Positions 1 through 64,000 of a stretch of DNA of 64,000 bases are shown piece by piece. Numbering within the stretch: position 1 is the stretch's first letter; each line of letters starts with the position of its first letter. The position numbers were made by a program, and so were the translations under genes. This DNA comes from an uncultured Bacteroidota bacterium (GTDB lineage Bacteria; Bacteroidota; Bacteroidia; Bacteroidales; WCHB1-69), in contig OW818690.1 of NCBI GenBank assembly GCA_942493315.1, positions 2,503,275-2,567,274 on the forward strand. Direction: 5' to 3'. The notes under the pieces are model-generated. The model made no database searches, was not told where the DNA came from, and worked only from the letters and a program-made list of their open reading frames with translations.

Positions 1-1014
1 TCTTTGAGAAAAATGGGATTTGATTCTGTTTTAGACACCGATTTTACGGCTGACTTAACAATCATTGAAGAGGGAACAGAATTACTTAATCGCTTGAAAA
101 AAGCTTTAGTTGACGGAGATAAATCAGTTGCATTACCTATGATGACCTCCTGTTCTCCAGGTTGGGTAAAATTCATTGAACATGCATTTCCTGAATTGTT
201 GCCAAATTTATCAACTTGTAAATCTCCTCAACAAATGTTTGGTGCTTTAGCTAAAACATTCTATGCTGAGAAAAAAGGGATCGATCCAAAAGATATGGTA
301 AGTGTTTCAATCATGCCTTGTACTGCTAAAAAGTTTGAAGCAAATCGTCCAGAAATGCGCGATAGTGGTTTTAAAGATGTTGACTATGTACTTACAACCC
401 GTGAATTATCTTCTATGATTCGCCAATCCGGTATCGCTGTTAGAACTTTGGAAGATGAAGCTTATGATAGTATCATGGGTGTATCTACCGGTGCCGGTGT
501 TATTTTCGGTGTAACAGGAGGTGTAATGGAAGCTGCTATCCGTACTGTTTATGAATTAGTAACCGGAAGAGAGATTCCATTCGATGGATTAAGAGTTCTT
601 CCTGTTCGTGGTATGACCGGCGTAAAAACAGCTTCAGTTTTGATCGAAAATGTAAAAGAAGAATACAAATTCTTGGAAGGTGTTGAACTAAAAGTGGGTA
701 TTGCTCACGGTTTGGCAAACGCTAGAAAACTGATGAATGCCGTTAGAGATAAAACTATTGAATTACATTTCATTGAGATTATGGCTTGTCCTGGTGGATG
801 TATTGGTGGTGGTGGTCAACCAATCCCAACCAATATTAAAATTCGTACCGCCCGTACAGATGCTACCTATCGTGAAGATGAAGGTATGAAGTTGAGAAAA
901 TCTCACGAAAATCCTGAAGTGAAAGCTATTTATGAAGAGTTCTTAGGGGAACCTAACGGACACAAATCTCATAAGTTGCTTCATACTTACTATACCGAAA
1001 GAAAGAAATACTAA
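1..1014 (+). CDS. hydA: [FeFe]-hydrogenase catalytic subunit, C-terminal H-cluster part (5' end outside window)
   Basis: Frame of ORF 4..1014 is open to the window edge. H-cluster motifs MPCTAKKFEA and EIMACPGGCIGGGGQP are present; the first motif reads TSCSPGW. A small-subunit-like C-terminal tail follows. Confidence 0.9.
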   Translation, partial: SLRKMGFDSVLDTDFTADLTIIEEGTELLNRLKKALVDGDKSVALPMMTSCSPGWVKFIEHAFPELLPNLSTCKSPQQMFGALAKTFYAEKKGIDPKDMVSVSIMPCTAKKFEANRPEMRDSGFKDVDYVLTTRELSSMIRQSGIAVRTLEDEAYDSIMGVSTGAGVIFGVTGGVMEAAIRTVYELVTGREIPFDGLRVLPVRGMTGVKTASVLIENVKEEYKFLEGVELKVGIAHGLANARKLMNAVRDKTIELHFIEIMACPGGCIGGGGQPIPTNIKIRTARTDATYREDEGMKLRKSHENPEVKAIYEEFLGEPNGHKSHKLLHTYYTERKKY

Positions 1015-1035
1015 AATAAGTATTAATTAATTGGA

Positions 1036-1064
1036 AGGGATCTCTGAAAGGGGATCCCTTTTTT
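1036..1064 (+). terminator. Rho-independent terminator after hydA
   Basis: AGGGATC (1036-1042) pairs with GATCCCT (1053-1059) and is followed by a T-run, 22 nt after the stop codon. Confidence 0.7.
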
Positions 1065-1159
1065 AGTTAATAGTTAATAGTTAATAATGAATAATGAATA
1101 ATGAAGAATACTATTCGTCGAACGTCGAACTTTTAACGTCGAACTTTTAACATCGAACG
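1064..1159. repeat. Short tandem repeat mosaic (TAGTTAA x3, TAATGAA x3, CGTCGAAC(TTTTAA) x3-4)
   Basis: Read directly from the sequence; lies in a convergent intergenic region. Confidence 0.85.
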
Positions 1160-2200
1160 TTATTGTTTGATTATCTTCCTGATAACTTCAGATTTTCCGT
1201 CAGAAAGGGAAATAAAGTAAATACCTTTGGTAAGTAAGGGTGTATAAAGAATTCCATCTCCATCGAAACTGGATTGTAAAATCATCATTCCCATGATGTC
1301 ATATATTTTACATTGAATATATAGATGGTTTGGATTTTCAATCGTTAACCTGTCGTTAAATGGATTAGGATAAACTTTAACAGTGTTTATAAATAGGTTT
1401 TCAATTCCGGATATAGTAAATGAAATATGATTTGATGTATCAGATTCACAACTGTTGTTTGAAACTTTAACAAAATAGTTTCCGGAGATGATAGGTTGAT
1501 AATCTTGATTTACAGCTCCATTTATAATTCCTGATTCGTTATACCATTGGTTTCCAATCGTTGCATCCGAATGTAATGTTGTTCCATTTAGGGTAATCAA
1601 AGGTGTTGGAGGAGTACTATAGGGTGGGGTAGTGTCAATGGTGTTCGTATGAGTCCAGGTGTGCCCACCTCCGGAACATACCCACGAATAAAATCCCATC
1701 ATTAATCCTTCACCGTACCAGGGATTCATGTAAAATAACATATCTCCGAAGATGCCGTGTCCTACCACAAAATGACCACCTCCTTCGTCCCAGCCCCAAC
1801 GAATCACAAAAAGTCTATTATTTGCTATTTCAGTTTCCACCTGAGGTTTAGTCAATGAACTCCAAATTCCGGTATTGTTAATATTCCCAAAATGGATAAG
1901 AATATCCTGAATACTTCCCGGACCACCCCAACTGTAGTTCCAGTTATTACAAGAAACAGGATTCGTGCAACAAGGCGTATTTCCAAAACCAATGTCACCA
2001 AAAGTTTCAACAGTACGGGTATATTCTGCGATTTCACATTGTGGAGTTGTATGACAATAATAATCCAAAATACAAGCAGAAACACCGGACCAACACCACT
2101 GATCCTGTTCCTGAAACATCAACCGAACCGGTAAAACCTGAGCACGGATTTGAAAAACAAAAATCAATAAAACAAGTATTATAGATATCTTTTTCATCAT
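1160..2200 (-). CDS. Secreted papain-like (C39-like) cysteine peptidase with T9SS C-terminal sorting domain
   Basis: Signal peptide; QDQWCWSG (Gln/Cys) and GGGHFVVGHG (His) motifs; C-terminal VKVYPNPFNDRLTI...KGIYFISL...IKQ matches the Por secretion tail pattern. Confidence 0.7.
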   Translation of the reverse strand: MMKKISIILVLLIFVFQIRAQVLPVRLMFQEQDQWCWSGVSACILDYYCHTTPQCEIAEYTRTVETFGDIGFGNTPCCTNPVSCNNWNYSWGGPGSIQDILIHFGNINNTGIWSSLTKPQVETEIANNRLFVIRWGWDEGGGHFVVGHGIFGDMLFYMNPWYGEGLMMGFYSWVCSGGGHTWTHTNTIDTTPPYSTPPTPLITLNGTTLHSDATIGNQWYNESGIINGAVNQDYQPIISGNYFVKVSNNSCESDTSNHISFTISGIENLFINTVKVYPNPFNDRLTIENPNHLYIQCKIYDIMGMMILQSSFDGDGILYTPLLTKGIYFISLSDGKSEVIRKIIKQ

Positions 2201-2742
2201 TTTATCATTTTAACGATCTCAGAAAGGGGCAATTTTTGGTTCTTATAAACTGGGATGGGCTCAAAAAGAGATTCATTGTTGTCATTTTTAATAATGAAAT
2301 AATCTTTATGAAGGGTAAAAACACGCAAAATTCCCAGAATGGGTGTCTCTTTCGTATATTTTTGAATATCTTCCGCTAAAACAGCAGCTCCATAGTCAAC
2401 AATAGAATATGCTTCATTAGAAAACAAAACGGTAAACAATGCTCTATATTCATTATTGATAATCAATGGTACTCGCCAGGTATTGGAAAACTTTAAAGTA
2501 TCATGATCTAAATAATAAATCGGGATTGGATTACCAATAACTGCTTTATTGATTTCTGATGTATCACCAATATTGTAATAGGTCAGCATATCCATTGGAA
2601 TGGCCTTAAAAAAAGGTTTCATCATAACTTCTACCATCATTTTAGGTTCTTCCTTGTTATCTTGCAGAATTTGAGCTGAAAGAGAGCTAAATGTTAAGAT
2701 AAATAAAAGAGAAAAAAGGGATTTAAAAGTGCTGTTTTTCAT
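2197..2742 (-). CDS. Hypothetical secreted protein, co-transcribed with the peptidase
   Basis: ORF 2197..2781. The likely start is the internal Met giving signal peptide MKNSTFKSLFSLLFILTFSSLSAQ. Its stop overlaps the start of the downstream gene by 4 nt. Confidence 0.55.
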   Translation of the reverse strand: MKNSTFKSLFSLLFILTFSSLSAQILQDNKEEPKMMVEVMMKPFFKAIPMDMLTYYNIGDTSEINKAVIGNPIPIYYLDHDTLKFSNTWRVPLIINNEYRALFTVLFSNEAYSIVDYGAAVLAEDIQKYTKETPILGILRVFTLHKDYFIIKNDNNESLFEPIPVYKNQKLPLSEIVKMIK

Positions 2743-2899
2743 TGTTAAGAAAATTAAGAACATATATGTTTCAGAACACAAAAATAATAAAATGTTGTAT
2801 ATAAAGACTATTTATTTTCAATTAAAATAAAAACAATTGTATATGATATTTTTTTTGTTAAAAATTCTTAATTAGTATAAAAGATATGTTATATATTTC

Positions 2900-2907
2900 T
2901 ATCTTTG
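2900..2907 (+). promoter_or_regulatory. Bacteroidota-type -7 promoter box TATCTTTG
   Basis: Matches TAnnTTTG, 32 nt upstream of the ATG at 2939. Confidence 0.5.
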
Positions 2908-2938
2908 TGTTAGAAAAATATAACATAAATAAAACATT

Positions 2939-3346
2939 ATGAAAAAGTCTCTATTAGTATTTAGTGTAGTAGGTTTACTCATTATTGGGGTTGTAATCTG
3001 GATCACGACATCATCAACCATTTTAAAAGAAATTGATTTCTTACATCTGGGAATCATTATTGCTGTAGTGGCATTTGCGCTTTTCTTTGGAATAAAACGA
3101 TTTAAAAGTGAAAAAAGAAAAGAACCGGTAGAGGATGAAATGTCCAAAAAAATAGTGCAAAAAACAGCAGCCATTTCTTATTATTTTTCACTCTATATGT
3201 GGGTGTTTATCCTTTTTATTAAAGATAGAATTAATGTAAAAATGGATACAGAAGAGTGGATTGGCACTGGTGTTTTAGGAATGTCAATATTTTTTGCAAT
3301 AACCTGGGTTTTCATCTATTTTAAAGGAATTAAAAATGACGAATAG
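2939..3346 (+). CDS. Small integral membrane protein (about 4 TM segments)
   Basis: Hydrophobic segments in the translation; overlaps the start of the downstream HTH gene. Confidence 0.6.
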
Positions 3347-3539
3347 AATAAAAGAGTTCAGAGCGAGGTTTAATATCACTCAGGAAGAGTTGGCTCAAAA
3401 GGTGAATGTGAGAAGAGAAACCATTGTTTTTCTGGAAAAAAACAAATACAATCCCTCCTTAAAATTGGCTCATGACCTAGCAGTTGTCTTTAAAGTATCT
3501 ATCGAAGATCTATTTTTATTTGATGATGACATTAAATAA
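3336..3539 (+). CDS. XRE/Cro-type helix-turn-helix transcriptional regulator
   Basis: [39 protein letters not shown] is a typical short HTH_3-type sequence. Confidence 0.85.
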
Positions 3540-3600
3540 ATCTATGAGCTAACTTTTTCTAAATCAGGTAGTCCAAAATAGGTACATTTATCAATTAAAT

Positions 3601-4752
3601 ATGAAAATTTTTCTTTCCTTGTTATTTATTTGGGCTTTCAGTTTTAACCTTTTTGCTGATCTGAAATATCATCCCATTAAGTTTGAACTATCAACAGAAA
3701 AAGAGTATTATTATGAAGGTGAAAAAATCACTTTTTTAATCACAATAACCAACACAGATAAGGAGAAAACACACCCGGTTTTAATTCCCCATACCCAAAA
3801 TGTAGGTCAGAAATTGTTTTATCTGAACCTTTACGATAAAGCAAATAATACCTTTTTACTCCGGGCAACTGAAGATAAAATGCTGAAAATGATGGTTCAT
3901 GACACAGGATCAGTGAAAATTGTGTATTTGAAACCATTGGAAAAAATTGTGATTCCGATCTATCTTAACGATTTTGAAAACTATTATAGTTATCTTACGC
4001 AAAATAGTTCCCATCATAGTTTAGGAGTTCCCATTTTCGCCGGAATCTATAAAGTAAATGTTATATACAACCCTTATGGACTTGCTTTAGGTGATTCAAT
4101 TTATAATTATTATCACGATACCGAAACAGATCTTCCCATCAACGGGAAATTAGCGATGTGGTCAACCGGTGATCTATCACATCCCATGAATCTAAAAATA
4201 AGAAGAGGAAACGATACCATTGTTTCCATTGAAAGAGATACTTTTTATATCAAAACGGATGGCTATTATTACTACTATATGTCTGAATATGTTCCTACTA
4301 TAACAACTGATTTACGTTGTATACATATTTCCAATTTACCGGCAGATAGTTGTTCTTTGCCCAAAAACGAATATTTTTACTCCCATTTTACAGATCTTTA
4401 TGCTGAATATATGTCCCGGTTTGATGACGGAGATATTCGGGAATACCGGAGGTTTACCGATGATTGTCCTGATTATTTATATACAGAACGATATAATGAG
4501 CAGAAACAGAAAGTGTTATATCAACTTCAATTGCCTGATAAAAGATTTTACAGTGTATCCTATCTTCAACCCCAAAATTCTATCGAAGAGGAGAGTTATT
4601 GCATCCCCAACGGCACGAAATGTTCAGTAACCACTTACAGATATGACAAACAGGGAATATTAATCAAAAAGAAACAGATCGAAACAGAACCTTGTATTGA
4701 AATTGAACTCGAAGGTAAAATAAGAAGCTTAAAAAAAGTAACAAATCTTTAA
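3601..4752 (+). CDS. Hypothetical secreted protein
   Basis: Long ORF with an N-terminal signal peptide; no motif recognised. Confidence 0.55.
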   Translation: MKIFLSLLFIWAFSFNLFADLKYHPIKFELSTEKEYYYEGEKITFLITITNTDKEKTHPVLIPHTQNVGQKLFYLNLYDKANNTFLLRATEDKMLKMMVHDTGSVKIVYLKPLEKIVIPIYLNDFENYYSYLTQNSSHHSLGVPIFAGIYKVNVIYNPYGLALGDSIYNYYHDTETDLPINGKLAMWSTGDLSHPMNLKIRRGNDTIVSIERDTFYIKTDGYYYYYMSEYVPTITTDLRCIHISNLPADSCSLPKNEYFYSHFTDLYAEYMSRFDDGDIREYRRFTDDCPDYLYTERYNEQKQKVLYQLQLPDKRFYSVSYLQPQNSIEEESYCIPNGTKCSVTTYRYDKQGILIKKKQIETEPCIEIELEGKIRSLKKVTNL

Positions 4753-4798
4753 TTAGCAAATTAGCAAATTAGCTGTTGGGTTTTGGGTTTTGGGTTTT
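4753..4798. repeat. TTAGCAAA x2.5 followed by GGGTTTT x3
   Basis: Read directly. The same composite module recurs at 19037-19056. Confidence 0.85.
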
Positions 4799-4858
4799 AC
4801 TTTTTACTTCAAAAAAACTATTCATTTTTCACTATTAGTTATTCACTATTTGTTCATC

Positions 4859-4904
4859 CCCTAAGCAGCTCAACTTGCGGGGTACTTGGCCTCCGCCCTA
4901 ATGC
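4859..4904. repeat. 46-bp GC-rich module (copy 1) CCCTAAGCAGCTCAACTTGCGGGGTACTTGGCCT..CCTAA.GC
   Basis: 43/46 identical to 19436-19481. Confidence 0.85.
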
Positions 4905-5287
4905 GATGAGCTCTCAGTTTTCAGTTTTGGTATTTTGTTGAATTAGTGACTGTTGTCTGTTGTTAGCAGTTCGTAGTCTTTTTTTTAAAAAATTTATATT
5001 TGACAACTGAAAAACAAATACACTTTTCACTAATAGATGATAGAATTCTACCTTGTGGTGAAATTATAACATCTGAAACAGCATTTAATTGATTAACAAA
5101 AAATGTTTCTTATAAATAGCATTATATTAAAAATATGATTCTTTCAAGTAGCAAAAATAAATACAATTTCTGGGAAGTTTGCTGTGTATTGTCATCCCAA
5201 TAACATCCGATGCCGAATATAATTAATTTTTATACTTTTGCTAAGCTTTATGCGTTTAAAAATAGTAACCACTGAATACTTTATACC

Positions 5288-5989
5288 ATGAAAACTATAA
5301 ATATTTTAATCATCATCTTTTTCTTCACCCTGTTTTCTGACATTCAAGCGCAGAAAATCGATACAGCAAAATCCGCTTTGGTGAATGTTGTTGTAACCAA
5401 TTTTAATAATAAACCACAAAAAGGGGAGCAAATCCTGTTCGAAAGTGTTAAAACCAAGTTGATTTACAAAGGGATAACCGATTCAAAAGGAACTTTTAAA
5501 ATCTATTTAAAAGGGGGAGATACTTACAAAGTACTTATTAAAAGTGTGGGTGAAGAGGATGAATACAACACTTTTGAAATTCCGGCTCTGGGAGAAGGTG
5601 AGTTTTATACAGAGAGTACTCTAACGGTTCAGTTTGAACTTCCCCAAACATTCACACTCGATAATGTGCAGTTTGAAACGGGAAAAGCTTCATTGACAAA
5701 TACTTCCTACAAAGAACTGAATGAATTAATCGAATATCTAAAATTAAAAGAGACCGTAATCATCGAAATTGCTGGTCATACCGATGATGTCGGGGAAGAT
5801 GCTTCTAACCAGAAATTATCGGAAGCTCGCGCAAATACTGTTCGTAATTATTTAATTTCTAAAGGTATTGCAGCAAAAAGAGTGGTTGCCAAAGGGTATG
5901 GCGAAACGCAACCCATCGCTCCAAATACATCTCCTGAAGGGCGACAACAAAATAGAAGAACAGAAGTGAGGATTTTGTCGGGAGATTAG
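5288..5989 (+). CDS. OmpA-family peptidoglycan-binding protein
   Basis: Signal peptide; C-terminal OmpA-like domain (FETGKASL...IAGHTDDVG...NQKLSEARANTV...NRRTEVRIL). Confidence 0.85.
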   Translation: MKTINILIIIFFFTLFSDIQAQKIDTAKSALVNVVVTNFNNKPQKGEQILFESVKTKLIYKGITDSKGTFKIYLKGGDTYKVLIKSVGEEDEYNTFEIPALGEGEFYTESTLTVQFELPQTFTLDNVQFETGKASLTNTSYKELNELIEYLKLKETVIIEIAGHTDDVGEDASNQKLSEARANTVRNYLISKGIAAKRVVAKGYGETQPIAPNTSPEGRQQNRRTEVRILSGD

Positions 5990-6014
5990 TTTTCTGGTAT
6001 ACTAATCTAGTAAC

Positions 6015-6164
6015 ATAAACTATTCTTATAAAAGTAGGGTACTGTTTTGATCAAAAATCAACCAATTCGATATCTTCCATGATTTGAATAGGATACAAAA
6101 AATCTCAACCGTTTTTTATTAGAATATAAAATATGGAGTGAAATTGGTAGTTTAATCTGATTTT
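6015..6164. repeat. 150-bp direct repeat, copy 1
   Basis: Near-identical (2 mismatches seen) to 6597-6746. Confidence 0.9.
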
Positions 6165-6255
6165 TTAATTTAGTTTATGAAAATTATAATAATTTTACTT
6201 ATAAGAAGTTTAAGTAATGTTAATCCTTTATAATTAAGTCAAATACACTGAAAGT

Positions 6256-6558
6256 ATGTATCGTTTTTCATTTAAGGAGTTTTTAATCTATTGCTTTTTA
6301 TTTCTAGTTTTAAATTCTCTTTTGGTTATAGGTCTGGGATTTGTTTTTTCATTTCATGAAGAATTAAATGATCAAGGATTTGTTTATATTGTAATTGAAT
6401 CTATTTTAAATTTCTTAATTTATTTAGGATCAATATTTACTCAAAATCAGGATTCTATTTTTCTTAATTATATTCTGTCAATAATAATACTATCAGTATT
6501 GTTTTCATTGATAACTAGTTTTGCTATCAATTTTTTCAAAAAAAACCATTTTAAATAA
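6256..6558 (+). CDS. Small hydrophobic protein (100 aa), hypothetical
   Basis: ORF with three hydrophobic segments, bracketed by the 150-bp direct repeats. Confidence 0.4.
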   Translation: MYRFSFKEFLIYCFLFLVLNSLLVIGLGFVFSFHEELNDQGFVYIVIESILNFLIYLGSIFTQNQDSIFLNYILSIIILSVLFSLITSFAINFFKKNHFK

Positions 6559-6596
6559 CTTTGATAATCAATCAAAAATAAAGCCTTTTCCTACAA

Positions 6597-6746
6597 ATAA
6601 ACTATTCTTATAAAAGTAGGGTACTGTTTTGATCCAAAATCAACCAATTCAATATCTTCCATGATTTGAATAGGATACAAAAAATCTCAACCGTTTTTTA
6701 TTAGAATATAAAATATGGAGTGAAATTGGTAGTTTAATCTGATTTT
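6597..6746. repeat. 150-bp direct repeat, copy 2
   Basis: See copy 1; the two copies are offset by 582 bp. Confidence 0.9.
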
Positions 6747-6834
6747 CATCAAATTTATTTATTTGATTTTATTTTGTATTTTTGTATCGAAATAATCAAA
6801 TAAATAAAAATCATTTAATGTAACATTTTTGAAT

Positions 6835-7635
6835 ATGAAAAAACAAATAATACTCTTTTTCATTTTTATATCAATTTTAATTTCCAGCCTTCAGGCTCAA
6901 ATTAAGATCGAAATTTCAACAGAAAATAAAGATTCTGTTAACTTCTTCCAATTGAATGAATTTTATTTTGTACATCATATTTTTTTCGATTCCTTTTTTC
7001 TTACAGATCTCTATAAACAATTGAATTATGAAGAAATGAGTTTTATTGTTAATACTCTTTTATACAAGATTAACAATAAAGATGCAGTTAATGTGATTAT
7101 TAAAAATAAAAAATTTCCGGATGCACATTTGACCTATTTTGTGAAAGAAAATACTGACAATGGAACCCTTTTGGCTATGTTAACAACTTTCCATACTGAA
7201 AAAAGGAAGTTTACAAAAAAAATGGATCCTGAAAAATCATTAGCAAGATGGTATTTTGTTAAAGGGGATAAATTAGTATATCGAAAATTTTTATATTCAA
7301 AAGAATTAGAAAATGAAAAAAAAGAGAGTTCTTTATCTGACCTTATTGAATTTTATATGTTTGATAGTAATTTCGAAAATGATACATTGGTAAAACAATT
7401 AATCGATAGTGTTTTGAATAATAACAACGCATCCAAAGAAGATGTTTTTTATGCAAAGATTTATTTAGGAGAGTATTATTTGTTAAATAAAGATTTTGAG
7501 AATGCTGAAAAATCTCTTTCTGAATTGAAAAATTATTTTGAATTGAATGAAAACAATGGATTAGAATCTTATTATAAAGATATTGTAAATCTTGCAGAAA
7601 CCGAATTCGAAATGATGAAAAGATTACCAAAGTAA
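6835..7635 (+). CDS. Hypothetical secreted protein
   Basis: ORF 6829..7635. The ATG at 6835 gives signal peptide MKKQIILFFIFISILISSLQAQ. Confidence 0.55.
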   Translation: MKKQIILFFIFISILISSLQAQIKIEISTENKDSVNFFQLNEFYFVHHIFFDSFFLTDLYKQLNYEEMSFIVNTLLYKINNKDAVNVIIKNKKFPDAHLTYFVKENTDNGTLLAMLTTFHTEKRKFTKKMDPEKSLARWYFVKGDKLVYRKFLYSKELENEKKESSLSDLIEFYMFDSNFENDTLVKQLIDSVLNNNNASKEDVFYAKIYLGEYYLLNKDFENAEKSLSELKNYFELNENNGLESYYKDIVNLAETEFEMMKRLPK

Positions 7636-7649
7636 TCATTCGGGAGTAT

Positions 7650-8740
7650 TCTGAAACCTGTGTCAGTATCTTAGTTCAATCCTAATTCAAAGCCGTCAGA
7701 GCATTTGAATTAGGGTTGGACAAAGATACTGAATTATCGTAAATGTTTTTCATATCTTTCACCAAATTTTTCAATTAATTCAATTTGTATTGGTTTCCAG
7801 TTAAAAACTACTTTATTCCAGGATTTTTTATTGTACATAAGCGTTAAATAAAGTTGTTTAATCAGTCCTTTGTCATTGCTCCATCCTCCTTTAGATTTAG
7901 TTACTTTTCTCATGACTCGATGAACTGCTTCAACTGGATTTGTAGTATATATCATTCTTCTAATATTGGGTTTATAATCTAAAAATGGGATGAAGGAATC
8001 CCAATTATTTCTCCAATGATCGATCAACCCTTTATACTTTTTACCCCATTTTTCTTCACAAGATTCCAATGCAAGTTCAGCTTCTATTGCGTTTGTAGAT
8101 TGGTAAATAGCTCTTAAATCAGCACATACAGCTTTCATATCGCGATCACTGACAAAGCGAGTAGAGTATCTAATCATGTGAACTACACAGCGTTGTACAA
8201 TTGCTTTTGGAAAAACAGATTCCAAAGCGTCTTTAAATCCGGCTAACCCGTCAATACAGAAAAATAGAACATCTTCTACTGAATGCCCTCTTGCATAGAG
8301 ACTTAGAATAATTTCATCCATCCCTGTTGTTAACTCTCGCTCCCAGTTCTTGACCATGATCGGTTCATATTCTCCATTCCGATCTCGTGGGGTATTGATA
8401 GATAACATGCCGCCAGTACTTCTGACTTGTTTCTTTTTAAAGCCATTTTTTCTGTTATTCTTCTCTGATACAGATTCTTCTAAATAACTTTCCAATTCCC
8501 CTTCTAATGATAAATTTACCATTCTTTGTAATAAATCAGTAAAAATACCACTCTCTCCAAACAATGGATTGCCTTGATATAATCCACTGATCATGGCTTT
8601 TTGTTCATCTCTATCAGGTATAATTTTGTCAATTTCTTCTTGCAGTTCTTCCTTCCTACTTCTTCTTTTGATTGTCTTTTTCATGTGTCAAATTTGTTTT
8701 TTCAAAATTAATGTTTTTTCCTTTTGACACAGATTTTAGA
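7650..8740 (-). mobile_element. IS256-family element, internally deleted
   Basis: Terminal inverted repeats TCTGAAACCTGTGTC (7650-7664) and GACACAGATTTTAGA (8726-8740), 13/15 complementary, bracket the transposase ORF. At about 1.09 kb it is shorter than typical family members. Confidence 0.7.
7734..8684 (-). pseudogene. IS256 (mutator-type) transposase lacking a central segment
   Basis: N- and C-terminal family blocks are present (YARGHSVEDV ... DGLAGFKDALESVFPKAIVQRCVVHMIR ... TTNPVEAVHR). The roughly 90-110 aa normally between them, which carry the first catalytic Asp, are absent (junction ...SVEDV|LFFCIDGL...). Confidence 0.65.
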
Positions 8741-8765
8741 ATAGTCTCAATCATTCCTATTATTT

Positions 8766-9212
8766 GTTACCTGTTACCTCTTACCTGTTACCTCTTACCT
8801 GTTACTTCTTACCTGTTACTTCTTACTTCTTACTTCTTACCTGTTACTTCTTACTTCTTACTTCTTACCTGTTACCTCTTACTTCTTACCTGTTACCTCT
8901 TACTTCTTACTTCTTACTTCTTACTTCTTACCTCTTACTTCTTACTTCTTACCTGTTACCTCTTACTTCTTACTTCTTACTTCTTACCTGTTACCTCTTA
9001 CCTCTTACCTCTTACCTCTTACCTCTTACCTCTTACTTCTTACCTGTTACCTCTTACTTCTTACTTCTTACTTCTTACTTCTTACCTGTTACCTCTTACT
9101 TCTTACTTCTTACCTGTTACCTCTTACTTCTTACCTCTTACTTCTTACTTCTTACTTCTTACTTCTTACTTCTTACCTCTTACTTCTTACTTCTTATCTC
9201 TTCCTGTTACTT
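8766..9212. repeat. About 74 tandem copies of the degenerate hexamer [C/G]TTAC[C/T]T
   Basis: Read directly. Only two positions vary. Lies between the IS256 end and the operon promoter. Confidence 0.95.
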
Positions 9213-9219
9213 TATTTCG

Positions 9220-9227
9220 TATCTTTG
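9220..9227 (+). promoter_or_regulatory. Bacteroidota-type -7 box TATCTTTG
   Basis: TAnnTTTG match 43 nt upstream of the ATG at 9270. Confidence 0.55.
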
Positions 9228-9269
9228 CAAGTTATTTTGTTATTGTAAAACCAACAATTAAATAGTTCA

Positions 9270-9764
9270 ATGCGAGTTAGAAAAATTACCCCTCAATTGT
9301 CCACTTTACCGGAGTTAGAAGTGGATCTATCTCTGATTAGTCATATCATTGAAAAATATAAAGGAAAAATGGGCGGTTTGATCGCTCTGCTTCAAGAGAT
9401 TCAGGCTGTTTATAGCTATCTCCCAAAATCTGCCCTGATTTTGATCGAAAGAGAACTTTATATCCCTGTTAGTGAGCTATATGCAGTCGCTACTTTTTAT
9501 GCGCAATTTAAATTGAAACCTTCCGGTAAATACTCGATCAAAGTGTGTAAAGGGACCGCTTGCCACGTCCAAAATGCAAACGTTGTCTACAATGCCATAT
9601 CTGAACATTTACAAGTAGGGGAAGGGGAAACTACTCCTGATGGAAAATATACCCTCGAATCGGTTTCTTGCCTCGGTTGCTGCTCGTTAGCTCCTGCTAT
9701 GATGATCGGAGAAGATACCTACGGCAAATTAGATGCCAAAAAAGCAATCGAACCTTTGAAGTAA
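9270..9764 (+). CDS. NuoE/HydC-like [2Fe-2S] thioredoxin-like subunit
   Basis: CKGTACHV ... CLGCCSLAPAMMI cysteine pattern; size 164 aa. Confidence 0.9.
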   Translation: MRVRKITPQLSTLPELEVDLSLISHIIEKYKGKMGGLIALLQEIQAVYSYLPKSALILIERELYIPVSELYAVATFYAQFKLKPSGKYSIKVCKGTACHVQNANVVYNAISEHLQVGEGETTPDGKYTLESVSCLGCCSLAPAMMIGEDTYGKLDAKKAIEPLK

Positions 9765-9788
9765 TAAGACTCTGAAATAATTGATAAT

Positions 9789-11561
9789 ATGGATAAACTT
9801 ACTGTTAAAGTTGGCCTCGGAAGTTGCGGAATCGCAGCAGGCGCCCAAAAAGTATATCTCCGACTTGAAACCTATCTGCACGATCATCCGGGTGCTTTTG
9901 TTTTGGAGAAAACAAACTGTATAGGAATGTGTTATGCTGAACCATTGGTTCACATAGAACAGAGAAAAAATAACCTGATTTATGGTAGGGTGACCGAAAC
10001 AAAACTGGAAGAGATCATCACTTCCCATTTAACAGGTGGAAAAGTGGTGGAAGATGCCGTTATTTATTCTGAAAAATCGGAAGCTCCTGAAAATCAATTT
10101 ATACAGTCACAAGTGAAATGGGCTTTGCGCAACTGTGGAATCATCAATCCCGAGCTAATCGAAGAGTATAAAACTCGCGGAGGGTATCAGGCTATTTTGA
10201 AAGTGAAAGACTGGTCATCTGAACAGATTATTAATGAGATTTTGAAAAGTGGACTTCGTGGTCGTGGTGGTGGCGGTTTTCCTACAGGAATCAAATGGCA
10301 ACTGGCTGCTAAACAAGTCAATGATACCAAATATGTGGTTTGTAATGCTGATGAAGGAGATCCCGGAGCATTTATGGATCGTTCCATCCTGGAAGGGGAT
10401 CCGCATGGTGTGATTGAAGGAATGATCATTGCCGGAAAAGCAATTGGTGCTACACATGGTGTAATCTACTGTAGAGCGGAATATCCATTGGCTATCAAAC
10501 GATTAAAGTTGGCTATTGAACAAGCTAAAGCTAAGAATTACTTAGGAACCAATATCTTCGGAATAGAAGGCTTTGATTTCGACTTGTATATTAAAGAGGG
10601 TGCCGGCGCTTTTGTTTGCGGTGAAGAGACTGCTCTCTTAGCTTCTATTGAAGGAAAAAGAGGGATGCCTAACAAACGTCCACCATTCCCTGCAGAAAAA
10701 GGACTTTGGGGCTTTCCGACCAACATCAATAACGTGGAAACTTATGTAAATGTTCCTGCGATTATCTTAGCAGGTGCAGAAAAATATGCAGCACTGGGAA
10801 CTGAAAAAGCAAAAGGAACAAAAGTGTTTGCGGTAACCGGAAAAATCGCTAAATCAGGATTAGTGGAGGTTCCGATGGGAACTCCAATCAGTACCGTAAT
10901 ATATGATATCTGCGGTGGTGGTGCTAACGGAAAACAAATCAAAGCAGTGCAATTGGGCGGCCCTTCCGGTGGTTGTATTCCTGCAGATCTTCTGGATACC
11001 ATTATCGACTATGATGCGATCATCGAAACCGGTGCTATCATGGGATCAGGTGGAATGGTTGTAATGGATGAAACCACTTGTATGGTGGATGTTGCAAAGT
11101 TCTTCTTAACCTTTACTCAAAGTGAATCGTGCGGAAAATGTACATTTTGTCGCGTGGGTACTTTGAGAATGCTGGAGATTCTGGACCGGATAACCAAAGG
11201 TCAGGGAGTGATTGAAGATCTGGATCTATTGGAAGATTTAGCCATCGAAATCAAGAATAACTCCTTGTGCGGCTTGGGTCAGTCTGCTCCAAATCCTGTA
11301 CTTTCAACACTTCGATACTTCCGGGATGAATATGAAGCGCATATCATTGAAAAACGATGTCCAGCTTTAGAATGTACAGAACTGATACGTTATGAAGTGA
11401 TTGCTGATAAATGTATCGGTTGTACATTGTGCAAAAGAGCTTGTCCTACTAATGCAATTGATGGAGAAGTGAAGAAAATCCATTTTATCAGACAAGAGGA
11501 TTGTATTCGTTGCGGCGCATGTTTCCAAAAGTGTAAATCGGATGCTATTTTAAGATTTTAA
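9789..11561 (+). CDS. NuoF/HydB-like NAD(P)H- and FMN-binding Fe-S subunit
   Basis: N-terminal thioredoxin-like 2Fe-2S domain; GLRGRGGGGFPTG FMN site; ESCGKCTFCR cluster; two C-terminal CxxCxxCxxxCP ferredoxin motifs. Confidence 0.9.
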   Translation: MDKLTVKVGLGSCGIAAGAQKVYLRLETYLHDHPGAFVLEKTNCIGMCYAEPLVHIEQRKNNLIYGRVTETKLEEIITSHLTGGKVVEDAVIYSEKSEAPENQFIQSQVKWALRNCGIINPELIEEYKTRGGYQAILKVKDWSSEQIINEILKSGLRGRGGGGFPTGIKWQLAAKQVNDTKYVVCNADEGDPGAFMDRSILEGDPHGVIEGMIIAGKAIGATHGVIYCRAEYPLAIKRLKLAIEQAKAKNYLGTNIFGIEGFDFDLYIKEGAGAFVCGEETALLASIEGKRGMPNKRPPFPAEKGLWGFPTNINNVETYVNVPAIILAGAEKYAALGTEKAKGTKVFAVTGKIAKSGLVEVPMGTPISTVIYDICGGGANGKQIKAVQLGGPSGGCIPADLLDTIIDYDAIIETGAIMGSGGMVVMDETTCMVDVAKFFLTFTQSESCGKCTFCRVGTLRMLEILDRITKGQGVIEDLDLLEDLAIEIKNNSLCGLGQSAPNPVLSTLRYFRDEYEAHIIEKRCPALECTELIRYEVIADKCIGCTLCKRACPTNAIDGEVKKIHFIRQEDCIRCGACFQKCKSDAILRF

Positions 11562-11594
11562 TTTCAAGAATAAACGATCATTAATTGAAACCCA

Positions 11595-14500
11595 ATGAGT
11601 GAATTAATCAATATAAAATTAAACGGTAATAAATTAAAAGTTTCCCCGGGTGAAACCATTTTAAATATTTGTCTGGAACAAGGTTACGATATTCCTCACC
11701 TTTGCCATGATCCCAAACTGAAACCATTTTCATCCTGTTTTGTTTGTGTGGTGGAGATTAAAGGATATAAATCTCATCAACCTTCCTGTTCAACGATAGT
11801 TCAAGAGGGAATGGAGATCTATACGGATACTGCTGAAGTGAGAAAATCACGAAAAATGGCTTTAGAGTTAATGTTGAGTAATCACTATGCCGACTGTTTG
11901 GCTCCTTGTACTCAAACCTGTCCAGCAGGTGTTGATATTCAAGGATATCTCTCTTTAACCGAGAAAGGTTTGTTTCAACAAGCAGTTGAGTTGATCAAGG
12001 AAACAAACCCATTACCAGCTATTTGCGGTCGTGTTTGTGTACGACCTTGTGAAGATAAATGCCGCAGACAATATACTGATGATGGATCTCCTGTTGGGAT
12101 CGATTACCTCAAAAGATTTGTTTCTGACTTTGATTTAGTTTCTGAATCTCCTGTTACTCCAAAAGTGAAAGAATCTACCGGTAAAAAAGTGGCGATTATT
12201 GGTTCCGGTCCTGCAGGATTAACAGCTGCTTATTACCTTCAAATTGAGGGTGTGCAGGCTGATATTTATGAAAAAGCCGAAGGAGTAGGAGGGTGGTTGC
12301 GCTACGGAATCCCTGAATACAGATTACCTAATGCTATCGTAGATCAGGAAGTGGCCAATATTACAAAATTGGGCGTTCAGATCTTTACGAATCAAGAGTT
12401 GGGCGTAAATCTACAATATGAAACCTTAGATCAAAATTATGATGCTGTTTTCATGGCCATCGGTGCTCAAAACGGTGATTTATTAGGTATAGGCGAAAAA
12501 AATGCTCCCAATTTAGTATCAGGAATCGATTTTTTAAAGAATAATGCCTTAACCAATAATGAAACTAACCTTACTGGGAAACGTGTAGTCGTGGTAGGTG
12601 GTGGAAATACAGCGATGGATTGTTGTCGCTCAGCCCGTAGATGTGGAAGTGAAGATGTAATTGTGTTATACCGCAGAACAGAAGCAGATATGCCGGCTAA
12701 TCCAATAGAAATTCACGAATCTAAATTAGAAGGGGTTCAGTACATTTTTCTTGCAGCTCCTGTTGATGTTTATTATGATGAGCAAGGTAATCTTACCGGT
12801 TTGAAATGCATCAAAATGAAAGCTGAAAAGGTGCCTGGCTCTAGAAGATCCAATATTGTTCCTATCGAAGGTTCTGAATTTGACCTTCCTTGCGATTTGG
12901 TTTTGCCTGCTACCGGTCAGAAGATTCAGTATGAAGTGTTAGATCATATCAATCAATATTATCCTGATCAGGATCTTCAGTTAAACAAGTGGAAAACCCT
13001 TGATGCCGACGAATCTACGATGCAAATGAATATTCCAAAGATATTCGCTGCAGGTGATGCAGTTACGGGTCCAACCAATATCATTCAAGCGATTGCCGGT
13101 GGTAAAAAAGCGGCTCAGTATCTGACTGCTTTCGTTTTAGGTTTGCCTTTTGAAATCCCTAAAAAACCATTTATTAGTACCAAAGATTCTTTTGCTAAAC
13201 AATCGAAAGAGTTGTATTTGAATAAGTTTGAATATCAACCAAAAAACGAAATGCCCGTTCTTGAATCTCAAAAAAGAGATAATTTTAAAGAAGTTGAACT
13301 TGGATATCAATCTGTTGAAGAGGTTCAAAATGAGGTGGCCAGATGTCTGGAGTGTGGTTGTGTAGCTTTTTATGATTGTGATTTGCAGAAGTATTCTACT
13401 GAATATGAAGCAGTTCAAACTCATTATAAAGGGGATTATCAGGTGTTTGAAAGAACAACAGCTCATGAAAAATTAGAGCTGGATAATCACAAATGTATCC
13501 TTTGCGGTCGCTGTGTGAGAGTTTGTAAAGAGTATTCCGGAAATCGGGTGTGGGAGTTCTTTAAAAGAGGTTCCAAAACATACATTTCAGTGAATATGGA
13601 AAACGATCTCTCTGAATCTAATTGTGATGCCTGCGGATTATGTATTGATACTTGTCCAACAGGTGCTTTAACAGAAAACTTTTCTTTCAAAATATTACCT
13701 GCTCCTTTTGAAAAGTTACCGGTTATCGACCCATTCGGATCTGAAGGTTTTGAAGCAGATCTCCTTGAATATAAAGGAAATATTTATGGAGCTACAGCCA
13801 GAATCGGAATCGTAAATCATAAAGGATTGATTAATAGAGATCTATTTTTTAATTATCCTATTTTTAATAAATCGAACCGAATCAAATCGCCAATGGAGAG
13901 AGTGAATGGTAAATTGGTGCCGATCACTTTACAACAAGCTCTTGAAAAAATTAAAAAAGCGGTCAGACAAGTAGATAATGCAGATAACATTTTGTTGGTT
14001 TCTCCTGAAATGACCAACGAAGCAATGTATATGGTTCAAAAGTGGGCAAGAGTTGGTTTACAAACCAATTCTATTGGATCACCCTATTTTATGAACCGAT
14101 CTAAAGCTTCCAATTTAGATAAAAATGATATTTTACCACTTCAAGAACTCGAAGGTGCAAAACAAATTTTTGTTTTAGGTGGCAATCTTCCTCAGGATCA
14201 TCCTGTTATAAGTCATTTAATTCAAAATCATCGTTATTTTCATAAATCTGAAATCACTTTTATTACACCCGAACAAAACCATCCCTATAGTTTCCGTACT
14301 GATCATACTTTGAAAATTGCTGATTTATACTATTTTATTAAAGCAGTTTGTCATTATTTGGTTCATACTGAAAAAATGTTCGGAATTTTTGTAAATGGAT
14401 TAGCTAAAGAGTGGACATCCTATCGCGAGGCAATTTTAAATTATGATTATGAAGATTTACTAATTAAAGCAGGTGTGGATGAATCAATGATTGAAAATTT

Positions 14501-15194
14501 TGCACAAATATTGATCAATATTCCTGAAACAGCTTTTATCCTTTCTGAAAAGAATACAGATGAAAAAACCATGACAGAACTCAAGAATTTGATGTTACTG
14601 ACTGAAAAACAAGGAAAAACTTTTTCAGGTATGGTTGTTTTAAAAGCGGCATGTAACACTCAAGGTTTGTTTGATATGGGTATTTACCCGGATTATGGTC
14701 CTGGATTTAGAAAAATGGAGGGTTCCTATTTAGAATTGTTGAAAAATCATTGGCACACTTCCCGCTTATCTACTCAGTTTGCATGCCCAGGTGAAGCATT
14801 AGAAAAAAAATCTTCAAAAAATCTATTTATTTTTGGTCTGAATGTGATTCATGATACTCCTGAGCTTAATGATATGATCAAAAAATGTAGTTTTATTTGT
14901 GTTCAATCTCTTTTTGAAAATGAAACCACTCAAATGGCCGATTTAGTTTTACCTATGAATTTTGCCATTGAAATTGGTGGTAGTTTTACTTCCTCTTTTA
15001 AAGTAGCACAAACATTTCAGGCTGTTAAAAAATCAAAAATTGATTGGAATGATTATCAATTTTATGCTCAATTGCATCAATCATTTGATATTCAATCACC
15101 TAAACATTATTCCGAAATCTTTTTAGAGATGATCTCGTTATTACAACCTTCGTGTTGTAGTGATAATAGACATTGTTTTATAATAAATAATTAA
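11595..15194 (+). CDS. Fusion protein: NuoG-type 2Fe-2S + GltD/NfnB-like FAD/NAD(P)H domain + 4Fe-4S clusters + molybdopterin-oxidoreductase-like C-terminal domain
   Basis: N-terminal 2Fe-2S ferredoxin fold; GltD signatures (CPAGVDIQ, AICGRVCVRPCE, VAIIGSGPAGLTAA, VVVVGGGNTAMDC, FAAGDAVTG); HKCILCGRCVRVC and CDACGLCIDTCPTGA; NuoG/FdhA-like tail of about 500 aa. Confidence 0.8.
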   Translation: MSELINIKLNGNKLKVSPGETILNICLEQGYDIPHLCHDPKLKPFSSCFVCVVEIKGYKSHQPSCSTIVQEGMEIYTDTAEVRKSRKMALELMLSNHYADCLAPCTQTCPAGVDIQGYLSLTEKGLFQQAVELIKETNPLPAICGRVCVRPCEDKCRRQYTDDGSPVGIDYLKRFVSDFDLVSESPVTPKVKESTGKKVAIIGSGPAGLTAAYYLQIEGVQADIYEKAEGVGGWLRYGIPEYRLPNAIVDQEVANITKLGVQIFTNQELGVNLQYETLDQNYDAVFMAIGAQNGDLLGIGEKNAPNLVSGIDFLKNNALTNNETNLTGKRVVVVGGGNTAMDCCRSARRCGSEDVIVLYRRTEADMPANPIEIHESKLEGVQYIFLAAPVDVYYDEQGNLTGLKCIKMKAEKVPGSRRSNIVPIEGSEFDLPCDLVLPATGQKIQYEVLDHINQYYPDQDLQLNKWKTLDADESTMQMNIPKIFAAGDAVTGPTNIIQAIAGGKKAAQYLTAFVLGLPFEIPKKPFISTKDSFAKQSKELYLNKFEYQPKNEMPVLESQKRDNFKEVELGYQSVEEVQNEVARCLECGCVAFYDCDLQKYSTEYEAVQTHYKGDYQVFERTTAHEKLELDNHKCILCGRCVRVCKEYSGNRVWEFFKRGSKTYISVNMENDLSESNCDACGLCIDTCPTGALTENFSFKILPAPFEKLPVIDPFGSEGFEADLLEYKGNIYGATARIGIVNHKGLINRDLFFNYPIFNKSNRIKSPMERVNGKLVPITLQQALEKIKKAVRQVDNADNILLVSPEMTNEAMYMVQKWARVGLQTNSIGSPYFMNRSKASNLDKNDILPLQELEGAKQIFVLGGNLPQDHPVISHLIQNHRYFHKSEITFITPEQNHPYSFRTDHTLKIADLYYFIKAVCHYLVHTEKMFGIFVNGLAKEWTSYREAILNYDYEDLLIKAGVDESMIENFAQILINIPETAFILSEKNTDEKTMTELKNLMLLTEKQGKTFSGMVVLKAACNTQGLFDMGIYPDYGPGFRKMEGSYLELLKNHWHTSRLSTQFACPGEALEKKSSKNLFIFGLNVIHDTPELNDMIKKCSFICVQSLFENETTQMADLVLPMNFAIEIGGSFTSSFKVAQTFQAVKKSKIDWNDYQFYAQLHQSFDIQSPKHYSEIFLEMISLLQPSCCSDNRHCFIINN

Positions 15195-15195
15195 A

Positions 15196-15759
15196 ATGCC
15201 CTTTTTTGAAATCTTCTTAATAGCTTTAGGCTTATCCATGGATAGTTTAGCCGTTTCAATTGCTGCCGGTACTTGTACATGTAAGAAAGAGATTCCCTAT
15301 AAAAATTATCTTAAAATTGGCCTTTTTATGGGCTTTTTCCAAGGTTTTATGCCTTTTATAGGATGGTTGTTAGGTACTTCTTTTTCTAAACAAATCTCCT
15401 CCTTTGATCATTGGGTAGCATTTGCTCTTTTAGTATTTATTGGTGGAAAAATGGTGTTTGAAGGACTTTCATCGAAAGAAAAAGAAAAATGTATCAATTT
15501 TAATGATAATAAAACACTATTGGTGTTGGCCATTGCAACCAGTATCGATGCCTTAGCTGTAGGTATTTCTTTTGCAATGCTACAGATTAATGTTTTTGTT
15601 CCGATTCTTTTTATTGGAGTGTTTACTTTTATCGTTTCATTTTTAGGAACTATATTTGGGCACCATTTTGGGAATAAAGTGAATCTGAAAATTGAAATAA
15701 TTGGTGGGCTAATTCTGGTAGGAGTGGGAGTTAAAATATTATTAGAACACTTACTATAA
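15196..15759 (+). CDS. mntP: Manganese efflux pump MntP
   Basis: LGLSMDSLAVSIAAG and SIDALAVGISFA duplicated motif; 6 TM segments; starts 1 nt after the upstream stop. Confidence 0.8.
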   Translation: MPFFEIFLIALGLSMDSLAVSIAAGTCTCKKEIPYKNYLKIGLFMGFFQGFMPFIGWLLGTSFSKQISSFDHWVAFALLVFIGGKMVFEGLSSKEKEKCINFNDNKTLLVLAIATSIDALAVGISFAMLQINVFVPILFIGVFTFIVSFLGTIFGHHFGNKVNLKIEIIGGLILVGVGVKILLEHLL

Positions 15760-15778
15760 ACTATATTTATAAAATCGG

Positions 15779-15786
15779 TATCTTTG
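15779..15786 (+). promoter_or_regulatory. Bacteroidota-type -7 box TATCTTTG
   Basis: TAnnTTTG match 71 nt upstream of the ATG at 15857. Confidence 0.45.
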
Positions 15787-15856
15787 CAGGTTAAATTTTG
15801 TAACAATTTTTCTAAAAAAACATATAATATAGACTAAAATTTTTTTCTCAACAACT

Positions 15857-17056
15857 ATGAATAAAATCATTGAACAATTTTCAGATAAAGACCACTCACA
15901 AAACGAAAATCTGGATCAGTATCTGGAAATGGATATTCGTGCCGGTGTTTCTGCTGAAACAAATAAAATAACTGAAAATTCCTTTCTTTCAAGAGGAATT
16001 ACTGAAAAACCAAATATTGAAGAATCTCATTGCCAAGGATATAAGTACTCTTGTTGTAAATTAGCCAATTATGACTGGATTGAAAAGCTCGATCTACCTA
16101 TGACTTTTAAAGAGTATCCTATTGCGGAGGTTAGATTTAAAAACAGCCATAAAGATTTCTATGTTTTACCGGAAGAGGGAATCTATCAAGTAGGTGATAT
16201 TGTTGCTGTTGAATCCAATCCGGGACACGATATAGGGATTGTTTCATTATTGGGTTTGACAGTGAAAAGACAACTCGCTAATAGAAAAGTGAGACCGGAT
16301 GATGTTACTAAAAAGTTGTACCGGCATGCTCGTGTTGCCGATATTGACAAATGGATTACCACCGTGGATTTAGAACATACAACCATGTTATCATCACGAT
16401 ATATTGCTTGGGATTTTGATTTGAAAATGAAAGTGAATGATGTGGAGTATCAAGGAGATGGAACTAAAGCAATTTTTTATTATTCTGCTGAAGAGCGCGT
16501 AGACTTTAGAGAGTTGATCAAAATTTTAGCTGAACAGTTTAAAATCAGAATTGAAATGAGACAAATAGGGGTTCGTCAGGAAGCCGCCCGTTTAGGTGGA
16601 ATTGGCTCTTGCGGAAGAGAACTCTGCTGCTCCTCCTGGTTAACTAATTTCCAATCTGTATCAACCGTTTCTGCTCGTACACAACAATTATCATTGAATC
16701 CCAAAAAGTTAGCCGGAATGTGTGGTAAATTAAAATGTTGCCTCAATTTTGAACAGGAAACCTACTTACAGGAACTTAAAGCTTTTCCGGCTCCCAATAT
16801 ACATTTGAATACTAAAAAAGGGAAAGGATTCTATAATAAAATTGATATCTTTAAAAAAATTGTCTGGTACAATTATGCCAATGATAATTCTACCATTTTT
16901 GCTATTCCTTTAGAAGCTGTTAATAAAATTATTGATATGAATAAAAAGGGTAAGTATCCTGAATCCTTAGAGGAGTTTGCTGTAGTGAATCAAAAGAAAG
17001 TGGATGAAGGATCTAATTATAGTCTTGATGAACTTAAAAATATTGAGGATAGATAG
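15857..17056 (+). CDS. PSP1 domain protein (RicT/YaaT-like)
   Basis: GSCGRELCCSSWLTNFQSVS ... GMCGKLKCCLNFE cysteine-rich PSP1 C-terminal signature. Confidence 0.8.
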   Translation: MNKIIEQFSDKDHSQNENLDQYLEMDIRAGVSAETNKITENSFLSRGITEKPNIEESHCQGYKYSCCKLANYDWIEKLDLPMTFKEYPIAEVRFKNSHKDFYVLPEEGIYQVGDIVAVESNPGHDIGIVSLLGLTVKRQLANRKVRPDDVTKKLYRHARVADIDKWITTVDLEHTTMLSSRYIAWDFDLKMKVNDVEYQGDGTKAIFYYSAEERVDFRELIKILAEQFKIRIEMRQIGVRQEAARLGGIGSCGRELCCSSWLTNFQSVSTVSARTQQLSLNPKKLAGMCGKLKCCLNFEQETYLQELKAFPAPNIHLNTKKGKGFYNKIDIFKKIVWYNYANDNSTIFAIPLEAVNKIIDMNKKGKYPESLEEFAVVNQKKVDEGSNYSLDELKNIEDR

Positions 17057-17057
17057 T

Positions 17058-17537
17058 ATGAAACCAAAAGGGTTGTTATTCATTTTAATAGCAGTTATAT
17101 CCATTTCTTGTAATCATAATGTTTTTTACGAGAAAATAGATTCCATTGAAAATGAAACCTGGAATATGAATCAGAAATTGGTGTATGAGTTTGATATTAA
17201 GGATTCTACACAGTTTTATGATATCTATTTTAATGTCAGAAATACAACCGATTATCCTTATCAAAACTTATATGTTTTTTTAAATAATCAATTTCCAACC
17301 GGAAAAGAGATGATGGATACTTTAGGATGTAATTTATGCGATCCTTTCGGGAAATGGTATGGAAAAGGGGAGGGTAGAATCAAGGAAAATAAATTTTTGC
17401 TTCGTAAAAAAGTGAGATTTCAAAAAAAAGGTTCTTATGTGTTCACGGTTCAACATGCCATGAGAGATGAAAACCTAAAAGGAATAGCCAGTTTTGGAAT
17501 CACTTTTGAACATTCAAAAATTGAAAAAAATAAATAA
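17058..17537 (+). CDS. gldH: Gliding motility/T9SS-associated lipoprotein GldH
   Basis: Lipoprotein signal LFILIAVISISC from the ATG at 17058 (in-frame within ORF 17004..17537). DYPYQNLYVFL ... KGSYVFTVQHAMR pattern; usual position after the PSP1 gene. Confidence 0.8.
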   Translation: MKPKGLLFILIAVISISCNHNVFYEKIDSIENETWNMNQKLVYEFDIKDSTQFYDIYFNVRNTTDYPYQNLYVFLNNQFPTGKEMMDTLGCNLCDPFGKWYGKGEGRIKENKFLLRKKVRFQKKGSYVFTVQHAMRDENLKGIASFGITFEHSKIEKNK

Positions 17538-17591
17538 TAAAGTGTCAATGGATTCGTTTTTTTTTAATAATTTCGCAACAAAATAATTGTC

Positions 17592-18257
17592 ATGAGTTCT
17601 CACAAAAATTCTGAACATACTAAACATAAATCTTCGGGTGTACCTAAGTTTTTTCTCGGGTTCTCCTTAGGAATATTAATTTGTGTTCTTGCTGTTTTTG
17701 TTGTAAAAAACTCCAGATTTTTCTCCAATATGGAGCAATTAGATCTTTTTAATGAAAATTCTGATCAACAATTAACAGAACAGGTTCAACAACCTAAGAA
17801 AAAAGTGAAAAAAAGAGTGGATGACAATATGTCTGTTCAGGATTCCACTTTAATTGATTCTTCTATGGTTGTAGTCATTGATGATGATCAATTGTATGAT
17901 GATGCAGAATTTACTGTTGATCCAAATGTGTCAGAAAATGATATCGTGGAAGAAAAATTATTGCAAACCAAAACGATTAAAGTACACGTTAAAAATCAAC
18001 AATTGGATGATTTGGGTTCTGCTCCCGACAATACCATAGCCTATTTTGAAGTTCAGAAATGGGAATCCCCTATTGTGAATAGAATATCTTACCAAAGAAA
18101 TCATAATGTTTTGAAAGTAAAAGGGATGGATATTGCAAGAATCAATATCTTTTACATCAACGGTAAATATTATATTTCTGATGGTTCCAGATTATTTGCC
18201 ATTCCAAATAATAATACATTTGAGAAATTGTCTGAAATCAATATCGCCAATTTGTAA
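17592..18257 (+). CDS. Hypothetical membrane-anchored protein
   Basis: Single N-terminal TM segment; no motif recognised. Confidence 0.5.
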   Translation: MSSHKNSEHTKHKSSGVPKFFLGFSLGILICVLAVFVVKNSRFFSNMEQLDLFNENSDQQLTEQVQQPKKKVKKRVDDNMSVQDSTLIDSSMVVVIDDDQLYDDAEFTVDPNVSENDIVEEKLLQTKTIKVHVKNQQLDDLGSAPDNTIAYFEVQKWESPIVNRISYQRNHNVLKVKGMDIARINIFYINGKYYISDGSRLFAIPNNNTFEKLSEINIANL

Positions 18258-19058
18258 ATGAAAATCACATTTTATAAGTATCATGGTGCAGGCAACGATT
18301 TTGTAGCCATAGACAATAGAATTTATCAAAATTTTTCTTCTGAAACAATTCGGTTTTTATGTGATCGGAAGTTTGGTATTGGTGCAGATGGTGTTTTACT
18401 GATCCAAAATGGTACCAATAACGTTGATTTTCATCTGGATTATTACAATTCTGATGGAAATGTAGGTTCACTGTGTGGCAATGGAAGTCGCTGTGCAGTT
18501 GCTTTTGCCCACGATTTAAAAATCATTCAATCCAAAACCCTTTTCAGTGCTTTTGATGGTATTCATGAAGGTTGCTATCAAAATGAAGAGGATGTATGGG
18601 TTTCCATGAACGATGTAAATACCATTGCATTTTTGGAAGATGGTTATTCTTTAAACACTGGATCTCCCCATTTTGTTACTTATGTGGATGATATTCAAAA
18701 TGTTGATGTGTACAATTCCGGTAAAAAAATCAGAAACGATACTCGCTTTCCGGATGGAATTAATGTAAATTTTGTTTCACCATTTCAAGATGGTATTTTC
18801 GTAAGAACTTTTGAAAGAGGTGTTGAAAATGAAACATTGTCTTGCGGTACAGGCGTAACAGCCTCTGCATTAATACATACTATCCATCAGAACTATCCCG
18901 ACGGATCACATCAGGTCAAACTTTATGCGACCGGTGGTAATTTTATTATATCCCTAAACAAAAAGAGCACTCATTTCACTAATATTATCCTCCAAGGACC
19001 CACCAAATTCGTTTTTAAAGGGGAGATTGAAATGAGCAAATTAGCAAATGGGTTTTAA
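18258..19058 (+). CDS. dapF: Diaminopimelate epimerase
   Basis: YHGAGNDFV, CGNGSRC, SPHFV and ETLSCGTG motifs. The last codons are encoded by the TTAGCAAA/GGGTTTT repeat module. Confidence 0.9.
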   Translation: MKITFYKYHGAGNDFVAIDNRIYQNFSSETIRFLCDRKFGIGADGVLLIQNGTNNVDFHLDYYNSDGNVGSLCGNGSRCAVAFAHDLKIIQSKTLFSAFDGIHEGCYQNEEDVWVSMNDVNTIAFLEDGYSLNTGSPHFVTYVDDIQNVDVYNSGKKIRNDTRFPDGINVNFVSPFQDGIFVRTFERGVENETLSCGTGVTASALIHTIHQNYPDGSHQVKLYATGGNFIISLNKKSTHFTNIILQGPTKFVFKGEIEMSKLANGF

Positions 19059-19262
19059 GGTTTAAGGTTTTAGTTTTCAGGTTTTAGTTTTCAGGTTTCA
19101 GTTATCAGTTGTTTAAAGGTTGAACGCTTCGCTGTTTAAAGGTTTAAAAGTTGAAACGTCACTAAACCCTTAATCTCTTAATTTGTAATTCGTATTTCGT
19201 AAATTTTTAATTTTCCCCTTGTCCCTTTCCCCTAATTAGCACATTAGCTTATTATCACATTA
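19037..19262. repeat. Mosaic of short degenerate tandem repeats, mostly 7-nt period
   Basis: GGTTTAA x2, GGTTTTA/GTTTTCA alternating, GTTATCA, TTTAAAGG units, CACATTAGCTTATTAT x2; read directly. Confidence 0.85.
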
Positions 19263-19274
19263 GCTTATTAATCA

Positions 19275-19484
19275 GGGCGTTCCCCTTTGTCTACGCTCAA
19301 CCCAATTCCCCACTCATCGAATATTAAAACCGTCGCTTGCCAAAGGGTCGGTCTCCGGCCTGTACTCCTCGTTTCGCTGCAAGGGTCTGATCGGCCGGGC
19401 AGTAGCTCCTCCGTCGCTCTGCCCGATCCGTCATACCCTAAGCAGCTCAACTTGCGGGGTACTTGGCCTGCGACCTAACGCTCC
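19275..19484. repeat. GC-rich intergenic element (family member 1; possible structured RNA or MITE)
   Basis: Starts GGGCGTTCC and ends CCTAACGC. Shares blocks CAACCCA..ATTCC.CAC and GTACT..TTCGCTGCA with 53196-53374. Its 3' 46 bp repeats 4859-4904. Internal hairpin GATCGG(CCGG)GCAG...CTGCCCGATC. Confidence 0.7.
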
Positions 19485-19569
19485 TTAGTGTCAAAAAAAA
19501 GATAAAAACTTAAGTTATAAAAAAAGTTGTATTTTTGAAAACTAATAAAATATTTATACTTTATTAAAA

Positions 19570-20043
19570 ATGAAAAAAGTTAATATTGAAAAGTTTCAAA
19601 TTGGACAGGAAGAATCGATTTATAAATTGATTAAAAAAGTGTATGATGAATTCGTTTCCATTGATTATTCTGAAGAGGGAAATCAATTTTTTTATGATTG
19701 GATAAACCCTGCTAAAATTTCCGAACGACAAAAAAATCAAGTGAATTTACTCGTAGCCGTAGTAGAAAATCAAATTGTTGGAATGATTGAAATCAGAGAA
19801 AATCTATATATTTCATTGCTATTTGTTGATAAAGCGTTTCATGGAAAAGGTATTGCGAAAAAACTTTATCATGAAGCATTACAAATGCTGATCCAAAGAG
19901 ATCCAAATATTACAAAATTTTATGTACATGCTTCACCATTTTCAATTCCAATCTACCAAAAACTGGGATTTAAAGAAACAGATACTATGCAGGAAAACAA
20001 TGGTATAAAATATGTACCAATGGAAATGATGGTCGGGAAATAA
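19570..20043 (+). CDS. GNAT-family N-acetyltransferase
   Basis: VDKAFHGKGIAKKLY acetyl-CoA-binding motif; size 157 aa. Confidence 0.8.
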   Translation: MKKVNIEKFQIGQEESIYKLIKKVYDEFVSIDYSEEGNQFFYDWINPAKISERQKNQVNLLVAVVENQIVGMIEIRENLYISLLFVDKAFHGKGIAKKLYHEALQMLIQRDPNITKFYVHASPFSIPIYQKLGFKETDTMQENNGIKYVPMEMMVGK

Positions 20044-20092
20044 TTGGTTTTACAAAAAATTTTATTTACATATCAATTTTATGTAAATAATA

Positions 20093-20357
20093 ATGGATTT
20101 TAAGAGTGTTTTTGTTGAATATCTAAAAAATAATTTCACTTTCAATCAGGATGAAATGGATTTAATTTATAGTTATTTTAATCAGGAATATATAAAAAAA
20201 GAAAACCCATTGGTAGTTGCCGGAAAAAGATATACCAAAATAGTATTTGTGATTAGCGGTATTTTTAGAGTTTTTGTAATTGACCCTAAAGGAGATGAAG
20301 TTGTAAAAAATTTTGTTGAATCGAAAAGTTTTTTTGCAGATATTCGAAGTCTTGACA
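20093..20357 (+). pseudogene. Crp/Fnr-type cNMP-binding regulator, N-terminal fragment truncated by an IS
   Basis: N-terminal beta-roll-like sequence (KIVFVISGIFRVFVIDPKGDEVVKNF) runs into the IS5 inverted repeat. No HTH half follows. Confidence 0.55.
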
Positions 20358-21838
<1,481 letters not shown>

Positions 21839-21997
21839 ACTCTGATTGTGCCAAGCCTGCATACAATGGTGTCCCAATTTTGCGATCAAACATCCCAACT
21901 TTGATCCTTCTTTAAAACAATATCACCATCCTGAAATTCAAATTATTTATTTTATTAAAGATACATTATAAAAACATTAGAACATTAAAAAAAATTG

Positions 21998-22005
21998 TAT
22001 ATTTG
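21998..22005 (+). promoter_or_regulatory. Bacteroidota-type -7 box TATATTTG
   Basis: Consensus match about 290 nt upstream of the next ORF (22294). Confidence 0.4.
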
Positions 22006-22293
22006 CGGACTAAAAGAGAACTTAATCTTCCCTTTCATCACTTTCTGACCCAATCTCAACAGAATACAAATAGCCGAGGTTAGTAGCACAAAATGTTACT
22101 GACATCGGCGAAGCCGTAGAAAGAGGTAAGAGAAATATTATGAGTTCATTTGTTAAATGATAATAAAAAAATTTAGAATATTATAAAAGCAATTATACAA
22201 CTAAAAACATACGGTTATCCACCTAAAATGGGAAGCTAACCGCAATAAAGAAGGAAACAGTTACGGTTATATACAAGTTAGCAGCAATTAAAA

Positions 22294-22839
22294 ATGAATA
22301 AATACTTTCTCTTCATAATGTATTTTCTACTTTTCGGTTGTCAATCTTCTGACAAATCTGAAAGCAAAAATAATTCCATAACAACTGCGACTGCAAAAAT
22401 GGATACGAGCAAAACAGACTCGGTCATATCTTCAAAGACAACTATTATTGATACGCTTGAGCTTAAAAAGTTTTGGAATGATTGTATGTTGCCAATTATG
22501 AGTTTGGACAAAGACCAATTAAAACAAATTGTCAACTTTCCATTGGCTGGTGACTGGGGACATATGGTAGGACTAAATAAACCTGAAGAACAATGGACAG
22601 AAAAAGAATTCTACAGCAATTTGCAAAAACTTTTTTATCCAGAATACTTAGACAAATTAAAAAAACAAACCTACAAAGACATTAACGTCTATCAACAAGA
22701 CAATGGAGAAATTAATTTACTTGTGACTGCTAATTTTGAAATGACAGTTGACAATTTCAAAACAGAATCTTCAACCATTCTTAGATTTAAGAAAATAAAC
22801 AACAAATGGAAGTTATACGTAATTTCCCATGCAGGATAA
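22294..22839 (+). CDS. Hypothetical lipoprotein
   Basis: Lipobox LLFGC; no motif recognised. Confidence 0.55.
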   Translation: MNKYFLFIMYFLLFGCQSSDKSESKNNSITTATAKMDTSKTDSVISSKTTIIDTLELKKFWNDCMLPIMSLDKDQLKQIVNFPLAGDWGHMVGLNKPEEQWTEKEFYSNLQKLFYPEYLDKLKKQTYKDINVYQQDNGEINLLVTANFEMTVDNFKTESSTILRFKKINNKWKLYVISHAG

Positions 22840-22849
22840 TTCAACTGCT

Positions 22850-22972
22850 GCTAACAAACGCTAAAACTAATGTGGCCTCGTTCCCGTTGACAATGAAAAA
22901 AAACAATAAATAAAACCAACTCGCTAGGAGCGTGAAGAGTAAGCCACACTAGTCTTAGCGTCAGGCGTTAGC
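22850..22972. other. attC-like imperfect palindrome (candidate recombination site)
   Basis: Arms at 22850-22876 and 22943-22972. Pairing is 6 bp outer (GCTAAC/GTTAGC), an unpaired asymmetric spacer, then 6+4+6 bp with two mismatches, around a 66-nt centre. Confidence 0.45.
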
Positions 22973-22994
22973 GTGCATACAAACTTAAAAAATA

Positions 22995-23789
22995 ATGAGA
23001 CGAATCTTTTTTCTATTTTTTCTTTTGGTTTCAGTTGACATTTTTGGAACTGGTCAAATTCCTGATTATTTGATATACAAAGGGGATACACTTCGTTTAT
23101 ATGCCAATCCTCTGGAATCTTATTTTAATTTTTGGCATAAAAGGCCCACAAAACTATTTGATGAAATAGGGTTTAATTCAACAGCTACCTGGAGGGGGTA
23201 TATTGGTTATTGGGAATTAAGAAATGATAGTTTGTTCCTTAAAAGATTAGAGGGTGATACATGTGACATTGATTTATCGCTAATATTTAAAAAGAGTATA
23301 AAAAATGGAGAAGTTTTTGCATATTGGGTTAATGAGAATTTGCTTAATCCTTATGGTAAGAGAATATATTATATTCATATGGGATATAGTTCATTCTACG
23401 AATTTGAAAGAGAATTTATTTTCAAAAAAGGGATTTTGAAAGATACCTTGTTTTATGATAATTCCAAATCTAAGGAAAGTCAATACACGGAAGATCCTAT
23501 TCTATTGAAAGAGTATATTACATCAAATATTAACTATTCGAATATTACAAACGATCCTTATAAAAATTCAAGAGTAATATTAGAGATACAAAATGTTACC
23601 GAGGAAGGGAAAATAGATAGTGTGATAGTTGTAGAAGGTAATGATGAAGAAAGAAATAAAGAAGCTATTAGAATAGTTAAATCAATTCCTGAATGGACTG
23701 TTATTTTTTCGAGAGGAAAACAAATTCAATTATTTTGGTATCTATTTGTTGAATTTGGAAATAAAAAAGATGAAGATAACGCACGCTAA
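22995..23789 (+). CDS. Hypothetical secreted protein with TonB-C-like C-terminal region
   Basis: Signal peptide. The C-terminal ~70 aa resemble a TonB C-terminal fold pattern (weak). The stop codon lies inside a CGCTAAC box. Confidence 0.5.
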   Translation: MRRIFFLFFLLVSVDIFGTGQIPDYLIYKGDTLRLYANPLESYFNFWHKRPTKLFDEIGFNSTATWRGYIGYWELRNDSLFLKRLEGDTCDIDLSLIFKKSIKNGEVFAYWVNENLLNPYGKRIYYIHMGYSSFYEFEREFIFKKGILKDTLFYDNSKSKESQYTEDPILLKEYITSNINYSNITNDPYKNSRVILEIQNVTEEGKIDSVIVVEGNDEERNKEAIRIVKSIPEWTVIFSRGKQIQLFWYLFVEFGNKKDEDNAR

Positions 23790-23874
23790 CTCGAGGTATA
23801 AAAAATAGCAGGTAAAAATTAAATTTAGGATTATGTTGAATATTTATAATAAAAATAACTTTAATAAGGAATTA

Positions 23875-24414
23875 ATGAAATATTGGGGATTTTTAATTAT
23901 AGTTTTATTTGTAAGTTGTAAAGCACTGAGAAATGAGGAGGAGCCCAAATCTGATCTATCTGTTCATTTTCAAAATCAAGGAGAGCAAGAAAAATATTGG
24001 GCTAAACAGTTTTTTGAGAAAAATTATGAAAAATCTGAATATTCTAAATTTAATGGACAAGTGAAAATTACTAACTCTGAAATTCAAATAGGAGAAAAAG
24101 ATTATATCAGCAATTTATATTCTAATCAAAAATACAATTTGATTTTTGAAAAAGGATTACTTTATCCAAGTCTTTTAATGAGTGACTCTTTGTATATTTG
24201 CTGTATTGAAGAATTACCTTTTTTATCTGATAATCCACAAATAAAAAGATTTAGATTTTTACTTTCAGTGAAAATTAGAAATATAGAACTTTTAAACCCA
24301 AGTGTTTATCTATTTGAACTTACTAATGAAAAAGCAACAAAAGATGATAATTGGGAAGTCTTTATAGAAAATGCAAAATTGACTTTCTTAAAATATGGGT
24401 GGTCTCAAATTTAA
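23875..24414 (+). CDS. Hypothetical lipoprotein
   Basis: ORF 23833..24414. The internal Met at 23875 gives lipobox LFVSC. Confidence 0.5.
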   Translation: MKYWGFLIIVLFVSCKALRNEEEPKSDLSVHFQNQGEQEKYWAKQFFEKNYEKSEYSKFNGQVKITNSEIQIGEKDYISNLYSNQKYNLIFEKGLLYPSLLMSDSLYICCIEELPFLSDNPQIKRFRFLLSVKIRNIELLNPSVYLFELTNEKATKDDNWEVFIENAKLTFLKYGWSQI

Positions 24415-24716
24415 AAAACAGCCCCTTTCAATCCTAAACCCAACTTAGATTTCTCCACGTGACAACAAAAAAATAAACTAACACTCGCTGGCCAATCGAT
24501 GCGAATATAGATAGTTTTAGCACTATACGTTAGCGACAAGCAAATAAGACATAAAAATTCAAATCAATATGAAAAAATTAAATACTTTATCAACTATTGA
24601 ATTCAAAACAGCAAAATCATTTTAAAAGAACTAAACAAAAATAAAATAACTTAAATTTCTTTTGCCAATTGACGCAATTGAACTCAAAATATTATTACAA
24701 CTTTATGGCTTATATT

Positions 24717-25253
24717 ATGAAAAACAAAATTTCCATATTAGTAATATTGCTGATTCTATTTACTTCTTGCACCAGTCATGATGCTAAAAAAATTAAATTA
24801 TATGGTTTTTCCAATCAAAAAGAAGTTAAATATGAAGAAGGTAATTCAATTTTTTATATTGGACTTAATGATTATTTTGAATATTTAAATAAAAGAGCAA
24901 AGGAAAAATTACTATCTAATGAAGATAGCTGTATTATCAAATATCTGGAAACTATTAAAGACAAATCTATTACAATATCTGATACAACTTCATTACATGG
25001 AATAAGAAAAGATATATTTTCAGATGGAAAAGATACTGTTTTGACAAGTATTAATATTTATCCGGTAGATAATTTTAGGTGGGCTATAATTTATTTTGCA
25101 AAAAAAGGAAATATTAAAATTTATAATAAGAAAAAGAAAAAATTTGTACAAAACATAATAGTTGACGAAATTGAATATTCAAATTCTGCTGAAGTTGTAA
25201 TAATGTTAGAAAATAAAGTTCAAATATTTGATCAACTAAGATGGGCATATTAA
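24717..25253 (+). CDS. Hypothetical lipoprotein
   Basis: ORF 24669..25253. The ATG at 24717 gives MKNKISILVILLILFTSC. Confidence 0.5.
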   Translation: MKNKISILVILLILFTSCTSHDAKKIKLYGFSNQKEVKYEEGNSIFYIGLNDYFEYLNKRAKEKLLSNEDSCIIKYLETIKDKSITISDTTSLHGIRKDIFSDGKDTVLTSINIYPVDNFRWAIIYFAKKGNIKIYNKKKKKFVQNIIVDEIEYSNSAEVVIMLENKVQIFDQLRWAY

Positions 25254-25379
25254 AATACAATAGTCACGTAGACAAACATTTATAACATCTTTTTAAAATT
25301 ATCTTCACATGGTACATTAAGTTTTATATCTATTAATGAAATAAGTTAAAATGTATGATCATGAGATAATTTGATTATC

Positions 25380-26018
25380 TCACTTTCTTCCAAAGTCCGC
25401 CGGAATCTCACCCCACTTTTTGGTGTTCCACTTGATGATTTGTGTGGTGAATGTGTTGTTGTTTAACCAAAATTCTGCTCGGGCTAAAAGATCAAAAATT
25501 ACATCGTTAGCATCGGTCGGTAAAACTATCGATTTGTGCTTTTTGTGCCTAACCCACGCAATGGCTGTGATACTGTCGGAGTATAAAGGTAATGGGGAAT
25601 TCATCTGCTTGAGAAGCGCTAACCCATGAACTAAAGCTAAGAATTCTCCAATATTATTACTGGCTCCCTGAAATGGTCCTTTATGAAACCAAAGCTCTTT
25701 AGTTGCTGAATAAACCCCTCTGTATTCCATCTGTCCTGTAACCATGTTACAGGCTGCATCTACCGCCAAACTGTTCAAAATGGGCTGCTCATTGTTTCCT
25801 GTTATGGAATAACTTGATCTATTTGATGTTGATGGATTTTTTTTGTAATATTTGGAATATCCATCCATAAATGCTTTATCTGCTTCAATTTTGGATTCAA
25901 ATGATTTATACTTGGCTCCATCAAATCCAAAAACCTGATCGTTACAAGATTTCCAATTGTCAAAGACGCCACAAATGCGCCCACTCCAAACTACATAGTA
26001 TTTTTGCTTAGTTGTCAT
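25380..26018 (-). CDS. rnhA: Ribonuclease HI with N-terminal hybrid-binding domain
   Basis: N-terminal KYYVVWSGRICGVFDNWKSCNDQV...KYKSFES motif plus an RNase H core (DAACN, GEFLALVHGL, YSDS). Confidence 0.85.
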   Translation of the reverse strand: MTTKQKYYVVWSGRICGVFDNWKSCNDQVFGFDGAKYKSFESKIEADKAFMDGYSKYYKKNPSTSNRSSYSITGNNEQPILNSLAVDAACNMVTGQMEYRGVYSATKELWFHKGPFQGASNNIGEFLALVHGLALLKQMNSPLPLYSDSITAIAWVRHKKHKSIVLPTDANDVIFDLLARAEFWLNNNTFTTQIIKWNTKKWGEIPADFGRK

Positions 26019-26091
26019 ATGAGATTTATTTGGTATTTTTGCAGAATAAAACGTGCAAAAATAGAAAATTATAATTAGTGAATGAACAATA

Positions 26092-26598
26092 ATGATAACA
26101 ATTTATAAACAAATGATGTCGAAAAAAATTATTTTACTGGGAATGAGTGTGTTAATGATTGCTTTTTCTTCTTGTAATCAAGATAAACCACTTTTAGATG
26201 AAACAAAGACTTTTTCAGGAAACAACTGGAGCTTTGATCAAAAATTTGTCGTGTTTCAAAAACAGATTGAAGCCTCTGAAAAACCTTATGAGATCTATTT
26301 GGATTTAGATTTGGAAAAAGATTTGGATGTGGATGAGTTTCCTGTAACTGTTTCCATCTATTCCGATAAAGGAGAAGAATCTCATAAACAAGTGATCTAT
26401 TATTTCCCCGTTGTGGCCGATAACAATTTAAGTACGCCAAATTCACCCAAAATTTTAACAAAACTGGTGTATGGTGAGAAATATTTTAACACTTCCGGAA
26501 ATTACACCTTTAAATTGCTCAGAAAGTCCTCAAAATATGATCTTTACGGAATAAAAGGAATCCGATTTAGAGTGGTTGAGAAAAAAGTAAAGAGTTAA
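26092..26598 (+). CDS. Hypothetical lipoprotein with a distant GldH-like pattern
   Basis: Lipobox AFSSC (the likely start is an internal Met near 26113). The C-terminal GNYTFKLLRKS...GIRFRVVE resembles the GldH layout only weakly. Confidence 0.45.
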   Translation: MITIYKQMMSKKIILLGMSVLMIAFSSCNQDKPLLDETKTFSGNNWSFDQKFVVFQKQIEASEKPYEIYLDLDLEKDLDVDEFPVTVSIYSDKGEESHKQVIYYFPVVADNNLSTPNSPKILTKLVYGEKYFNTSGNYTFKLLRKSSKYDLYGIKGIRFRVVEKKVKS

Positions 26599-26698
26599 TA
26601 ATCAAGACTATATAATTTAAGTTTTTTCTTATAAAAAGTAGCAAAAAGGTGCAAAATCTTTTTGCTACTTTTGTTTTAGAAATTTTAAAAAACTAAAA

Positions 26699-28240
26699 AT
26701 GCTAATAAGAACTTATAGTTGTGCTTTAATGGGATGTGCTGCCATTCCCATTACAATAGAAGTGAGTGTAGAATTAGGCGTCAATTTTTGTTTGGTAGGT
26801 TTGCCGGATAGTGCGGTAAAAGAGAGTCAACAAAGAATTGATACTGCCTTAAAATGTTATGGGTATAAAATACCCGGAAAGAAAATTGTGATCAATATGG
26901 CTCCTGCCGATATTAGAAAAGAGGGATCTGCTTTTGATTTAACTTTAGCTGTCGGGATTTTAATTGCCTCTGAACAGATCTCCGGAGCAGAAATAGTGGA
27001 AGATTATTATATTATGGGTGAACTCTCTTTAGATGGTACTTTACAACCTGTTAAAGGCGCATTACCCGTAGCGATAGAAGCCCGAAAAAAAGGGAAAAAA
27101 GGGGTTATTTTACCGATTCAGAATGCCCGGGAGGCTGCCATTGTTTCAGATATTGATGTATTGGGCGTTGAAAATATCAAACAAGTGATCGATTTCTTTC
27201 ATCATAACTATCCGATACCCAAAGTGGAAGTGAATACCCGAAAAGAGTTTCAGGAAAGCTTGAATGAGTACGAATTTGATTTTTCTGATGTTAAAGGTCA
27301 GGTGAATATTAAAAGAGCATTGGAGATTGCTGCTGGAGGTGGACATAATGTGATATTAATTGGCCCTCCCGGATCAGGTAAAACGATGTTAGCTAAGCGG
27401 TTGCCTTCCATTTTGCCCCCACTTACTCTTAATGAATCTCTGGAAACTACTAAAATCCATTCCGTTGCCGGAAAGTTAAGTCGTTACGCATCTTTGGTAT
27501 CCGTTCGTCCCTTTCGGGCACCCCATCATACGATTTCCGATGTGGCCTTAGTTGGTGGCGGTACGCATCCACAACCGGGAGAGATCTCCATGGCTCACAA
27601 TGGAGTCCTTTTTTTGGATGAATTACCCGAATTTAAAAGAACTGTGCTGGAAGTGATGAGACAACCATTAGAGGATCGTTTTGTGACCATCTCAAGATCC
27701 AAATATTCTGTCGAGTTTCCTGCCTCCTTTATGTTTGTGGCTGCTATGAACCCTTGTCCCTGCGGTAATTATAACCATCCAACTATTGAGTGCTCCTGCG
27801 GGCCTGGTGTGGTTCAAAAGTATCTCAATAAAGTGTCAGGTCCACTCATGGACAGGATTGATATACATGTTGAGGTAGTTCCGGTTTCTCATGAAGAGTT
27901 GGCCTCAACTGCTGAAGTGGAAAAAAGCGAAATGATTAGAAATAGGGTAGTAAAAGCCAGAGAGATGCAAAAGGAACGGTTTAAAGGGTATCCCAATGTT
28001 TTTTCTAATGCTCAAATGAGTAGCAAGTTAGTGCGAAAATTTTGTATCATTTCAGAGGCTGGGCATCAGTTGCTGAAAACTGCAATGGAAAGGTTGGGAT
28101 TATCAGCACGGGCTTATGACCGGATTTTAAGGGTAGCAAGAACTATTGCAGATTTGGATCAATCAAATGAAATAGAGATTGAACATCTTTCAGAAGCGAT
28201 CCATTTCCGAAGTCTGGATCGTGATAGCTGGGGAAAATAG
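26699..28240 (+). CDS. YifB/ComM-family Mg-chelatase-like AAA+ ATPase
   Basis: Lon-like N-terminal domain; Walker A GPPGSGKTM; LFLDELPEF; C-terminal ChlI-like region. Confidence 0.9.
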   Translation: MLIRTYSCALMGCAAIPITIEVSVELGVNFCLVGLPDSAVKESQQRIDTALKCYGYKIPGKKIVINMAPADIRKEGSAFDLTLAVGILIASEQISGAEIVEDYYIMGELSLDGTLQPVKGALPVAIEARKKGKKGVILPIQNAREAAIVSDIDVLGVENIKQVIDFFHHNYPIPKVEVNTRKEFQESLNEYEFDFSDVKGQVNIKRALEIAAGGGHNVILIGPPGSGKTMLAKRLPSILPPLTLNESLETTKIHSVAGKLSRYASLVSVRPFRAPHHTISDVALVGGGTHPQPGEISMAHNGVLFLDELPEFKRTVLEVMRQPLEDRFVTISRSKYSVEFPASFMFVAAMNPCPCGNYNHPTIECSCGPGVVQKYLNKVSGPLMDRIDIHVEVVPVSHEELASTAEVEKSEMIRNRVVKAREMQKERFKGYPNVFSNAQMSSKLVRKFCIISEAGHQLLKTAMERLGLSARAYDRILRVARTIADLDQSNEIEIEHLSEAIHFRSLDRDSWGK

Positions 28241-28242
28241 TA

Positions 28243-28623
28243 TTAATCTACAGTGGAAATCGCAATGATATTACTATAACCGGTTCCGGCGTTGGTTTTT
28301 ACGTAAGCACGTATATAATAGGTAACATCTTCCAACGGAAGACTGGTTTCATATTTGTAAACCATTTCTGTTGAGTTTCTTTCAAATACTTCAACTACTG
28401 AATACTGATCTAAATGAGATGGGGTGCTGTTTAAACTAAAAATACCACCTTGCTCAGTAAAGTTGGTACATCCTCCATTATCAACAATTGTTACAGTACA
28501 GGATACAGTTTTAAAAAAAGGATCATAATTGGCTTTCAAAGTCAATATAGGTGGCTCAAATTTTTCACATCCAACAAACAATACTGCAATAAGTACAAAC
28601 AAAATAGCAACGTTTCTTCTCAT
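28243..28623 (-). CDS. Hypothetical lipoprotein
   Basis: Lipobox LFVGC. Confidence 0.5.
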   Translation of the reverse strand: MRRNVAILFVLIAVLFVGCEKFEPPILTLKANYDPFFKTVSCTVTIVDNGGCTNFTEQGGIFSLNSTPSHLDQYSVVEVFERNSTEMVYKYETSLPLEDVTYYIRAYVKTNAGTGYSNIIAISTVD

Positions 28624-28727
28624 TTTGATAATTTTAAATTAAGATTACAAAAATAGAATTTTTTTTTATATATCCATCCAAATAAATGGCATTTTTATAT
28701 ATTTTTGTAAATTACAAAATTAACAGT

Positions 28728-29267
28728 ATGTCATTAGTCAATATTATTAAAACCAAATACCTAAATAACTATCTTCATAGTCATAAAATAGTAAGAAATA
28801 AAGAGATAGTATCTTTGGATGGGGCTAAGACGATAGGAATTATTTCAGAAATTACAGATGAGGATTCTTATAAACATATTTATTCCCTTTTTACGAAGCT
28901 TCAAAATCTTCAAAAAACAGTTTGGTTGATGTGTTATGTGGATCAAAAAGAGGTTCCTTATTACTGTTTACAACAATTAACTGCAGATTATTTTTCTAAA
29001 AAAAATCTCAATTGGTTTGGAAAACCCGATTTTGTTCAAATGAAAGATTTTTTATCGAAGGATTTTGATGTACTGATTGATTTAAACCAAAATAGCTTTT
29101 CCAGTATCACTTTTATGCTGGCTCAAACCCATGCCAAATTTATTGTCGGATCTGTTCCCGAACACCAGCCATTTTATGATTTGTATATCAAAAGTGATGA
29201 AAGAAGTGATAAATTAGAATTGTTAAAAAATATCCACATTTATTCGAAAAAACTTACCGGCGAATGA
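28728..29267 (+). CDS. Hypothetical protein upstream of dapA
   Basis: The ATG at 28728 follows a TATTTTTG box at 28700-28707. The longer ORF start (28686) lies upstream of that box. Confidence 0.5.
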   Translation: MSLVNIIKTKYLNNYLHSHKIVRNKEIVSLDGAKTIGIISEITDEDSYKHIYSLFTKLQNLQKTVWLMCYVDQKEVPYYCLQQLTADYFSKKNLNWFGKPDFVQMKDFLSKDFDVLIDLNQNSFSSITFMLAQTHAKFIVGSVPEHQPFYDLYIKSDERSDKLELLKNIHIYSKKLTGE

Positions 29268-30145
29268 TAACAACCGACAAATTAAAAGGATTAGGAGTTG
29301 CCATGATCACTCCATTTACTAAAGAAGGTGCTATTGATGAAAAAGCATTGATTCTTTTAACTCATAATCTAATCGAAAATGGAGTTGATTATTTGGTTTT
29401 ATTAGGAACAACTGCAGAAACCCCTACATTAAACCATCAAGAACGCAATTTTGTCGTGAAAACTGTTGTTAGTGAAGCTCAAAAAAGAGTTCCTATTATT
29501 GTTGGAATCGCCAGTTATTCAACACAAGAAGTGATTGAAACCATTTATTCGACCGATTTTGAAGGAATAGATGCCATATTGTCTGTAACTCCTTACTATA
29601 ACAAACCTTCACAAGAGGGTTTGTATCAACATTTTAAAGTTATTTCAGAAGTATCACCTGTTCCGGTCATTCTGTATACCATAAAATCAAGAACAATGGT
29701 AAATATGGAATCCGAAACAACGCTTCGATTAGCTCAGTTACCCAATATTATCGGTGTTAAGGAAGCTTCCGGAAACCTGAATCAGATTATGAAAATTATC
29801 AAACATAAACCGGATGATTTTGTGGTTATTTCAGGTGATGATGCCATAACATTACCATTATTGGCTGTCGGAATAGATGGATTGATTTCAGTGGTTGCAA
29901 ATGCTTATCCTAAACAAATGGTCGAAATGGTACATTGTGCTATGAATAACCAATTTGATAAAGCAAAAGTGATTCATAATCAAGTGCTTGATATTACTCA
30001 AGCCTGTTTTAAAGAGGGAAGCCCTTCCGGAATTAAAGCTTTAATGTCTATCCAAAATAAAATCGAAAATGTGCTAAGATTGCCTTTAATGCCCGTTTCC
30101 GATTCACTTTATCAGTTTTTTAAAGAAAACCAACTAAAACCATGA
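29264..30145 (+). CDS. dapA: 4-hydroxy-tetrahydrodipicolinate synthase
   Basis: GVAMITPF, GTTAETPTL, TPYYNKPSQEGLYQHF and GVKEASGN motifs. Confidence 0.9.
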   Translation: MITTDKLKGLGVAMITPFTKEGAIDEKALILLTHNLIENGVDYLVLLGTTAETPTLNHQERNFVVKTVVSEAQKRVPIIVGIASYSTQEVIETIYSTDFEGIDAILSVTPYYNKPSQEGLYQHFKVISEVSPVPVILYTIKSRTMVNMESETTLRLAQLPNIIGVKEASGNLNQIMKIIKHKPDDFVVISGDDAITLPLLAVGIDGLISVVANAYPKQMVEMVHCAMNNQFDKAKVIHNQVLDITQACFKEGSPSGIKALMSIQNKIENVLRLPLMPVSDSLYQFFKENQLKP

Positions 30146-31869
30146 AAAAAATAGTATTTCTAATCCTTATATTCTTTTCTTTTTTAACCATTTTCGCTCA
30201 GTCCAATCATTCTGAATTACGACGAATTATTCAAAATAATCCGGGTGTTTATGTCGATGTTGTTGTAAATTCTAAAGAGGAAGTTCAAAAATTGATGCAT
30301 CATTTTTCTATCGAAAAAAGCGATGTTAAAAAAGTGGATGATCAATTCTATGTAAAAATCTGGTTGACAAATATTTACATTGATCAATTTATTGAAACCG
30401 AAATACCTTATCAAATTGATTATAAGTCAATGGAAAGTGATAATAATACGAAAGCATGGACCATGGCAACAACTGTGGATCAGATGGCGTCATGGAACAG
30501 ATATCCTACTTATTCTGTCTATTTACAAATGATGAGTAATTTTCAAACGAACTTTCCCAATTTATGCTCTATTGATACTATTTTAGCTAATACAACAAGA
30601 AATCATGCCATTTTAGCAGCACATATCACTAATCCTAATAGTGAGAACCAAAATAAACCCGCTTTTTTGTATTCAGCTTGTATGCATGGGGACGAAATTT
30701 GCGGATATACCAATCTATTACGGTTAATCGATTATATTTTAAATAATCCTAACGATTCTGTCGTGCAAAAAATTCTCAATAATGTTGAATTGTATATTTG
30801 TCCATTGGAAAATCCGGATGGAACTTTCCCCTTTAATAATAATTCTGTATCCAATTCTGTTCGTTCAAATTATGCAGGTTACGATTTAAATAGAAGTTAT
30901 CCCGACGCTGGCAATACTAATGAACCTACAGTGAATATTGCTGAGATTAATGCCATGTTATCTTTTATTGATACCAAATCAATCATGATGTCTGCTAATT
31001 TTCACGGAGGAGCTGAGTTGTATAATTATGCATGGGATTCATGGACATCCTCACAAATTGAACATCCGGATACCCCTTGGTGGCTCTATATTGGAGATCA
31101 TTTTGTGGATACACTTAGAGTTTATTCACCAACCACTTATTTTACAGGAGAAGGCTCTGTTGGCAGTGTAACTAATGGAGGTGACTGGTATGTTGTATCA
31201 GGATCAAAATTAGATTGTTTAAACTATTACCATCAATGTCGGGATGTGACCATAGAGATTGCATCAGAAAAAAAAACGGATTCAAATCAATTACCCAACT
31301 ATTGGAACTATCTACACAGATCATTGCTGCACTATATTGTCGAATCAACGTATGGGTTTTCAGGAATTGTAACCGATACAGTTTCACATGAACCGATCCA
31401 AAGTTTGATTTTTGTCAATACTCATGATAACAATCAGTCTTCTACGTTTTCTCATGCTGAAACAGGTAAATACTTTAGACCCATAAAAGGGGGAAATTAC
31501 TCTGTTTCATTCAGTGCTGTAGGGTATAAATCCAAAACGATCAATATAAATTGTGCTGATGGTGCTTTGTATAATTTGAATGTTGAATTGGTGCCCAATA
31601 ATTTTTCAGTTGCTGAGTCCAATTTAGATAATCAAATTCTGCTTTTCCCAAATCCAGCTAAAAATATACTGAACATCACTTTTGATGATCAGCTTCAAGG
31701 CGAAAAGTTGGTAAGTTTATATGCAATTAATGGCAGTTTCATTACATCAGAAAGAACTCAAAATTCGGAACTTATGGTTGATGTAACCCAAATTCCAAAA
31801 GGTGTTTATTTTGTAAAAATTGATATTGGAACAGAAACGATTTTGAAAAAAGTAGTTATTTTTAAGTAA
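30142..31869 (+). CDS. M14 zinc carboxypeptidase with T9SS C-terminal sorting domain
   Basis: HGDEICGY, NPDG and ANFHGGAE motifs; C-terminal LLFPNPAKNILNITF...KGVYFVKI...VVIFK tail. Confidence 0.85.
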   Translation: MKKIVFLILIFFSFLTIFAQSNHSELRRIIQNNPGVYVDVVVNSKEEVQKLMHHFSIEKSDVKKVDDQFYVKIWLTNIYIDQFIETEIPYQIDYKSMESDNNTKAWTMATTVDQMASWNRYPTYSVYLQMMSNFQTNFPNLCSIDTILANTTRNHAILAAHITNPNSENQNKPAFLYSACMHGDEICGYTNLLRLIDYILNNPNDSVVQKILNNVELYICPLENPDGTFPFNNNSVSNSVRSNYAGYDLNRSYPDAGNTNEPTVNIAEINAMLSFIDTKSIMMSANFHGGAELYNYAWDSWTSSQIEHPDTPWWLYIGDHFVDTLRVYSPTTYFTGEGSVGSVTNGGDWYVVSGSKLDCLNYYHQCRDVTIEIASEKKTDSNQLPNYWNYLHRSLLHYIVESTYGFSGIVTDTVSHEPIQSLIFVNTHDNNQSSTFSHAETGKYFRPIKGGNYSVSFSAVGYKSKTININCADGALYNLNVELVPNNFSVAESNLDNQILLFPNPAKNILNITFDDQLQGEKLVSLYAINGSFITSERTQNSELMVDVTQIPKGVYFVKIDIGTETILKKVVIFK

Positions 31870-32000
31870 CCTTTCGCCCTTAGCCTTTCGTCTTAATAGC
31901 ACACTGATGACACTGATTAAACAGATGACCACAGATTAGAAATAAGCTAATTTGAAATTAAACCAAAATCAAGTATTATAGCTAGATAATTCAAAAAAAA

Positions 32001-32114
32001 TTATTTCACAATGTTACACAGTGTTGAATGATGTTTCACAGTGTTAATTTATCCTAACTTTTTAATTTTAATACACTTTGGAACACAATATAACACAGTG
32101 GGACGCTACTATCC
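32001..32114. repeat. 114-bp CACAGTG-rich quasi-palindromic element, copy A
   Basis: Aligns along its length with 56066-56179. Confidence 0.8.
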
Positions 32115-32156
32115 AAAAAAATAAAATTTAATGAATTACTTTTTAATTTCTTAAAT

Positions 32157-32202
32157 CCCTTTAGCCCTTAGCCCTTAGCCCTTAGCCCTTAGCCCTTAGC
32201 CT
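32157..32202. repeat. CCCTTAG heptamer x5-6
   Basis: Read directly; runs up to the stop codon of the minus-strand gene at 32203. Confidence 0.9.
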
Positions 32203-33636
32203 TTATTTCCCGGATCCTTTCAATACGATCAAAGCTGTGTAAATCAGAATTTTAAAGTCCATTTGAAGAGACATATTATCTAAGTATAAAATATCCCATT
32301 TTAAGCGTTCAACCATCTCATCCACATTTTCAGCATATCCAAACTTCACTTGTCCCCAGGAAGTCATGCCTGGTTTGATGGTCATCAAAAGTTTGTAGTA
32401 TGGTGCAACTTTAACAATTTGATCGATATAATATTGTCGCTCAGGACGAGGACCTACTAATGACATATCTCCTTTTAAAACATTGAAAAACTGAGGAATC
32501 TCATCTAAACGGGATTTTCTCATGAATTTTCCGAAATTGGTAATTCTGGAATCCGTTTTGCTCGATAATTGAGGTGTCCCCACTTCAGCATTCACCACCA
32601 TTGATCTGAATTTGATGATTTTAAAAGTTTTCCCCATCAACCCAATTCTCTCTTGAGTGTAAAATATGGGTCCTTTTGAAGTTATTTTTACCCCAATAAT
32701 TAAAAATAAGTACAATGGGGATAGTATGATAATAGCAATTAAAGATAAAAAAATATCTGTGACCCTTTTCAGTTGTTGTTGAAATGGTGTTAGTTTTTCA
32801 TGTGAAATTAAAATCAGTGGTTCTTGTAAAACATTAGATGTTTTGATATTACCTAAAATATAATCTTGCGTTAAAGGGATAATTTTTAACACCAAATTAC
32901 GGGTATATCCAACAGTGGAAATGATCGTGTCAATATGTTTCCTTTTCCCGTTTTGAACCGCAAGAATTAACTCATCCACTTGATATTGCTGAATCAGATT
33001 GGTCAGATCTTCCATAGTACCCAAACATGGGATTTTTTCAGAAATAATATGATCCGTTTCATCTGGAACAGTCACATATCCAACGATATATTTTGCGGCA
33101 GATTTGTCTTGTTTAGTGATATTCAAATAGGTATTCAAAGCATTTTGATCACTACCTACAATAATCGTATTAAATCCAATTTTCCCGTTTGAAATTTTTG
33201 TATTGATGATTGTTGTTATCGTGACTTTTGGAATGTACGTCAAAAGAAATTGAAGAGAAAAATAGAGTAGAAAATATTTTACTAATTCAATTTGTCTGAT
33301 ATTTTCATTGGTCACCTGATCATCAAGTATAAATAAAAAGAAAAATATTATAGAGCCTAAAAGCGAGATCCAAAACGTGAGTCCAAATTCCTGAATCCTT
33401 GATTTTTTATATAATTTCGTATAATAACCTGATAAGGCGTAGAAAAAAAGCCAAACAGGAACTACAAACATGATCCCATAATATAAGTTAGGATCTAAAA
33501 GAACCGAATCTGTGAAATTAGGATAGAAAAAAGGATTTATATTGTATTTTCTATAAATAAAAAATAAAAACCAGGCTATGAGAGATCCGAAAAAATCAAA
33601 GAATATGTAAGAAAAAAAGAGTTTATTTCTATTCAT
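32203..33636 (-). CDS. Polyprenyl-phosphate sugar phosphotransferase (WbaP/EpsB-like initiating transferase)
   Basis: N-terminal TM segments; C-terminal bacterial sugar transferase motifs DEIPQFFNVLKGDMSLVGPRPE and PGMTSWGQV. Confidence 0.85.
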   Translation of the reverse strand: MNRNKLFFSYIFFDFFGSLIAWFLFFIYRKYNINPFFYPNFTDSVLLDPNLYYGIMFVVPVWLFFYALSGYYTKLYKKSRIQEFGLTFWISLLGSIIFFFLFILDDQVTNENIRQIELVKYFLLYFSLQFLLTYIPKVTITTIINTKISNGKIGFNTIIVGSDQNALNTYLNITKQDKSAAKYIVGYVTVPDETDHIISEKIPCLGTMEDLTNLIQQYQVDELILAVQNGKRKHIDTIISTVGYTRNLVLKIIPLTQDYILGNIKTSNVLQEPLILISHEKLTPFQQQLKRVTDIFLSLIAIIILSPLYLFLIIGVKITSKGPIFYTQERIGLMGKTFKIIKFRSMVVNAEVGTPQLSSKTDSRITNFGKFMRKSRLDEIPQFFNVLKGDMSLVGPRPERQYYIDQIVKVAPYYKLLMTIKPGMTSWGQVKFGYAENVDEMVERLKWDILYLDNMSLQMDFKILIYTALIVLKGSGK

Positions 33637-33638
33637 AT

Positions 33639-34547
33639 TTATTCAAATGTGATCAATTTGACATTGTCAAAACAGAAATTGGTAACACTGCTATTTAACC
33701 GGTTTCCTGTCATTACTAATTCAACTCCAATATAGGCTGCAGAGGAAGTATAATCCGTTAAAGTACTGGTTAGATTGATATAGATTTTTTTCCATTCGCC
33801 GTTCGTAGAGCGAAGCGAAACCAATGGAACCGGAGTAATTGCTCCTGTTGCTGTATGTACAAATAATTGGATATCAATATTATTCTCACATTTGTATTCC
33901 ATTTCCCAAAAGGTATAATTACCGCTTCCTTTTAAATAATACTTAGGACTTTTGATATCAAAATAAGTAGAATCCACGAGTGTAATTTTCCCTATGGTTC
34001 TGTTCTCTTCTTTTGTTACAATCATGTTTACACCATCAGCATCAATACTTGTAAATTCAGTGCTTTGTTCAAAAGTTTCTAATAATGGGAATTTAATACC
34101 TGAAGCATATTGGAATTTGATATTGCGATCTGATAATAAGTAGTTTTGTTCACGATTCATGTAATAAGTTGTTTTAAACGGTTCCAAGAAAGGATAAACC
34201 GGAATCATTGTTGAAACACCATTTAATCGAATACCGGGTACAATTTGTACAAAATTTGAATCGGTATAATTGGGAAGAACAGGGATTTTACAGGGAAGCT
34301 CCCAACATCCTAAGTTCTTACCATTGAAATAAACCCATACATCTTTGAAATTCTGAGATGCAATTGCATCCAATTCAATTTCCCCATACGATTCGTCCTG
34401 ATCACTATTAAACTGACTGACATCGACGCAGTTTTGTAAATCTTCTTTCGTTATGATTAAATAAGCCGGAGTTAAGTCCTGATCATCACATGATGCGAAA
34501 AATAGTGAAATGATCGTAATTAAAACTAAAATGTATCTTTTTTTCAT
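33639..34547 (-). CDS. Hypothetical lipoprotein
   Basis: Lipobox LFFASC. Confidence 0.5.
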   Translation of the reverse strand: MKKRYILVLITIISLFFASCDDQDLTPAYLIITKEDLQNCVDVSQFNSDQDESYGEIELDAIASQNFKDVWVYFNGKNLGCWELPCKIPVLPNYTDSNFVQIVPGIRLNGVSTMIPVYPFLEPFKTTYYMNREQNYLLSDRNIKFQYASGIKFPLLETFEQSTEFTSIDADGVNMIVTKEENRTIGKITLVDSTYFDIKSPKYYLKGSGNYTFWEMEYKCENNIDIQLFVHTATGAITPVPLVSLRSTNGEWKKIYINLTSTLTDYTSSAAYIGVELVMTGNRLNSSVTNFCFDNVKLITFE

Positions 34548-34673
34548 ACTATTTGAACGATGGAGATATATAATTATTTTAGAATGTTGATATTGTTGAT
34601 AAATAATTTTTGATTTTTAACAGGCTACAAAAGTATGAAAAAAAACCGTATTTCTCTAGTTTGTTTTTTTATG

Positions 34674-34681
34674 TATATTTG
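34674..34681 (+). promoter_or_regulatory. Bacteroidota-type -7 box TATATTTG
   Basis: 18 nt upstream of the pcm ATG. Confidence 0.55.
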
Positions 34682-34698
34682 CAAAAAAAATCTATAAT

Positions 34699-35343
34699 AT
34701 GGATTATTTACAAGGTGCCAAAAAAGGGTTGATAGCCATTCTTAAAAATAAAGGAATACATGATAGTCATGTTCTGAATGCTTTTGATAAAGTGGATAGA
34801 CATCTTTTTGTGGAGTCGTTCCTATGGCCTCATGTTTATGAAGATATTGCTTTACAAATACATTGCGACCAAACAATATCACAACCTTATACGGTGGCTT
34901 TTCAAAGTGAACTTTTACAAGTTAAAAAAGGAGATAAAATTTTGGAAATTGGTACCGGATCAGGTTTTCAAGCAGCTATTTTGAGTGCTATGGGAGCTAA
35001 AGTGTATTCTATTGAACGTCAATATGACTTATATAAAAAGACTAAAAAATTATTGGAAACTATTGACTATAAAATTATTACAGTTTTTGGAGATGGTTTT
35101 GAAGGATTGCCCAAATATGCCCCTTACGATAAAATGATTGTTACTTGTGGAGCTCCCAATGTACCAACAACACTTTTAAATCAATTGCAAATTGGGGGTG
35201 TTATTGTGATTCCTGTGGGAGATGAAAATCAAATTATGAAAAGAATTACAAAAGTGGATGAATATACTTATCAAGAGGAGCAATTCGGTGATTTTGTTTT
35301 CGTTCCCATGTTACAAAACAAAACCGGATCAGAAAGTTTTTAA
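34699..35343 (+). CDS. pcm: Protein-L-isoaspartate O-methyltransferase
   Basis: QTISQPYTVA and LEIGTGSGFQAAIL motifs. Confidence 0.9.
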   Translation: MDYLQGAKKGLIAILKNKGIHDSHVLNAFDKVDRHLFVESFLWPHVYEDIALQIHCDQTISQPYTVAFQSELLQVKKGDKILEIGTGSGFQAAILSAMGAKVYSIERQYDLYKKTKKLLETIDYKIITVFGDGFEGLPKYAPYDKMIVTCGAPNVPTTLLNQLQIGGVIVIPVGDENQIMKRITKVDEYTYQEEQFGDFVFVPMLQNKTGSESF

Positions 35344-36797
35344 TTATCTCTTCCTACTTCCAATGGATTCTTTTCCTTTTCTTCCTTTTGAAATAGTTGA
35401 ATAAGTAAGATTGGAAGGGATTTATCCAATGCAGGTGGATACCTCATGTATAATGTACCATCCGGTGAAAATAACAGATATTCAGGCAATGAATAGATCT
35501 CCATCTGATTTAACCACATATAGTTGTTGTTGAAATGGACAAATTCCCAATCAAACTGTTTGTATTTTTTCTTAAACTGAATAAATTTTGTTGGGTCAGC
35601 ATCTACAGAAACACTTACAAAAACAATATCATCCTTATAGGCTTTTTGTAATTCTTCAATAATCATCATCTCTTTAATACAATCCACACACTGAGTTGTG
35701 AAAAATTGATAAAAAACCCATTTTCCTTTAAAATCGTTTGGATTAAATTTTGATCCATTGGCATATCTAAAATCAAATTTCTCCACTTTAATTCCCTGCT
35801 CAAACTTAGTGACTTTATTCAATGCATTTTCTGCAATCTTTTTGTGCTCTGAAAATTTGGTATTTTTAATAATGTGCTGCAATAATTTGACCACATTTAG
35901 CTGTTCAAAATTTTCATTTCCAATAAATTGACTTAAATTTTTAATGATCACCAATTCCCTTAAACGTTCATTGACCAATGAATAATCTTTACCAATTTCA
36001 TTAAAAAGGGTCAGATAATCACATTTAATATTGATGGCATCATCTAAAACATTTTTAGAAATTTTAGGAGATAAATATAAATAGTTGTCATAGTAATAGT
36101 TAAATAACGACATATATGCAGGATTGTCATATAGAATATAATCGTTATTGAAATATTTATCAAATGTCTTTTTTTGATTTTTGGTGTTTACGATCACCTC
36201 GATCTGTCCCAATGTATAATAAATAAACGACAAATAAAAATTGGTTGGGTTGTATTCAATGGGGAAGTATTGACTCACTTCTAATTGTAAAGAATCAAAG
36301 TAATTATACGTTTTATTGTTGATTATATTTTTGATATGATTTTGAAGAATAGCTTCATAAAGGTATGAAAATTTCTGGATTTTAAAATTGAGATCATTGG
36401 TGTCTAAAAGATTAGGCTTGATTTCAATGTAGGCATTTTCATCCATGGGATTAAAGAGCGCGAACGATTCTTTATCCATATTCAATTCAAATTTATATTG
36501 ATAACCGGGGACTAAAAAAAGTTCGGAAGAAGAGGTGTTGATCTCAATTTTAGTAAGTTGTACTCCGGATGCTTTATATGAAAGTTGGAATTTACCGTTT
36601 GCATCAATCTTTGTACTGGCAACCAAAATGGGAGTAAAAGTGATGTAATCGGAATAATTGATGATTCTAATCTCATAATTGGCTGCAAAAGGAGCTGTCC
36701 CATCAATGGTAATCTCTTTTGGTTTTTGTGCCCAAACCAATGGAAAACAAAAAAGAGCCCAGACCAATAACAATTGAGATTTCCGGTTTTGTATCAT
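35340..36797 (-). CDS. Secreted protein with C-terminal TlpA/AhpC-like thioredoxin-fold domain
   Basis: Signal peptide; WVFYQFFTTQCVDC (CxxC) near the C-terminus. Confidence 0.65.
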   Translation of the reverse strand: MIQNRKSQLLLVWALFCFPLVWAQKPKEITIDGTAPFAANYEIRIINYSDYITFTPILVASTKIDANGKFQLSYKASGVQLTKIEINTSSSELFLVPGYQYKFELNMDKESFALFNPMDENAYIEIKPNLLDTNDLNFKIQKFSYLYEAILQNHIKNIINNKTYNYFDSLQLEVSQYFPIEYNPTNFYLSFIYYTLGQIEVIVNTKNQKKTFDKYFNNDYILYDNPAYMSLFNYYYDNYLYLSPKISKNVLDDAINIKCDYLTLFNEIGKDYSLVNERLRELVIIKNLSQFIGNENFEQLNVVKLLQHIIKNTKFSEHKKIAENALNKVTKFEQGIKVEKFDFRYANGSKFNPNDFKGKWVFYQFFTTQCVDCIKEMMIIEELQKAYKDDIVFVSVSVDADPTKFIQFKKKYKQFDWEFVHFNNNYMWLNQMEIYSLPEYLLFSPDGTLYMRYPPALDKSLPILLIQLFQKEEKEKNPLEVGRDN

Positions 36798-37252
36798 AAA
36801 GAGATATTTAAATGATCCGGAATTAGATGTTGAACAGATCCTTTGTTTTTCAAAAGATCTCTTACTATAGTAGAGGAAATGTGAGATAATTCCGGTTTGG
36901 TCATCAAAAATACAGTTTCAATACCAAAAAGTTGCGCATTATTTTGTGCAAAATCCTTTTCATACTCAAAATCGATACTGTTTCTGATTCCTCTAATGAT
37001 ATATTGGGCTTTTTTATCGATGCAATATTTCCCAGTTAAACCTGAATAGGAATCGATCTCAATTTTAGAATCTTGAAAAACTTGAGCAATTTGGTTTTTC
37101 CGGGTTTCCAAACTGAAAAAGGGTTGTTTTTCGAGGTGAATCCCTATGGCAATGATGATTTTATCAAATAATGGAAGTGCACGATTGATGATATCAACAT
37201 GTCCTTTGGTGATGGGGTCAAAAGATCCTGGAAAAACTGCAATTTTCATCAT
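36794..37252 (-). CDS. coaD: Phosphopantetheine adenylyltransferase
   Basis: AVFPGSFDPITKGHVDI and ISSTIVR motifs. Confidence 0.9.
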   Translation of the reverse strand: MMKIAVFPGSFDPITKGHVDIINRALPLFDKIIIAIGIHLEKQPFFSLETRKNQIAQVFQDSKIEIDSYSGLTGKYCIDKKAQYIIRGIRNSIDFEYEKDFAQNNAQLFGIETVFLMTKPELSHISSTIVRDLLKNKGSVQHLIPDHLNISL

Positions 37253-37257
37253 TTTTT

Positions 37258-37821
37258 TTATTCTCTGACAACCACAAAATTGTAATCATCAATAAATTTA
37301 ATTAATCTGGAGGGTTTAAGATCTTTAGCTTCATCATATTGTTCAGGGACAATATAATCAACGCGCTCTTTAATCACATTTGAAATATCATGAAAAGTCT
37401 GAGGGGCAGGCATTTCAGTGATGTTGGCAGAAGTAGAGATAATTGGTTTTCCAAATTGATGGATTAATTTTTGGCAAAATCTATTTTTTACTATTCTGAT
37501 CGCAATGGTGCCATCAGAAGAGATCAATTGTTCAGGTAAATTTTTTGCAGTTGGGTAGATGTAAGTTGTTGGCCTATAAGTATGAGCTAATAAATCCCAG
37601 GCAATAAGTGGAATTTTTGAAATATATAATGGTAATTTGTTTTCATTATCAAGTAAAATAATTAAACTTTTCCGTTCATGTCTTTCCTTGATTTTGAATA
37701 TTTTGTTAATAGCCTCAGGATTAGTTGCATCACACCCAAGTCCCCAAATTGTATCGGTAGGGTATAAGATCACTTTTCCCTGTTCTAAATATTCAATACA
37801 TTTTTTAATTTCGGAGTCCAT
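37258..37821 (-). CDS. tsaC: L-threonylcarbamoyladenylate synthase (YrdC/TsaC family)
   Basis: LYPTDTIWGLGCDA and PIISTSANI motifs. Confidence 0.85.
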   Translation of the reverse strand: MDSEIKKCIEYLEQGKVILYPTDTIWGLGCDATNPEAINKIFKIKERHERKSLIILLDNENKLPLYISKIPLIAWDLLAHTYRPTTYIYPTAKNLPEQLISSDGTIAIRIVKNRFCQKLIHQFGKPIISTSANITEMPAPQTFHDISNVIKERVDYIVPEQYDEAKDLKPSRLIKFIDDYNFVVVRE

Positions 37822-37911
37822 TTTTCTTTAACTTTTAGAATATCTTTAGTTTTGCAAAAATACTAAAAAAGATTCGTTGATTTATTCTACTTTTTATATT
37901 ATTTTTTCGAT

Positions 37912-37919
37912 TATTTTTG
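37912..37919 (+). promoter_or_regulatory. Bacteroidota-type -7 box TATTTTTG
   Basis: 22 nt upstream of the kdsA ATG. Confidence 0.55.
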
Positions 37920-37940
37920 CACTTTTAATACTATATAATT

Positions 37941-38735
37941 ATGATCACTTACCAAAACAATAATTTTTTCCTAATTGCAGGACCTTGCGTAGTTGAAAAC
38001 GAAGAGATTACCTATTCTATTGCACAAACCCTGAATGATCTTTGTAGAAAATATGAAATCCATTTTTTCTTCAAAGCATCCTACAAAAAAGCAAACCGCT
38101 CTTCATTGTTCTCCTTTACCGGAATTGGAGATAAGGAAGCTTTAGCCATTTTACAAAAAATTAAAACCGATTTTGAAATCCCTATCGTTACAGATGTTCA
38201 TTCTGTGGAGGAAGTTGAATTAGCTGCTACAGTTGCTGATGTACTTCAAATTCCTGCTTTTTTATCCAGACAAACTGATTTAATTCAAGCAGCAGCAAAA
38301 ACCGGAAAAATTATAAATATCAAAAAAGGTCAGTTTTTGTCACCTGATCAAATGAAGTTTGCCGTTGAAAAAGTGAGAAGTATGGGCAATCCTCAAGTGA
38401 TGATTACAGAAAGAGGAACCTCTTTTGGCTACCATGATCTGATTATTGATTATAGAGGAATTAAAGAACTTAAAACCAATGAATGCCCTGTCGTTCTAGA
38501 TTGTACACATTCATTACAAATTCCCAATCAACCTGCAGGTGTTACAGGAGGAAGACCCGATTTAATTGAAATAATTGCCAAAGCCGGCATCGCAGTAGGT
38601 TTTGATGGGTTGTTCATTGAAACGCATCCTGATCCTAAAAATGCCCTTTCTGATGGTGCAAATATGTTGCCATTACACGAATTGGAACCCCTTCTTATCC
38701 AATTATTGAAAATCAGATATGCAGTAACCAATTAA
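37941..38735 (+). CDS. kdsA: 3-deoxy-8-phosphooctulonate synthase
   Basis: IAGPCVVENEE, FKASYKKANRSS and LDCTHSLQ motifs. Confidence 0.9.
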   Translation: MITYQNNNFFLIAGPCVVENEEITYSIAQTLNDLCRKYEIHFFFKASYKKANRSSLFSFTGIGDKEALAILQKIKTDFEIPIVTDVHSVEEVELAATVADVLQIPAFLSRQTDLIQAAAKTGKIINIKKGQFLSPDQMKFAVEKVRSMGNPQVMITERGTSFGYHDLIIDYRGIKELKTNECPVVLDCTHSLQIPNQPAGVTGGRPDLIEIIAKAGIAVGFDGLFIETHPDPKNALSDGANMLPLHELEPLLIQLLKIRYAVTN

Positions 38736-38740
38736 TAAAA

Positions 38741-40741
38741 ATGAATATGAAAAGAGTCTATTTGAGATACCTGTTTTTGTTTTTAATCACATTCTTTTCA
38801 TACTCCAATTCTCTGACCTTAAACTATGCCCTGGATGATCGTTTGGTCATTTTTGAAAACGATTATACATTAAAGGGTTTTCAAGGTGTTGCAGATATTT
38901 TTTCTAAAGATTCCTTTTCCGGATATTTCGGACATACTAAAAATTTAGTGTCGGGTGGCCGGTACAGACCGTTTTCACAACTTACTTTTGTCGCTGAATA
39001 TGAGATGTTTGGAGGCGAACTTAAAAGTCAGGTTGGGTTTAATAAAGATCCTAAAAATGAAAAACTTTTTATGGATTCTAACTTGCCATGGATCAGTCAT
39101 TTGGTGAATGTTTTATTGTTTTTTATACTTCTGGTTTTTGTGAATAAAGTACTGGAAGTGTTTTTTAAAAAGTATGAAAATCAGAAATGGTATCTGTCTA
39201 TTCCTTTTTTGGCAACGCTGCTTTTTGCCTTACATCCCATTCATACGGAAGCGGTTACCAATATTAAAGGTAGAGATGAGATCTTAAGTATGTTGGGGGC
39301 TGTTCTATCTGTTTGGTTCTCTTTACAATATATTAAATCACACAAAATTGCTCCTCTGCTTTTTTCATTTTTATCTTTTACTATTGCCATTTTTTCTAAG
39401 GAAAATGCGATCACTTTTATTGCAGTTTTACCTTTAGTGTTTTATTTCGGATCACTTACAAACCATAAAAAAGATTATCTCATCGCTTTAATACCTCTGT
39501 TCTTAGGTACAATTCTGTTTCTGTATTTCAGATATAAAGCGTTAGGTGCTTTTATGGCTTCTGAAACCGATCCGAATATTTTGAACAATCCGTTTATCAA
39601 TTTCACTTTCTTTGAAAAATTGGCGACTATTTTGATTACCTGGGGCATCTACCTCAAATTGATGATTTTTCCTCATCCGTTAACCCACGATTACTATCCC
39701 AAACAAATTGCGATCACCGACTTTTCCAATCCTTTAGTATGGCTTATTTTAGCGGTTGTGCTATTCCTTTTGTATTGGGGTATTAAAAATCTAAAGAAAA
39801 AAAATATTCTTTCTTTTTCAATACTCTTTTTTGTGATCACATTCTCCATCACTTCCAATCTATTTTTCTCCGTTGGTACTTTAATGAACGAACGTTTTGT
39901 CTTTGTTCCATTACTTGGTTTTACAATTGCCTTTGCTTACCTAATCAAATTAATTGGAGAATCTAAAATGGCTAAAGTGAAACAATGGATACCGTTTATA
40001 GTTATTATCCCTGTATTATCCTTTTATTCCATCAAAACATTTGCCCGTAATTTTGACTGGAAAGATGATATCACCTTGTTTACCAACGATGTAAATATAT
40101 CAACCGAGAGTATCAAGTGTAATATTTCTGCTGCCGGTAGTTATTTAAAATTGTATAAGGAATCCCATAAAGCAAAAGATCTAAAATTAGCTAAAAAATA
40201 TTTGGACTATGCGTTGCGATTGGATCCAACCGCCTATAATGCGAATTTATTAATGGGTGAATACTATTTTATGGCAGAAGATTACCAGGCATCCTACAAT
40301 ATTTATAATCAGTTAGCACAAAATAACCCGCAAGATGAGATTGCAAAGCAAAATGTTCAAATTGTTTTGACCAAAATGGGGAGTGATCAATTGGATAAGA
40401 TTGCTGATATGATTGTTAAACAAGATGTTACAAATGCTTTTAAAGAGATTAATGCCATTTTGGCTCAAAATCCAAACAATCCCGATGCCTTAAGTTTAAA
40501 AGGAAAAATCTATGGCCAAGGGATGAATCAAATGGATAGTGCCCGATTATATTTTCATAAAGCACTGCAAATCAATCCAAACCATGTTTCTGCATTGGAA
40601 AACATGGGAGTGAGTTATGCCATTCAGGGAAAATTGGATCAAGCTCTGGAGTATTTATTAAAAGCTCAAAAATTGAACCCATCCAGTGAGTCGATCAATA
40701 AAAATATCGAAATGGTTCAAAAGAATAAAAATAAAAAATAG
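38741..40741 (+). CDS. Polytopic membrane protein with C-terminal TPR repeats (TMTC/DUF1736-like)
   Basis: Multiple TM segments; NERFVFVPLLGF block; C-terminal TPR repeats. Confidence 0.65.
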   Translation: MNMKRVYLRYLFLFLITFFSYSNSLTLNYALDDRLVIFENDYTLKGFQGVADIFSKDSFSGYFGHTKNLVSGGRYRPFSQLTFVAEYEMFGGELKSQVGFNKDPKNEKLFMDSNLPWISHLVNVLLFFILLVFVNKVLEVFFKKYENQKWYLSIPFLATLLFALHPIHTEAVTNIKGRDEILSMLGAVLSVWFSLQYIKSHKIAPLLFSFLSFTIAIFSKENAITFIAVLPLVFYFGSLTNHKKDYLIALIPLFLGTILFLYFRYKALGAFMASETDPNILNNPFINFTFFEKLATILITWGIYLKLMIFPHPLTHDYYPKQIAITDFSNPLVWLILAVVLFLLYWGIKNLKKKNILSFSILFFVITFSITSNLFFSVGTLMNERFVFVPLLGFTIAFAYLIKLIGESKMAKVKQWIPFIVIIPVLSFYSIKTFARNFDWKDDITLFTNDVNISTESIKCNISAAGSYLKLYKESHKAKDLKLAKKYLDYALRLDPTAYNANLLMGEYYFMAEDYQASYNIYNQLAQNNPQDEIAKQNVQIVLTKMGSDQLDKIADMIVKQDVTNAFKEINAILAQNPNNPDALSLKGKIYGQGMNQMDSARLYFHKALQINPNHVSALENMGVSYAIQGKLDQALEYLLKAQKLNPSSESINKNIEMVQKNKNKK

Positions 40742-40746
40742 ATTTT

Positions 40747-41427
40747 TTACAATTGCCAGTTAATGGGCTCTTTTCCTGCTTGAGTCAGTATTTCATTGAC
40801 CTTATTAAAGTGATTACATCCAAAAAAACCGTTGTATGCAGAAAAAGGGGAGGGGTGTGCCGCTTCTAAAATATGATGCTTTTCTGTATCAATTAACACT
40901 TTTTTGGCTTTTGCATAATTGCCCCAAAGTAAAAAAATGATCCCGCTTTTCTCTTCTGATATTTTGGTGATCACACTATCGGTAAATATTTCCCAACCTT
41001 TATTTTGGTGAGATCCCGGTTGATGTGCCCGAACGGTAAGGATTGCATTGAGCATTAAAACCCCTTGCTGAGCCCATTTTTCTAAGTTCCCGCTTTGGGG
41101 AATCTCAAAAGGCATCTCCTCCTTGAGCTCTTTAAAGATGTTTTGTAATGATTTGGGAATCGGTGTTCCATCGGTAACTGAAAAACATAATCCATGCGCT
41201 TGCCCTGTGTTATGATACGGATCCTGCCCAATAATCACCACTTTGACCTGATCAAAAGGGGCGAGATTGAAGGCATTAAAAATTTGGGGACCCGGAGGAT
41301 ATATGGTGTGCTCTTTTTTCTCTTCTAAAAGAAAATTTTTAAGTTCCAGAAAATAAGGCGCATGAAATTGATCCAATAAGATCTCTTTCCAGGAGTTTTC
41401 AATAGTGGGATTAATCATAAACAGCAA
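40747..41427 (-). CDS. ung: Uracil-DNA glycosylase
   Basis: GQDPYH, GVLMLN and HPSPFSA motifs. Confidence 0.9.
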   Translation of the reverse strand: MLFMINPTIENSWKEILLDQFHAPYFLELKNFLLEEKKEHTIYPPGPQIFNAFNLAPFDQVKVVIIGQDPYHNTGQAHGLCFSVTDGTPIPKSLQNIFKELKEEMPFEIPQSGNLEKWAQQGVLMLNAILTVRAHQPGSHQNKGWEIFTDSVITKISEEKSGIIFLLWGNYAKAKKVLIDTEKHHILEAAHPSPFSAYNGFFGCNHFNKVNEILTQAGKEPINWQL

Positions 41428-41491
41428 TTTTGAATTACAAAATTACACAAATTTTTTCATTGATTCTGTATTTTTAAGTCTCAAAAAATCG

Positions 41492-41499
41492 TAATTTTG
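41492..41499 (+). promoter_or_regulatory. Bacteroidota-type -7 box TAATTTTG
   Basis: 18 nt upstream of the ATG at 41517. Confidence 0.55.
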
Positions 41500-41516
41500 C
41501 AACCTAATTTTAAAAT

Positions 41517-43604
41517 ATGGCTTTACTTACAGAATATTCTATTTGGTATACCTTCCTCTGTCTCCTGTTAGGTGCCGCTTTTTCACTTGTTTTATATTAT
41601 AAAAACAAGGATATTGTCTTCGGGAAAAGAAACCAAATCATTTTATATATTCTCAGAGGCTTATCCATTAGTTTAATTGCTTTCCTTTTTTTAGGTCCAC
41701 TTACTAAAATGAAACTCAAAAAAAAAGAGAAACCAATCCTCGTTTTTGCTGTTGATAACTCCGAATCTCTCATTTCTGCAGGAAATACAGTGTTTAATAA
41801 AGATCAGTTTTTGAAACAATATGAACAATTAAAATCAAAATTTGGTCAAAAATATGAAGTGGTTCAATATTCTATTGGAGATGAAGCCAAACCGTTAATG
41901 GAAAATAAATTTGATTTTACCGATAAATCAACCCAGTTTTCTGACTTTTTTGAAGAGTTAAATACAATCTATACCAATAGAAATGTAGGAGCGGTTATTT
42001 TTTTTAGTGATGGAATTTATAACAAAGGATCAAACCCCATCTATCAGCTTAAAGGGGCTAAATATCCCGTTTACGCTGTAGGTTTGGGAAATACAAACCA
42101 GGCAACAGATCTTCTTATAGCTGACATTATACATAATAAACAAACTTTTAAAGGAAACGATTTTCCGGTTGAGATCAAAATTGCAGCTCATAAATTAAAA
42201 GGGAAAAATTACACCCTGTCGGTTTTTGATGGGAATAATGAAATTTTTAAATCTGCAAACTCGATAAATTCAAATCAATATTTTGAAACTTTTAAAACAA
42301 CGATCAAGGCTCAATCAATGGGAATGAAGAAGTATAAGGTTGTTTTAACACAATTAGAAGGGGAGATCACCTATAAAAATAATGTGGCATCCTTTTTTAT
42401 TGAAGTGATTGATCAAAAAGAGAAAATTGCAATTATTTATAATGGTCCACATCCAGATATTGCAGCGATCAAATCTGCTTTAGATTTGTCTGATAAATAT
42501 ATTGTAGAACAATTTGCTGTGGATCAGTTTAAAGGCTCGACACAACCTTATTCGTTGGTTATTCTTCACCAGTTACCCTCTGTTACAAACCCTGCTCAAG
42601 CCATTTTAAATGAAATTCAAAAGAATAAAACAAGCACCCTTTTTATTTTAGGACCCAAAACAAATTATTCGCTTTTCAATAATTTAAAATTTGGAGTTGC
42701 GATCAATAAAAATAAGGAATTAACCAATGAATCTTTGCCTTTGTATAATGAAAATTTTGTAACATTTTCATTTTCTGAAAGTTCTAAAAAAATGATTCCC
42801 AAATTTCCACCCATCATTACCCCTTTTGGTGATTATAATATGACTATTGGAACCAATGTTTTTATGTATCAAAAGATTGCCGGTGTGAATACAAATTATC
42901 CATTAATCGTTTTTGGAGGAACCAATGGAATAAAAACTGGAGTGATTGCCGGTTCAGGAATATGGCAGTGGAAAGTGTATAACCATTTGTATGAGAATAA
43001 TTTTGATGTTTTTAATGAAATTGTGAATAAAATAGTCCTGTTTTTATCGGTTAAAAATGACAAGAGTTATTTTAGAGTTTTATCTAAAAATGTTTACAAT
43101 GAGAATGAATCGATTCAAATGGATGCAGAGTTGTATAATGAAAGTTATGAGCTGATCAATAGTTCAGATCTTAATATGACTTTTAAATCATCTGATGGAA
43201 AATCATACACCGCTCAGTTTTCTAAAGAAAATAATGCGTATCATTTGAATTTAGGGGAACTACCGCCCAGCGATTATACCTGGACTGCAACCACACAATT
43301 AGGCCAAAATAAATATGCTAAAACCGGAGCCTTTTCAGTTAGGGAGTTAGTGACTGAAACTCAAAATTTAGTGGCCAATCATGGACTTTTAAAATCTTTA
43401 TCTGAAAATACCAATGGACAATTTTTTCTCCAAAAAGATATGGATAAGATTGAAAACGCTATAAAAAATAATGAGAATATCAAAACAATTGCCGTTTATG
43501 ATTCATCCTACCATTTTTTATTGAATTCATACTTATATTTTATATGTATCATGGTATTGTTAGCGATTGAATGGTTTATCAGAAAATGGAATGGAGGATA
43601 TTAA
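41517..43604 (+). CDS. Large hypothetical membrane protein (TM segments at both ends)
   Basis: Long ORF paired with the downstream DUF4159-like gene. Confidence 0.5.
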   Translation: MALLTEYSIWYTFLCLLLGAAFSLVLYYKNKDIVFGKRNQIILYILRGLSISLIAFLFLGPLTKMKLKKKEKPILVFAVDNSESLISAGNTVFNKDQFLKQYEQLKSKFGQKYEVVQYSIGDEAKPLMENKFDFTDKSTQFSDFFEELNTIYTNRNVGAVIFFSDGIYNKGSNPIYQLKGAKYPVYAVGLGNTNQATDLLIADIIHNKQTFKGNDFPVEIKIAAHKLKGKNYTLSVFDGNNEIFKSANSINSNQYFETFKTTIKAQSMGMKKYKVVLTQLEGEITYKNNVASFFIEVIDQKEKIAIIYNGPHPDIAAIKSALDLSDKYIVEQFAVDQFKGSTQPYSLVILHQLPSVTNPAQAILNEIQKNKTSTLFILGPKTNYSLFNNLKFGVAINKNKELTNESLPLYNENFVTFSFSESSKKMIPKFPPIITPFGDYNMTIGTNVFMYQKIAGVNTNYPLIVFGGTNGIKTGVIAGSGIWQWKVYNHLYENNFDVFNEIVNKIVLFLSVKNDKSYFRVLSKNVYNENESIQMDAELYNESYELINSSDLNMTFKSSDGKSYTAQFSKENNAYHLNLGELPPSDYTWTATTQLGQNKYAKTGAFSVRELVTETQNLVANHGLLKSLSENTNGQFFLQKDMDKIENAIKNNENIKTIAVYDSSYHFLLNSYLYFICIMVLLAIEWFIRKWNGGY

Positions 43605-43611
43605 TAGAAAA

Positions 43612-44262
43612 ATGAATATGAAAAAATATATAATAGGTTTATTTTTAATAAGTTTGTGTTTTTTTGGATCAACACAAACGATTGCATTGGTGAAATATAA
43701 TGGGGGAGGGGACTGGTATGCCAATCCAACGTCATTGACCAATTTAATCGCTTTTTGCAATAAAAATCTGGATATGACTTTAACGCCCAAATACGAAACT
43801 GTAGAAGTGGGTAGTGTTGAGTTGTATAAATATCCCTTTTTACATTTAACAGGTCACGGAAATGTAACATTCAGTGCAGAAGAAGCCACCAATCTAAGAA
43901 ACTATTTGATTTCCGGTGGGTTTTTGCATGTTGATGATAACTATGGGATTGACAAATTTATCAGAGCGCAAATGAAAGTGGTGTTTCCGGAACTGGAATG
44001 GGTTGAATTACCTTACAATCATACTGTTTTTAGCTCTAAGTATAGTTTTCCCAATGGACTTCCAAAGATTCATGAGCATGACAATAAACCACCTCAGGCT
44101 TATGGATTGTTTTGGGAGGGTCGATTGGTTTGTTTGTACACTTATGAATGTGACTTGGGTGATGGTTGGGAAAATCAGGAAGTACATCACGATTCTGAGG
44201 CAATACGACTAAAAGCTTTACAAATGGGGGCAAATATTTTAAAATATGTGTTTACACAATAA
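43612..44262 (+). CDS. DUF4159-like secreted protein
   Basis: Signal peptide from the Met at 43612/43618; YNGGGDWYANPT and LTGHG blocks as I recall for this family. Confidence 0.55.
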   Translation: MNMKKYIIGLFLISLCFFGSTQTIALVKYNGGGDWYANPTSLTNLIAFCNKNLDMTLTPKYETVEVGSVELYKYPFLHLTGHGNVTFSAEEATNLRNYLISGGFLHVDDNYGIDKFIRAQMKVVFPELEWVELPYNHTVFSSKYSFPNGLPKIHEHDNKPPQAYGLFWEGRLVCLYTYECDLGDGWENQEVHHDSEAIRLKALQMGANILKYVFTQ

Positions 44263-44272
44263 ATAATTTTCT

Positions 44273-44280
44273 TATATTTG
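44273..44280 (+). promoter_or_regulatory. Bacteroidota-type -7 box TATATTTG
   Basis: 70 nt upstream of the rnfD ATG. Confidence 0.5.
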
Positions 44281-44349
44281 CAGGCCCATTTATGGGACAA
44301 TTAAAAACCTAAAGTTCTTCAATTTTATAGTTCTAACTCATTCATTATT

Positions 44350-45333
44350 ATGAATAATCGTTTATTACAAATTTCCGGCTCACCTCACGTACATAGCGGC
44401 GAATCGGTAAAAAAAATTATGTGGGCTGTCATTTTTGCATTAGTTCCTGCATTTTTAGTATCGATTTACTTCTTTGGATTGCCGGTAATTTTGATTACGG
44501 CTGTTGCCATTGGTAGTTGTTTGTTGTTTGAATATCTGATTCAACGTTTTTTACTAAAAGGAGAATCAACAATTGGCAACGGATCAGCTATTCTAACCGG
44601 ACTATTGTTAGCTTTTAACTTACCTTCTTCCTTACCATTACATTGGGTCGTTATGGGCTCACTTTTTGCTATTGGTGTTGGTAAAATGGCTTTTGGAGGA
44701 TTAGGTAACAATCCTTTCAACCCGGCTTTATTAGGTCGTGTATTTTTATTGATCTCCAGACCGGTTGATATGACCACCTGGCCTAAACCTTCTCCAATTT
44801 GGAATTTAGGTGCAGATATGGTTACAGGGCCAACTCCTCTCGGTATTTTAAAAGAGGGTCTTAAAAATGGTGAAAAATTGGATGCAATCCAACTTCCAAA
44901 TTATGTTGATATGCTTTTTGGTAATATGGGTGGTTCTTTTGGAGAAGTTTCTGTTATTGCATTGCTTTTAGGAGCAGGATTTTTATTCTATAAAAAAATA
45001 TTAACCTGGCACATACCGGTATCATTTGTACTTTCTGCTTTTATCTTTGCAGGGATTTTAAATTTAGTTGATCCAACTACTTATGTGAACCCATTCTTCC
45101 ATTTAGTAACCGGTGGTTTAATCTTAGGTGCATTTTATATGGCCACTGATATGGTCACCTCACCAGTATCTCCCGTTGGGATGATCATTTTTGGTGTTGG
45201 GTGCGGTGTTCTGACCATCCTGATTCGTGTTTTTGGTGCGTATCCGGAAGGAGTATCTTTTGCTATTCTTCTTATGAATGCTGTTACTCCGCTTATTAAT
45301 AAAGGGTTCAAACCCAAAAGATTTGGAAATTAA
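44350..45333 (+). CDS. rnfD: Rnf electron transport complex subunit D
   Basis: SGSPHVHS N-terminus; polytopic; YMATDMVTSP FMN-attachment region; 327 aa (Rnf-sized rather than NqrB-sized). Confidence 0.9.
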   Translation: MNNRLLQISGSPHVHSGESVKKIMWAVIFALVPAFLVSIYFFGLPVILITAVAIGSCLLFEYLIQRFLLKGESTIGNGSAILTGLLLAFNLPSSLPLHWVVMGSLFAIGVGKMAFGGLGNNPFNPALLGRVFLLISRPVDMTTWPKPSPIWNLGADMVTGPTPLGILKEGLKNGEKLDAIQLPNYVDMLFGNMGGSFGEVSVIALLLGAGFLFYKKILTWHIPVSFVLSAFIFAGILNLVDPTTYVNPFFHLVTGGLILGAFYMATDMVTSPVSPVGMIIFGVGCGVLTILIRVFGAYPEGVSFAILLMNAVTPLINKGFKPKRFGN

Positions 45334-45362
45334 TTGTCTAATTGACTAAATAAATATAGATC

Positions 45363-45992
45363 ATGGCTAAAAAAGAATCGTCATTTTTAAAATTGGTTCT
45401 CTCTTTAACACTCATTACAGTGGTTGCTGCTGCAGCATTAGCAGCTGTTTATACTGTAACTAAAGAACCAATAGCACAATCCATCTTAGATAAAAAGAAT
45501 AAAGCCATTCAACTTGTTCTCCCTGGTTTTGATGCTCAAAAGGGTACAATTGAACAGCAAAAAGTCTTAATTAACGGCGAACCGGATTCCCTCACATTAT
45601 ATGTAGCTACAATGAATAACACACTATTCGGAATGGCTGTTGAAACTTACACAATGAAAGCTTTCTCAGGTAGATTCGATATTATGGTTGGATTTGATTC
45701 CAAAGGTAAAATCTTAGGATCCGAAGTCCTTAAAGCAAACGAAACTCCTGGTCTTGGTGATAAAATAGATAAAAAGAAACACAATTTTTCATTACAATTT
45801 AATGGTAAAACATTACCTGATTTTAAATTAAAAGTTAAAAAAGACGAAGGTGATGTGGATGCCATTACTGCTGCCACGATCTCATCAAAAGCATATTGTA
45901 ACGCCATTGAAAATGCTTTTGAAGCATATAAAATGGTGATCGAAAAATACAATACTCCCAATTCCATTGATTCAACACAAACAACTAAATAG
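45363..45992 (+). CDS. rnfG: Rnf complex subunit G
   Basis: N-terminal TM segment; VDAITAATISS FMN-binding motif. Confidence 0.9.
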   Translation: MAKKESSFLKLVLSLTLITVVAAAALAAVYTVTKEPIAQSILDKKNKAIQLVLPGFDAQKGTIEQQKVLINGEPDSLTLYVATMNNTLFGMAVETYTMKAFSGRFDIMVGFDSKGKILGSEVLKANETPGLGDKIDKKKHNFSLQFNGKTLPDFKLKVKKDEGDVDAITAATISSKAYCNAIENAFEAYKMVIEKYNTPNSIDSTQTTK

Positions 45993-46004
45993 GAGGAATT
46001 TAAA

Positions 46005-46592
46005 ATGAGTAAATTAAAAGTTTTAACCAACGGTTTTATAAAAGAAAATCCTGTTTTTGTTCTTGTTCTAGGAACTTGTCCTACCTTAGCCGTAACTACC
46101 TCTGCCAATAATGCTGTTGGTATGGGATTAGCTGCTGCTTTTGTTATCATCATGTCTAACGTCATCATCTCCTTACTTAGACCTGTTACTCCTAATGAAG
46201 TTCGGATTCCAATCTATATTGTTGTTATCGCAACTTTCGTGTCCATTGTTGATTATGTGCTTCAAGCTTATGTTCCCGCTCTTGCCGAAAGTTTGGGTAT
46301 CTTTATCCCACTGATCGTTGTAAACTGTATCGTTCTAGGACGTGCTGAAGCATTTGCAGGAAAAAACAATGTTTTTGATTCCTTATTAGATGGTATTGGT
46401 ATGGGAATTGGCTTTACATTGGCTTTATTGATTATCAGCACCGTTCGTGAAATTCTTGGAAATGCATCCTATTTTGGAGCTACCATTAAACCATTGGTTG
46501 GTAATGAAATGCTTATTTTCGTTCTCGCTCCAGGTGCATTTATTGTTTTTGGTTTTATTATCGCCCTTGTAAGAGCTCTTCAAAAAAAATAA
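46005..46592 (+). CDS. rnfE: Rnf complex subunit E
   Basis: NPVFVLVLGTCPTLAVT and LIVVNCIVLGRAEAFA motifs. Confidence 0.9.
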   Translation: MSKLKVLTNGFIKENPVFVLVLGTCPTLAVTTSANNAVGMGLAAAFVIIMSNVIISLLRPVTPNEVRIPIYIVVIATFVSIVDYVLQAYVPALAESLGIFIPLIVVNCIVLGRAEAFAGKNNVFDSLLDGIGMGIGFTLALLIISTVREILGNASYFGATIKPLVGNEMLIFVLAPGAFIVFGFIIALVRALQKK

Positions 46593-46609
46593 TTGAAAAT
46601 ATTTGAATT

Positions 46610-47188
46610 ATGGAATATATTATAATGATTATTAGTGCTATCCTTGTTAATAACATTCTTTTAGCACAATTTCTCGGAACTTGCCCTTTTATTGGAGTTT
46701 CTAATAAAATTTCTACTGCATTAGGAATGGCCATTGCCGTAATTTTTGTTATGACTTTGGCTACTTTAGTAACATCTGTTATTAATAAATATTTTTTAGT
46801 ACAACTCGAAATTACCTTTTTGCAAACCATAACCTATATTTTAGTTATTGCAGCTTTAGTTCAAATGGTTGAGATGATTTTGAAGAAAATAAGTCCTCCC
46901 TTATATCAGGCTTTAGGTGTATATTTACCTTTAATTACAACCAACTGCGCTGTATTAGGTGTTGCCTTATTGGTAACCAAAAATCACATGACCATCATTG
47001 ATGGAACACTATATACCATGTTCAGTGCTACTGGTTTTGGCGTTGCAATCCTGATTTTTGCGGGGATTAGAGAACAACTTAATCTTGTAAAAATCCCAAA
47101 AGGGATGCAAGGAGTTCCCATCGCTTTAGTGCTTGCCGGAATTTTGGCCATGGCCTTTATGGGTTTTGCCAATATGGTGAAAATGTAA
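46610..47188 (+). CDS. rnfA: Rnf complex subunit A
   Basis: NNILLAQFLGTCPFIGVS and LITTNCAVLG motifs. Confidence 0.9.
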   Translation: MEYIIMIISAILVNNILLAQFLGTCPFIGVSNKISTALGMAIAVIFVMTLATLVTSVINKYFLVQLEITFLQTITYILVIAALVQMVEMILKKISPPLYQALGVYLPLITTNCAVLGVALLVTKNHMTIIDGTLYTMFSATGFGVAILIFAGIREQLNLVKIPKGMQGVPIALVLAGILAMAFMGFANMVKM

Positions 47189-47191
47189 AAA

Positions 47192-48214
47192 TCAAAAGCT
47201 CTTTCCAAAGAAATGTTGTATCTCACAAAGATTGTGTTTCTTTAAAGCTCGTAATGGCTCCGAACTGCAAAGTAAGATTCTTTTTATCATCGGACTCAAT
47301 AACAATGCCCCATATTTTTCATACCATGGAATCGATTGTTCCAGATTCCTAAAATAGCTTTCAATGGTGTCTCTCCTGAAATGTAAGATCTCTTCCAGTT
47401 GATCTCCATCAGTGAAATATCCGCAATGAAAGTTCCGGGTCGCAAATGCTTCTTCAGGGAAATTAAACTTACCTAACCCATAACATTGAAACGATCTTTC
47501 TATAAAGCTACGATAATCAATCCTGCATTGTTCACCACCGCTGAGATTGTAAATGTTCCCTTTTAAAGCTGTTGTATGATCCAACGCATTTCGTAATGCT
47601 AAAGCAGTGTCTTTGGGCGTACAGAGCTCAATAGGCGTGTTTAACGGCATGTGAAACATGATGGCACCCATCTTATGATTCCGGTAACCCATAATCGCTG
47701 TTAACCGGAATATTGTCCAATCAATTTTGGATTGTTGTATCATTTTTTCTACTTCTACTTTCGTCTTTCCATATTCATCCCGATCACTCGGACAAAGTGT
47801 GTCCTGGACTGAAATATATGGATTCTTGACACGATCTCCATAAACCGATACAGAGGAAGAATAGAGGAGAAAAGGTCGCTCTGCACTTTTTTCAATCGCT
47901 TTAATGATGTTTCCGGTGCCCAGTACATTTACCTGATGGGCTAATACCGGATGCTGATCGGCTAATGGCGGAATAATGGCTGCCAGATGGATCACAAAAT
48001 TCTGATGCTGTACCACTTTTTGTACATCATCATATTGTCTGATGTCACCATACTTGATCTGTATTTGTGAACCTAAAGATTGATAAAACCGAACATTTTT
48101 AGGGCTTTTCAAATCAAAACAAGTGATTTGAAAGGTGGAATCTTTCAATAATAATGGAATCAATTCACGACCAACCGTGCCTGAACCGCCTGTGATTAAT
48201 ATTTTTGTTTTCAT
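47192..48214 (-). CDS. NAD-dependent epimerase/dehydratase-family (SDR) protein
   Basis: ILITGGSGTVG Rossmann motif from the Met at 48214; YGKTK catalytic motif. Confidence 0.8.
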   Translation of the reverse strand: MKTKILITGGSGTVGRELIPLLLKDSTFQITCFDLKSPKNVRFYQSLGSQIQIKYGDIRQYDDVQKVVQHQNFVIHLAAIIPPLADQHPVLAHQVNVLGTGNIIKAIEKSAERPFLLYSSSVSVYGDRVKNPYISVQDTLCPSDRDEYGKTKVEVEKMIQQSKIDWTIFRLTAIMGYRNHKMGAIMFHMPLNTPIELCTPKDTALALRNALDHTTALKGNIYNLSGGEQCRIDYRSFIERSFQCYGLGKFNFPEEAFATRNFHCGYFTDGDQLEEILHFRRDTIESYFRNLEQSIPWYEKYGALLLSPMIKRILLCSSEPLRALKKHNLCEIQHFFGKSF

Positions 48215-48250
48215 GAAAACGATATTAATCAGAACGGAAAAAATCACTTT

Positions 48251-50002
48251 TTATTTTTTGGTTTTTGTTTTTCTAAGAGGTTCATCCCCAAAAGAATAAG
48301 TAACACCTACAATAAAGTTAAGCCCAAAATTTGTGAAGTCATAGTATTTAGAATAATATTGAGATGCAATATTATTAACTTGTGCAAAAGCAGAGAACTG
48401 TTTGTTGATCAAATATTCATAAGATGCATCAAAATTGAGTACAGGTCTCATTTTATTGATCACATAATTGTTATTTTCTAATGGGGTTAATTCCCATCTG
48501 TCAAAGGCTAACTTAAAGTTTAAATCAAAAATCATCTGATCTTTGTAATAATATTTTCCACCAAAACTGCCTTCCCAGGTTGGTTTATAAAAAGGTTTTG
48601 AAATATTGGTTAAATTATAATACCCCCAATAATTGGCATCGAAATTCAAATACAAATGATCGACAACCTGCCAGGTGATATTGGCACAAACATTGAGTAT
48701 ATTCACGTTGGAATAAATCACATCAAACTGATTACGAAGCAATGAGGTGGTGTCAATCATGTAAAATGGCATATCTTTAGCATACGTGTAACGAGCTGAA
48801 AAATGGTAGTTTAATTTCTTAATCAGATTGCCTTTAATCCCACCAAAAATATTGATCTGGGAACGAGTGAATTTTAAAGTGTCTAAATTGGGCTTTAAAT
48901 ATGGATTTTCATATAATAAATCTTTCAATGAGTTGAATTTAGTGTACCCGTTTACACCTCCATAAAGACTCATAATTCCCGGAATAATGCCCAATTGAAC
49001 TTCAGCAATCGGATAAATGGGCACTTTAGCTTTGGTGTATAAATTGGTGTTTACAATCGGAACGCCAAACCCTAAATTCAAACTGTATTCCTTAACTTCA
49101 AAAGTTATCGTTGGCTTTAATTCCACTTTATAGGAGTTTTTAGTGTGTTTAGCTAATGGAATATCATTGGACCACTGATTGTAATAGTAATCAAAACTTA
49201 TATCTAATTTGTAATTTTGAGAACCTGAAACTTTTAAAAAACGATCATCATAAGCTAAAAATCCTTTTAATCCTGCATGGTTTTCATTATCCCTACGGTG
49301 AGTGTATATATAATCATACAGAATTCTAAAATCGTATTTTAATACTTTAACATCAGGTGTGTAGTTCGATCTTAAACCGGTAATGGCGTAAGCGTGATGA
49401 AAATTGTTGCGTAAAGTGTCACGATAGGTTTTGGTGTAATAGTAATCATCATAACCATCTAATTTATTGAATGCAAAAAGATGTGCTACCTGATGATTGT
49501 ATCCAAATGTGTTGTATAAGGTTGAATTTCTGAAAAAACGATGGAAAAAGAGCATCGTTTTGGTGTCACTTACAGGAGCATACGCATAGTTTTTCATCGT
49601 TTTTCCCATTTGAGGTGCCCATAATGAGAAATGATTGACGTTAACTCCGTATGAGTATTTTTGATTATCAAAGTTGTGAATGTTCAACTGAGCAAGCGGT
49701 GTTACCGGAAAACCAAATCCTACACGAATAAAATTACGGTATAACCTTTTCATGACATCAGCTGTAAGTTTAGCTGGTTGAACGGCATTGGGAACAAAGG
49801 TTAAATCGATCCTTTGGGGCATGATATCATAAGGGAATTTTACTTTTTCTACAAGTGTATCCACAATTTCAGCGCTGTTGTTGATTTTATCAAAGTTTTG
49901 GATAGTAGGAGTGAACTCAATATTGAATCGGGCCGTATCCACTTGAGAATAAGCAGTAAAGCTGATGATAAACAGTATTATGATGTTGATGAACTTTTTC
50001 AT
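48251..50002 (-). CDS. Hypothetical secreted beta-strand-rich protein (putative outer-membrane beta-barrel)
   Basis: Signal peptide; alternating aromatic-rich sequence. The assignment is weak. Confidence 0.45.
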   Translation of the reverse strand: MKKFINIIILFIISFTAYSQVDTARFNIEFTPTIQNFDKINNSAEIVDTLVEKVKFPYDIMPQRIDLTFVPNAVQPAKLTADVMKRLYRNFIRVGFGFPVTPLAQLNIHNFDNQKYSYGVNVNHFSLWAPQMGKTMKNYAYAPVSDTKTMLFFHRFFRNSTLYNTFGYNHQVAHLFAFNKLDGYDDYYYTKTYRDTLRNNFHHAYAITGLRSNYTPDVKVLKYDFRILYDYIYTHRRDNENHAGLKGFLAYDDRFLKVSGSQNYKLDISFDYYYNQWSNDIPLAKHTKNSYKVELKPTITFEVKEYSLNLGFGVPIVNTNLYTKAKVPIYPIAEVQLGIIPGIMSLYGGVNGYTKFNSLKDLLYENPYLKPNLDTLKFTRSQINIFGGIKGNLIKKLNYHFSARYTYAKDMPFYMIDTTSLLRNQFDVIYSNVNILNVCANITWQVVDHLYLNFDANYWGYYNLTNISKPFYKPTWEGSFGGKYYYKDQMIFDLNFKLAFDRWELTPLENNNYVINKMRPVLNFDASYEYLINKQFSAFAQVNNIASQYYSKYYDFTNFGLNFIVGVTYSFGDEPLRKTKTKK

Positions 50003-50026
50003 AGTCTTATATTTTGCAATGGATCT

Positions 50027-53000
50027 TTATTCAGGTTTTGGATTGTTGTTTTGGGCATTTTCTAATTCGGTTACCTCTTTCACTTTTTGAATGGCTACCT
50101 CTTTTAGTTCACCTTCAAAGTTATCTACAATACTTTGATAGGTGTGTTTGGCTTGAAAATAATTGCCTTTGGATTTATAAATATCTCCATATAAAATGAA
50201 CGTTTTAGCTAACCAATAAGCTGATTTATAGTTGCCTCCAATAATCTTTTTAATCAACTTTTCAGATTCATTGATGTTGTTTTCCTTAAATTCAATTTCA
50301 GCATTTTTATAAGCTGCTTCTGTGCAGATATCATTATCACCCATCGCTGAAAGTAATCCAAAATATTTTTTAGCAGTGATGTTTTCGTTTAACTCATAAG
50401 CAGATCTGCCGGCATAGATGATCGCATCCGTTTTCAACTCATCATCAATATTGGAGATCGCCAAGATGTTTTCTGCACTGCTCAACGAATTACGATGTTG
50501 TCCTAACTCAAAGGAGCAACGCATGATTCCATTGTTGGCGTAAATGATATTTTCCTGACTGGAAGCCAATTCTAACAATTTATTGAAATAACCCAACGCT
50601 TTTTGGTACTCATTTTTGGAAAACCAGATATAGGCTACATTGTGAATCGCTGTTTCATTGTTGTTGGTGTTGTATTTGTTTAATAAAGTTTCATAAGAAA
50701 CCAATGCATTGTCATAATCTTTAATACCAAATTCACATTCCCCTTTGTTGAACAACGCAGTAGCTGTAAATAATCCATTAGGAAATTGTCTTACATAATC
50801 AGAATACCCTTTAATAGCGGCTTGTCTGTCCCCTCTAATGAATTTGTCATTGGCAGCTTTAAAGGTGATAGAATCTTGTTTAGATTCAGAATAATTCATG
50901 TTTTTATTTTTGATATAATCAAAGAAATCACCTGGAGAACCATTTTCAGCGTATATATTTTCAAGATTGGATAAAGCATCTATAGATTCCTGAGATCCCG
51001 GATAGGTTTCAAAGACATATTTAAAGTTTTTTATCGCATTCTCTTCATCCTGTACATTCAAATAAGCCAAAGCCATTTTGTTGTAAGCTTGCTTTACATA
51101 CACACTCTTTTTATTATTCTTGATAAAGGTTTGGTACGCAGTAATCGCTTGTGAATATTGATTTTGAGCATGATAAGTAGAAGCTAATTCAAATTCAGCA
51201 TCATCAATGTAGGTGGATTTTGGATAATTTTGAATCAGTTTGTTTAATGTGGTGATTTTCCCGGAGTGATCACGGGTAAACCCATAACATTTAGCTTGTT
51301 GGAACACAATATAATCTTTTTTACCGGAATTGTATTGCTCTGCCTTTTGATAAAATGATAAAGCTTTAGACACATTACGCTCCATGTAATAACAATCAGC
51401 TATTCTAATGGTAGCATCACTGATCAGATTGATATCTTTATCGGATCCATTTAAGTAAGCGTTGAATGCAGAAATACCATCACTGTATTTGAATGTTTTC
51501 AAATAAGCATATCCCAAAGTGTAATTGGAAATATCGTAATACTCATTATTTTTAGCTGATTCGTTTCTTTGATAAGCTCTTAAAGAAGAAATAGCATCAC
51601 TATATTTGCTATTGCGGTATTCGATCTCCCCTTTCCAGTACAATGCAGATAGGTTAATCTGTTTATCCATCGGATACTTAATAGATTTTTCGATCATAGT
51701 AGCCGCTTTCGTGTACTCTTTGTTGTTGATTAACTCTAAAGTTCTGAAATAAGTACATCTTTGATAAGCTTTTAATAAAGAAGGATTTTTATTAGAGATC
51801 TTCTCCAATGAAGTGATCGCTCCCTGGTAGTTTTTAGTGGACATGTAGATTTTAGACAAATAACTGCTGGCTTCTTCACTTCTTGTAGAATTGGGATACT
51901 CATTGATATACTCTTCCAAAGCTCTGATTGCACTGTTAAAAGGTTGATTGGAAGTTTCATATTGCAATTTGGCGAAATTGTATAAAGCATCTTCTGTAAT
52001 TTCTGGGTCGATTTTCATTTTGTAAGCTTCGTAGAAAGTTTGGGAAGCCAATGAAAGTTGTCCGAGGTTGATGTAGCAATCACCGATGATATACAAACTG
52101 GTTTGACCAATGATCGAAGTGCTTTTGGATGTTTGAGAAAGGAGTTCGATCGCTTTTCTGAAATCATTCACTTTGTAATAGGTAAAACCGGCAGCAAAAC
52201 AATCGTTGCTATCCAGATTTGCTTTATTTTTTTCAAGATAGAAAGTAAAATAGGGTTCCCCCTCTTTATATTTTCCAAGATTATAGTAGGCTAATCCTAA
52301 AGATCTGGCGATATCGATTTTACTTTTTTCATTAGATTTTGCGTACAATGGGGGAGCGATAGATACCAATTCCTCATATTTCTTTTGCAAAAACAAAATC
52401 TGAACCACATAATAGGGGATTATACTTTGATATTCGTAAGAATCTTTAAGTTCCAAAAAGCCGTCTAATGCTGCTTCATATTGTTTCTCTTCGTAAGCGA
52501 TATGAGCCAGGTAGTATGTAGCTCTAAGCTGATATGGACCTTCAGCTTTTTTAGCTCTCATCATAAAAGTTTTAGCTTCCGGAAATTTATTAGTAGCAAA
52601 AAAGGAGTACCCTTTTTTAAACTGGTATTCAGCCAATTCATGGGGGCGCACATTCCGTTCATCAATTTTATTAAATGTTTCGATCACATTTTTATACATT
52701 TTTTTATAAAAATAAAATTTCCCCAAGTAATAATTAGCTTCAGGTACGAGGGAATGAACGGGATACAAACGGATAAAATCGGTCAGATAAAAAATCGCAT
52801 CCTCGTTATACAGTTGTGCGGCACAAACTCCGATATAGAAATAGGAATTTGATTTTATATCTTGTTGTTTATTAGGTGTATTTTCATACACAAACTTAAA
52901 ATACTGCTGCGCTGCCCCATATTTTTCCTTTTGGAAAAGTTCCATAGCGGTATTAAATTCAAACTCAGGAGATTCAAATTTGATCGGTTTTTGCGCGTAA

Positions 53001-53062
53001 AGAAAGCCGAGATTAAAAGTAACTAAAAGAAGAATTACGCTTTTTCGAATTAATATTTTCAT
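50027..53062 (-). CDS. Large secreted TPR-repeat protein
   Basis: Signal peptide from the internal Met (MKILIRKSVILLLVTFNLGFLYAQ); TPR-like repeats throughout. Confidence 0.7.
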   Translation of the reverse strand: MKILIRKSVILLLVTFNLGFLYAQKPIKFESPEFEFNTAMELFQKEKYGAAQQYFKFVYENTPNKQQDIKSNSYFYIGVCAAQLYNEDAIFYLTDFIRLYPVHSLVPEANYYLGKFYFYKKMYKNVIETFNKIDERNVRPHELAEYQFKKGYSFFATNKFPEAKTFMMRAKKAEGPYQLRATYYLAHIAYEEKQYEAALDGFLELKDSYEYQSIIPYYVVQILFLQKKYEELVSIAPPLYAKSNEKSKIDIARSLGLAYYNLGKYKEGEPYFTFYLEKNKANLDSNDCFAAGFTYYKVNDFRKAIELLSQTSKSTSIIGQTSLYIIGDCYINLGQLSLASQTFYEAYKMKIDPEITEDALYNFAKLQYETSNQPFNSAIRALEEYINEYPNSTRSEEASSYLSKIYMSTKNYQGAITSLEKISNKNPSLLKAYQRCTYFRTLELINNKEYTKAATMIEKSIKYPMDKQINLSALYWKGEIEYRNSKYSDAISSLRAYQRNESAKNNEYYDISNYTLGYAYLKTFKYSDGISAFNAYLNGSDKDINLISDATIRIADCYYMERNVSKALSFYQKAEQYNSGKKDYIVFQQAKCYGFTRDHSGKITTLNKLIQNYPKSTYIDDAEFELASTYHAQNQYSQAITAYQTFIKNNKKSVYVKQAYNKMALAYLNVQDEENAIKNFKYVFETYPGSQESIDALSNLENIYAENGSPGDFFDYIKNKNMNYSESKQDSITFKAANDKFIRGDRQAAIKGYSDYVRQFPNGLFTATALFNKGECEFGIKDYDNALVSYETLLNKYNTNNNETAIHNVAYIWFSKNEYQKALGYFNKLLELASSQENIIYANNGIMRCSFELGQHRNSLSSAENILAISNIDDELKTDAIIYAGRSAYELNENITAKKYFGLLSAMGDNDICTEAAYKNAEIEFKENNINESEKLIKKIIGGNYKSAYWLAKTFILYGDIYKSKGNYFQAKHTYQSIVDNFEGELKEVAIQKVKEVTELENAQNNNPKPE

Positions 53063-53195
53063 ATTTTGTTCATTTACAATATTAATATAATTAACGAACA
53101 AAGATAACAAATTGATATGGTTTTAAAAATAGATACATGATTATTTTTCAACACCCCAATATTGATAAATGGAGTGAATAGTGAATAGTGAATTT

Positions 53196-53374
53196 GGGCG
53201 TTCCGGCATCAGCCAACCCACGATTCCACCCTGCTGCCGTCGGGCTTTTCAGGGGTCCGCTTCGCTCCCGTACTTCGCTGCACATCGCTTAAGATGGTTC
53301 ATCCTGAATCGGATTAATCATCGCGGCGCTCGTTCCAGCTCGTACCGCTTCGCGCCCTTCCAATCCCTAACGCG
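53196..53374. repeat. GC-rich intergenic element (family member 2)
   Basis: Same termini (GGGCGTTCC ... CCCTAACGC) and internal blocks as 19275-19484. Flanked by GTGAATA x3 (53174-53194) and GTTATCA x3 (53379-53402). Confidence 0.7.
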
Positions 53375-53407
53375 ATAAGTTATCAGTTATCAGCTATCAG
53401 TTTTCTA

Positions 53408-53434
53408 ACGGTCAACCAAATTTAGGCATTGACA
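53408..53434. mobile_element. Orphan terminal inverted repeat of the IS3-family element
   Basis: 26-27 nt identical to the reverse complement of the left end of the intact IS (56790-56815). No IS body is adjacent. Confidence 0.8.
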
Positions 53435-53708
53435 CTTCGCAGCAACGCACGCTGTACTTCGATATTCACAAGGATATTTATGCAAAAATACAAAAAAACA
53501 ACCTGTTTATGGTAAATGTTTAAAAAATCTCTCGATTGAAATCCAGTTATTTTAAACTTTTAATGACACTAAACAAGTGGCTCAGTTTGCTAAGGAATAA
53601 TCATAAAATTCATTAACAACGAAGTACAAAAAGTTTTAAAAAAAGTTACACAAAGAGATATTCGCCGCTCTGCAGCGTTATGTTTCTATTAACAAGCAAA
53701 AATGATGA

Positions 53709-54257
53709 TTATAGTTTGTCTAATTTGTCAAGAAGTGAGATGGTAAAGGAGTCCATTCGGGAAAAAGCAAACCATTTTTTGCCTAAATCTTTTAATGATG
53801 CTCCAAAATGGTACAATTCATGATCATCAATGATTAAAAAGCGATCGTGAGCACCATTAAATTCAACTATTTTTATTTCGGGATATTGTCTGTTGTGTTT
53901 TTTAAGATCGATTCTAAGTTGTTTCGAAACAGCAGAAAGCATAGCAACGCCTTGTTCGGTAAATACCCATGGCAAGTATTTTCTATGTTGTCCTCTCCCT
54001 TTTTGATCTTCTAAGGTGCCAATTTGGAACTTTAAAGATTCCCATTCGGATTCATCTAATTGAAATGCAAATGTACTTGGAAATCTATCGGGATTTCGAT
54101 GAACAGCTCTATTGATGTATTTAGTCTCCGTTTGATATAATTTTGCTAATTCACTATCAAGCATGACCTGCATTTCTCTTATTGTAAATATTTTATTTTC
54201 AAGATTGTTTATAAGTGGTATGTTTTGCTGAGATGCAAAATAGATTTCGTCTTTCAT
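53709..54257 (-). CDS. ORF6N-domain (KilA-N-like) DNA-binding protein
   Basis: IREMQVMLDSELAKLYQTETKYINRAVHRNPDRFP ... GRGQHRKYLPWVFTEQGVAMLS, and C-terminal HDRFLIIDD..LYHFGASLKDLGKKWFAFSRM. Confidence 0.8.
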   Translation of the reverse strand: MKDEIYFASQQNIPLINNLENKIFTIREMQVMLDSELAKLYQTETKYINRAVHRNPDRFPSTFAFQLDESEWESLKFQIGTLEDQKGRGQHRKYLPWVFTEQGVAMLSAVSKQLRIDLKKHNRQYPEIKIVEFNGAHDRFLIIDDHELYHFGASLKDLGKKWFAFSRMDSFTISLLDKLDKL

Positions 54258-54468
54258 CGTTTAGTAGGTTTAGTGAAGCAAAAATACAAAAAAGAACTTA
54301 CTATAACTTGTAAAAAATTGAAATTCTATTAAAAATTACTTATAACTAAGAAATGATACTATAAACAAATGGCTCAGTTTATTCAGGAATGGGGTGTTCA
54401 GTTTAACCGGAATAATCAGTCTGCCGTCTGCCGTCCGCTGACTGCAGACTTTCTCAGCTCCGTAGGAG

Positions 54469-54637
54469 TGCGGTCTTTGTAGCAGATGATTGGTGTTGTG
54501 ATGATTTAGAGGGGCGGAGCCCTGAGATCTTAAATAATGAAAAATGAAGAATTAAAAATGAAAAATGTCAGGGCTAACGCCCCTTTTGTGGTTGTGGGGA
54601 TCGCATTTTCTACAAAGATCGCAGGGCTACGCCCCTG
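54469..54637. repeat. GC-rich REP-like inverted-repeat cluster
   Basis: AGGGGCGGAGCCCTGA (54510-54525) is inverted relative to TCAGGGCTAACGCCCCT (54568-54584) and CAGGGCTACGCCCCTG (54622-54637). GCGGTCTTTGTAG is inverted relative to CTACAAAGATCGC. Confidence 0.75.
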
Positions 54638-54665
54638 ATAAAAATCGAAACGCCGTTGCCATTGC

Positions 54666-54887
54666 CTATTTGAAACTTCCCGATGGTCATTTGAAACTTC
54701 CCGATGGTCATTTGAAACTTCCCGATGGCTATTTGAAACTTCCCGATGGCTATTTGAAACTTCCCGATGGCTATTTGAAACTTCCCGATGGCTATTTGAA
54801 ACTTCCCGACGACTATTTGAAACTTCCCGATGGTTATTTGAAACTTCCCGATGGTTATTTGAAACTTCCCGATGGTTATTTGAAAAC
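54666..54887. repeat. 21-bp tandem repeat, about 10.5 copies (consensus CTATTTGAAACTTCCCGATGG)
   Basis: Read directly. Variation is confined to the first two bases of each unit plus one GACGA variant. Confidence 0.95.
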
Positions 54888-54913
54888 TACGGTTCTCTAT
54901 ATGAAAACCGTAG
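54882..54913 (-). terminator. Rho-independent terminator of gene 54931..55674
   Basis: CTACGGTT (54887-54894) pairs with AACCGTAG (54906-54913). A T-run follows on the minus strand, 18 nt after the stop. Confidence 0.65.
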
Positions 54914-54930
54914 TATCAGATTTCTTTTAG

Positions 54931-55674
54931 TTATAATCTATTTTCAAAACCGAGTCCTGAAACTTGTTTAAACTCGGTACTTGCTGTGCCGAAGAGGGAT
55001 TTGATGTACGATTTGGTGTCGGAGGCGCGGTCGATGAGGCCGGTGATGGGGTGGTAGAGGATTTCGTTGCGGAGACCACGTGCTTTTTCGAGTTTTAGAT
55101 AGGCAGCGATCACGTTGGTGTTGGCTGCTTTGAGAACGGCAAGTAGTGCTTGTAAGGTACCGATTTTGAGTTCATCTTCGTTGGGGGTGTATTCGGGAAT
55201 AGAGGAGAGTTGGATGAGGAGGCGGTCGAAGTTTTCGATGCGGGAATCGTAGCTCATTTGGGCTGTGGAGATCTGCGTTTTAGGAGTACCGGCTTCGGTT
55301 AATGCTTGTTGTTCTTTTTCGGTGAGTTTGGCGGATGCTCTTCTCCCTTGCAGTTTCCGGATGATCGATTGGACGCTCTCATCGTACTTCATGTTGGAAT
55401 CGGACGCTTTGAGGGCGTTGTTGATACGGGTGATCAGCTTGTTGAGGGGTTCAAAAGCGATTTCCCGATCATCAACCGCTTTGGAATAAGCAGTTTGGGC
55501 AGCATAATGGGCATTAAACGACTCCTTGGTACTCACCAGAAGTGCTTGCAAAGAGGCCAGTTTGATGCTCTCTTTCGATGGGTTGTACTTCTCCCCAAAA
55601 AGGGTGATTGCAGAGATTAAACTCTCTAAGTTGGTCATATTTTTAGCATGACCGGATTCAGATGTTTTTGACAT
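54931..55674 (-). CDS. Hypothetical protein, compositionally atypical (GC-richer than surroundings)
   Basis: Clean 247-aa ORF, predicted helical, no signal peptide. Visibly higher G+C than neighbouring genes. Confidence 0.6.
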   Translation of the reverse strand: MSKTSESGHAKNMTNLESLISAITLFGEKYNPSKESIKLASLQALLVSTKESFNAHYAAQTAYSKAVDDREIAFEPLNKLITRINNALKASDSNMKYDESVQSIIRKLQGRRASAKLTEKEQQALTEAGTPKTQISTAQMSYDSRIENFDRLLIQLSSIPEYTPNEDELKIGTLQALLAVLKAANTNVIAAYLKLEKARGLRNEILYHPITGLIDRASDTKSYIKSLFGTASTEFKQVSGLGFENRL

Positions 55675-55889
55675 AATGAAACAAATTTGGTTAATAAATA
55701 CTTATTCTAACTTCCTGTGAAGTTATTTTAAATTTCTCATTTCATGCAAGGGTACACAATGTACAAACAAAGAACGTAAAAAAGGGTGGGGGAAGGTTCG
55801 TTTCTCAATGAGTCTTTATAGTGATTTCTCGGTGGTTCAAAAATATAAAAAATTTTAATATAATCACAAAATTGAAAAATATTTTTAAA

Positions 55890-55946
55890 TGCATTATTTC
55901 CTCAGAAATATGCATTATTTCCTCAAAAAAGTGCATTTTTTCGGAA
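55890..55946. promoter_or_regulatory. Three direct repeats TGCATTATTTCCTCA at 21-bp spacing (candidate operator/iteron)
   Basis: Copies at 55890, 55911 and 55932 (the third is degenerate), 220-270 nt upstream of the minus-strand gene start at 55674. Confidence 0.4.
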
Positions 55947-56065
55947 GGTTTTCCAAATAGTAACCAAAAACAAGCCATTTTGTGATTTATAACGACTCTC
56001 GATTTCGGAACATTTTGAATGAAAAATGGGAAATGAAGACGTTTGTCTTTCGTCCTTTGTCCTAA

Positions 56066-56179
56066 TTATTTCACAGTGTTTCACAGTGTTAAACGATGTT
56101 TCACAGTGTTGATGTGTCCTGATTTTTAAATTTATAAACACTGTGGAACACATTATAACACAGTGGGACACTGTGATCC
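56066..56179. repeat. 114-bp CACAGTG-rich quasi-palindromic element, copy B
   Basis: Six CACAGTG/CACTGTG heptamers with spacings of 10, 20, 37, 20 and 10 nt. Homologous to 32001-32114. Confidence 0.8.
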
Positions 56180-56273
56180 TATTTAATATTACAATATAAA
56201 TGAATAATCAAAAATGAAAATCTTTGCCTTTCCTTTTGCCCTAAAAGAAAGCGGATTTTAATAACTTAAAAAA

Positions 56274-56747
56274 TTATCTTTTATTCTCTTTCCTCAGGAT
56301 ATACCCACTCGTTTCGGAAGTGTACAATTTCAGTTCCAGATAGGTTTGTTGATCAATAAAAACCATTTTATATTTAGAATCGCTAAAAAAGTGCTCCATT
56401 TGAGAATCTCCCACATATTCCAGGTGAAGTGTGTCTGATGAAATTTCCCAAGTATAAAGTTCTTGTTGATCGGAGTTTTTTTGTAAAGTTGCATTAAACT
56501 GATCTCTAAAAGTTATAACCGGACAAACATTACAGATGATTACATTTTCTTCAGATATGGAATCAGAAACCATCTTTTCTGAAAATGTTGCATTAACATT
56601 CCATTCTCCCAAGGTTTGGGAGATCATAACGGAACGCATTATAACACTATATGATTTGTCTATTTTAGCCGTATCAGCCTGCCCAAACCCTTGGATTTGA
56701 AACAAACAGAAAACAAAAATTATAAAGGGTATGATCTTATTATTCAT
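56274..56747 (-). CDS. Hypothetical secreted protein
   Basis: Signal peptide MNNKIIPFIIFVFCLFQIQGFGQA. Confidence 0.5.
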   Translation of the reverse strand: MNNKIIPFIIFVFCLFQIQGFGQADTAKIDKSYSVIMRSVMISQTLGEWNVNATFSEKMVSDSISEENVIICNVCPVITFRDQFNATLQKNSDQQELYTWEISSDTLHLEYVGDSQMEHFFSDSKYKMVFIDQQTYLELKLYTSETSGYILRKENKR

Positions 56748-56791
56748 TATTCACTATTCATTATTAATTATTCATTATTCACTATTCACTG

Positions 56792-57733
56792 TCAATGCCT
56801 AAATTTGGTTGACCGTTTGTTTACTTGTTTTTGGCATATTATCATTGGTTGACTTGTCCTTGTTGGGGAGCTCTGAGCTTGGTCTTGGGCTAGCCCAAGA
56901 CCAAGCTCAGAGCTGGGTTCCAAAATTTTTGAAGATTTTTTTTCTTCGGGATTTTGGTTTTGCAAATATATACTTTTTTCGAATGAAATTGGTGACTTTC
57001 TTTGTAGCTTACAATGAGGCTTTTCGTAGTTATAAAGGTACACTGATCGGTCAACTTCTTTCACTAATGTCTCGTAATTAGTAATCGTTCTGTAGCTTAA
57101 ATAGTTGTTTTTAATCACTCCATTAATTCTCTCTGCTTTACCATTCTCCCAGGGGGCAACACACATACTATGGAGAAAATCTTCAGTCACATCTAAAAAC
57201 TCTTTTGCACCATATTGTCTACCGCCATCTGAATGAAAAATTAAGCCGTTTAGATCTTCCCCTTTACGGAACCTTAATGCGCTATTTAATGATGCAATTA
57301 CTGTCTGCTCTGTCGTTAAACGCTTTGATACAGAATATCCTACAATAACTCTTGAGTAAGCATCAATTATAAAGGTAATATAGTAAAAATGACCATTAAT
57401 TTTGTAATATGTGGTGTCTGATTGCCAAACTTGATTAATCCTGGTTATCTCTAAGTTTTTAATTAAATTATCAAAACGGATTACTCCACTACTATCTGTA
57501 GTATGAATAAATCTCTTTTTCCTCTTTATCATTAATCCTGCAAGCTTACACAATTCTTCAAATTGATCTCTCCCAACATAACAAGGTCGCTTTTTATAAT
57601 AAATATCCCTTACACCCATAGTGGGATGATCCATCCTGACTTCGAAAACAATTTCCTTCACTAAATGAAGAATGTCCTTTTTTTTATTGTCTCTTTGAAG
57701 GATTTTATATACTGCTTGTTTGCTGATATTCAT
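56792..57733 (-). CDS. IS3-family transposase OrfB (rve integrase core)
   Basis: WQSDTTY, HSDGGRQY and NGKAERING D-D-E context. Confidence 0.9.
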   Translation of the reverse strand: MNISKQAVYKILQRDNKKKDILHLVKEIVFEVRMDHPTMGVRDIYYKKRPCYVGRDQFEELCKLAGLMIKRKKRFIHTTDSSGVIRFDNLIKNLEITRINQVWQSDTTYYKINGHFYYITFIIDAYSRVIVGYSVSKRLTTEQTVIASLNSALRFRKGEDLNGLIFHSDGGRQYGAKEFLDVTEDFLHSMCVAPWENGKAERINGVIKNNYLSYRTITNYETLVKEVDRSVYLYNYEKPHCKLQRKSPISFEKSIYLQNQNPEEKKSSKILEPSSELGLGLAQDQAQSSPTRTSQPMIICQKQVNKRSTKFRH

Positions 57734-57750
57734 AGCTTTATAAAGTGCAT

Positions 57751-58167
57751 TTAGTGAGTGATGGTATTCATCTTGATGTTCTTGATAATGTCGGAAGGTG
57801 TCGTTTCGAACTTTTTTTTTATATCAACACCATAATGATCCTCTGCGATTTCAATCATTTTGTCTTTAAATTCTAGAAGAATTTGCTTTTCTCCAATAAT
57901 CATTTTGAGATGTGCATTCTCTTTTTTTAAAGCCATTATTTGTTTAGTATCACTCTCAGTTTCAATAACTAATCTTTCTTTTTTTGTTTTCATATTGCCA
58001 TATTTATTTAACCATTGATAAATTGTACCTCTCACGGTATCATATTGTCTGCAAAGGTCGGCAATTTTTGTTTGTCCAGATTCAATCTCTTGGACTTTTT
58101 TTCTCTTGAAGCTTTCACTAAAGTGTCTTCTTTTTCTTTCTTCTAATGTTAAACTAATTTCTTTCAT
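57751..58167 (-). CDS. IS3-family transposase OrfA (HTH)
   Basis: N-terminal HTH (RRHFSESFKRKKVQEIESGQTKIADLCRQYDTVRGTIYQWLNK) plus a leucine-zipper-like region. Confidence 0.9.
   Translation of the reverse strand: MKEISLTLEERKRRHFSESFKRKKVQEIESGQTKIADLCRQYDTVRGTIYQWLNKYGNMKTKKERLVIETESDTKQIMALKKENAHLKMIIGEKQILLEFKDKMIEIAEDHYGVDIKKKFETTPSDIIKNIKMNTITH
57812..57820 (-). other. Probable -1 programmed frameshift site (A9 run) joining OrfA and OrfB
   Basis: On the minus strand, ATATAAAAAAAAAGTT lies within OrfA. The OrfB frame is open from this point (KKKVRNDTFRHYQEHQDEYHHSLNALYKAMNISKQ). Confidence 0.7.
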
Positions 58168-58286
58168 AGGTTCACTTTTTTATTTAATTTGTTATTTAAA
58201 AGTGGTCAACCTATTTCAGGCATTGACACACTATTCATTATTCACTATTCATTATTCACTATTCTCTAATCACTAATCACTATTCA

Positions 58287-58559
58287 CTATTCACTATTCA
58301 CTAATCTCTGGTACGCCTTCAGGTATTTGTTGAGTCTTTTCCGGTCTTGATCGGTGATTTGGGGGAGGCGGGTGATAACCATGTTGTTGCGGAGATCGTT
58401 GAGTTTGACGGTGATGGCGGTTTTGTTGGTGAGGATCCGGTCGATGAAGTAGTCGTAATTTTCCTGTTCTGATTCTTTGGTGTCCAGTCTCAGCACGTTA
58501 ATGAACTCCTCGGAGAACTCCTTTTATTGCAGCATATCGAAGGTACAAGGGGTATCCTC
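58287..58559 (-). pseudogene. Truncated, stop-interrupted paralogue of the adjacent HD hydrolase (GC-richer copy)
   Basis: Reads EDTPCTFDMLQ*KEFSEEFINVLRLDTKESEQENYDYFIDRILTNKTAITVKLNDL, which aligns with aa ~55-147 of ORF 58658..59101. In-frame TAA at 58524-58526. The N-terminal half is missing, and the C-terminal codons come from the heptamer tract. Confidence 0.75.
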
Positions 58560-58657
58560 TTTTTATTGATTTGGATATTAAAAAATTAAAAATTAGAGAT
58601 AATTGGAAAACTATTTGAAACTAAAATTTGATAATATTTCTTTTTTAAAAAATAATA

Positions 58658-59101
58658 TCAATATAGTATTATTTTAACTTCATTTATTAGTCGATTGTAA
58701 GCATGAATATAAATATTAAGACCTACTAAATCTTCTTCATTGATTTGATTATTCAATGTTAAATCTAACTTATCACGAAGTTCATTTAATTTTACATAAA
58801 TAGCGGTTTTGTTTTGAATAATTTTATCAATATAACTATTGTAATTTTCAAGTTCTGATTCTTTTGCTAATAATTTTAAAACTTTGATGACTTCCTCAGA
58901 AAATCCTTCTTTTTCAAGCATTTCAAAAGTCCAATCTGAGTTATTCACTAAATCGTGTAAGACTCCGCAAATCCTTTCAGTCTCATTTAATCCTCTATCT
59001 TTCATTCTGATCAAATGTCTATAATAGGGTTCACCATTTTTTCCTATTTGATCTTTATGTGCTTCAAAGGCAATCTCAATGGCTGTTTGTAGTGAAGACA
59101 T
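58658..59101 (-). CDS. Small HD-domain phosphohydrolase (RelA/SpoT-hydrolase-like, HD_4-type)
   Basis: AFEAHKDQIGKNGEPYYRHL ... GVLHDLV pattern. The usual ED after HD is replaced (LHDLVNNSDWT). Confidence 0.7.
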   Translation of the reverse strand: MSSLQTAIEIAFEAHKDQIGKNGEPYYRHLIRMKDRGLNETERICGVLHDLVNNSDWTFEMLEKEGFSEEVIKVLKLLAKESELENYNSYIDKIIQNKTAIYVKLNELRDKLDLTLNNQINEEDLVGLNIYIHAYNRLINEVKIILY

Positions 59102-59246
59102 GGGTGTTTTTTTAATATTGAAAACAATTTTTTTAAATAGTATTAAAAACTATAATTGAAAAATCAAAATATCGAAGAATTCAACTAATACATCCAATAT
59201 AGATTTAAGTATGAACCAAGCTCATTTTTATTTATTAATTTTATTA

Positions 59247-61136
59247 TTAAACTTCAAAATGTTTTTCAAGCCGTTCTAATAAACCAGACAATAATTCATC
59301 ATATGATTTAAACCTCAATTGAGATAAACTACGAAGATTAAAACCAATGTATTTGTTAATATCAATCCTATCCCTATTATGTTCAGAATCTTCCTTATAA
59401 AGCAAAATAATATTAGGATATAAACCATTAGATTGAGCAAATCCCATCGCATACCCAATTTCATGATAAACATTAATATTAGCACTGCTTAAGTCTGCAA
59501 TAATAAGACTACAACTCTTTATTGCATCTAATATACCATCTTGTATTGAAAAGGCACTTGGAGTTACTGCTCTATCTATTCGTATTGGTGTTGCATGTAA
59601 ATGGACTCCAGAATATTTTTTATTAAACTGCTCTATAGTTCTTACGACCTTTTCATATATGAGTTCACTTTGTGAATCCCCAAATTGCATAGAAATAAAA
59701 ATTTCGTTCTTTTTTGAATCATATATTTGTTCAAACATTCTGATAAAATTTTCAGAACCATCTTTAGATAAATCGTCTGGTTCGTTTATTTTATTAATAC
59801 CATTTTTTATTACCCAATTAGCGAATGTGTTTAATTGTGTTTTATCTAATAATGAATAATATACTAATGCAACAAGTAAAGAAATATTTCCAAATGAATC
59901 ATTTGCAAATAATTCATAAATATTTCTTAAGGAATGAATTGCTTTTACGATAGAATCAACATCTTCACAATGAAATAGATATTTCTCAAGAGATTCGATT
60001 TTATTATTAAAACTATCAATCAATTTACTGTCATAGTCTTGTTGCCTGACGTTTGAATTCAATTCTTCTGTTAAGTTTCTCAGCTCCTTATTTAGGTTCT
60101 TGTATTTTAAAGTTTGTTCGCTTACTTCTTGATTTTCATCTTTAAGTAGTTCTATTTCCTTTTTTTTGTTCTCAATATTTACTTGTAAATTCTGAATATT
60201 TATTTTAAATTGTTTAAATTCAATTTCAATTTGCTTTTTTTGTTTTTCTGCTTTTTCAAGTTTATTTTGTATCGTTACTTTTCGGGATATTAACAACTGG
60301 ACTATTCTTAAACAAGCTGTTCTATAATAAGTCTCATTAACATTCTGCTTCGCCGTGAGCCAATAAATACCATTAAATGCACCAGTTTTTGTAATATCAA
60401 TAATTTTTAATGCCAGAGGATACTCTGAACCTAATTTTTCTTTATCATCAAAAACATCTAAATCAGATATGATTTTCAAACTCGCCTCTTGACGAAGAGG
60501 TAATTGTTTGAAATTTATATCATGAAAAATTTTTGCTTCAAAATTTTCTGCGTTATCCCGCTCTGAAATAACAACCGTAAAAGGAATAATCTTTCCTTCA
60601 ATTTCTGCCCTATATACTTTTGCTTGATGTTGCAACCATGCATCTTTTTTTTCTTCATCACTTTCATTTAGAACATCGACTGGAATATCAAGAAACTGAT
60701 ACCACCAATTGATATCACTACTAAACGGTTCTAATCTGTGATTGCCATCTACACGAGTTAACTTTTCATCTTCATTAGGATTTCTTAGTTCTAAATATGC
60801 ATGTCTTGCTCTGTCTCTTCCTGTGGGCAAGTATTCACTTAATACTCTTAGTCCTTTAACAAACTGACTATCTGTATTACTAACATCGGTATCTGTACCA
60901 ATACTTGTAATTAAACCTGCGTAATCACTTGTACGACATGCTAGTGTCACTTCAGGAAAATAGGATTTTAGATCAGTTAAGTATTTGACAATTTCAACTT
61001 TATGTTGCTCAACAGAATCCCGTTGATACGATTCTGGTTTTTTTGAAATCTTAGCAATTTCACCAATTGGTGCAAATCCTCTTAAAACAATATAGTTTCC
61101 AAATGCTTTGTAAATTATTCCTTCAAGTTTTGCCAT
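59247..61136 (-). CDS. Fusion protein: DGQHR/DndB-like (ParB-fold) N-domain + coiled coil + nucleoside 2-deoxyribosyltransferase-like/TIR-like C-domain
   Basis: SYQRD ... RVDGNHRLE (aa 128-136) ... FHDINFKQLPL. K/E/N/Q heptad-like region at aa ~283-390. C-terminal IFISMQF ... LIIADLSSANINVYHEIGYAMG ... NIILLY. Starts 1 nt after the hsdS stop. Confidence 0.6.
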   Translation of the reverse strand: MAKLEGIIYKAFGNYIVLRGFAPIGEIAKISKKPESYQRDSVEQHKVEIVKYLTDLKSYFPEVTLACRTSDYAGLITSIGTDTDVSNTDSQFVKGLRVLSEYLPTGRDRARHAYLELRNPNEDEKLTRVDGNHRLEPFSSDINWWYQFLDIPVDVLNESDEEKKDAWLQHQAKVYRAEIEGKIIPFTVVISERDNAENFEAKIFHDINFKQLPLRQEASLKIISDLDVFDDKEKLGSEYPLALKIIDITKTGAFNGIYWLTAKQNVNETYYRTACLRIVQLLISRKVTIQNKLEKAEKQKKQIEIEFKQFKINIQNLQVNIENKKKEIELLKDENQEVSEQTLKYKNLNKELRNLTEELNSNVRQQDYDSKLIDSFNNKIESLEKYLFHCEDVDSIVKAIHSLRNIYELFANDSFGNISLLVALVYYSLLDKTQLNTFANWVIKNGINKINEPDDLSKDGSENFIRMFEQIYDSKKNEIFISMQFGDSQSELIYEKVVRTIEQFNKKYSGVHLHATPIRIDRAVTPSAFSIQDGILDAIKSCSLIIADLSSANINVYHEIGYAMGFAQSNGLYPNIILLYKEDSEHNRDRIDINKYIGFNLRSLSQLRFKSYDELLSGLLERLEKHFEV

Positions 61137-61137
61137 A

Positions 61138-62529
61138 TTATTTTCCGTTTAATATTATTCGTTCTATCTCTTTTTTCGCATTTTCAAGAATTTCATGACC
61201 TTCTAATTGAAGTTTCTTAGCTTGCTCTCTTAATGATGCAATACGGCTTGAAATTTCATATTGTATCTCGAATGGAGGTAATATGAGTTTCATTGTTGAT
61301 ATTTCTTCCAAGTTTATATTTGCTCTTGCAACAGGTCTCTTTAATCTATCCAAGTTAAGTTGACCTATACTTGATTTAATTAATTCTTTAATATATTGTT
61401 TGTCTATTCCTTTGTTAAGTCGAACTAATGCAATAGCCTGATTAATATTTGCTTCTCTATCATATATGTAAATACCAACTTGCCCAATTGTAGCCCCAAC
61501 AATAGCAATCATAATATCTCCCTTTATTAGTTGAGAAGATTTCATTTTAGTATTATGTATGTGAAGTTTTAAATAAAGTAAATTATCAAAATCAATGTCG
61601 CCATCCACATTGATATTACCACTGCGTACAAATGGGACTCCATTCTCGCAATCAGTATATGAGTCTCCACCTGATAGTGGTGTTATTCCACTGGTTATTT
61701 TCTGTGAAATATCTTTTAATGAGACTAATTCATATTTTGTTTGAAATAGAGATTCAAATGCAAGTTCAAAATACTCCTGATGATAATATGGATCAATTCT
61801 TTGATTTACTAAGTTGTTAATTGATATTACATTAGAAAAGTTATCTGTTTTTTTAGTGGGCAGATTTATTCCCAACATATTTAACATGTAACAGTCAATT
61901 GATGCTATAATGTTTTTTGCCTGAGCTTCTTTCTTTCGCTTTGTTGAGTAAGCGGCATTATATAAATTGACAACGTGAGTTTGTTCATCATGGGATAATA
62001 ATGGTATTAATGTTTGCTTTACAGCTTCCTGGGATAAACTGCCCATAATAGCACCAATTTTATTTTTGTCAAATTGCAACTGTCCATATCTTGAGTTTAA
62101 TACAATTTCTAGATAATCTGATGAAACAAGTTCTTTCTTAATATCAAGATAAAAGACTTCAGAACTTATCAAGTAATCATTATCACTTTTCAATGATAAA
62201 GCATTACCAAAAGTACCTTTCCTAGTTAATAACAAGTTGCCACTCTTTAATTTTATATTCTTAGAAATTGTACTTGTATCAAAATCAACGTATTGTATCT
62301 TAGAAAAATCAAATTCACCCTTTTTGACATTTGCTACTTTTATGTAAAGTATTTTCCCTATATCGGAATACTCTCTAAAATCATAACCATTTACAATTGA
62401 ATTAATTATTTCGCCTAGTTTCACAACCTTAATATGAGAACTAACATTTGAAGAAATTTGTTCTTTGTAGTAATAAGGATCAAAACGAGAACCCAAAACT
62501 TCTGAAATGCTTACATATATAGTATTCAT
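61138..62529 (-). CDS. hsdS: Type I restriction-modification specificity subunit
   Basis: Two target-recognition halves separated by conserved helical spacers (…QEAVKQTLIPLLSHDEQTHVV… and C-terminal …LPPFEIQYEISSRIASLREQAKKLQ…). Overlaps the hsdM stop by 4 nt. Confidence 0.85.
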   Translation of the reverse strand: MNTIYVSISEVLGSRFDPYYYKEQISSNVSSHIKVVKLGEIINSIVNGYDFREYSDIGKILYIKVANVKKGEFDFSKIQYVDFDTSTISKNIKLKSGNLLLTRKGTFGNALSLKSDNDYLISSEVFYLDIKKELVSSDYLEIVLNSRYGQLQFDKNKIGAIMGSLSQEAVKQTLIPLLSHDEQTHVVNLYNAAYSTKRKKEAQAKNIIASIDCYMLNMLGINLPTKKTDNFSNVISINNLVNQRIDPYYHQEYFELAFESLFQTKYELVSLKDISQKITSGITPLSGGDSYTDCENGVPFVRSGNINVDGDIDFDNLLYLKLHIHNTKMKSSQLIKGDIMIAIVGATIGQVGIYIYDREANINQAIALVRLNKGIDKQYIKELIKSSIGQLNLDRLKRPVARANINLEEISTMKLILPPFEIQYEISSRIASLREQAKKLQLEGHEILENAKKEIERIILNGK

Positions 62530-64000
62530 ACCAAATTTTCTTTTAAAATAAAGTCGTTTATTCGTTTAGATGCTTCAAATAATTCACTTTCACCTTTTGG
62601 TTTCCCAACTGCATCGTATCCTATATTTTCAATTTCTAACATTAATACGTTGTAGTTATCAATAATTTTAAATATTCTTTCCTTGTAAAGTTCTATAATT
62701 TTTTCCGATTTCATTTCCTTATGAAGTTCCTTCATTTCTCGAACCCTTGTTTTTGTATCATTCAATATTTCTTCAAATTTCTTCACTTGATTCTCTGGAT
62801 ATTTCTTAAGAAAAAGAACAGAAGACTTGACACCTGCTCGGACATGTGAAAATGTATATTGGGGTAATGAAGCTACAGCAACAATTCTAAATTTGTCAAT
62901 CAACCAATCACGTACATATTGATTTGTTGAATTTGTTATAATACCATCGGGAACGACAATAGCTAAAAAGCCTCCTTCACAAAGATATTTGTAACATCGT
63001 TCAAGAAAAAGAATTTCAGTACTTTGAGCTACTCTCCATTTGTTCTTGTTATCGTTGTCAGCAATTCTTTCCTTTAATTCAGTATATCCAATATTTCTTT
63101 CAAAAAGCTCATAATTTTTAAAATAAGCCACTTCATCAGCTTTAATAGAAGAGCCAAAAGGTGGGTTTGTCATTATCAGATCAAAAGTACCATCTTGAAA
63201 GTTTAAGTTCCGATTTTCTTGTTCAATAGTCTTATTGAGTTTTAATCCATCATTGGTAATGACATTAGTATGACCATCATCATGAATAATCATATTCATT
63301 TTGGCTACTCTAGATATTTGCTCATTTATTTCAATCCCAAAGAGGTTTTCTTTAGCAAAATCATGCCAGTAATTATACCATTTAGTACCACCATCAGGAA
63401 AAAGTTTATCAGCTTCTTCCCTTACTTTCTTTAATGCATGAAGTAAAAAGCCACCACTGCCACATGAAGTGTCAAGAACTTTGAATCTTTTTTCAATAGG
63501 TATTGCATCAGTAATAAATGTAGTGATAGGATCTGGGGTGAAAAACTGACCAAAATCACCTCTGAAAAAGTCGCCCATAAAATTTTGGAATGCAGCTCCT
63601 TTTGCATCCAGATTTGTTTTTGATAAATTTATATCTTGCAAGTATTGCACTACAACATATATTTTATGTTTGTCGAGTTTGATATCATCTTTAAACACTT
63701 CTGGATCTTTCTTTCTCCCTTCTTCATATAGCCTTCTTACACGGTTTTCTAATTCTGTTTTTGCCTTTGTGTTTTGAATATCATTTTTATCTTCTTCATA
63801 ATTTATAATCTGGAATTCGTAAGGTTCTCCCTTGGATTTTGGATTATACTCTTCCCACTTTTCATCCCATATTTTACAGAAAATAAGTTTATCTAACTCA
63901 TCGAATGCTGTAGTAGGAGCTAATGCACCACCACCCCATAATGCATCGTGTGCAGATTTAAACTTTTGAATTAATTCATTCTGAAGTACTACTTGAGGTT
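62526..64000 (-). CDS. hsdM: Type I restriction-modification DNA methyltransferase subunit (5' end outside window)
   Basis: My own translation shows the frame stays open upstream of the listed start to the window edge (…HDALWGGGALAPTTAFDELDKLIFCKIWDEK…). Motifs GQFFTP, LDTSCGSGGFL and MTNPPFG. Confidence 0.9.
   Translation of the reverse strand, partial: PQVVLQNELIQKFKSAHDALWGGGALAPTTAFDELDKLIFCKIWDEKWEEYNPKSKGEPYEFQIINYEEDKNDIQNTKAKTELENRVRRLYEEGRKKDPEVFKDDIKLDKHKIYVVVQYLQDINLSKTNLDAKGAAFQNFMGDFFRGDFGQFFTPDPITTFITDAIPIEKRFKVLDTSCGSGGFLLHALKKVREEADKLFPDGGTKWYNYWHDFAKENLFGIEINEQISRVAKMNMIIHDDGHTNVITNDGLKLNKTIEQENRNLNFQDGTFDLIMTNPPFGSSIKADEVAYFKNYELFERNIGYTELKERIADNDNKNKWRVAQSTEILFLERCYKYLCEGGFLAIVVPDGIITNSTNQYVRDWLIDKFRIVAVASLPQYTFSHVRAGVKSSVLFLKKYPENQVKKFEEILNDTKTRVREMKELHKEMKSEKIIELYKERIFKIIDNYNVLMLEIENIGYDAVGKPKGESELFEASKRINDFILKENLV

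Follow-up and report, generated by a model that had tools for sequence, protein, structure and literature searches.

Background

Among the 'sRNAs' most often annotated in bacterial genomes (PMC9029176) is the Flavo-1 RNA motif (Rfam RF01705), which has been catalogued since 2010, is classed as a probable RNA and has no known function (Weinberg et al. 2010, PMC2864571). The Rfam model consists of a hairpin alone, spanning 76 positions, and its gathering score is 42 bits. The clean published alignment comprises 239 members; in it, the record of F. psychrophilum is named 96 times and that of F. johnsoniae 35 times (PMC2864571). According to the F. psychrophilum transcriptome study, Flavo-1 hits are sense or antisense relative to transcribed regions, and many fall outside such regions (PMC9723704). 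The published alignment includes the sequences flanking the hairpin (Weinberg et al. 2010, Additional file 4); the members of it that are used here are five, namely two from F. psychrophilum, one from Gramella forsetii and those of the records NC_004703.1 and NC_006873.1. Tandem TAACTGA arrays, which also bear on what follows, have been described in Bacteroidetes (MacGregor 2015, PMC4679880).

Here three intergenic elements, termed A, B and C, within a 64,000-nucleotide stretch of DNA from an uncultured Bacteroidota bacterium (the whole stretch being called the window) are compared with Flavo-1 and with dispersed repeats of other bacteria. These elements belong to a large, many-copy family of the Bacteroidota.

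Results

Three elements in the window

A sequence-only reading of the window had proposed that stretches at 19275-19484 and 53196-53374 share their termini, that both are G+C-rich and intergenic, and that a partial third copy occurs at 4859-4904. That observation is confirmed, with the ends now placed at 19481 and 53373 and the third copy extended to 4854-4904:

19275..19481, minus strand: element A, a complete copy of the A-type subfamily
53196..53373, minus strand: element B, a complete copy of the B-type subfamily, with a conserved AAA tail at 53193-53195
4854..4904, minus strand: element C, a truncated A-type copy, abutted by heptamer arrays

For these elements, and for the helices listed further below, the minus strand is the G-rich strand and corresponds to the Rfam orientation of Flavo-1; it serves as a label only and does not denote a functional strand.

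Element A begins with GGGCGTTCC at 19275 and ends with CCTAACGC at 19481; B likewise begins with GGGCGTTCC, at 53196, and ends with CCCTAACGC at 53373. The three-block pattern GGGCGTTCC..CAACCCA..CCTAAYGC occurs in the window in A and B only, and in none of 100 shuffled versions. In a window that is 33.1% G+C overall, A and B are the two strongest G+C islands (19266-19515, peaking at 63%, and 53148-53388, peaking at 59%). A is located between dapF and a GNAT gene, and B between an ORF6N gene and a gene for a 1027-aa TPR protein; both elements being read on the G-rich strand, A is antisense to its neighbour genes and B is sense. C is 92% identical over 51 nt to positions 19431-19481 of A. A BLAST comparison of A with B detects no similarity beyond short blocks; the relationship between these two becomes clear only through relatives elsewhere. 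The identity of A, B and C is secure, and the window contains 2.5 copies in 64 kb.

Relatives in other genomes

Outside the window, the three-block pattern retrieved B-like copies with 78% identity, which two contigs of one Bacteroidales MAG carry, and a chimeric copy from a soil Bacteroidetes MAG, in which the middle has been replaced by heptamer arrays. A metagenome scan was then based on a two-block pattern of 21 bases from the 5' part of the element (TGGGCGTTCCGGC, followed after 20-40 nt by GCCGTCGG), which matched at least 120 loci; about half of the 120 that were listed hold true elements and the rest are G+C-rich chance matches. The true elements among the matches listed end, 96-207 nt downstream, in (A/C)TCCCTAACGC--an end that is absent from the search pattern. 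On the C-rich strand, the common layout is GGGCGTTCCGGC, a variable hairpin, GCCGTCGGGCTTTCCGCT.CAAT, a second variable hairpin and CCGCTTCAATCCCTAACGC. (A match from the genome scan that lies within a coding region of Pedobacter, L002, is a chance occurrence of the three-block pattern.)

The carriers of these copies span 31-65% G+C. The proteins of the window are closest to those of Bacteroidales and Lentimicrobiaceae MAGs (50-56% identity), and for one high-G+C carrier (L096) the closest MAG proteins are labelled Flavobacteriales. Two copies occur on a single contig in L003, L045, L096, L103 and L118, and truncated or interrupted copies are represented by C and by L004. A BLAST search of A and B against 72,556 plasmids gave no match; viral contigs gave 10 pattern matches, of which at most one (L135) is a plausible divergent copy, and thus no link to phages.

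A three-way junction with covarying helices

When 13 compact foreign copies were aligned and folded with RNAalifold, a three-way junction was obtained, in which helix P1 joins both termini, P2 is a long, irregular hairpin of variable length and P3 is a second variable hairpin. A covariance model (R1) was built from the same 13 copies, four of which are RF01705 hits and none of which comes from the window. With filters off, R1 aligned at full length to B (53196-53373, 46 bits, E 1.2e-9) and to A (19275-19481, 15.4 bits, E 0.045) and found nothing else in the window at E < 1. As a control for specificity, R1 detected 56 copies in true-element loci and just 5 in the other 70 loci that match the pattern (427 kb); in all, 61 of the listed matches score with R1 and about 65 loci with G+C-rich pattern-only matches do not.

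An nhmmer profile of four foreign A-type copies matched A at E 4.6e-28, and it is through A-type copies carrying the canonical 5' and 3' cores that A is joined to the family. The same profile matched C at E 6.2e-9 over model positions 1-52 only, which identifies C as a truncated copy that is unable to fold: on the G-rich strand C retains only the 5' third of the element, that is, one strand each of P1 and P2, so that the junction cannot form. The helices of the two complete copies are as follows:

19277..19281, minus strand: A, 3' strand of P1 (AACGC), placed by covariance-model alignment; its partner is 19477-19481 (GCGUU)
19283..19347, minus strand: A, variant P3 with a CCCUUUG/CAAAGGG closure in place of CGGC/GCCG
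19350..19475, minus strand: A, P2, a long rod-like helix at the position of the Flavo-1 hairpin
53198..53202, minus strand: B, 3' strand of P1 (AACGC); its partner is 53369-53373 (GCGUU)
53204..53239, minus strand: B, P3 (CGGC...GCCG)
53242..53367, minus strand: B, expanded P2, whose base, GGGAUUGGAAGGG... / ...CUGAAAAGCCC, corresponds to the base of the Flavo-1 hairpin

P1 consists of 5 bp (GCGUU/AACGC on the G-rich strand) and is the very pairing of GCGTT with AACGC that had been noticed at the ends of A and B; elsewhere in the family it takes the compensatory forms GCAUU/AAUGC, GCGUG/CACGC and GGGUU/AACCC. In the fold of the compact copies, P3 is closed by CGGC/GCCG. The variant P3 of A is found also in a copy at 12022-12231 of the relative L128 (about 90% DNA identity to the window), and hence is a trait of the subfamily rather than a sign of decay. 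The lengths of P2 and P3 are extremely variable, giving units of 96-207 nt. The junction nucleotides and the CCC-AAA tail are nearly invariant in genomes of 31-65% G+C.

Covariation, for which the sequence-only reading had suggested a test, was assessed on 52 distinct aligned copies, for which 90.9% of the pair cells are standard pairs. Changes on both sides of a pair occupy 184 cells, as compared with 57 +/- 6 for column shuffles and 22-50 when partners are slid, and 18 of the 26 pairs covary. Covariation is thus strong. Each subfamily, moreover, has its own long, covarying P2. Among 13 B-type sequences, the covarying pairs of B's P2 are at alignment columns 33/104, 37/99 and 39/97. Among five A-type sequences (A, L015, L115, L003b and L004), compensatory changes occur at 21 of the 51 predicted pairs of A's P2, whose base reads GGUCGCAGGCC..GUAC / GUAC..GGCCGGAGACC and which incorporates the GATCGG..CTGCCCGATC hairpin that had been seen in the letters of A.

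Considered singly, A folds better than its shuffles (z -5.5 and -6.25 for the two strands) and B does not (z about -1.1). The G-rich strand gives the better minimum free energy in every case, as would be expected, which is no guide to the strand; nor do G-U versus A-C counts give a robust signal (13 versus 31 for the G-rich strand, the majority from distal columns that align poorly).

Relationship to Flavo-1

The sequence-only reading had recognised no known RNA class, and Rfam indeed reports no family in the window at gathering score. Its suggestion that a clear Rfam hit would count against a novel family has a divided outcome: for A and B, even at E <= 10, Rfam returns no Flavo-1 match, only noise such as HOTTIP and snoRNA fragments, and yet the link to Flavo-1 is made through intermediates and a purpose-built model. 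RF01705 matches the P2 of the compact relatives L117, L029, L025 and L102 at 42-54 bits on the G-rich strand; A and B escape it because their P2 and P3 are greatly expanded. R1, which includes accepted Flavo-1 members, recovers both B and A at the E-values given above.

The base of the Flavo-1 hairpin is characterised by GGG-A-UU-GAA-GC-GG... / ...GC-GGA-AA-G-CCC and by 3x3 internal loops of purines, with UAG ahead of it and GA behind. B retains GCGUUAGGGAUUGGAAGGG... and ...CUGAAAAGCCCGA, with insertions; A retains GCGUUAGG and CCGA and has a different, covarying sequence at the base of P2. The flanks of the five published members used here supply the remainder of the unit. In all five, GCGU(U/G)AGGG stands ahead of the hairpin and equals the GCGUUAGGG start of the window family, and after the hairpin come CCCGAC or CCCGGC, a P3 of 3-4 bp, (A/C)ACGCCC and an A-rich tail (PMC2864571); among these members a U-A to G-C change in P1 has been made on both sides, and heptamer arrays follow one of the five (PMC2864571). 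Inasmuch as these flanks contain P1, P3 and the tail, the three-way junction belongs to the published family and extends beyond the annotated motif.

The distribution also agrees, both Flavo-1 and the present family being found in Bacteroidota with many copies per genome. The F. psychrophilum genome is about 2.9 Mb in size, which, if one line of the published alignment is one member, gives about one copy per 30 kb, similar to the 2.5 copies in 64 kb of the window. A and B are therefore relatives of Flavo-1, divergent and expanded, to which the operational definition of the motif does not apply.

Ends, flanks and neighbouring genes

Where copies occur in unrelated contexts, similarity stops 0-5 nt from the ends of the element. 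B, for example, is 86-93% identical to copies in L064, L017 and L014, and in the comparison with L064 the identity of 92.9% runs from -2 to +3. Within 52 distinct flanks, the base preceding GCGUU is always a pyrimidine and the bases after ...CGCCC are AAA (the first A being forced by the search pattern, the second and third occurring in 43/51). These flanks show no target-site duplication and no long inverted repeat.

Copies adjoin the 3' ends of genes, in either orientation. Among 35 cases classified by a crude ORF call, 22 have co-directional flanking genes, 12 convergent ones and just one divergent ones; the GCGUUAGGG end has a gene reading towards and into it in 34/47 cases, the other end in 22/41. 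The neighbouring genes have no common function, and those between paired copies (L003, L045, L096 and L103) are unrelated to one another and include one ordinary IS4-like DDE gene and no Y1 transposase.

Many low-G+C copies are preceded by a short module--A-tract, hairpin, T-tract--that is predicted to terminate in both directions, and are followed by tandem arrays of 7- or 8-nt units in an order that recurs across organisms. The arrays beside A and B are these (no strand being assigned):

19212..19270: 7-/8-nt arrays (TTTCCCC, ATTAGCAC) abutting A, found with TRF; the order of modules is kept beside copies elsewhere
53173..53193: (AGTGAAT)3 array between B and the start of homology to L128 (53170)
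53378..53402: (AGTTATC)3.6 array at the opposite flank of B, reverse-complementary to TAACTGA repeats

The segment 19213-19283, which leads from the first of these arrays into A, is 93% identical to positions 10857-10927 of L064.

Several other repeats of the window and of the loci carrying the family were noted. Arrays of 7-/8-nt units, with many different units, occupy numerous intergenic stretches, among them 1064-1160, 4751-4850, 8774-9196, 19030-19270, 32161-32205, 56739-56788 and 58229-58303; the largest (8774-9196) comprises 60 copies of TTACTTC and overlaps ORFs at 8672-9265 and 8764-9261. Some of the units are the reverse complement of TAACTGA repeats (PMC4679880). Such arrays directly abut many copies of the family and, in L004, replace the apex of P2. 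An IS3-family element (56790-58228; HTH_Tnp_1 ORF at 57751-58167, rve ORF at 56792-57733) has the terminal repeats TGTCAATGCCTAAATTTGGTTGACC / GGTCAACC..AGGCATTGACA, its host site being a (TATTCAC/TATTCAT)n array that flanks both ends, and a perfect 28-nt solo copy of one of its ends is located at 53407-53434, 33 nt from B. Within the variable segment next to B, at 54565-54930, a 21-nt tandem repeat (array 54666-54885, 10.5 copies, 95%) makes up most of a 121-aa ORF. Elsewhere in the window, a 150-nt direct repeat (99%; 6015-6164 and 6597-6746) brackets a small ORF (6256-6558), and a 125-nt dispersed repeat (82%; 31999-32123 and 56064-56188) is rich in TTTCACAGTG-like 10-mers, related pieces being conserved in L014 and L037. 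The heptamer GCGAAGC, which forms an unusually stable DNA mini-hairpin, occurs six times in the window versus 1.4 expected; three of the six are in or beside elements (19126-19132, 53259-53265 and 53347-53353), all on the G-rich strand, and AGCGAAGYG recurs in AT-rich modules flanking the L001 and L003 copies.

A second hairpin repeat, GTCA-YCCYGAGC..GTCGARGGR-TG or TCGTCATTGCGAGG..AAGCAATC, with covarying stems and a conserved GAGCG.AG.CGA loop, adjoins high-G+C copies (L005, L024, L096 and L045) and occurs also within P3 (L102, L047, L010 and L019). The TD-2 RNA (Rfam RF03162, 64-79 bits) lies directly upstream of the element in L025 (274-370) and L029 (535-632), overlapping it by about 10 nt, with its last hairpin at the place where the terminator-like module adjoins other copies. 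TD-2 may be another module of the same mosaic rather than an independent sRNA.

Presence and absence in relatives

The comparison of relatives for empty sites, which had also been proposed from the sequence alone, revealed differences in presence and absence, but no clean pair of filled and empty sites. At the TPR locus, homology between the window and L128 (about 90% in DNA, 96% for the TPR protein) ends at 53170, 26 nt before B, and L128 lacks B; it has different repeats and a different gene there. (At B's position, L128 5460-5890 consists of another repeat family, GTATCGAAGCGCCGACGCCATGAAA and related units in both orientations.) L130, with 77% TPR identity, has an adenylate kinase gene, a 158-nt spacer and the TPR gene, and no element. 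At the epimerase locus it is L128 that carries a copy, of A-type, after the epimerase gene, whereas the orthologue in the window abuts the next gene with a 3-nt gap. At the dapF locus, L126 (69% DapF identity) has a copy of B-type that starts 10 nt past the stop codon of dapF and is oriented like A; an element after dapF that is of the other subtype could reflect retention instead of mobility. Contigs of three other assemblies end no more than about 30 nt from the stop of dapF, which would be expected with a repeat following dapF, and in another relative dapF is directly followed by genes whose place in the window is about 6 kb further along.

All three comparable cases--the TPR, epimerase and dapF loci--are thus at synteny breakpoints. 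They show turnover of copies between relatives, each case being confounded by replacement of a larger segment; among the relatives compared, no clean empty site with precise junctions was found, and both differences in presence coincide with such replacements.

As to the segments themselves, each full copy lies at the border of a stretch (19059-25380 for A, 53171 to about 58650 for B) that relatives lack or have exchanged for other DNA. The first contains an IS5-like transposase gene (20392-21816, DUF772/DDE_Tnp_1). In the second are the IS3 element, the ORF6N gene and, at 58290-58559, a G+C-rich piece with a 69% match to a 143-aa protein of L128, probably a gene fragment.

Discussion

The explanation that fits best, and that is considered probable, is that A and B, both complete, and the broken C are copies of a dispersed structured repeat of the Bacteroidota that resembles REP/BIME elements, rather than sRNA genes or riboswitches. 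This is indicated, as opposed to a set of sRNA genes or to cis-regulation of one pathway, by the copy number, the mixed orientation, the scarcity of copies in divergent promoter regions, the sharp ends, the fragments and the turnover. The near-invariant junction, in turn, implies a sequence-specific partner. Under this explanation, the fold would form either in read-through transcripts or in single-stranded DNA, where a sequence-specific factor would recognise the invariant junction, which would account both for its conservation and for the spread of the copies; the local effect, if any, would be that of a stable 3'-end structure or a protein-binding site. The modest bias for a gene reading into the GCGUUAGGG end (34/47) counts against a repeat, as does the lack of a mobilising enzyme among the genes between paired copies, and the near-invariance of about 45 nt across the phylum would also suit a functional RNA.

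A serious rival, judged unlikely but with the best claim among the alternatives, is the published reading of Flavo-1, by which each copy is a small structured ncRNA gene that is transcribed from the G-rich strand and acts in trans, for example by binding a protein or as a catalyst, with the conserved three-way junction as its framework. The strong covariation and the invariant junction nucleotides speak for it, as do its classification as a probable RNA by Rfam and by Weinberg et al. (2010, PMC2864571), the TTTG-containing sequence or hairpin that is often found ahead of the GCGUUAGGG end, and the co-orientation with the gene at that side noted above. It has difficulty, however, with one small genome being named about 96 times in the published alignment, with copies in both orientations relative to neighbour genes, with a transcriptome in which hits are sense, antisense or untranscribed (PMC9723704), with the extreme variability of P2 and P3 (96-207 nt overall) and with the existence of truncated copies. 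No convincing promoter or terminator was found at A or B by a scan with the sigma-70 consensus, which is unfit for Bacteroidota.

Somewhat less probable again, and offered as speculation, is the possibility that the whole three-way-junction unit is the working module of Bacteroidota-wide mobile elements, copied or moved by an enzyme that would read the junction in single-stranded DNA or RNA (a RAYT-like Y1 transposase or a reverse transcriptase), with the A-rich tail and heptamer arrays arising as by-products and the clustering at breakpoints arising from recombination that the unit provokes.

That A and B are decaying, inactive relics, persisting in tolerated intergenic DNA at the edges of islands, is improbable. 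C is a fragment, A has an atypical P3 and a poor score in the general model, and insertion sequences are abundant in the regions next to both A and B; against this, all three helices are kept in A and B, A folds at z about -6, its atypical P3 is conserved in L128, and the 93% identity of B to one copy whose context is unrelated extends through the apical region. Slightly less probable still is that the elements are recombination or attachment sites at the ends of mobile islands, with the junction being read by a recombinase that the island encodes. The positions of A (between conserved dapF and a segment absent from a relative), of B (26 nt beyond the end of homology to L128) and of L128's A-type copy (at the breakpoint that follows its epimerase gene) are what attachment sites would predict, but neither island of the window has a second copy at its other end, most copies elsewhere sit between ordinary housekeeping genes, no recombinase is consistently adjacent, and copies are far too dense in F. 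psychrophilum to mark the ends of islands.

Least credible is that these are classical MITEs, that is, deletion derivatives of DDE-transposase insertion sequences moved via terminal inverted repeats (TIRs) and making target-site duplications: the size range, the multiple intergenic copies and the IS5-like and IS3-like transposases nearby in the window would fit, but the termini are complementary only in the 5 bp of P1 (GCGTT/AACGC), which at one end lies 3 nt inwards and which is shorter than the about 10 bp or more expected of a TIR, the flanks of 52 copies contain no duplication, the ends are unrelated to the IS3-like TIRs (TGTCAATGCC...) and no parent element was found.

Two further kinds of candidate were set aside. 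A coding relic is rejected on account of stops in every frame of the conserved core. The core motifs of tRNA-like structures, hammerhead and other ribozymes, bridge RNA and omega-RNA do not match the junction sequence as judged by inspection, Rfam being the one tool applied. MITEs, coding relics and the known ribozyme or guide-RNA classes are thus not supported.

The interpretation given from the sequence alone--either an undescribed ncRNA family or a non-autonomous mobile element--is accordingly partly supported. A structured, modular, non-coding intergenic family does exist, and an ncRNA versus a non-autonomous repeat were the right alternatives to weigh; what falls away is 'undescribed', the central hairpin being Flavo-1, along with the MITE version of the mobile element.

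Comparison with known systems

Of the repeats to which the family may be compared, PATEs (derived from IS200/IS605) likewise have no TIR, no target duplication and conserved hairpins that can be read on one DNA strand, and the pyrimidine that always precedes the GCGUU end here is a further likeness. The family differs from them in that the two hairpins are unlike each other, no Y1 partner is found between paired copies and no conserved target tetranucleotide is demonstrated. ERIC/IRU, Correia (Neisseria), BOX and RUP (pneumococcal) elements are similarly 100-200 nt long and modular (BOX being built from modules A, B and C), intergenic, co-transcribed with their neighbours and strongly structured; none has a sequence relationship to the present family, which also lacks the TIRs and target duplications of Correia and RUP.

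Closer in behaviour are the REP/BIME elements of enterobacteria and pseudomonads, which are associated with RAYT transposases. They too occur in dozens to hundreds of extragenic copies near the 3' ends of genes, in either orientation, form hairpins and are arranged as mosaics in which other short motifs keep a recurring order; the family described here likewise lies at gene 3' ends within such mosaics. REPs, however, are imperfect palindromes of 20-40 nt with a GTAG end, unlike the three-way junctions of 100-210 nt (96-207 nt by measured unit) described here, and no RAYT-like gene is linked to these in a scan of the genes between paired copies. Because the unit behaves as a REP/BIME-type repeat and not as a gene, Flavo-1 hits should be annotated as repeats rather than as regulators.

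Closest of all is Flavo-1 itself, with which the family shares the phylum, the multi-copy habit, the conserved hairpin with its symmetric purine-rich internal loops (GGGAUUGAAGCGG... / ...AGCGGAAAGCCC), GCGUUA before and GA after that hairpin, and flanks containing the 3' strand of P1, a small P3 and a CCC-A-rich tail. The differences are that the Rfam model describes only the 76-nt hairpin, without P1, P3 or the tail; that A and B have a P2 of about 125 nt and a P3 of 36-65 nt, versus about 50 and about 10 nt in the five published members used here; and that A-type copies have another sequence in the base of P2. The family, then, is not a new class, since its core hairpin is already catalogued; what is new are expanded subtypes, which go undetected by the Rfam model. 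The 76-nt hairpin of the catalogue forms a single arm of a larger three-way junction whose termini pair. Strongly expanded subfamilies of this unit escape that model, and the better search model obtained here would help to find the factor that recognises the junction and to explain why elements, heptamer arrays and synteny breakpoints coincide in Bacteroidota.

Follow-up and report, generated by a model that had tools for sequence, protein, structure and literature searches.

Genes and remnants at the locus

The window analysed here, a 64-kb stretch of the 3.47-Mb genome of an uncultured Bacteroidota bacterium, holds a run of four small genes (ORF1 to ORF4), all on the plus strand, as are the other locus features below apart from the convergent RNase H gene, and none with a Pfam match. 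Upstream of this run lie a truncated Crp/Fnr-type regulator (20093..20395; Pfam PF00027, E = 6e-5, 100 aa), of which only the N-terminal cNMP-binding part is left, and the insertion sequence (IS) that cuts it, whose IS5/IS1182-family transposase ORF (20392..21816) matches Pfam DUF772, DDE_Tnp_1 and DDE_Tnp_1_6. This transposase fills the side where a recombinase and an attI would be expected. A GNAT gene (19570-20043) precedes the regulator. In describing the locus we already speak of cassettes and attC sites, which is the reading argued for in the sections below.

Between the IS and ORF1, the position of an AGCTAAC box (22234..22240) was confirmed. The box is unassigned and could be left over from a preceding site or simply be there by chance; it neither matched our covariance model R1 (see below) nor has a matching GTTAGCT nearby. 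Then follows the right-type core (R') GTTAGCA (22277..22283), at whose position relatives have GTTAACA or GTTAACT. It forms the 5' boundary of cassette 1 (22278..22967), which is complete as judged by its complementary boundary 7-mers and comprises ORF1 (22294-22839; a 181-aa, lipoprotein-like product) and its own attC site, E1 (22849-22973). The crossover at this 5' end is placed between G 22277 and T 22278, by inference from sequence alone. Homologs of ORF1 were found in other contexts, and in other genomes they have a decayed element beside them or none.

Cassette 2 (22968..23790), in turn, is 3'-truncated. It consists of ORF2 (22995-23789; 264 aa, TonB-C-like family), whose homologs are present in four arrays, and of a left core only, CGCTAAC (23784-23790), which lies on the ORF2 stop codon and directly past which the remainder of the attC is missing. 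The lipoprotein-like ORF3 (23833..24414, likely start 23875) has no recognisable cassette boundary left on its 5' side, and its homolog (at 53%) in array L058 is a bounded cassette. Behind it lies E2 (24438..24535), a degenerate attC with a deleted left arm and the right core GTTAGCG (24529-24535); its left core could possibly be ACCCAAC (24438-24444), which again is only inferred from the letters. From about 24452-24455 onwards, E2 shares homology with E1, covering the latter's centre and right arm (nhmmer E = 2.7e-21); its score against R1 is only 10.6 bits (E = 1.2), and no fold was obtained. Only debris follows: an ORF stub of 18 codons at 24569-24625 and, at 24635-24675, the element's centre once more as an incomplete copy (direct repeat D1, 71% over 41 nt). 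The lipoprotein-like ORF4 (24716..25253, alternative TTG start at 24669) is the last gene before a convergent RNase H gene (25380-26018), upstream of which relatives carry a type I restriction-modification system, marking a variable spot. An AT-rich inverted repeat 3' of ORF4 (25296-25372) was not recognised by R1.

Several of these features had been noticed in a sequence-only reading of the window and held up. This applies to the recurrence of GCTAAC/GTTAGCG boxes, which are locally enriched: GTTAGCG is present in 5 copies in the window (1.7 expected), 4 of them inside 22967-25623, and GCTAAC in 21 copies (13.4 expected), 8 of them inside 22235-25623. It likewise applies to the GTTAGC at 22277 upstream of ORF1, now identified as the 5' core of its cassette, to the CGCTAAC over the stop codon of ORF2, to the homology between the second element and part of the first (its centre and right arm), to the caveat that the left arm of the second element is unpaired (E2 does not fold), and to the IS5 copy and truncated regulator upstream, both supported by Pfam. 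As for the claimed same-strand run of four small lipo- or secreted-protein genes, the common strand was confirmed, and Pfam gave no match for any of the four. A further CGCTAAC box at 25617 was rejected as a core site, being a coincidental occurrence within conserved RNase H coding sequence.

The intact attC-type site and its class

E1 is composed of an R'' core TGCTAAC (22849-22855), a left spacer AA (22856-22857), a left arm L'' (22858-22876), a central variable part of 66 nt (22877-22942), a right arm L' (22943-22961), a right spacer CAGGC (22962-22966) and an R' core GTTAGCG (22967-22973). The site begins 10 nt past a stop codon and sits between co-directional genes. In an inverted repeat search, its two 19-nt arms were 89% complementary at a separation of 66 nt, and the arm sequence occurs at two places in the window, both in E1, where 0.01 would be expected. 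Folded as single-stranded DNA, the bottom strand reached -25.8 kcal/mol (z = -5.4; 0/200 shuffles as good), outer GCTAAC/GTTAGC pairing included, and the top strand -20.6 kcal/mol (z = -3.7). The imperfect inverted repeat claimed by the sequence-only reading was thus confirmed in its arms, centre, outer pairing and fold. The attC layout proposed along with it is supported, with qualifications: AAC and GTT inverse cores are present at the ends, as attC requires, and the spacers are unequal (2 nt left, 5 nt right), but the purine/pyrimidine consensus (RYYYAAC / GTTRRRY) is matched only partially outside AAC/GTT, and the bottom strand, although forming a stable hairpin, lacks the extrahelical bases which, on the R''-L'' arm, are a hallmark of canonical attC sites (PMC5027507, PMC4792948). 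That reading also put forward, from the letters alone, a possible resemblance of TAACAAACGC to Vibrio-type attC repeats. In Rfam, no family reached its gathering threshold in the window, and the region gave chance-level matches at E <= 10.

Support for E1 as a member of a wider class comes from R1, a covariance model for which L045, an unrelated cassette array of 16.5 kb, supplied all 9 attC sites; among these, 16 of 21 pairs show covariation. E1 matched this model over its full length on the plus strand (47.1 bits, E = 9.9e-10) and is the only significant match in the 64 kb. R1 also recognised sites in arrays L040 (Ea, 41.5 bits; Eb, 36.6 bits) and L058 (26-62 bits) and in L042 (53.1 bits), and the inner stem of E1 covaries with the L040 copies (TGTGGC/GCCACA versus GTGGGC/GCCCAC). 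We take this match, to a model derived independently from another array of its class, as a proxy for a hit by the IntegronFinder attC covariance model, with recombination itself being inferred from sequence. Overall, we consider it very likely that the E1 palindrome is a real cassette recombination site.

When 18 sites were aligned, 95.4% of cells were paired, compared with 63% after shuffling and 27-42% after sliding; compensatory changes were seen in 17 of 21 pairs, and AAC and GTT were invariant in all 18. Adjacent sites in L045 and L058 differ strongly in stem sequence and share the same geometry, and elements of one genome are 80-90% identical over parts of their length. The aligned sites have equal or nearly equal arms of 19-20 nt (one short site, 10/10), a left spacer of 2 nt, a right spacer of 4-6 nt, a central part of 66-75 nt and a uniform element length of about 125-133 nt. 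The window site has no extrahelical bases on the R''-L'' arm, and its 19/19-nt arms recur in almost every one of the 18 aligned sites, whereas class 1 attC controls (five clean sites from six plasmid integron loci, used as structural controls only) have extra bases on the left arm and spacers of about 5 and 6 nt. Because the bottom strand was the more stable one in 19/22 sites, as it was in 5/5 class 1 controls, we infer that this strand is the substrate, which is not shown.

R1 found no true matches among canonical class 1 attC sites or arrays, so the link to classical integrons rests on architecture and on the boundary rule described below, not on a shared model. A canonical attC model from class 1 plasmid sites was dropped, five sites being too few and too similar. 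The class is non-canonical compared with the textbook integron site, with equal arms devoid of extrahelical bases and an asymmetric spacer.

Cassette boundaries, inferred mobility and a candidate recombinase

Each cassette opens with TTAxxx, and its own attC opens with the complement xxxTAAC. In the window, exact reverse complementarity links GTTAGCA at 22277 with TGCTAAC at 22849 (cassette 1) and GTTAGCG at 22967 with CGCTAAC at 23784 (cassette 2). Together with these two cassettes, the 7-mer rule is met in 3/3 cassettes of L040, 9/12 of L045 and 9/9 of L058, that is, 23/26 exact matches over the four arrays, compared with 1.7 on shuffling and a maximum of 8 in 20,000 shuffles. The two cores of one and the same site match in only 2/23 cases. 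Among class 1 integron cassettes, arr-3 and aac(6')-Ib obey the rule as well.

Besides, the same cassette occurs elsewhere with different neighbours. The ORF2 cassette has three different upstream neighbours (in the window, L040 and L041), with homology starting at CGTTAGCG: L041 and L040 differ at 8/57 nt to the left of this point and are 100% identical from there on, and the window and L040 show the same break pattern. On the 3' side, the ORF2 ortholog in L040 (92% identical) is followed by a full element that begins at exactly the same CGCTAAC; a full attC is also present in L041, and identity with the window stops right after this core. Since the full element of the L040 ortholog starts there, we interpret the window's CGCTAAC, which overlaps the stop codon of ORF2, as the left core of a lost attC. 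The opposite orientation, with a left-core crossover and the attC travelling upstream of its gene, was rejected in view of the L040/L041 break at the right core. This evidence on neighbours derives from metagenome contigs, not from sister strains at this exact chromosomal position.

The content of related arrays fits a cassette context. L040 contains a HigB/HigA-like toxin-antitoxin cassette, which is typical array company, and L045 a group II intron (Rfam RF02001, 106 bits) that separates a cassette gene from its attC and lies on the other strand, a position described for group IIC-attC introns (PMC3001079). Unlike those, the L045 intron has no subclass assignment, and no intron is found in the window.

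We therefore consider it very likely (probability roughly 0.85) that the window, part of a Bacteroidota chromosome, retains what is left of an integron-type array of gene cassettes. The cassette-array interpretation offered by the sequence-only reading is supported, with every specific prediction that could be tested being met. Against it speak the single intact site in the window and the 10.6 bits of E2, the lack of a recombinase in the 64 kb, the missing extrahelical bases, the failure of R1 to recognise class 1 sites, and the decayed or absent elements beside ORF1 homologs in other genomes. In the proposed mechanism, a cassette would be a promoterless ORF followed by an attC of about 125 nt that folds into a single-stranded hairpin; a tyrosine recombinase would have inserted such cassettes and excised them as circles, with strand exchange predicted on the top strand within the right core GTTAGCG, between G and TT. 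Cassette 1 is intact, cassette 2 has lost its attC right past the left core, and the ORF3/ORF4 region has only a left-arm-deleted attC and fragments left.

As the sequence-only reading had also claimed, no tyrosine recombinase was detected in the 64-kb window by tblastn with IntI1 (a query 100% identical to plasmid intI1), XerD and the recombinase of L058; nor does the window contain an IntI with the I2 additional domain and an attI beside the array. Given the lack of a recombinase and attI and the IS and broken regulator upstream, we infer that rearrangement of the array has probably ceased, unless a recombinase is supplied in trans. In the main reading, which we hold to be very likely, the array is short, integrase-less and partly eroded.

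A candidate enzyme is found elsewhere. The L058 array adjoins an Xer-like tyrosine recombinase whose gene lies on the same strand as all cassettes, with its end some 125 nt away from the first core site. The protein is 31 + 12 residues short where IntI1 has the integron-specific I2 insertion, and scores below the curated cut-offs of both the integron-integrase model (203 vs 265 bits) and the XerA/integron model (214 vs 220 bits). In L043, a pseudogene remnant of the same recombinase kind is located about 140 nt before the first core site. The association of recombinase and array is limited to this one array and this one pseudogene remnant. No copy of the L058 recombinase was found in viral contigs. 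That the cognate enzyme is an Xer-like, L058-like recombinase without the I2 insertion is an inference and is not shown. Canonical integron integrases use the I2 insertion to hold extrahelical bases, and an I2-less recombinase would fit equal attC arms without such bases.

Among known systems, Vibrio cholerae-type sedentary chromosomal integrons resemble these arrays in that their ORFs lie on one strand, mostly lack promoters and are all followed by imperfect palindromes of constant size; also shared are the AAC/GTT inverse cores, right-core crossover, toxin-antitoxin cassettes and the more stable bottom strand. They differ in that extra left-arm bases are lacking here (19 vs 19 nt), the spacers measure 2 vs 4-6 nt, no IntI was found, the host belongs to Bacteroidota, and the window array is short and eroded. 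A CALIN, a cluster of attC sites lacking an integron integrase (Cury et al. 2016, PMC4889954), resembles the window in being an integrase-less cassette array with an IS flank and signs of decay. With one significant site, though, the window falls short of the two or more attC sites within 4 kb, without a nearby integrase, that the definition asks for, and we consider it the remnant of a CALIN-like cluster, not such a cluster by strict count. Treponema-type integrons carry their integrase in the same orientation as the cassettes. L058 is similar, with recombinase and cassettes on one strand and the first core about 125 nt past the stop codon, yet its recombinase lacks the IntI-specific insertion and falls below both integron-integrase cut-offs.

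Alternative readings and significance

A bolder version of the main reading would see a distinct Bacteroidota integron lineage, with attC sites free of extrahelical bases and of fixed geometry (7-nt cores at both ends, a left spacer of 2 nt and a right one of about 5 nt, two 19-nt arms and a centre of about 70 nt), recombined by a same-orientation, Xer-like, I2-less tyrosine recombinase. We lean slightly against it. Both versions compete with the possibility of an ordinary integron remnant, which we hold to be less likely than not and in which a standard IntI with I2 domain is encoded elsewhere in the genome or lost, the geometry is lineage variation and the L058 recombinase is unrelated. In favour of this alternative, AAC/GTT cores, the boundary rule, bottom-strand bias, the toxin-antitoxin cassette and the attC-associated group II intron are all canonical, extrahelical bases are reportedly dispensable for some attC sites (PMC5027507), and Bacteroidota integrons have already been reported (PMC8618304, PMC9668308). 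On the other hand, the equal arms and the 2 vs 4-6 nt spacers of 18 aligned sites are unlike those of class 1 controls, and an I2-less recombinase lies about 125 nt from the first core in L058, with a like remnant in L043.

Explanations without site-specific recombination fare much worse. The element could be a lineage-specific intergenic palindrome, either REP- or MITE-like or an mRNA hairpin serving as terminator or stabiliser; its imperfect palindromy between co-directional genes, 10 nt past a stop codon, and the decayed copies in some genomes would agree with this. Yet no other copies exist in the 64-kb window, an exact-pattern scan covering one genome per species gave only three matches, all unrelated and none in the source genome, the same scan yielded merely chance matches in viral contigs, and in metagenomes it found only the L003-type locus again. 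An intrinsic terminator finds no support either, since no T-run follows the hairpin on either strand (GTGCATACAAAC on the plus strand, AGCAGTTGAATT on the minus strand). This view further leaves unexplained the complementary 7-mers before and after each gene and the sharp homology break at CGTTAGCG, and stems vary between sites yet remain paired. We regard it as largely refuted and hardly tenable. Mosaic gene order might also arise when similar intergenic sequences undergo homologous recombination or gene conversion, without a dedicated recombinase, and the 80-90% identity over parts of same-genome elements could support such exchange. But this process does not create inverse-complementary 7-mers at both ends of a unit, and neighbouring sites in L045 and L058 differ strongly in their stems at the same geometry, making it very unlikely. 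As for promoters, the conserved centre TGGCC-N-TGCG was rejected as a sigma-54 promoter, its spacing being one base short, and TAGTTTTAG as a Bacteroidota -7 box, being a poor match without a -33 element.

In summary, on the preferred reading the window is a real, though eroded, cassette array in a Bacteroidota chromosome, and related contigs contain large, active-looking arrays of the same attC class. Integrons were nearly absent from surveys of Bacteroidetes, where IntegronFinder 2.0 listed nothing but In0 elements and a single complete integron, from Salinibacter (PMC9024848). If the bolder reading were true, such systems would escape any detection that requires the IntI-specific domain, which could explain this apparent scarcity (PMC9024848). 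If the pairing with an I2-less recombinase holds, these arrays would offer a natural experiment on strand choice and on the block of second-strand exchange in integron recombination. On the bolder reading, such systems can carry mer and ars operons in their entirety, one operon to a cassette, and the pairing, if it holds, would point to a hidden reservoir of mobile cassettes, including mercury- and arsenic-resistance operons, in a major environmental and gut phylum.

Recombination signature and cassette boundaries

The window system very likely (probability about 0.85) works like an integron cassette array, and it shows the defining recombination signature. Integron cassettes are cut and joined between the G and the TT of the right core. 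A cassette's 5' end should therefore read TTxxxx, and its own attC should open with the complement of GTTxxxx, a rule that arr-3 and aac(6')-Ib obeyed in class 1 arrays. In the window, GTTAGCA at 22277 ahead of ORF1 (22294-22839) and TGCTAAC at 22849 are exact reverse complements, as are GTTAGCG at 22967 ahead of ORF2 (22995-23789) and CGCTAAC at 23784, while the two cores within one window site do not match each other exactly. The same held for three pairs on the metagenome contig L040 (GTTAGGG/CCCTAAC, GTTAGCG/CGCTAAC and GTTATGG/CCATAAC), for nine of 12 evaluable cassettes on the larger array contig L045 and for all nine on the marine contig L058. Across the four arrays together, 23 of 26 cassettes matched exactly (shuffled mean 1.7, maximum 8 in 20,000 trials), as opposed to just 2/23 core pairs belonging to the same site.

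The nearest ORF2 ortholog (92% identity) resides on L040, where the element is found three times. The first copy lies where the contig begins, the second separates a HigB/HigA-like toxin-antitoxin pair from the ORF2 ortholog, and the third starts with precisely the CGCTAAC overlapped by the stop codon of ORF2. The window counterpart of this third copy is CGCTAAC (23784-23790) alone, and identity to L040 ends right there. The inner stem reads TGTGGC/GCCACA in the window versus GTGGGC/GCCCAC in L040, with pairing kept despite the changes. Contig L041 harbors an identical ORF2 ortholog, preceded by a different version of the element. Compared with L040, it shows 8 differences in the 57 nt preceding CGTTAGCG and 100% identity from there on. 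With homology starting at CGTTAGCG, the comparison of L040, L041 and the window therefore shows one gene unit behind three different upstream neighbors, with the junction at the right-hand core.

In practice, integrons are characterized by extrahelical bases in attC and an adjoining IntI with an I2 domain, and the window system is without both; it also fails the strict CALIN count of two sites. Reviews list Bacteroidota among the phyla with integrons (PMC8618304, PMC9668308), and the IntegronFinder 2.0 survey found nothing in the Bacteroidetes beyond In0 elements and a single complete integron, that of Salinibacter (PMC9024848). No description of cassette arrays paired with an I2-less recombinase was found in the literature searched.

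Structure of the attC-type sites

A sequence-only reading had proposed an imperfect inverted repeat in the first element, and a repeat finder confirmed it as described: two arms of 19 nt (22858-22876 and 22943-22961), 89% complementary and 66 nt apart. Allowing up to three mismatches, the arm sequence occurred at just these two sites in 64 kb (0.01 expected). Folded as single-stranded DNA, a 136-nt stretch including the outer GCTAAC/GTTAGC pairing reached -25.8 kcal/mol on the bottom strand (z = -5.4), where G.T pairs replace the two A.C mismatches of the top strand, and -20.6 kcal/mol on the top strand (z = -3.7). GTTAGCG was counted five times in the window (1.7 expected), four of them inside 22967-25623, and GCTAAC 21 times (13.4 expected), eight of them inside 22235-25623. 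Other features noted in that reading were confirmed: the center and right arm of the first element have a homologous counterpart at 24455-24535 (nhmmer E = 2.7e-21), and this second element gives no fold, in accordance with the caveat on its foldability; four ORFs lie on the same strand; and an IS transposase plus a truncated cNMP-binding regulator occupy the upstream side. None of the four ORFs has a Pfam match.

Nine sites from L045 were aligned, and RNAalifold yielded a consensus of an R box and a 17-pair L box, with compensatory changes in 16/21 pairs. With filters off, the covariance model R1, trained on these nine sites alone, was scanned across the entire window and returned a full-length match at 22849-22973 on the + strand (47.1 bits, E = 9.9e-10). 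Next in rank were the opposite strand of that site (13.9 bits), a match no better than chance (11.1) and the second element (10.6, E = 1.2). The model also detected L045 sites outside the training set, the copies on L040 and L041 (41.5 and 36.6 bits), sites on the related contigs L042 and L043 (53 and 51 bits) and five sites on L058. Across the best 18 sites, standard pairs filled 95.4% of pair cells, versus 63% when shuffled and 27-42% when slid, and 17/21 pairs showed compensatory change; this alignment had been fitted to the R1 model, which somewhat favors the structure.

In canonical attC sites, the left (R''-L'') arm has extrahelical bases and the spacers measure ∼5 and 6 nt (see also PMC5027507), and these features were present in five extracted class 1 sites (e.g. 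GTT-C-AAGC versus GCTTAAC). In contrast, the L-box arms of window-type sites are equally long (19 + 19 nt in nearly every one of the 18), and the left spacer measures 2 nt, the right one 4-6 nt. Their centers span 66-75 nt, except for one short site of 59 nt overall. R1 did not detect class 1 attC sites. The bottom strand was the more stable one in 19/22 sites, and likewise in class 1 controls.

Large related arrays and a candidate recombinase

Homologs of ORF2 and ORF3 (23833..24414) led to L045, a 16.5-kb contig with ∼19 same-strand ORFs and elements of 130-133 nt between them, and to the 15.7-kb L058, respectively. On L045, a group II intron (7150-9058; Rfam RF02001, 106 bits; reverse transcriptase at 7161-8483, minus strand) lies on the other strand and separates the ORF2 homolog from its attC, as reported for group IIC-attC introns (PMC3001079); the gene call of the ORF2 homolog runs into the intron. 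Elsewhere on this contig (13820-13857) is a collapsed site, similar to the bare left core 3' of ORF2 in the window; its left core runs straight into the right one (CGCCAAC|GTTAGCC), and the hairpin is absent. Within 1870-9897 of L058, a whole ars operon (ArsR to Acr3) and an equally complete mer operon (MerR-like, MerT, MerB, MerA) each have boundaries like those of one cassette (GTTACCC ... GGGTAAC plus attC) and measure ∼3 and 5 kb. An ORF-less cassette of ∼270 nt with its own long attC is present twice, right after the recombinase gene (1428-1697) and within the array (12965-13258).

This recombinase gene heads L058 (188-1303), on the same strand as the cassettes and with ∼125 nt between its stop codon and the first core site. 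It encodes a 371-aa Xer-like tyrosine recombinase with every catalytic residue visible in the alignment. The protein scored 214 bits against the NCBI XerA/integron-integrase model (cut-off 220) and 203 bits, in two pieces, against the integron-integrase model TIGR02249 (cut-off 265). It is 32% identical to IntI1, with gaps of 31 and 12 residues at the extra segment of IntI1; the closest solved structures are those of archaeal XerA-type enzymes, and VchIntIA aligns in two pieces. A remnant of a similar recombinase (2-148) heads the array on L043, ∼140 nt ahead of a first core, GTTGTAG, that has its match, CTACAAC, where the first cassette ends. Integron integrases accommodate extrahelical bases with the I2 domain of ∼20 residues (PMC4792948). 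An enzyme lacking I2 next to sites lacking extrahelical bases makes a coherent pair, an association that is inferred from two contigs and not shown.

The window array and its surroundings

The window, an AT-rich part of a Bacteroidota chromosome, contains dapF, a gene for a GldH-like lipoprotein, comM and dapA; its ComM shares at least 90% identity with the protein from 'Bacteroidetes bacterium HGW-Bacteroidetes-20'. A non-coding element of ∼440 nt (19040-19480) separates dapF from a GNAT gene and is composed of word-like short tandem repeats (ggtttaagg, ttttcagg, taattcgta, cacattagcttatta) and a GC-rich core, without a match to Rfam, tRNA or tmRNA. Its type recurs in reverse complement on two related contigs, L035 (7800-8660) and L036 (380-1240), adjoining the variable spot upstream of the RNase H gene, and in partial copies on L002 and L003. 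The Bacteroidota -7 promoter box is TAnnTTTG; TATATTTG at 21998-22005, ∼290 nt upstream of ORF1, fits it, and ORF1 homologs on L002, L003 and L037 have similar boxes on their upstream side. On L003, a direct repeat of ∼230 bp with a promoter-like box (60-290 and 2760-2950) flanks a three-gene block headed by the ORF1 homolog, its second copy lying upstream of a Bro-N domain gene.

Within the array, cassette 1 (22278-22967) is complete, comprising ORF1 and an intact attC. Cassette 2 (22968-23790) has kept both boundary 7-mers, and its attC is deleted directly 3' of the left core. ORF3 has no recognizable boundary on its 5' side, and the second element is a degenerate attC that has lost its left arm and whose right core ends at 24535; ACCCAAC at 24438, just 7 nt ahead of the conserved center, is by inference a possible left core. 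The interval between this element and ORF4 (24716..25253) holds a partial duplicate of the element's center and an 18-codon ORF (24569-24625; MKKLNTLSTIEFKTAKSF) that resembles the leftover N-terminal part of a gene for a small peptide. The AT-rich inverted repeat 3' of ORF4 was not matched by R1 in the whole-window scan. Searches with XerD, the L058 enzyme and IntI1 (a query that matched plasmid intI1 at 100% identity) detected no tyrosine recombinase in the window. Relatives with a ∼78% identical RNase H, encoded convergently to the right of the array, carry a type I restriction-modification system at the array's position. In a 98.6% identical strain (L001, Logan SRR32222273), the contig stops exactly at the array's right edge (window 25378), and presence or absence of cassettes in a sister strain was not observed at this locus. 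Judged by its anatomy, the IS and broken regulator upstream, the missing recombinase and the differing content in relatives, the window array is therefore an eroding remnant at a variable locus.

Follow-up and report, generated by a model that had tools for sequence, protein, structure and literature searches.

What is the role of a 629-aa protein encoded directly behind the methyltransferase and specificity genes of a restriction-modification system? The question is raised by three closely packed minus-strand genes, termed here RM, S and X, at the end of the 64,000-nt stretch of DNA that was analyzed (the window):

62526-64000, minus strand: RM gene, 3' part (491 codons) of a putative type IIB restriction-modification fusion (PADLOC, Pfam N6_Mtase)
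63156-63167, minus strand: NPPF catalytic motif of RM
61138-62529, minus strand: S gene, specificity subunit with two target-recognition domains (Pfam Methylase_S, PADLOC Specificity_I)
59247-61136, minus strand: gene X, 629-aa open reading frame starting 1 nt past the S stop codon

Gene layout and type of the RM-S pair

The RM reading frame, which ends at position 62526, shares 4 nt with the start of S (62526-62529). The S stop codon TAA occupies positions 61138-61140 and is followed, after one base, by the X start codon ATG at 61136. At its other end the RM frame runs without a stop to the window edge, hence the gene is truncated by the window and does not encode a 390-aa protein; the 5' part, with the predicted nuclease domain, falls outside the window, past position 64000. 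An AT-rich gap of 145 nt separates X from the next gene, and the downstream region contains a small gene with an HD domain, a fragment that is its paralogue, and an IS3-family element. No HsdR-like gene was found downstream of X or anywhere in the 64,000-nt window. An earlier note, made from the sequence alone, had given the positions and packing of the three genes, the 4-nt RM/S overlap, the X start and the lack of a downstream hsdR-like helicase-nuclease gene correctly. The motifs that it quoted from X (SYQRD, RVDGNHRLE, FHDINFKQLPL, IFISMQF and LIIADLSSANINVYHEIGYAMG) were all located in the translated protein.

The assignment of the first gene as hsdM of a type I system, and the suggestion that X replaces HsdR, did not stand. 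The RM portion within the window matches the PADLOC methyltransferase model PDLC03030 over model positions 281-666 of 670 (E=1e-189) and Pfam N6_Mtase (E=1.5e-35), and full-length homologues that are ~72% identical to the window RM comprise HSDR_N_2 and N6_Mtase. The RM family profile (A4) aligns from positions 10 to 676 with residues 14-761 of the RM.BsaXI chain (8w0p) with an E-value of 1e-70; type I HsdM chains come next, with E=4e-26 at best. An N-terminal PD-(D/E)xK motif, 'ADI..V..(V/I)ECK' (D..ExK), is kept in 67 of the 68 full-length RM homologues. Those with the intact motif include Bacteroidales copies at the same ~72% identity to the window RM, and the P. macacae copy is degenerate. 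The invariant D89, E105 and K107 of the RM family correspond to the catalytic residues D90, E105 and K107 of BsaXI (PMC11997821). The S gene product matches Pfam Methylase_S in two stretches and PADLOC Specificity_I in both halves, with E-values down to 3e-42.

By homology, the locus is thus classified as a BsaXI/BcgI-like type IIB restriction-modification system consisting of an RM fusion and S. RM is predicted to combine a PD-(D/E)xK nuclease, as read from the homologues, with a gamma-class N6-adenine methyltransferase. Because the RM family has its own N-terminal nuclease, no HsdR is missing. A type I hsdM-hsdS operon was rejected for the match to RM.BsaXI and for this N-terminal nuclease, and the type I filing is also countered by the lack of HsdR in the window and by the finding that, in 85 loci, no large helicase gene is conserved within ±10 kb. 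The nuclease was hidden from the earlier reader because the 5' end that encodes it lies outside the window.

The resemblance to the (RM)2S systems BsaXI and BcgI spans the nuclease, connector and methyltransferase regions of RM and includes the D..ExK residues (in homologues), the conserved NPPF motif and an S subunit that is encoded separately and carries two target-recognition domains. Nonetheless, RM is shorter here, ~670-760 aa compared with the 916-aa BsaXI chain, and the family alignment ends before the C-terminal 'paddle' (residues 811-823), which BsaXI requires for cleavage (PMC11997821). An X-like third gene was not found in the part of the BsaXI paper that was consulted. Two-sided cleavage is a trait of the BsaXI type, and the pair described here is filed as type IIB by its sequence.

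Distribution of X and its linkage to RM-S

Homologues of X number 562 in 90%-identity clusters and 638 as cluster representatives at 50% identity. RM and S lie directly upstream on the same strand in 83 of 85 X loci, distributed over ~15 phyla, and the recurrence of this order in other organisms means that the three-gene arrangement is not due to chance. No other gene is common to more than 16 of the 85 loci. In 30/66 cases the X start and the stop codon of the preceding gene overlap by 4 nt, and the order RM-X-S occurs in four loci (L149, L150, L152 and L164). Pairwise distances of RM and X correlate with r=0.82, a value exceeded by 0/999 permutations, which may partly reflect shared host phylogeny. 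Distant 500-aa relatives of X also directly follow an S gene, and in the only locus that clearly lacks RM and S (L026) X is frameshifted. Linkage of the homologues to the methylase/specificity pair, which had been set as a test in the earlier note, is therefore observed in nearly all loci, and X is a real, obligately linked partner of RM-S.

The dependence is one-sided: X depends on RM-S and RM-S does not depend on X. Only 33 of the 58 informative RM-S loci carry X, and X is consequently accessory to RM-S rather than a core component. Part of the linkage could be positional, the downstream region being a hot spot for unrelated defence genes.

Several other genes are seen in the surroundings of RM-S. 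The same downstream position in this RM-S clade hosts JetA, GmrSD-like, PDC-S56, Mrr, AbiH, TIR_2, Fic and RhuM genes. A TIR_2 gene is located between S and X in many Bacteroidales loci, and a small HTH_3 gene is found in Bacteroidales loci at the 5' end, the usual position of a controller.

A search of PADLOC-DB 2.0 and NCBIfam release 20 with X identified no significant family, only weak domain-level matches, and no named system or paper matching X was found in these databases or in the literature consulted; the earlier reader, likewise, did not recognize the architecture as a named system. The MADS models MAD2 and MAD5 give matches to RM and S whose scores fall far short of the model cut-offs. 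The near-exclusive occurrence of X beside systems of the BsaXI/BcgI kind across many phyla makes it a probable, hitherto undescribed addition to anti-phage defence.

Domain architecture of X

The X polypeptide was divided into four regions, within which the following features were placed:

60327-61136, minus strand: aa 1-270, predicted DGQHR/DndB-type ParB/Srx-fold domain (motifs, profiles, Foldseek)
61020-61025, minus strand: QR pair, Q38-R39
60735-60749, minus strand: DGNHR motif, D130-G-N-H-R134
60513-60527, minus strand: FHDIN (FxxxN) motif, F204xxxN208
59970-60326, minus strand: aa 271-389, predicted antiparallel two-helix (coiled-coil) hairpin (AF2 model)
59709-59969, minus strand: aa 390-476, predicted conserved helical linker domain (model and alignment)
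59250-59708, minus strand: aa 477-629, predicted NDT-like (TIR-related) Rossmann-like domain (Pfam, PDB profiles, Foldseek)
59493-59495, minus strand: D548, invariant
59460-59462, minus strand: E559, invariant

The DGQHR family is defined by a QR pair, a DGQHR pentapeptide and an FxxxN motif (PMC4619093). In the alignments of the X family (A2 and A3), the QR pair, DGNHR and FxxxN are invariant or nearly so. The window X matches TIGR03187 with 18.9 bits (E=1e-3; cut-off 58.85) and does not match Pfam DndB (PF14072). Its relative P0232 exceeds both cut-offs, with 59.4 bits for TIGR03187 and 34.2 bits for Pfam DndB (cut-off 29.1), and the latter model matches 8/41 diverse X members. The model of this domain has a pLDDT of 83.3. 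The top Foldseek matches are all to ParB, Noc, pNOB8 ParB-N, PadC, sulfiredoxin, BrxU or SspE, although their statistics are weak (best probability 0.80, E=0.03); for a phage GmrSD-N protein the match has a probability of 0.99 and E=9e-4. Together, motifs, profiles and model support a DGQHR/DndB-type domain of ParB/Srx fold, the fold that had been proposed for the N-terminus.

X shares with DGQHR, DndB and DpdB proteins the QR pair, the D-G-x-H-R pentapeptide and FxxxN. It differs from them in the Gln to Asn replacement that yields DGNHR, in its location outside any dnd or dpd gene cluster, and in its fusion to an NDT-like domain, which is absent from the descriptions found for these families. 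With GmrSD, BrxU and SspE it shares an N-terminal ParB/Srx-fold head (QR, DGxxR) followed by a C-terminal effector, and its Foldseek and Pfam matches to GmrSD_N, BrxU and SspE are weak to moderate. However, the effector of those proteins is an HNH/DUF1524 nuclease whereas that of X has an NDT-like glycosidase fold, and they stand alone or belong with BREX or Ssp systems whereas X depends on the neighboring RM-S. The heads of DndB, DpdB, GmrSD/BrxU and SspE bind DNA, and bind or hydrolyze NTP.

The middle region fits the coiled coil that had been anticipated there: the AlphaFold model places long helices at residues 271-333 and 338-389 (pLDDT ~87-92), and sequence matches of residues 271-389 are confined to coiled-coil segments of SMC and Rad50. 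The hairpin is variable in sequence, is deleted in relatives of 470-560 aa and is missing from most distant ones; the helical linker contains it in the Bacteroidales branch. In the linker itself A423, F438 and W441 are nearly invariant.

For the C-terminus a deoxyribosyltransferase- or TIR-like domain had been proposed, and the evidence agrees, favoring the nucleoside 2-deoxyribosyltransferases (NDTs). Pfam Nuc_deoxyrib_tr (PF05014) matches 21/41 diverse X members (best E=7e-9), and the relative P0265 scores 32.2 bits, above the cut-off of 28.8; the window X has no match to this model at E≤0.1, and three close members match it weakly. The top PDB profile matches are the NDTs 6qai and 2a0k, in which the segment 'IADLS...GTAFEVG' aligns D548 and E559 of X with the NDT Asp and nucleophile Glu of the motif 'D...(G/N)xxxExG'. 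Foldseek aligned the domain with DNPH1 (9s1n; probability 1.0, TM 0.59 normalized to the target) and with a phage NDT (probability 1.0, TM 0.56, rmsd 4.6). The confidence of the domain model is moderate (pLDDT ~41-84), and the matches of X to solved structures have weak E-values (0.02-0.03), yet they are mutually consistent. All TIR matches are weaker than the NDT matches: the PADLOC TIR effector profile yields E=2e-3, Pfam CAP12-PCTIR_TIR is found in 6/23 and 5/42 X members (best E=1e-4), and the TIR_2 profile in one member. The data support an NDT-like domain with an intact Asp/Glu pair, and the invariance of D548 and E559 together with their alignment to NDT catalytic residues makes the effector look catalytically competent.

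Deoxynucleosides or dNMPs, not NAD+, are the substrates of the NDT and DNPH1 enzymes with solved structures, whose chains have ~135-160 aa, in contrast to the 629-aa multidomain X. The likeness in fold and in the Asp...Glu catalytic motif extends to the retron Eco1 effector, an NDT-like protein that hydrolyzes NAD(P)+ (PMC12673091) and exemplifies the use of this fold in anti-phage defence (PMC12673091; PMC7736814). However, no retron RT or msDNA accompanies X, and the Eco1 effector was not reached when the X profile was compared with PDB sequences.

Possible functions of X

The reading that we put first, tentatively and as possible rather than probable, is that X acts by analogy with PrrC and Ronin as a second-line effector that hydrolyzes NAD(P)+ or nucleotides. 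X would be tied to the (RM)2S complex itself or to DNA engaged by it, and would remain silent while restriction works. If restriction were blocked or overwhelmed, the DGQHR head, as a putative DNA- or modification-sensing module, would switch state, and the NDT-like domain, as a putative nucleotide- or NAD-cleaving effector, would then hydrolyze an N-glycosidic bond of NAD(P)+ or of a (deoxy)nucleotide and might thereby abort infection. In its logic such a system would parallel the pairs PrrC/EcoprrI and RonA/HsdMS, and in its chemistry the N-glycosidase effector of Eco1. RonA and PrrC invariably occur linked to M-S modules and are set off by anti-restriction proteins (bioRxiv 10.1101/2023.04.06.535777). 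The shared trait is a toxic accessory effector, proposed or shown to fire upon attack on the restriction complex, that occurs only beside restriction M and S genes, comparable to the one-sided genomic dependence of X; triggering by anti-restriction proteins belongs to those systems and would apply to X by analogy. The partner of X, however, is assigned to type IIB and theirs to type I, PrrC is an anticodon nuclease and RonA a 61-aa membrane peptide whereas X appears to be an NDT-like enzyme with a ParB-like head, and, unlike in Ronin, the restriction nuclease is kept. The preference of NDT and DNPH1 for deoxynucleosides or dNMPs and the missed Eco1 effector weigh against this reading, as does the hot-spot character of the region downstream of RM-S, and a ParB-like head that binds DNA would be equally at home in a DNA-directed enzyme and in a sensor.

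Such a DNA-directed role, which we consider rather unlikely, would mean that X is delivered by the sequence-specific RM-S complex, or cooperates with it, and that the NDT-like domain of X breaks or exchanges the base-deoxyribose bond in DNA. The outcome could be restriction by base excision, as catalyzed by R.PabI, or modification by base exchange, compared here with DpdB and DpdA. NDTs transfer 2'-deoxyribosyl groups through a covalent Glu intermediate, consistent with the invariant pair D548 and E559, and X matches genuine NDTs and DNPH1 rather than TIR or retron effectors. Its N-terminus belongs within the DNA-associated DGQHR/DndB/DpdB family, of which DpdB is a ParB-like ATPase required for the insertion of bases into DNA by the transglycosylase DpdA (PMC12839542). 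The strict linkage and apparent translational coupling of X to S point in the same direction. However, in many close relatives RM-S does without X, which makes a core role in modification or restriction unlikely; the nuclease motif kept in RM would render a second DNA-breaking activity needless; and replacement-base biosynthesis genes are not conserved near the 85 X loci. We also know of no NDT-family enzyme that acts on polymeric DNA.

Less probable still is a self-contained, single-gene defence protein that sits in a hot spot and has no functional coupling to RM-S, resembling the type IV sensors GmrSD, BrxU and SspE but carrying a glycosidase in place of the HNH nuclease. The parallel of a ParB-like NTPase head joined to an effector, the unrelated defence genes at the same position and the TIR_2 gene that intervenes between S and X agree with such a protein. 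Nevertheless, a free-standing gene is expected elsewhere too, yet RM-S precedes X almost throughout; X sometimes lies between RM and S, 4-nt start/stop overlaps are common, and X is broken in the one locus without RM-S. We regard a regulatory alternative as very improbable: X would, in the manner of DndB, regulate or restrain the RM operon or its activity, limiting, for example, restriction or methylation while the system establishes. The precedent is DndB, with which the DGQHR family was founded and to which a role in regulating the dnd genes is ascribed (PMC12839542 and the title of PMC4507180). Regulation would leave the invariant NDT-like catalytic pair unexplained, the controller position in Bacteroidales loci is already taken by the HTH_3 gene, and controller proteins are typically far smaller than X.

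Layout of the locus and identity of the RM-S pair

The three minus-strand ORFs described in the earlier note, encoding the methylase (RM), the specificity subunit (S) and the 629-aa protein X, are all present in the window. The features of the locus are as follows.

Features of the X locus (positions within the window)
59247-61136, minus strand: X, 629-aa ORF
61138-62529, minus strand: S gene; a single base separates its TAA stop from the X start codon (ATG)
Stop at 62526, minus strand: methylase (RM) ORF, with a 4-nt overlap with the S start
145 nt, directly downstream of X: AT-rich spacer
58658-59101: HD-domain gene, 147 aa, with a weak RelA/SpoT-type HD match
58287-58496: HD-gene fragment, 69-aa ORF, 52% identical to the C-terminal half of the 147-aa HD protein
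58229-58303: 7-bp repeat CACTATT, 10.7 copies
56792-58167, minus strand: IS3-family element; orfA (HTH_Tnp_1) at 57751-58167, orfB (rve integrase core) at 56792-57733

The methylase has a GTG start at 63698 in the ORF list; however, its reading frame is open to the window edge, and its product matches a 670-aa PADLOC methyltransferase model at positions 281-666 only (E = 1e-189). The window edge therefore truncates the gene, leaving ~280 N-terminal codons outside. No HsdR-like gene occurs anywhere in the window, in keeping with the earlier report of none downstream. The HD-domain gene and the 69-aa ORF look like a duplicated gene truncated beside the IS element, and the IS3-family element may have removed whatever once lay after X here. 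The HD-domain gene was rejected as a conserved neighbour of X, its sole matches being to an unrelated gene ~8 kb away in the Bacteroides caccae locus. Promoter and terminator scans gave the same counts as shuffled sequence.

The earlier note took the pair for a type I hsdM-hsdS lacking HsdR. That assignment has to be abandoned, because the RM profile fits BsaXI and the full-length homologues possess a nuclease motif of their own. The full-length homologues share ~72% identity with the methylase in Bacteroidales and 40-50% in other groups; their chains of 670-760 aa have an HSDR_N_2 domain N-terminal to N6_Mtase. The PD-(D/E)xK signature 'ADI.V...(V/I)ECK' is kept in 67 of 68 aligned RM homologues, and a diverse subset of them shows no variation at RM residues D89, E105 and K107. 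The RM family profile aligns with RM.BsaXI (PDB 8w0p) over nearly its whole length with E = 1e-70, whereas type I HsdM chains match far more weakly (4e-26 at best). BsaXI itself is type IIB and assembles as (RM)2S; its catalytic residues E73, D90, E105 and K107 lie in the N-terminal nuclease domain and are reportedly conserved across type IIB enzymes (PMC11997821). The RM copy in the window keeps the NPPF motif, and the S subunit beside it contains two recognition domains. Some relatives have a recognition domain joined to RM; RM chains of 848-951 aa fused to one such domain occur in several genomes (variants listed: L013, L023, L042 and L085).

The RM-S pair is thus a new member of the known type IIB family, assigned from sequence as a BsaXI/BcgI-like system that should need no HsdR, its nuclease being read in the full-length homologues only. 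This corrects the reading of such loci: what looks like a 'type I M-S pair without HsdR' can be a complete type IIB system. Membership in MADS was considered and rejected: the MAD2 model scored 219 (cut-off 720) and the MAD5 model 72 (cut-off 400), and the other MADS genes are absent. The sole degenerate nuclease motif among the 68 RM sequences (ANI...VECV versus ADI...VECK) occurs in Porphyromonas macacae (locus L005, 6575-8584), where the adjoining X is intact; restriction may have been lost there and X retained.

Domain architecture of X

Close homologues of X are 52-64% identical, mostly from Bacteroidales, and all annotated 'hypothetical' without a Pfam domain. A search of 1.84 billion cluster representatives yielded 638 relatives; at 470-560 aa, many distant ones do without the long helical insert. 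The N-terminal and C-terminal thirds of the protein are strongly conserved; the part between them varies. A DGQHR/DndB-like ParB fold, a coiled-coil middle and a C-terminal NDT/TIR-like domain had been proposed for these three regions, and each proposal is supported.

The DGQHR domain is defined by a QR pair, DGQHR and FxxxN (PMC4619093). The corresponding motifs of X, Q38-R39, D130-G-N-H-R134 and F204xxxN208, are invariant or nearly so family-wide. One relative, P0232, exceeds the cut-offs of both TIGR03187 DGQHR (59.4 bits; cut-off 58.85) and Pfam DndB (34.2 bits; cut-off 29.1), and, of 41 diverse X members, DndB matches eight (best E = 5e-9) and GmrSD_N four. The top PDB matches of the N-terminal domain model (pLDDT 83.3) are only ParB, Noc, pNOB8 ParB-N, PadC, sulfiredoxin, BrxU and SspE, all weak, with a best probability of 0.80.

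At the other end of the protein, Nuc_deoxyrib_tr is matched by 21 of the 41 members (best E = 7e-9), and by the relative P0265 above the Pfam cut-off (32.2 bits; cut-off 28.8); CAP12-PCTIR_TIR is found in five of the 41. The C-terminal residues D548 and E559 are invariant and, in profile alignments, align with the Asp and the nucleophile Glu of the solved NDTs 2a0k and 6qai. These structures are the top PDB matches of the X family profile (E about 0.015), reached only once the addition of distant relatives had dropped the coiled coil from the profile; searches of PDB sequences with the single sequence or a close-family profile returned coiled-coil noise only. The full-length model (pLDDT 72.8) matched DNPH1 at probability 1.0 and, among viral proteins, a GmrSD-N protein at probability 0.99 and a phage NDT at probability 1.0 (TM 0.56). 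In this model residues 271-389 form two long antiparallel helices, an insert specific to the Bacteroidales branch. Long-helix proteins, dynein and ABC transporters among them, dominated the Foldseek search of the full-length model against the PDB and were set aside, and matches of X to DruC, SMC and Rad50 were rejected as coiled-coil artefacts.

Conserved motifs and predicted models together show that X combines a ParB/Srx-fold DGQHR head with an NDT-like domain bearing a conserved, putatively catalytic pair. The earlier note did not recognise the architecture of X as a named system, and X yields only weak, domain-level matches against PADLOC-DB 2.0 and NCBIfam release 20 models. DGQHR or DndB combined with a deoxyribosyltransferase was not found in the open-access papers and preprints searched, nor do the titles and abstracts of those that mention DGQHR describe it. 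RM-linked accessory effectors, fusions of ParB-like heads to effectors, and both folds are already known; the DGQHR-NDT combination and the partnership with a type IIB enzyme appear undescribed. Public annotation of the family reads 'hypothetical protein' or 'nucleoside 2-deoxyribosyltransferase', and the latter label, that of a metabolic enzyme, is misleading.

Linkage of X to RM-S and its possible function

A scan of one genome per species identified 222 X relatives in about 15 phyla. Eighty loci, drawn from Bacteroidota, Alpha-, Beta- and Gammaproteobacteria, Bacillota, Cyanobacteria, Planctomycetota, Verrucomicrobiota, Thermotogota, Deinococcota, Nitrospinota, Desulfobacterota, Patescibacteria and others, were fetched and combined with metagenomic loci to give 85 non-redundant X loci. 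An RM/S cluster lies directly upstream of X on the same strand in 83 of them, so that the linkage to a methylase/specificity pair seen in the window is conserved; any other gene family is common to at most 16 loci, and no conserved large helicase was found near X across the 85. The exceptions are contig ends and locus L026, which lacks RM and S and has a frameshifted X. The X start overlaps the upstream stop codon by 4 nt in 30 of 66 cases, and pairwise distances of RM and X correlate with r = 0.82, a value reached by none of 999 permutations. Four metagenomic loci (L149, L150, L152 and L164) have the order RM-X-S, with GmrSD-like (Orf5/HEC-06) or endonuclease-effector-like genes downstream. 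Among loci fetched via RM, X is present in only 33 of 58 informative ones, that is, in most Bacteroidales-type RM-S loci and about a third of distant ones; elsewhere the next gene is JetA (Wadjet), GmrSD-like, PDC-S56, an endonuclease effector, or nothing related. The association is one-sided: X is essentially confined to this RM-S clade, and RM-S is also found without X. A purely positional association is quite improbable, being hard to square with the 83 linked loci, with the loci ordered RM-X-S, and with the fact that X is broken in the sole locus devoid of RM and S. We infer that X is an accessory effector dependent on RM-S.

ParB-like heads with QR and DGxxR motifs are NTP-dependent DNA sensors in GmrSD/BrxU and SspE. 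The NDT-like fold of retron Eco1 is an anti-phage N-glycosidase that hydrolyses NAD(P)+ (PMC7736814, PMC12673091). For PrrC with EcoprrI and RonA with HsdMS (Ronin), the M-S complex restrains the effector until anti-restriction proteins target that complex (bioRxiv 10.1101/2023.04.06.535777), and both systems share with X the genomic signature of an effector dependent on restriction genes. Because of these parallels the reading favoured, with a confidence somewhat short of even, is that X may be an N-glycosidase of the guard type, switched by NTP, whose activity depletes NAD(P)+ or nucleotides. X would be restrained by RM-S and freed on anti-restriction attack, as are PrrC and RonA; the DGQHR head would serve as an NTP-dependent switch for the NDT-like domain, which would cleave NAD(P)+ or nucleotides.

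NDTs act specifically on 2'-deoxyribosyl bonds, and in the Dpd system the DGQHR ATPase DpdB assists the DNA transglycosylase DpdA (PMC12839542); X might instead act on DNA itself, as a site-directed glycosylase or base exchanger. Close RM-S relatives do without X, however, and conserved base-biosynthesis genes are absent nearby, which makes action on DNA rather unlikely. More specifically, and a little less likely still, RM-S and X could make up a sequence-directed system of a new type, in which the type IIB specificity complex brings a deoxyribosyltransferase-type X to DNA for site-specific base-excision restriction or a novel base-exchange modification, with X as a one-chain counterpart of the DpdB-DpdA pair. 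That X is a DndB-like regulator is very improbable, since the catalytic domain would be left unexplained. Should the favoured reading hold and X be an effector that works with a type IIB enzyme, the idea of a 'guarded restriction system', known from PrrC and Ronin, would reach a third restriction-enzyme class, and a ParB-like head with an NDT-like glycosidase would constitute a new sensor-effector pairing. The three-gene RM-S-X operon is small and easy to clone, so these hypotheses are directly testable.

A candidate 'Rosetta-stone' RM-X fusion on a Leisingera thetidis plasmid (NZ_CP109788.1; locus L171, 5300-7543), annotated 'N-6 DNA methylase' (WP_264214082.1), was rejected as an in-frame deletion chimera of RM and X. 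Its residues 1-368 correspond to RM positions 134-505 and are followed by X from the DGNHR motif onward; the gene is what a deletion has left of an RM-S-X locus, not a natural domain fusion.

Mobile elements and neighbouring genes

The X family is widespread and common in human-gut Bacteroidales, where the RM-S-X unit can be carried on mobilisable elements with relaxase and primase genes. The B. caccae neighbourhood (L001) is on such an element, which carries genes for relaxase, MobC and DUF3987. Bacteroidales loci often have a TIR_2 gene between S and X, and often a RAMA/DUF4357 gene after X. In L001 (9207-9995 and 11878-15892) and about 11-13 other Bacteroidales loci, the former encodes 262 aa and the latter comes immediately after X; in B. 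caccae it is followed by genes for a 1046-aa SIR2_2 protein, a 375-aa product and RhuM. A Bacteroidales RM-S locus without X (L101, 2339-4891) has an S ORF of 850 aa, about 390 aa above the usual length, and tblastn found no X-like match in the extra part. The phage collection contained no X homologue.

A 21-bp tandem repeat array at 54666-54885 of the window (10.5 copies, 95% matches) lies inside a plus-strand ORF and is translated as 'LKLPDGY' heptapeptide repeats, within a wider region at 54565-55674. An overlapping 247-aa minus-strand ORF (54931-55674) has no Pfam match. Beside the array, positions 55000-55499 have a GC content of 0.50 and a GC skew of +0.35, compared with a GC content of ~0.31 in the surrounding region. 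An ORF6N-domain protein is encoded at 53709-54257 (E = 7e-31). In related loci RhuM and Bro-N genes lie close to the RM-S-X unit, suggesting that the window, too, has a mobile-element or defence-island setting.
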